Assembly (NCBI GenBank): GCA_036507075.1
Contig: DASXQR010000185.1
Coordinates: 1 to 12,049, forward strand
From: Acidobacteriota bacterium
GTDB taxonomy: Bacteria > Acidobacteriota > UBA6911 > JACQSX01
Length of the DNA: 12,049 bases
Direction: 5' to 3'
Below the pieces are notes generated by a model, which worked only from the letters and a program-made list of their open reading frames with translations, had not been told where the DNA came from and ran no database searches. A program made the position numbers and the translations under genes. Shown piece by piece: positions 1 through 12,049 of the stretch. Positions within the stretch are counted from its first letter, which is position 1. Each line of letters opens with the position of its first letter.

Positions 1-138
1 AGCCGCAGCCTCCGTTTCGGCTGGAGGATGGATCGATCGAGAGATGAATTTCAAATCGATAACAAACATTTTTGGACCGAAACTCATGTTAGTTAATAGC
101 TTAAGAGATTTTCGTAAAACCTTAACCGGACAGTAGTG
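1..138 (-). mobile_element. Probable terminal region (left end) of an insertion sequence, possibly IS4-family; transposase would lie outside the window
   Basis: The minus strand reads CACTACTGTCCGGTTAAGG from 138, which resembles IS4-family (DUF4372-type) termini as I recall them; not verified by search. It is followed by an AT-rich tract with an IHF-like box (AGTTAATAGCTTA, 91-103) and a minus-strand GGAGG (9-13) 8 nt from the window edge. No transposase or second inverted repeat is visible. Confidence 0.45.
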
Positions 139-139
139 A

Positions 140-323
140 TCCGTTGTCCGTTGTCAGTTGTCAGTTGTCAGTTGTAGTCAGTTGTCAGTTGTGGCGCTGC
201 CTTTTTGGCTCTGTAGTGAAGCATAACCACCGGAATGATGATCAGGAACTCAACCGCCAATCAGGAACAGATAACCACGGACAACTGACAACTGACCACT
301 GACAACTGACAACGGACCACGGA
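140..323. repeat. Inverted pair of heptamer tandem arrays, (TCMGTTG)7 / 83-nt spacer / (CMACKGA)7
   Basis: 140-191: TCCGTTG x2, TCAGTTG x3, TAG, TCAGTTG x2. 275-323: CCACGGA, CAACTGA x2, CCACTGA, CAACTGA, CAACGGA, CCACGGA, which are reverse-complement units. Confidence 0.95.
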
Positions 324-339
324 CAGCTTTATTTGCATT

Positions 340-1101
340 TCATTGTAACCCAATCACGGCAAACATCCTTCCAGCCAGAAGTCCGTCGCGTCGATAAGAA
401 GGAAATAAGTCTGCGCTGCATTTGGTGCAGAACGAATTGGACAGGATATGCTCCGGGCGTAATCCCAAGCTCAGAGCCTGCTCCGTGCTTGCTCGCTTCA
501 AATCAAGGCACTTTCGCTCGCTCCCCGGATGCGGGCAAAAGAATGCATGTGCCTCGGGATACTGCTGCTCAAAAGCGCTCAGGACTTCCGGCCCCACTTC
601 GTAACAGCAGTTTCCGATCCCGGGCCCAAGAGCCATCCACAAGTCTTCGGGCCGCGACCCGGAATCGATCAGTTCCCTGATGGCGGTCCCGGCAATGTTG
701 GCCAGTGTTCCGCGCCAGCCGGCATGAAGATTGCCGACAATCCTGCGTTTTGTGTCCACCAGCAGGATGGGTAAACAATCGGCCGTTTGCGTGAGCAGTA
801 ACGCGCCCGGGGCATCCCCAAGCCATCCGTCTCCCTGTTGTGGAATGGTTTTCTGCCTGCCGAACCAATGGACCTGGTTTCCATGCACCTGCCGCGTGAA
901 AACCAGCCGCTCCGGGCGCCCCAGGCAGCCAAGCAGTTGTTCCAGCCGCTCTCGTGTGTGCGGTTGATCGAGGGATCTTTGTTCCGGGGTCACGGTGAAA
1001 AGGTGAAAAACAAAAGGAAATCGTTTCAGTTCTTCAAAGAAAAGGTAACGATCGCCATGGCAGGATTCAAGACGAAGCATACCAAAGTCAAAGCGAGCCA
1101 T
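340..1101 (-). CDS. pgeF: PgeF/YfiH-family protein (peptidoglycan editing factor / purine nucleoside phosphorylase, laccase-domain)
   Basis: Family motifs QVHG, GDG, TADCLPILL, HAGWRG, GPGIGxCCYEVG, CTKC and FPSYRR-GRM. The start could be 1101 or the Met at 1080. Confidence 0.93.
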   Translation of the reverse strand: MARFDFGMLRLESCHGDRYLFFEELKRFPFVFHLFTVTPEQRSLDQPHTRERLEQLLGCLGRPERLVFTRQVHGNQVHWFGRQKTIPQQGDGWLGDAPGALLLTQTADCLPILLVDTKRRIVGNLHAGWRGTLANIAGTAIRELIDSGSRPEDLWMALGPGIGNCCYEVGPEVLSAFEQQYPEAHAFFCPHPGSERKCLDLKRASTEQALSLGLRPEHILSNSFCTKCSADLFPSYRRDGLLAGRMFAVIGLQ

Positions 1102-1102
1102 C

Positions 1103-1283
1103 CGGAATGCGGAATTCGGAATGCGGAATAAGGAGGCAACTTACTTTAGACTTTCTGTCTTGGTCGCAATTGACATTTGCAGATGTCTCCCACAAACTTC
1201 ATTCCGCATTCCGCATTCCGCATTCCGCATTCCACATTCCGCCTTCCACATTCCGCATTCCGCATTCCACATTCCGCAATCGA
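1103..1283. repeat. Inverted pair of heptamer tandem arrays, (CGGAATN)4 / 69-nt spacer / (CATTCCR)11-12
   Basis: 1103-1130: CGGAATG, CGGAATT, CGGAATG, CGGAATA. 1200-1276: eleven CATTCCG/CATTCCA/CCTTCCA units, plus a degenerate CAATCGA to 1283. Confidence 0.95.
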
Positions 1284-1304
1284 AAGCGCCTTCGCGGTGA
1301 GCTT

Positions 1305-1802
1305 TCACTCCGAGCTCAGTTTTTCCGCCGACACGGCGATGCCTTCTTCCATCTTTTTCTTCCACAATTCCAGCTTGCGGGCAAGAGGCTCATCGGATAA
1401 GGCGAGGATCTGGCAGGCCAGCACGGCTGCATTCTTCGCGCCCGCCTTTCCGATAGCCATGGCCGCAACCGGAACTCCCCCGGGCATCTGGGAAGTGGAC
1501 AAAAGGGAATCCAGGCCCGAAAGAGGCGAGCTGGCCAGCGGAACGCCGATCACCGGGCGCGTCGTCTCGGCGGCCACGACTCCCCCCAGATGCGCCGCCC
1601 CGCCGGCGCCCACGATAAAGACTTTCACCCCCTCCTTCTCCATCTGGGCGACCAGCTTTCGCGTACGAGCCGGAGAGCGATGCGCGGAGGTAACCGTGAC
1701 GTAGTAAGGGACTCCCATTTCACTCAGAAAGCGCGTGGCCTCGTTCATTACTTCGGCGTCGCTGGCGCTTCCCATGAAGATTGCCGTCTTGTACCGGCTC
1801 AT
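1305..1802 (-). CDS. purE: N5-carboxyaminoimidazole ribonucleotide mutase PurE
   Basis: Motifs MGSASD, SAHRSP, GAGGAAHL, PVIGVP, GLDSLLS-QMPGGVPVA and AKNAA; 165 aa; ATGA overlap with the purD stop. Confidence 0.97.
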   Translation of the reverse strand: MSRYKTAIFMGSASDAEVMNEATRFLSEMGVPYYVTVTSAHRSPARTRKLVAQMEKEGVKVFIVGAGGAAHLGGVVAAETTRPVIGVPLASSPLSGLDSLLSTSQMPGGVPVAAMAIGKAGAKNAAVLACQILALSDEPLARKLELWKKKMEEGIAVSAEKLSSE

Positions 1803-3076
1803 GCGGAAATCTCCAGCCCCGCCCCGATGTCGGACCGATAGCGCATGCCTTCAAACTGGATGGCGTTGACTGCTTCATAAGCGCGCAGTACGGCTTCGGG
1901 AAGAGAACCGGCTGTCGCTGAAATCATAAGAACGCGCCCTCCTGCAGTGACCACTCGCCCGTCGCGCAAGGCCGTGCCTGCATGGAAAACCTTAATATTG
2001 TCCATGTCTGAGGACATTTCAAGGCCGCTGATGATCTTCCCCGTCTGGTACTCTCCGGGGTATCCGCCTGAAGCCAGCACCACACACACGGCGCTGCGCA
2101 TACTCCATTCCAACACCTGTTCCTGCAGCGTTCGATCGGCTACCGACAGCAGCAGGTCGGCAAAATCGGATTGCAGCCGCGGCAGGATCACTTCCGTTTC
2201 CGGATCTCCCAGGCGCACATTGAACTCCAGCACCCTGGGACCTTCGTTGGTAATCATCAGCCCTGCGTACAACGCGCCCTGGAAAGGAAACCCTTCGCTC
2301 TCCATGGCGCGCAGCGTCGGTTGGATGATCTGTGACAGGATCTGCCTCTCGAGGGCCTCCTCAATCAAACCGGGGACGGAAACGGCGCCCATGCCGCCCG
2401 TGTTGGGACCGGCATCTCCGTCGTATGCCCGCTTATAGTCCTGGCTGGCGACCACGGGGGCGATGTTTCGCCCGTCGGTAAAAACCATGTAGGAGGCTTC
2501 GCGCCCGGTAACGAATTCTTCGAGCACCACGCGATCTCCGGCCGAACCGAACTGGCGCTTTTTGAAAATCGCCTCCAAAGCATCTACGGCTTCCCGCTCC
2601 GAAGCGCAAACAAACACACCCTTGCCCGCGGCCAGGCCATCAGCCTTGACCACCAGGGGGAAGCGCCACTCGCGGGCGATCTGATTTATCGCCTGGTCGT
2701 AGGATTCAACGGTGGCGTAGCGCGCCGTGGGTATTTTGTGGCGCGACATGAATTCCTTGGCGAAAACCTTGCTGCCTTCAAGACGGGCTGCGTTGCGTGA
2801 AGGTCCAACCAGCGGCAGGCTCCGTTTTTGAAATTCTTCGGAGATCCCTGCCACCAGGGGAGACTCGGGCCCCACGACCGTCAGGTCAATGGCCTGGGCC
2901 TCGGCAAAGTCGGCCAGCGACGCAAGATCATTGACCGGGATGGGAACATTTTCGAACTCTCGGGCAGTACCCGCATTTCCGGGCGCGACAAAAATCTTTG
3001 TTATCTTGGACGATTGGGAAAGTTTCCAGGCGATGGCATGTTCGCGCGCTCCGGGCCCGACTACCAGTATCTTCAT
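1799..3076 (-). CDS. purD: Phosphoribosylamine--glycine ligase PurD
   Basis: Motifs MKILVVGxGAREHA, APGNAG, VGPE, LEGSKxFAKEFM, KADGLAAGKGV, GPNTGGMGA, EFNVRLGDPE, FHAGT and GGRVL. Start reassigned to the ATG at 3076, which gives the canonical N-terminus and an ATGA overlap with the upstream stop; 425 aa. Confidence 0.97.
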   Translation of the reverse strand: MKILVVGPGAREHAIAWKLSQSSKITKIFVAPGNAGTAREFENVPIPVNDLASLADFAEAQAIDLTVVGPESPLVAGISEEFQKRSLPLVGPSRNAARLEGSKVFAKEFMSRHKIPTARYATVESYDQAINQIAREWRFPLVVKADGLAAGKGVFVCASEREAVDALEAIFKKRQFGSAGDRVVLEEFVTGREASYMVFTDGRNIAPVVASQDYKRAYDGDAGPNTGGMGAVSVPGLIEEALERQILSQIIQPTLRAMESEGFPFQGALYAGLMITNEGPRVLEFNVRLGDPETEVILPRLQSDFADLLLSVADRTLQEQVLEWSMRSAVCVVLASGGYPGEYQTGKIISGLEMSSDMDNIKVFHAGTALRDGRVVTAGGRVLMISATAGSLPEAVLRAYEAVNAIQFEGMRYRSDIGAGLEISA

Positions 3077-5169
3077 CTGGGAATTAACTCCACGCTGGTT
3101 ACGCGGTCTCCCACCTGTATCCGATCCACTGCGGAAATTCCGCCAGTGACCTGCGCGAAGACCGTATAGCCTCCGTCCAGGTGCGGCTGCGTCGAATGGC
3201 ATATGAAGTACTGGCTTCCACCGGTGTCCTTTCCCGACAGCGCCATTCCCACCGCACCGCGCTCGAAAGGCCGATCATTAATTTCGCACCGGATCGCATA
3301 GCCCGGCCCTCCGTCTGTGTCATTGCGAGGATCGCCGCCCTGGACCACAAAGTCAGGTACGACGCGCGGGAAAATCAGGTTATTGAAAACTCTCTTTTGT
3401 GCCAGCGTAATGAAGTTGTAGACAGTCAACGGGGCGTGTTCCCCCAGAAACTCGATTTTCCAGGATCCGCGATCTGTTTCAAACCGCGCCCCCGAATAGC
3501 TTTTCACAGTATTGATCGCGTTGACATAAAACTGATGATTGCGGCCGGTATTCACCAGTCCCGCCGTTTCGCCGGCGGACTGTTGAAATTTACCGGTGAG
3601 CAACTGCCGCGCTCTCAAACGCACATTTCGATCCGCATCCCGGGCGACGCTCTCCAGTCTCGGCACGGCGGCCGGCGCGCTCAGCGTCGCGAAAAAGTCG
3701 ACGGCAGCCAGACGCGCATCGGTTGTGCCTTCAGATTGAAACTGAAAATAACTCTGCAGCACTCGATCGGCGGCTTCCATCGACCAGGGCTGGACAGCGC
3801 CCGCGCGCCGGCTCAATTCCGCCAGCGCCTGTATGGCATGAGCGCGCAGTATGGGATCGGGATCGGCGAGATAGCGCCAAAAAGCTTCAGGTGCGACCGG
3901 TTTGCCTGTCTGGATGATGGCATCCAGACACCAGGGAAGAAGAAGTTTTCGACCTGCCGGCAACTGGCTGTCGAGAGAAACGAGCTTCTCGAGCGCAGCC
4001 TGCGAACCGTTTTCACCCAGAGCCAGGATCTTGGAGCGCTGCAACCAGAATGGATCCGAACTGATATCGACTTCGGCCGGAAAAGTTTCGTCTCCTTTAC
4101 GCGCTTTCGCCAGAGCCAGAACGGCTGCGGCTGAAGCCGGACGGCGCTGTTTGGCGAATTGCGCCACCACGTTCCAGCGCGGCGCGGCGCCGATGGAGCC
4201 CAAAGACTCGATCGCCGCGATCACCAGGTGCTCGTCTTCACCGCCTGTCACGGAGACGTATTTCTCAAGCAACGCTACCAGCCGCTCGCCGGCTGCCGGA
4301 CTCTTTGTGAGTCCCAGCCCGCGTGCCGCCTCGATGCGGACGGATAAATTGGAATCTTTTAACAGATCTGAAAGCCGTGAAACCACCTTCTCTCCAGCCA
4401 GGCCGCACGCTCGAGCGGCATGCGCCCGCACCTGGGCGGTCCTGTCATCCAGTAAAGAAACGATCTGCTCGGCTGCGGGAGCATCGCGCAGGCGATAAAT
4501 CGCGTTGGCCAGTTGCCAGCGCACTTCGGCAGAGGCGTGAGACTTCAGGAACAGGGCGCGGGAAAGAGCCGGCGTCGCCCCCAGCCGCGCCAAAGCCATC
4601 AGCGCGCGGGTGACAAACTCGACATTCTGAACATTGCTCTGAATTGCGGCCACGACGCTGTCGGCCATGTCTTTCTGGCCGCTTTTGCCGATGGCTTCCA
4701 CGGCACGAGTCCGAACCAGCGGATCCGAATCGCCCAATGCCGACAGCAGCGTAGAAATCCAATCCGCTCGAAGATCGAATCCTTCGTGCTGGCGGTTGGA
4801 AGTGTCCACAATTTCGCCGGCGGCGAAAAGAGCACGCGCTCGCACCAGCGGATTCAAGTCGACCAACCGCTCAAAGAGCCAGGGCAGCGCGCGTGGGTCT
4901 CCGATTCTGCCGAGCGCCAGCAGCGCCCGCATTTTGAATGCCGTATCCTTGGATCTGGTAAGGTCGAAAAGAAAATTGTCAGATCCGATCCAGCGGGAAT
5001 CTTCGCGCTGCAGGATGCGGGCAAAGGTGTCAACGGGACTGGGCTTGATCGCAACGGTGCGCGCTGCGCGGGTGTGGCGCCGAACCACACGTTTTCGTTT
5101 CTTCGCTTCGGCCGGCACTGCGGCGAGCAGGAACAGGATCAGGAAAATAGAGACGAACCTGCTTCTCAT
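3073..5169 (-). CDS. Exported HEAT-repeat protein with C-terminal cyclophilin-type peptidyl-prolyl isomerase domain
   Basis: From the Met at 5169 there is a signal-peptide-like MRSRFVSIFLILFLLAAVPAEA, then multiple HEAT-like units (e.g. LGDSDPLVRTRAVEAIG, LLKDSNLSVRIEAARGLG). The C-terminus has cyclophilin motifs APLTVYNF, RVVPDFVVQGGDP, GAVGMA-GKDTGGSQYFI and HLDGGYTVFAQV; 698 aa. Confidence 0.9.
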   Translation of the reverse strand: MRSRFVSIFLILFLLAAVPAEAKKRKRVVRRHTRAARTVAIKPSPVDTFARILQREDSRWIGSDNFLFDLTRSKDTAFKMRALLALGRIGDPRALPWLFERLVDLNPLVRARALFAAGEIVDTSNRQHEGFDLRADWISTLLSALGDSDPLVRTRAVEAIGKSGQKDMADSVVAAIQSNVQNVEFVTRALMALARLGATPALSRALFLKSHASAEVRWQLANAIYRLRDAPAAEQIVSLLDDRTAQVRAHAARACGLAGEKVVSRLSDLLKDSNLSVRIEAARGLGLTKSPAAGERLVALLEKYVSVTGGEDEHLVIAAIESLGSIGAAPRWNVVAQFAKQRRPASAAAVLALAKARKGDETFPAEVDISSDPFWLQRSKILALGENGSQAALEKLVSLDSQLPAGRKLLLPWCLDAIIQTGKPVAPEAFWRYLADPDPILRAHAIQALAELSRRAGAVQPWSMEAADRVLQSYFQFQSEGTTDARLAAVDFFATLSAPAAVPRLESVARDADRNVRLRARQLLTGKFQQSAGETAGLVNTGRNHQFYVNAINTVKSYSGARFETDRGSWKIEFLGEHAPLTVYNFITLAQKRVFNNLIFPRVVPDFVVQGGDPRNDTDGGPGYAIRCEINDRPFERGAVGMALSGKDTGGSQYFICHSTQPHLDGGYTVFAQVTGGISAVDRIQVGDRVTSVELIPR

Positions 5170-5180
5170 TGAAGGGAAGG

Positions 5181-5189
5181 AGTGTAGCA
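5181..5189 (-). promoter_or_regulatory. Putative extended -10 (TGcTACACT) for the HEAT/PPIase-purD-purE cluster
   Basis: The minus strand reads TGCTACACT-ccttcccttca-ATG(5169); there is no SD in the 11 intervening nt. Confidence 0.5.
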
Positions 5190-5223
5190 GATTTCGAAGG
5201 GCGAAGGTTGGTGCAAAGGCTGG

Positions 5224-5275
5224 CTTGGTGCCTTGGTGGTTCAAGGTTTTTTGACCACCAAGGCACCAAGACACC
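5224..5275. repeat. Inverted repeat built of 8-mer units (CTTGGTGC / RCACCAAG)
   Basis: CTTGGTGCCTTGGTGGT (5224-5240) is the exact reverse complement of ACCACCAAGGCACCAAG (5254-5270). A partial further unit, ACACC, follows. Confidence 0.9.
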
Positions 5276-5296
5276 ATATGCCGCTATCGCAGGCGC

Positions 5297-5302
5297 TATA
5301 AT
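5297..5302 (+). promoter_or_regulatory. Consensus -10 box for the radical SAM gene (probably leaderless transcript)
   Basis: TATAAT-caaaga-ATG(5309); no SD. Confidence 0.65.
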
Positions 5303-5308
5303 CAAAGA

Positions 5309-6385
5309 ATGGCCACGCAGATGAAATCGGCTTCTCCCGCACTGGCCGAAGTAATCGACCACATGGTGGTAGAAGGTGCGCCGGAGCTCTACCAGAAAAA
5401 AGAAGAGCAGAAGGTTCGCTGCTACGCCTGCGGCCATCGATGCCTGATCTTTGACGGCCAGCGCGGCGTGTGCAAAGTCCGTTACAACCGCGGCGGCCAA
5501 CTGTACGTGCCGCACGGGTATGTTGGCGCTTTGCAGTGCGATCCGATCGAGAAAAAACCGTTTTTTCACGTGCGCCCCGGGTCCGACATTCTCACATTCG
5601 GGATGCTCGGCTGCGATTATCACTGCGCCTATTGCCAGAACTGGGTTACTTCGCAGAGCCTGCGGGATTCCACGGCCGGAGTCGAGCCGATGCCCGTCAG
5701 CGCCGAACAACTGGTCGACATGGCCCAGCGCCGCGGATCGCGGATGCTCGCCAGCTCTTACAACGAGCCGCTGATAACTTCAGAGTGGGCTGTGGAGGTT
5801 TTCGATGCGGCGCGAAGACGGGGATTGCTGACCGGATACATCTCAAACGGAAACGGCACCCCGGAAGTCCTCAACTACCTGAGGCCGCATATCGATTTTT
5901 ACAAAGTGGATTTGAAGTCCATGTCCGACGCCAACTACCGGCGTCTCGGCGGGAAGCTGGAAACCGTGCTGGACACCATCGGCAGGCTGCATGCGCTGGG
6001 CCTGTGGGTTGAAATTGTCACCCTATTGATTCCAGGCTTTAACGACTCGGAAAGCGAATTGCAGTCAGCGGCGAAATTTCTCGCCGGGGTCTCAAACGCC
6101 ATCCCCTGGCATGTGACTGCTTTCCACAAAGATTACAAAATGACTGATCCCGACAATACCACGCCGGCCGCCCTGAAGCGCGCCGCCCAAATCGGACGGG
6201 ACCAGGGGCTGCAGTTTGTTTATGCCGGAAATCTTCCAGGGCGTGTGGGGGATCTGGAACACACCTATTGCCCGGCTTGCAGTGAGTTGCTGGTGGAGCG
6301 CTTCGGCTTTCAAGTGCTCAAATACCGGATCAAGGATGGTGGTTGTCCGAAATGCGGCACCAAGATTCCGGGGATTTGGAATTAG
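5309..6385 (+). CDS. amrS: AmmeMemoRadiSam-system radical SAM enzyme (PFL-activase-like)
   Basis: N-terminal CYACGHRC...GVCKVR, DPIEKKPFFH, radical SAM motif CDYHCAYCQNW, SYNEP, VDLK, PWHVTAFH, YAGN, and C-terminal CPAC...CPKCG. Confidence 0.9.
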   Translation: MATQMKSASPALAEVIDHMVVEGAPELYQKKEEQKVRCYACGHRCLIFDGQRGVCKVRYNRGGQLYVPHGYVGALQCDPIEKKPFFHVRPGSDILTFGMLGCDYHCAYCQNWVTSQSLRDSTAGVEPMPVSAEQLVDMAQRRGSRMLASSYNEPLITSEWAVEVFDAARRRGLLTGYISNGNGTPEVLNYLRPHIDFYKVDLKSMSDANYRRLGGKLETVLDTIGRLHALGLWVEIVTLLIPGFNDSESELQSAAKFLAGVSNAIPWHVTAFHKDYKMTDPDNTTPAALKRAAQIGRDQGLQFVYAGNLPGRVGDLEHTYCPACSELLVERFGFQVLKYRIKDGGCPKCGTKIPGIWN

Positions 6386-6386
6386 G

Positions 6387-6555
6387 CATTCAGTCATTCA
6401 GTCAATCAGTCATTCAGTCAATCAGTCAATCAGTCATTCAGTCCTTCAGTCCATCAGTCCATCAGTCCATCAGGCAATCAGGTTATTGTCAGTTATACGA
6501 CTGAGAAACTGAGAAACTGAGAGACTGAGAGACTGAGAGACTGAGACACCGAAAT
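6387..6555. repeat. Inverted pair of octamer tandem arrays, (CMWTCAGK)12 / 17 nt / (ACTGAGAN)6-7
   Basis: 6387-6482: twelve units CATTCAGT/CAATCAGT/CCTTCAGT/CCATCAGT/CCATCAGG/CAATCAGG. 6500-6547: ACTGAGAA x2, ACTGAGAG x3, ACTGAGAC, then a degenerate ACCGAAAT. The element fills the gap between two convergent stop codons. Confidence 0.95.
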
Positions 6556-6559
6556 CAAG

Positions 6560-7942
6560 TTATTCCCCTGTACCGGTTACATTGGCGCGGCTGAACAGCT
6601 TCTGCAGCTCTTCTTCGCCTAGAATTCCGCGCTCGCGGACCACATCAATGATGGAGCGACTTTCACGCAAAGCCTGCTTTACGACTTCCGCGGCTGCGTT
6701 GTAGCCGATCACCGGATTGAGCACGGTTGCCAGCGAAGGACTGGTCTCATAATACCGCCGACAGCGCTCGACATTAGGCCGGATCCCGTCAATGCATCTC
6801 TCTGCAAAAACCGGCAGATAGTTGGCCAGCACTTCCATCGACTGCAGCAGGCTGTAAATCATCACCGGCATCATCACGTTCAACTCAAGCTGGCCGGCCT
6901 GCGAGGCCAGCGCAATCACGGTTTCGCTGCCGATGACGTAAAAGGCAATCATGTTCAGGCATTCGGCCATCACCGGATTGACCTTTCCCGGCATTATTGA
7001 CGAGCCGGGTTGAACCGCGGGCAACACAATTTCATCCAGACCGGTCAGCGGCCCCGATGCCAGCAGCCGAATGTCGTTAGCGATGCGCGTTAATTCCAGC
7101 GCCAGCAGTTTCAGCGAGGAAGCCATGGCCGCGATTGCAAGCCTGCTCTGCATTCCTTCCCGCATGTCGGGCGTGGGTTTTAACGGAAAGCCGCTGTAGC
7201 TTGACAGATACTGCATGGCCCGTTGCCTGTATCCGGGGACGGCGTTCAAGCCGGTGCCCACCGCCGTTCCTCCGAGAGGCAGTTCCAGCAACTCTGCGGC
7301 AGCCGCCTTGAGAAACTTTGCGGAACGCTCCAGCGCGCCGGCGTAAGCCGTGAATTCCTGCCCCAGTGTTACCGGGACGGCGTCCTGCAGATGGGTGCGT
7401 CCCGATTTGATTACTTCCGCGAACTCTTCTCCCTTTCGCCGCAGCGAAGAGATCAGCCGCTCGAGCGCACTCTGCGCGCGCCGGTGAAGGAGCAGCGCGG
7501 AAAGATGCATGGCCGTGGGAAACGTGTCATTGGTGCTCTGCGCCATGTTTACGTGATCGTTCGGGTGCAGGGAGGCGTAGTCGCCCCGCTTCTTGCCCAT
7601 CAGCTCGAGCGCGCGGTTTGCGACTACTTCGTTCACGTTCATGTTGAAGGAAGTTCCTGCGCCGGCCTGGAACACGTCGACGACGAACTGATCCTGCAGC
7701 GCGCCGCCGAGGATCTCGTCGCAGGCCCGCAGAATGGCCGAGGCGCGTGCCGCATCGAGAAGCCCCAGGTCACGGTTCGCCTCAGCGGCGGCCCGTTTGA
7801 TCCATACATAGCTGCGAATGAAGGCGGGGTGTTCCCTGATTCCGGATACGGGGAAATTCTCCAGAGCCCGGGCCGTCTGAATTCCGTAATAAGCCGTATC
7901 GGGGATTTCCTTTTCGCCCAGAGAGTCCTTTTCGGTTCTCAT
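6560..7942 (-). CDS. aspA: Aspartate ammonia-lyase (fumarase/aspartase superfamily)
   Basis: Signature GSSIMPGKVNP, plus MRTEKDSLG, YYGIQTARALENFP, QAGAGTSFNMN, QSTND, GRTHLQDAVP and GQLELNVM. GAGTS and QDAVP favour AspA over FumC (GSGTQ/DATP). ATG at 7942 preferred to TTG at 7948. Confidence 0.82.
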   Translation of the reverse strand: MRTEKDSLGEKEIPDTAYYGIQTARALENFPVSGIREHPAFIRSYVWIKRAAAEANRDLGLLDAARASAILRACDEILGGALQDQFVVDVFQAGAGTSFNMNVNEVVANRALELMGKKRGDYASLHPNDHVNMAQSTNDTFPTAMHLSALLLHRRAQSALERLISSLRRKGEEFAEVIKSGRTHLQDAVPVTLGQEFTAYAGALERSAKFLKAAAAELLELPLGGTAVGTGLNAVPGYRQRAMQYLSSYSGFPLKPTPDMREGMQSRLAIAAMASSLKLLALELTRIANDIRLLASGPLTGLDEIVLPAVQPGSSIMPGKVNPVMAECLNMIAFYVIGSETVIALASQAGQLELNVMMPVMIYSLLQSMEVLANYLPVFAERCIDGIRPNVERCRRYYETSPSLATVLNPVIGYNAAAEVVKQALRESRSIIDVVRERGILGEEELQKLFSRANVTGTGE

Positions 7943-8010
7943 AGTCAAAAATGGGGCAAGTTGGCAACTTCTTGTTTTTTAGACAAGATTTCAGAAGACA
8001 AGAATCCGAT

Positions 8011-8212
8011 CACGTCAACGTCGACGTTTTTCGTCTACGTCCACGTGCACGTACGGCCACGTCAATGTCCACGAGGCCCGTCCAAATGCTGCTTGACAGA
8101 CTTAGAGCTTAATCATACTTAACCGGCCAAGAGTCAGGCTTGCGATTTTTTTTTGTGAGCGTCGACGTGGCCGTTGACATCTATCATTGACGTGCACGTG
8201 CACGTGGCCGTT
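8011..8212. repeat. Degenerate hexamer arrays (NACGTS) in inverted arrangement around a ~82-nt AT-richer spacer
   Basis: 8011-8075: CACGTC AACGTC GACGTT ... TACGTC CACGTG CACGTA ... CACGTC. 8158-8212: GACGTG GCCGTT ... GACGTG CACGTG CACGTG GCCGTT. Exact 11-bp inverted pairs are 8053-8063/8164-8174 and 8042-8052/8190-8200. Confidence 0.85.
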
Positions 8213-8260
8213 CTCGGCTTTTCTTTTGTTGCGGCCTACGGGTTGTGCCTAACCCAATTA

Positions 8261-8266
8261 TATAAT
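8261..8266 (+). promoter_or_regulatory. Consensus -10 box for the Cys-rich hypothetical gene (probably leaderless transcript)
   Basis: TATAAT-cgcggtc-GTG(8274); no SD. Confidence 0.6.
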
Positions 8267-8273
8267 CGCGGTC

Positions 8274-8882
8274 GTGCGTTGTCTGATATGCGATCAGAGA
8301 AAGGGAAAGCGGTTCTGCCCCGCCAAGGGCGGATATATCTGCGCGCAATGCTGCGGGGAAAAACGGGTGGTGGAGATCGACTGCCCTTCCAATTGCATTT
8401 ACCTGGCGGAAGGCCGTCGCTACCAGAATGATCTGATCTACTCGCGCATGTTTCGCGACTGGGACGAGTTTCGCAGGCAGGAGCTGGTGCGCCTGGCAGG
8501 CCAATTTGAAGATCTCTTCCAGGTAATCGAAGGATACGTGCTGCAGAACAGACGCGTCATCGGAAAGGATGAGAACCTGCTGGCAGCACTGGACCTGATC
8601 GAGAAGAGCCTGGAGACCGAGGCCAAAGGAATTCTTTATCGGCCGGCTGCCTCCAACCTGATGATTGAAACTGTGGCGCGCGAGCTGGAGAAGATCCTGG
8701 AGCAGCGCCGAAATCTATCCGATTTTCAGCATGCGCGGCTCAACAGTTCCGATGCTGCTTCGATCATCCGCATCTTAAAAGAAGAGGTTTCATTTCATGT
8801 GCGCTCCGGTTCCAGCTACCTGGAATTTCTGGCTCGCTCGCGCCCCGCCGACAAGGAGCCGTCACGGCTTATTGTGCCGTGA
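8274..8882 (+). CDS. Hypothetical protein with N-terminal 8-Cys putative zinc-binding domain
   Basis: 202-aa ORF filling the gap between two repeat elements. Cys at residues 3, 6, 15, 23, 26, 27, 37 and 41; helical-looking remainder; TATAAT immediately upstream. Confidence 0.8.
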   Translation: MRCLICDQRKGKRFCPAKGGYICAQCCGEKRVVEIDCPSNCIYLAEGRRYQNDLIYSRMFRDWDEFRRQELVRLAGQFEDLFQVIEGYVLQNRRVIGKDENLLAALDLIEKSLETEAKGILYRPAASNLMIETVARELEKILEQRRNLSDFQHARLNSSDAASIIRILKEEVSFHVRSGSSYLEFLARSRPADKEPSRLIVP

Positions 8883-8895
8883 TCTTAAGTCGAAC

Positions 8896-9087
8896 GTCCC
8901 CTTCAGTACCGCGATCCGTCAGGGCGCGGCGCGCCAGACTTGCGGGCCTGGAGGTGGCATCTGAGGAAGCCTGGGTGGTGATTCGACATGCTGGCGCGCC
9001 GCGACCTTACGGATCGCGGTACTGAAGGCGCGTGTGAGCGACGATCTGGCCTGCCGCGACCTTACGGATCGCGCTACTGAAGGGGAC
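8896..9087. repeat. REP/BIME-like element: three copies of a 38-nt imperfect palindrome (one forward, two reverse)
   Basis: 8900-8937 matches the reverse complement of 8991-9028 at 36/38. 9046-9083 matches 8991-9028 at 35/38. The outer ends GTCCCCTTCAGTA / TACTGAAGGGGAC are a perfect 13-bp inverted repeat. There is an internal stem CCGCGA...TCGCGG. Confidence 0.9.
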
Positions 9088-9100
9088 CTTGGCCCTTCGA

Positions 9101-10261
9101 CTAGCGGTTGCCTTCGATAGTTTCAGTCGTAATCGCCGACATGCCTTGGTTAACCAGTGCTTCTTCGTCGAGGTCCTGTCCGGCGCGGGCCATGAAATCG
9201 GGAGTTGCCCGGGTTTCCGGATGCTTCGGCACGAATAATGAACAGCAGTCCTGGTCGGGTAAGATCGAAATCGGGTAAGTTCCGATCTGCTGCGCCAATT
9301 CCACGATTTCCTCCTTGTCGTTGCCGATCAGCGGGCGCAGCACCGGAATCTGTATTCCCTGGCTGATGATTCGGATATTCTCCAGCGTCTGCGACGCCAC
9401 CTGCCCGATGCTGTCGCCCGTGACAATGGCATGCGCCCGTTCCCGGCGCGCGATTCTTTCGGCGATTGCCATCATGATGCGCCGATAAAACAATACCCGC
9501 GCTCCCGGCGGCGCGAACGCCATGATTTTCTTTTGTACTTCGGCAAAGGCGACCCAGTAAACGCGCGACCTCTGCTGATACCGGTTCAGCACCCGGACAA
9601 TCTCCCTCACTTTTTCCTGGGACTGCAGCGTAGTGAAGGGAAAGCTGTGAAAATGCACAAAGCTGAGACGGCAGCCTCTCTTCAGCACGCGGTAGGAAGC
9701 CACCGGGGAATCAATTCCGCCCGAAATCAGGGCCACCGCTTTTCCGCCCGTGGCTGTGGGCATCCCGTGCGGGCCCTCAATGCGGTCCGTATAGACGTAG
9801 GCATGACCCTGAACCATCTCGATGTAAAAGGTGAGGTCCGGATGCGTGAGATCTACTTTCTTGCCGGTTCGCTGCACCACATAGGCGCCCAGCTCCCGGT
9901 TCACCTCGGGTGAGGTAACAGGAATGTTCTTTTCCGATCTGCGTGTGTGAACACGGAACGAAGAGAATTCGCGATCGAAGGATTTTTCCAGCAGCCCGCG
10001 AATTTCATTGAGATCCTGCGACGTTTCCCTGGCATCGGCAAAATAAACTACTCCAAAAACCGTTCTCAGCCGGCGCGCGACCTCTTCAAAGGGGATCTCT
10101 TCTGGGACAGGCACAATCAGACGTCCGGAGAGTCGCTCGCATCGCAGATCAAATTGTGAGAGCGCCCGCTCGACGTTCTCTTTCAACCGCACTTCAAAAA
10201 AGCCGCGGTTTTTCCGCTTCAAGCCGATCTCGTGGTAATGAAGAACAATGACGCGGCGCAT
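9101..10261 (-). CDS. thiI: tRNA 4-thiouridine(8) synthase ThiI (short form, no rhodanese domain)
   Basis: N-terminal HYHEIGLKRKNRxxFE, THUMP region (SFRVHTRR...NRELGA...VDLTHPD), PP-loop LISGGIDSPVA, TGDSIGQVASQTLEN, RPLIGxDKEEI and DCC. Start reassigned to the ATG at 10261, 1 nt after the upstream stop; 386 aa. Confidence 0.95.
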   Translation of the reverse strand: MRRVIVLHYHEIGLKRKNRGFFEVRLKENVERALSQFDLRCERLSGRLIVPVPEEIPFEEVARRLRTVFGVVYFADARETSQDLNEIRGLLEKSFDREFSSFRVHTRRSEKNIPVTSPEVNRELGAYVVQRTGKKVDLTHPDLTFYIEMVQGHAYVYTDRIEGPHGMPTATGGKAVALISGGIDSPVASYRVLKRGCRLSFVHFHSFPFTTLQSQEKVREIVRVLNRYQQRSRVYWVAFAEVQKKIMAFAPPGARVLFYRRIMMAIAERIARRERAHAIVTGDSIGQVASQTLENIRIISQGIQIPVLRPLIGNDKEEIVELAQQIGTYPISILPDQDCCSLFVPKHPETRATPDFMARAGQDLDEEALVNQGMSAITTETIEGNR

Positions 10262-10262
10262 C

Positions 10263-11897
10263 TCAGACCTTCGACCGTCGCAGCACCTGTCCCGATTTTT
10301 GCGGATTGATTTCCCCCTTGCGAAGCGCGCAGATGCCATTTACGAAGACATAGTCGATTCCGGCGGCATAGCGATGGGGGTTTTCGAAAGTGGCGACGTC
10401 GGCGATTTTTTCCGGATCAAAGACAACCAGGTCCGCGATGTAACCGGTTTGGATTCTCCCGCGCGCTTTCAGGCCGATTTTTTCGGCGGGCAGCGAGGTC
10501 ATTTTTTTTATTGCATCTTCCAGTTTGAGCGCCTTTCTTTCTCGAACATACAGTCCAAGCACTCGCGGGAAAGTTCCGTAGGATCGCGGGTGTGGCCGGC
10601 CCTTTGCCAGCGGCCCGTCGGCAGCCAGGGCGTTGCCGTCGGATCCGACCATCGAAAGCGGGTGTTTCAGGAAGCGGATCAGATTCTCTTCGTTCATCGC
10701 GAATGCGACGATTGAAACTCGGTCGTCTTCTTCGATGATCAGGTGTCGGGCCGCCTCGAAGGGTGCAATCTTCAGGGTATCGCCCACCTCCTGCAAAGAT
10801 TTTCCTTCGGTCCACTTGTTTTTCTGGGTCGAAACAGCCGCCACAATGTAGGCATTCCAGGAGTTGACCGATCGAATCTTCGATTCCACATCGGGCCGGG
10901 CACGCTCGGCGGCGGTATCGTCCTTGAGACGCGAGACAAAAGCATCATCCCCCCCTTCACGGATCCAGAGAGGGAAGATTGTTTCAAGGCCGGTGGAAAA
11001 TGCGATGTAAGGATAACGGTCGAAGTGAACATCAACCTTGTGGCGCCGCGCCGACTCGATCAGTTGCAGAGCGCTTTCAATCTTTGACCAGTTGTCTTTC
11101 CCTTCCGTCTTCAGATGCGAAATCTGCAGCCGCGCTCCGGAGCGATGGCTGACTTCGAGCGCCTCTTTGATTGCTTCCAGCAAAGCGTCCCCCTCGTTTC
11201 GCATGTGAGTAGCGTAAAGGGCGCCGTGCCGGGCCGTCACTCCGTTGAGCGCTGCCAGCTCTCTGAGAGTGGCAAAACTGCCGGGGGTGTATTCCAGCCC
11301 GCTGGAAAGCCCGAATGCCCCCTCTCTTAGAAAACTGTCCAGCCACTGCTTCATTTCAGAGAGCTCCCGGGCCGTCGGAGCACGGTTTTCCTCGCCCATT
11401 ACGAAGGCTCTCAGCGAGCCGTGGCCGACCAGGCTGGCGTAGTTGATTGACAGGGGCAGCGCTTCAAGTTCCGCAAAATAAGACTGGAAAGTGCGCGCGT
11501 TGCGCAGGCGTGAAGGGACGGCGCTCGAACCGCAATTGCCGCTCAGCTCGGTGGTCACCCCCTGGCGGAGTTTGCTCTCCGCGTGAGGATTGATGGGCAG
11601 TTGGGAATCGGTGTGGGTGTGTATGTCGATGAATCCGGGAGCCAGGCAGCGGCCTTCAAGATCAATAACTTCGACGCCAGGGGCACTGCCTATCTTTCCT
11701 ATCTTCTGAACCCGGTCCTGTTCGATCAGGACATCGGCCTGGTAGCGCGCCTGTCCCGAGCCGTCAATGACGCACGCGTTTGTGAGCAGGCAGCCTGCTT
11801 TCTCCCGAACCTGCAGCCAGGAACCCGCCGCGGGAGCCACCAGGAGGGCTTGCCCCAGAAAGACGCGGCGAGTGACTGGTTTTCCGACGATTTGCAT
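10263..11897 (-). CDS. N-acyl-D-amino-acid deacylase (D-aminoacylase) family amidohydrolase with putative Tat signal
   Basis: Motifs VIDGSG, APGFIDIHTHTD, QGVTTELSGNCG, GLSSGLEYTPG, HMRNEG, SHLK, GSDG, PHPRSYGTFPRVLG, ADLVVFDP and GIDYVFVNG. N-terminus TRRVFLGQALLVAPAAG. Confidence 0.9.
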   Translation of the reverse strand: MQIVGKPVTRRVFLGQALLVAPAAGSWLQVREKAGCLLTNACVIDGSGQARYQADVLIEQDRVQKIGKIGSAPGVEVIDLEGRCLAPGFIDIHTHTDSQLPINPHAESKLRQGVTTELSGNCGSSAVPSRLRNARTFQSYFAELEALPLSINYASLVGHGSLRAFVMGEENRAPTARELSEMKQWLDSFLREGAFGLSSGLEYTPGSFATLRELAALNGVTARHGALYATHMRNEGDALLEAIKEALEVSHRSGARLQISHLKTEGKDNWSKIESALQLIESARRHKVDVHFDRYPYIAFSTGLETIFPLWIREGGDDAFVSRLKDDTAAERARPDVESKIRSVNSWNAYIVAAVSTQKNKWTEGKSLQEVGDTLKIAPFEAARHLIIEEDDRVSIVAFAMNEENLIRFLKHPLSMVGSDGNALAADGPLAKGRPHPRSYGTFPRVLGLYVRERKALKLEDAIKKMTSLPAEKIGLKARGRIQTGYIADLVVFDPEKIADVATFENPHRYAAGIDYVFVNGICALRKGEINPQKSGQVLRRSKV

Positions 11898-11973
11898 ACC
11901 GTTATATCAGCCTCGGATTATTCAAAAACTTCACCGCAAAGAACACTAGGAGCGCGAAGTTAGCGTGAGTTGA

Positions 11974-12049
11974 CGGCCGGGAGCTTAAAGCATGAGGGCA
12001 TTGCATGTCGCTTTTTGCGCTGGCCCTTCATGCTTTAAGCTCCTGGCCG
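11974..12049. repeat. Long inverted repeat (26/27-nt arms, 23-nt loop), reaching the window edge
   Basis: CGGCCGGGAGCTTAAAGCATGAGGGC (11974-11999) vs GCCCTTCATGCTTTAAGCTCCTGGCCG (12023-12049): one mismatch and one bulge. Confidence 0.9.

Follow-up and report, generated by a model that had tools for sequence, protein, structure and literature searches.

Cyanobacterial STRR heptamers are intergenic heptamer arrays, 23S rRNA intervening sequences carry the IVP/S23 protein (PF05635), and late competence regulons are controlled by the alternative sigma factors ComX and SigH. As described in two articles on REPINs and RAYT, REPINs are extragenic inverted doublets that fold into hairpins, constitute a replicating unit, cluster and nest (PMC3116915, PMC6006769); ISPpu9 is an insertion sequence targeting REPs (PMC8450116).

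Here we compare these systems with a 12,049-nt stretch of an Acidobacteriota genome (the window). The original prediction for this DNA had claimed fold-back elements in seven intergenic gaps, and arrays and inverted arms do lie where it placed them (E1 to E7); its two ATGA overlaps and 1-nt gap are also correct. E1 to E7 are members of genome-wide repeat families and are present or absent between related genomes. With moderate confidence, we read them as the non-autonomous residue of hairpin-bounded cassettes, predicted to be switched by competence and to move as single-stranded DNA hairpins during that phase.

Fold-back elements of the window

The genes neighbouring the elements are protein genes, not rRNA genes. 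They include, on the minus strand, the host genes pgeF (340..1101, TIGR00726 above cut-off), purE and purD (1305..3076, TIGR01162 and TIGR00877) and a gene of the aspartate ammonia-lyase/fumarase family (6560..7942, NF008909). The element density is typical for the genome: with an ungapped inverted-repeat detector and a minimum repeat score of 16, 1373 of the 3183 gaps of 40-1500 nt contain an inverted repeat, compared to 1 of 3183 after shuffling.

E1 (139..330), between pgeF and acpS, is built from GTTGTCA/TGACAAC heptamers in inverted arrays (143-192 and 274-325) and has the terminal inverted ends AAAGCTGTCCGT and ACGGACAGCTTT. It had been placed at 140-323, which is right for its presence but not for its extent, as it ends at 330, is split by an overlooked IS4-family element and continues on contig C152. 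The end portion of the IS4 element (1..138, minus strand), with the terminal repeat CACTACTGTCCGGTTAA, is inserted in the E1 arm, and this causes the contig break at the window start. Positions 1-138 are identical to stretches in contigs C183, C80, C205 and C49, and the complete copy, located on C80, codes for an IS4 transposase of 389 aa (NF033592, E 1.6e-78). A DDE transposase, terminal inverted repeats and a target duplication are all found; the 9-bp duplication (139..147, plus strand) has its partner on C152, where the remainder of the E1 arm and then acpS come next. The junction is present in the X2 contigs of a DNA run too. The IS4 element targets heptamer arrays, although in its relatives in other genomes no array preference was seen. 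In 3 of 3 relatives, the pgeF-acpS junction is an empty ATGA overlap; this ATGA is present on both sides of E1, the relatives being too distant to fix the ends. Arms of the E1 type surround four-helix-bundle (4HB) genes at loci L087 and L090.

E2 (1103..1283) is a divergent member of the largest family, with CGGAATG/CATTCCG heptamers in inverted arrays at 1103-1129 and 1200-1278. This family comprises 297 arrays genome-wide and has one arm order in 103 of 103 pairs; against the family profile, the E2 spacer reaches no better than E 0.085. The purE-pgeF junction is without E2 in two of three relatives and holds a different element in the third. The consensus of the family spacers resembles a ribosome site followed by a 4HB start, a pattern for which 9 of 64 spacers, as non-independent copies, score at least 9 bits, versus 1.6% of shuffles. 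Three pattern scans for a gene-bearing parent gave no metagenome match, 20 chance matches and none in 401 genomes. At one Y1 cassette (C85), CGGAATG-type arrays lie outside its own arms.

E3 (5213..5281; arms 5213-5240 and 5254-5281) is an octamer hairpin with a T-rich loop, whose inverted arms were predicted correctly but whose array character is limited to about 2.5 units per arm. A loose pattern finds 189 copies in the genome. The arm type flanks GxxExxY cassettes: it lies beside GxxExxY genes at C37:29182, and a related 9-mer form occurs on both sides of the GxxExxY gene at L266. In E4 (6387..6546), the octamer arrays (CAWTCAGT / ACTGAGAG) at 6387-6482 and 6499-6546 have an arm order opposite to that of the main octamer family, and one further clear case of such a pair exists in the genome (C152:37344). 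Here the predicted arrays are present, but the arms are only partly complementary, and the ungapped detector scored the gap 0.

E6 (8893..9090) consists of REP-like arms of 34-38 nt, forming one doublet with a third arm (8900-8937, 8991-9028, 9045-9090), and lies at a breakpoint of a thiI inversion, as judged from gene order in relatives. There are about 12 doublets of this type in the genome (23 strand-rows). Searches for a gene-bearing parent of E4 or E6 found none, and the E6 arm surrounds no Y1 gene at the 13 Y1 loci of the genome or at 30 loci of relatives. E7 (11974..12049; arms 11974-11998 and 12025-12049) had been described as a 26-bp inverted repeat; the inverted core is there, at 25 bp, but it is the core of a larger element of array-spacer-array form. 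Its outer left arm (11915..11973, plus strand) is a degenerate 9-mer array (AAGAACGCC-type), and its outer right arm is found at the start of contig C200. This outer-arm type occurs around GxxExxY genes (C83:12888, L269). In the 11 complete cores, arms are 0.96 alike within a copy versus 0.864 between copies.

Repeat families and gene-bearing cassettes

The genome contains 1451 short tandem arrays, of which 560 are in inverted pairs (shuffled mean 73, maximum 100). By our own gene calls, 1351 of 1446 arrays (93%) are intergenic, while intergenic DNA makes up 19% of the total. Arm order is fixed in 216 of 217 pairs of the families with at least four pairs. A bimodal distribution of spacer lengths, which had been anticipated, did not appear: 277 of 334 inverted pairs have gaps below 300 nt and only 8 have gaps of 300-800 nt. 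The view that several families of short non-autonomous elements are involved is supported, as is presence/absence between relatives, given the empty sites at pgeF-acpS and purE-pgeF. In one relative (G003), elements occupy two junctions at which the genes overlap in the window; at purD-purE, ATGA stands on both sides of the element, again with relatives too distant to fix the ends. Insertion targets at gene junctions have no evident common sequence. Assembled contigs of four DNA sequencing runs yielded no empty allele, the joints being swamped by other copies.

Full cassettes are ordered as left arm, promoter, ribosome site, one small gene and inverted right arm, the gene coding for a 4HB (23S_rRNA_IVP) protein, a GxxExxY nuclease or a Y1 HUH transposase. 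Inverted arrays lie on both sides of 34 of 56 4HB genes, and all 15 4HB genes with hexamer arms fall into one clade spanning three phyla, in a tree of 56 rows, 13 of them obtained through a hexamer-clade query, in which kin share labels. The 4HB parent protein matches PF05635 only and no recognised transposase.

E5, whose arms are built from hexamers, illustrates how such a cassette can lose its gene. It had been located at 8011-8212; flanks common to other copies extend it to about 7957-8240 (minus strand), with arms at 8012-8073 and 8165-8210. Its order is left arm, promoter-like motif, last 4HB codons and right arm: the motif (8107..8156, minus strand; A/T tract, TCGCA, 18 nt, GTTnnGT) is of the competence-regulon type and faces the aspA-like gene downstream, and 8102..8116 (minus strand) holds what remains of a 4HB gene, its four final codons with the stop (M-I-K-L-stop). 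The L072 cassette aligns with E5 at both its 5' and its 3' end, and about 14 codons, matching the C-terminal residues of the C37 and L072 proteins, are retained in longer family members. The left arm has 37 genome matches that form a deletion series, 13 retaining a promoter scoring at least 14 and about 13 (by eye) retaining the last 4HB codons. At the DNA level, E5 derives from a 4HB cassette by internal deletion. E1, E3 and E7, in the last case through its outer arms, share their arm types with cassettes, which points to the same origin; for E2 the spacer resemblance hints at it weakly, and for E4 and E6 it is unproven. The proposal that the elements are cargo-less versions of 4HB and GxxExxY cassettes is thus upheld for E5, agrees with E1, E3 and E7, and fails to reach the parentless E2, E4 and E6.

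A promoter-like motif shared with competence genes

The motif inside E5, also present on the parent cassettes, had escaped the original prediction. Seeding a matrix with 10 cargo loci gives 80 sites in the genome, E5 scoring 34.0 bits, versus 1 in a reversed-genome control, and 42 of 4435 called genes have the motif. Identified from 38 of 66 downstream frames, the genes behind it include those for SSB, RecA, ComEA-type HhH, ComM, GspH-type pilin and ComF-type proteins as well as RadC, ComEC, DprA, RecQ, UvrD and RecG. It precedes 10 of 12 Y1_Tnp matches, the remaining two being fragments. Judged by sequence, one promoter-like motif is common to the 4HB, GxxExxY and Y1 cassettes and to uptake and recombination genes; it may well act as a promoter, and the set probably outlines a competence regulon in an uncultured Acidobacteriota family.

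The link between cassettes and competence genes extends to three relatives within the family (G001-G003), where 16 of 20 4HB, 21 of 26 Y1 and 7 of 9 GxxExxY loci have the motif; the two GxxExxY loci without it directly adjoin dprA, behind it, and the dprA motifs themselves score 24.9, 12.3 and 40.9. Beyond the family the evidence is thin, with comM variants recognised by eye in five genomes and one clear and one doubtful match among 19 regions upstream of comEC, radC and dprA; in Desulfobacterales and Bacteroidota the link was not seen. Sigma-factor matches in the genome number 44. One candidate regulator, an ECF sigma factor on contig C17 whose 3' end carries the motif ahead of an anti-sigma-like gene, is not conserved: the arrangement is weak in G001 and absent in G002 and G007. 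The sharing of this promoter-like motif by the three cassette types and competence genes appears to be new: the literature searched, made up of main texts with few subscription papers among them, contained no description of the system, nor do the accessible parts of PMC3686654, PMC10910872 and PMC5524665 mention it.

Among the seven elements only E5 retains the motif; half-promoter remnants sought in E1-E4, E6 and E7 were not convincing. Remnants such as E5 could place host genes under competence control.

Proposed origin of the elements and comparison with known systems

In the reading we favour, internal deletions would drop the gene and leave arm-spacer-arm units. Such units multiply as wholes, as the shared polar spacers and fixed arm order show, and nest in each other, as is observed. 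The arms, which are matched in E7, would be kept so by in-copy repair or by selection for pairing. With the promoter inside the left arm, read-through RNA from the host would draw the whole cassette together as a single long stem, whereas the transcript made in competence would lack the left arm and could be translated. Co-regulated Y1 HUH enzymes, the likeliest catalysts, could then act in trans on folded single-stranded DNA, and RecA/DprA recombination could carry filled alleles between cells; these last two steps we advance tentatively. Several observations stand against this reading. None of the Y1 genes at 13 own and 30 relative loci is flanked by an E1-E7 arm type, each cargo class having its own arms, so that the predicted mobilisation of each family in trans found no enzyme linked to any of the seven types. 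To these come the presence of the promoter in E5 alone of the seven, the missing parents, the thin promoter link outside the family and the 891 of 1451 arrays not counted as paired. The ATGA on both sides of E1 fits a duplication, and Y1 transposition is not known to make any; however, selection for two intact genes would force it.

That each arm type tracks protein class and 4HB clade would also be expected if the cargo served its own arms: GxxExxY, a PD-(D/E)XK nuclease (PDDEXK_3), would cut empty sites, whose homing-like repair would draw on incoming DNA, and 4HB, which matches the five-chain PDB entry 2gsc and may resemble the DGR protein Avd, would bind folded arms and recruit a host or retroelement enzyme, gene-less copies being moved by the protein of their own family and not by Y1. 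We consider this unlikely, as no catalytic motif is known from 4HB, transcription from the internal promoter would yield RNA copies devoid of the left arm and promoter, both of which E5 keeps, and the targets have no evident sequence in common. Still less probable is a scenario free of any dedicated enzyme, with decaying cassettes, arrays grown by slippage, arms matched by template switching, and spread only by transformation and recombination between arrays. Differing unit numbers between arms, in-copy arm matching in E7 and the absence of an enzyme linked to array arms would suit it, and the direct repeats of the whole hairpin that flank cassettes L071 and L076 could be resolved by recombination; it is at odds with copies that number in the hundreds, sit at unrelated junctions and have polar spacers in common (40-48 nt in 51 of 101 of the E2 family), and with defined ends and insertion into overlaps without prior homology. 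Strong predicted stems (z −5.8 to −9.7, equalled by none of 200 shuffles, for the five elements folded, E2, E3, E4, E6 and E7), the presence of RNase III (rnc) and the intergenic location of the arrays could speak for RNA modules kept by the host to adjust operon expression, be it as RNase III sites, stabilisers or terminators. This we regard as very improbable: the elements are not conserved at orthologous junctions, 235 of 649 divergent gaps hold an inverted repeat, and no Rfam family reached its gathering score, the only matches being to miRNA hairpin models from plants and animals, at scores far below it. Orientation bias is absent, with 61 E3 copies running with and 54 against transcription and, in the E5 family, 2 with and 7 against (not significant); these are the usable counts, the patterns for E2, E6 and E7 being loose and matching genes. 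A role as terminators, which had been doubted as the sole explanation, is rejected by gap class and orientation, and terminator-like and sigma-70 scans were at chance level. RNA structure may be a side effect that makes the elements tolerated.

Returning to the putative competence-switched cassettes, a broader idea, which we offer as a doubtful one, is that of a single class in which 4HB/23S IVP, GxxExxY and Y1 HUH genes, as three unrelated orphan families, share one build, have each taken the host competence promoter, act on folded single-stranded DNA in the course of natural transformation and seed the array-armed hairpins found by the hundreds in such genomes, STRR-like heptamers included, with an IS4 lineage parasitising the arms. 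Members of the 4HB ('23S rRNA IVP') and GxxExxY families abound but have no assigned function; for these and for RAYT-like enzymes, the shared competence-type promoter, on 10 of 12 Y1 matches and, in four genomes, on the majority of 4HB and GxxExxY genes, suggests both a time, competence, and a substrate, folded single-stranded DNA with family-specific arms.

Like REPINs, the window elements are over-represented extragenic inverted hairpin doublets that cluster and nest, and the genome has arm-flanked Y1 HUH genes, several of which match by eye the subclass 1.2 signature Y---Q--HH. They differ in that their arms are tandem arrays of 6-9-mers, their parents carry 4HB or GxxExxY genes, and no Y1 gene has cognate arms; a shared competence-type promoter is a further difference, the words 'competence' and 'promoter' having no match in the accessible part of PMC6006769. 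E5, and only E5, resembles MITEs, the internally deleted derivatives of IS elements, in having lost the inside of a gene-bearing parent while keeping its ends, yet the parent gene is not a known transposase and target duplication is not clear. With 23S intervening sequences, the cassettes share a protein family inside a long stem, but they lie between protein genes, in either orientation, with their own promoter motif. As in late competence regulons, one motif precedes comEA, comEC, comF, dprA, ssb, recA, radC and pilin genes; unlike the ComX and SigH regulons, the motif is another one, the sigma factor is a candidate only and many sites are on mobile cassettes. As ISPpu9 does, the IS4 element lands in a host repeat family, but it is of the DUF4372-DDE type, lands in heptamer arrays and makes a 9-bp duplication. 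Finally, TTGGTCA and CCCCAAT units are among the arrays seen, and we take these to match STRR2 and STRR1. In contrast to STRRs, the heptamers here form pairs of constant order and are linked to gene cassettes, which, if our reading is true, would explain the origin of abundant intergenic 6-9-mer arrays.

Array elements in the window and across the genome

The window is the entire contig C185 of a 6.1-Mb genome in 233 contigs, and its genes include pgeF, purE, purD, thiI, an aspartase/fumarase-family gene, a hypothetical gene and those for a HEAT/cyclophilin protein, an AmmeMemoRadiSam radical SAM enzyme and an amidohydrolase. All seven fold-back elements that the original prediction had placed in the gaps (E1 to E7) were found, with boundary corrections required for E1, E5 and E7; five were folded, each better than all 200 shuffles.

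The genome scan for tandem arrays that had been proposed yielded 1451 arrays with periods of 5-11, nearly all 7, 8 or 9. Inverted pairs within 1 kb comprised 560 of these, against a mean of 73 under motif-label shuffling, while 891 had no partner at the pairing threshold used. According to a simple in-house gene-calling model, 1351 of 1446 arrays were intergenic, and inverted repeats occurred in 831 of 1960 gaps between co-directional genes, in 235 of 649 between divergent genes and in 307 of 574 between convergent ones. Each motif family has a single arm order (216 of 217 pairs), 51 of 101 copies of the CGGAATG family, to which E2 belongs, contain a polar spacer 40-48 nt long, and E1-type units are nested within E2-type units at at least four loci. 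These features bear out the claim that slippage fails to explain the paired arrays: the elements are real, genome-wide and replicating units, not products of local slippage.

The gene order of the window is kept in three genomes of the same family (G001-G003). At the pgeF-acpS junction, which holds E1 in the window genome, all three have an ATGA overlap; the purE-pgeF junction has almost no gap in G001 and G002, and G003 carries another element there. In G003, array elements also occupy PPI-purD and purD-purE, both overlaps in the window genome. The anticipated presence/absence polymorphism is seen at orthologous junctions, with exact insertion ends unreadable because the relatives belong to other genera. 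The orientation of thiI (9101-10261) is opposite to that in the relatives, where it lies directly 3' of the hypothetical gene, and one inversion breakpoint coincides with E6. Kept beside thiI in all three is the gene (8274-8882) for a 202-aa protein with a Cys-rich, zinc-ribbon-like N-terminal stretch and no match in Pfam or NCBIfam.

Two IS4-family elements (window 1-147; L212 on C80; L292 on C152) enter heptamer arrays with 9-bp duplications. The end of one occupies window 1-138; its insertion splits E1 and breaks the contig, and a 9-bp duplication links C185 to C152, where the E1 arm stops and acpS starts. The second, 68% identical, likewise lies inside a heptamer array. Of the 12 listed IS4 ends, 11 adjoin clear heptamer arrays, whose type is GTCCGTT, GTCAGTT or GGTCATT, and the twelfth (C97) adjoins a degenerate one. 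The flanks of 20 copies of IS4 relatives examined in other genomes contained no arrays.

Gene-bearing cassettes

The genome has eight TIGR02436 matches at seven loci and six TIGR04256 matches, bordered by the same kinds of arms as the window elements. In relatives, such cassettes consist of a left arm, a promoter-like motif, a small gene and an inverted right arm. Cassettes lie in either orientation relative to neighboring genes, as expected if they carry their own promoter. An automatic test found inverted arrays on both sides of 34 of 56 four-helix-bundle (4HB) genes. Hexamer arms accompany 15 4HB genes, which group in a single clade drawn from Acidobacteriota, Thermodesulfobacteriota and Myxococcota; a query of that clade contributed 13 of the 56 rows.

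The original prediction suggested that the gap elements could be cargo-less versions of arrays flanking 4HB and GxxExxY (nuclease-family) genes. This holds by descent for E5: the 37 left-arm matches of its family are a deletion series with the order arm, putative promoter, ribosome site, final ≤14 codons of the 4HB gene and right arm, and in E5 the putative promoter is fused to the final four 4HB codons. For three others it holds at the level of arm types, that of E1 enclosing 4HB genes at two loci (L087, L090) and those of E3 and of E7 (its outer arms) occurring at GxxExxY genes. The E2 family spacer is similar to a 4HB start; our searches found no gene-bearing parent of E2, nor a parent cassette for E4 or E6. 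Some cassettes (L071, L076, L266) have an entire right-arm/left-arm hairpin on each side, and loss of their middle would leave a solo hairpin resembling E3 or E4.

A promoter-like motif and competence genes

Upstream of the cargo genes (4HB, GxxExxY and Y1 HUH transposase) stands a motif of an A/T tract, TCGCA, 18 nt and GTTnnGT, whose shape and position suggest that it acts as a promoter. A matrix built with 10 cargo loci as seeds gave 80 sites in the genome versus 1 in the reversed genome, and the motif precedes 42 of 4435 called genes. A Pfam scan covering 38 of the 66 frames downstream identified SSB, RecA, ComEA-type, ComM, GspH-type pilin, ComF-type, RadC, ComEC, DprA, RecQ, UvrD, RecG, an ERCC4 nuclease and nine Y1_Tnp proteins, with no family for 13 frames. 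This is the gene set of a late competence regulon; a DNA-damage regulon, also considered, would not be expected to hold comEA, comEC, comM and a pilin. The 80 sites probably mark a competence regulon whose promoter motif is new.

In counts free of circularity, the motif occurs at 10 of 12 Y1 matches of this genome and, in G001-G003, at 16 of 20 4HB, 21 of 26 Y1 and 7 of 9 GxxExxY loci; for the 4HB check 30 loci were fetched and 26 examined, of which six belong to G005 and G007. In the latter two genomes a shifted cassette motif matches, by eye, the same genome's comM motif. Five more distant genomes gave one clear and one doubtful match in 19 comEC, radC and dprA regions, and no such motif was seen in Desulfobacterales and Bacteroidota cassettes. 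The competence link, well supported within one family, carries the main interest of the finding and is directly testable.

The motif also lies upstream of several unannotated frames (C28, C48, C87, C97, C57) and of Y1 HUH proteins of ~410 aa (C225:22043-23278, C201:1071-2282) with a large unannotated N-terminal part. In G001 and G003, GxxExxY genes immediately follow dprA. On C17, the final codons of an ECF sigma gene (L069:4860-6094) spell the motif ahead of an anti-sigma-like TPR gene; it is weakly kept in G001.

Proposed mobilization and relation to known elements

The results show unit families with fixed polarity, nesting and empty sites, the descent of E5 from a 4HB cassette, and a shared motif upstream of the cargo genes. 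The cassettes may be induced at competence and move as folded single-stranded DNA, with Y1 enzymes catalyzing in trans. REPINs are thought to be mobilized in the same manner by RAYTs (PMC3116915), and Y1 proteins act on single-stranded DNA where it forms secondary structures (PMC6006769). The original prediction had each family mobilized or recognized in trans, but none of the Y1 genes examined in this genome and its relatives carries arms of the window elements. Cargo-specific action, in which each cargo protein serves its own arms, is therefore a serious rival to Y1 catalysis. Since the putative promoter sits inside the left arm, read-through RNA spanning both arms would fold, whereas induced RNA, lacking one arm, would not.

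In the literature searched, which included few subscription papers, neither array-armed 4HB/GxxExxY cassettes nor their link to competence had been described. The membership tests run placed the window elements outside both REPINs and MITEs, yet in their behavior they resemble both.
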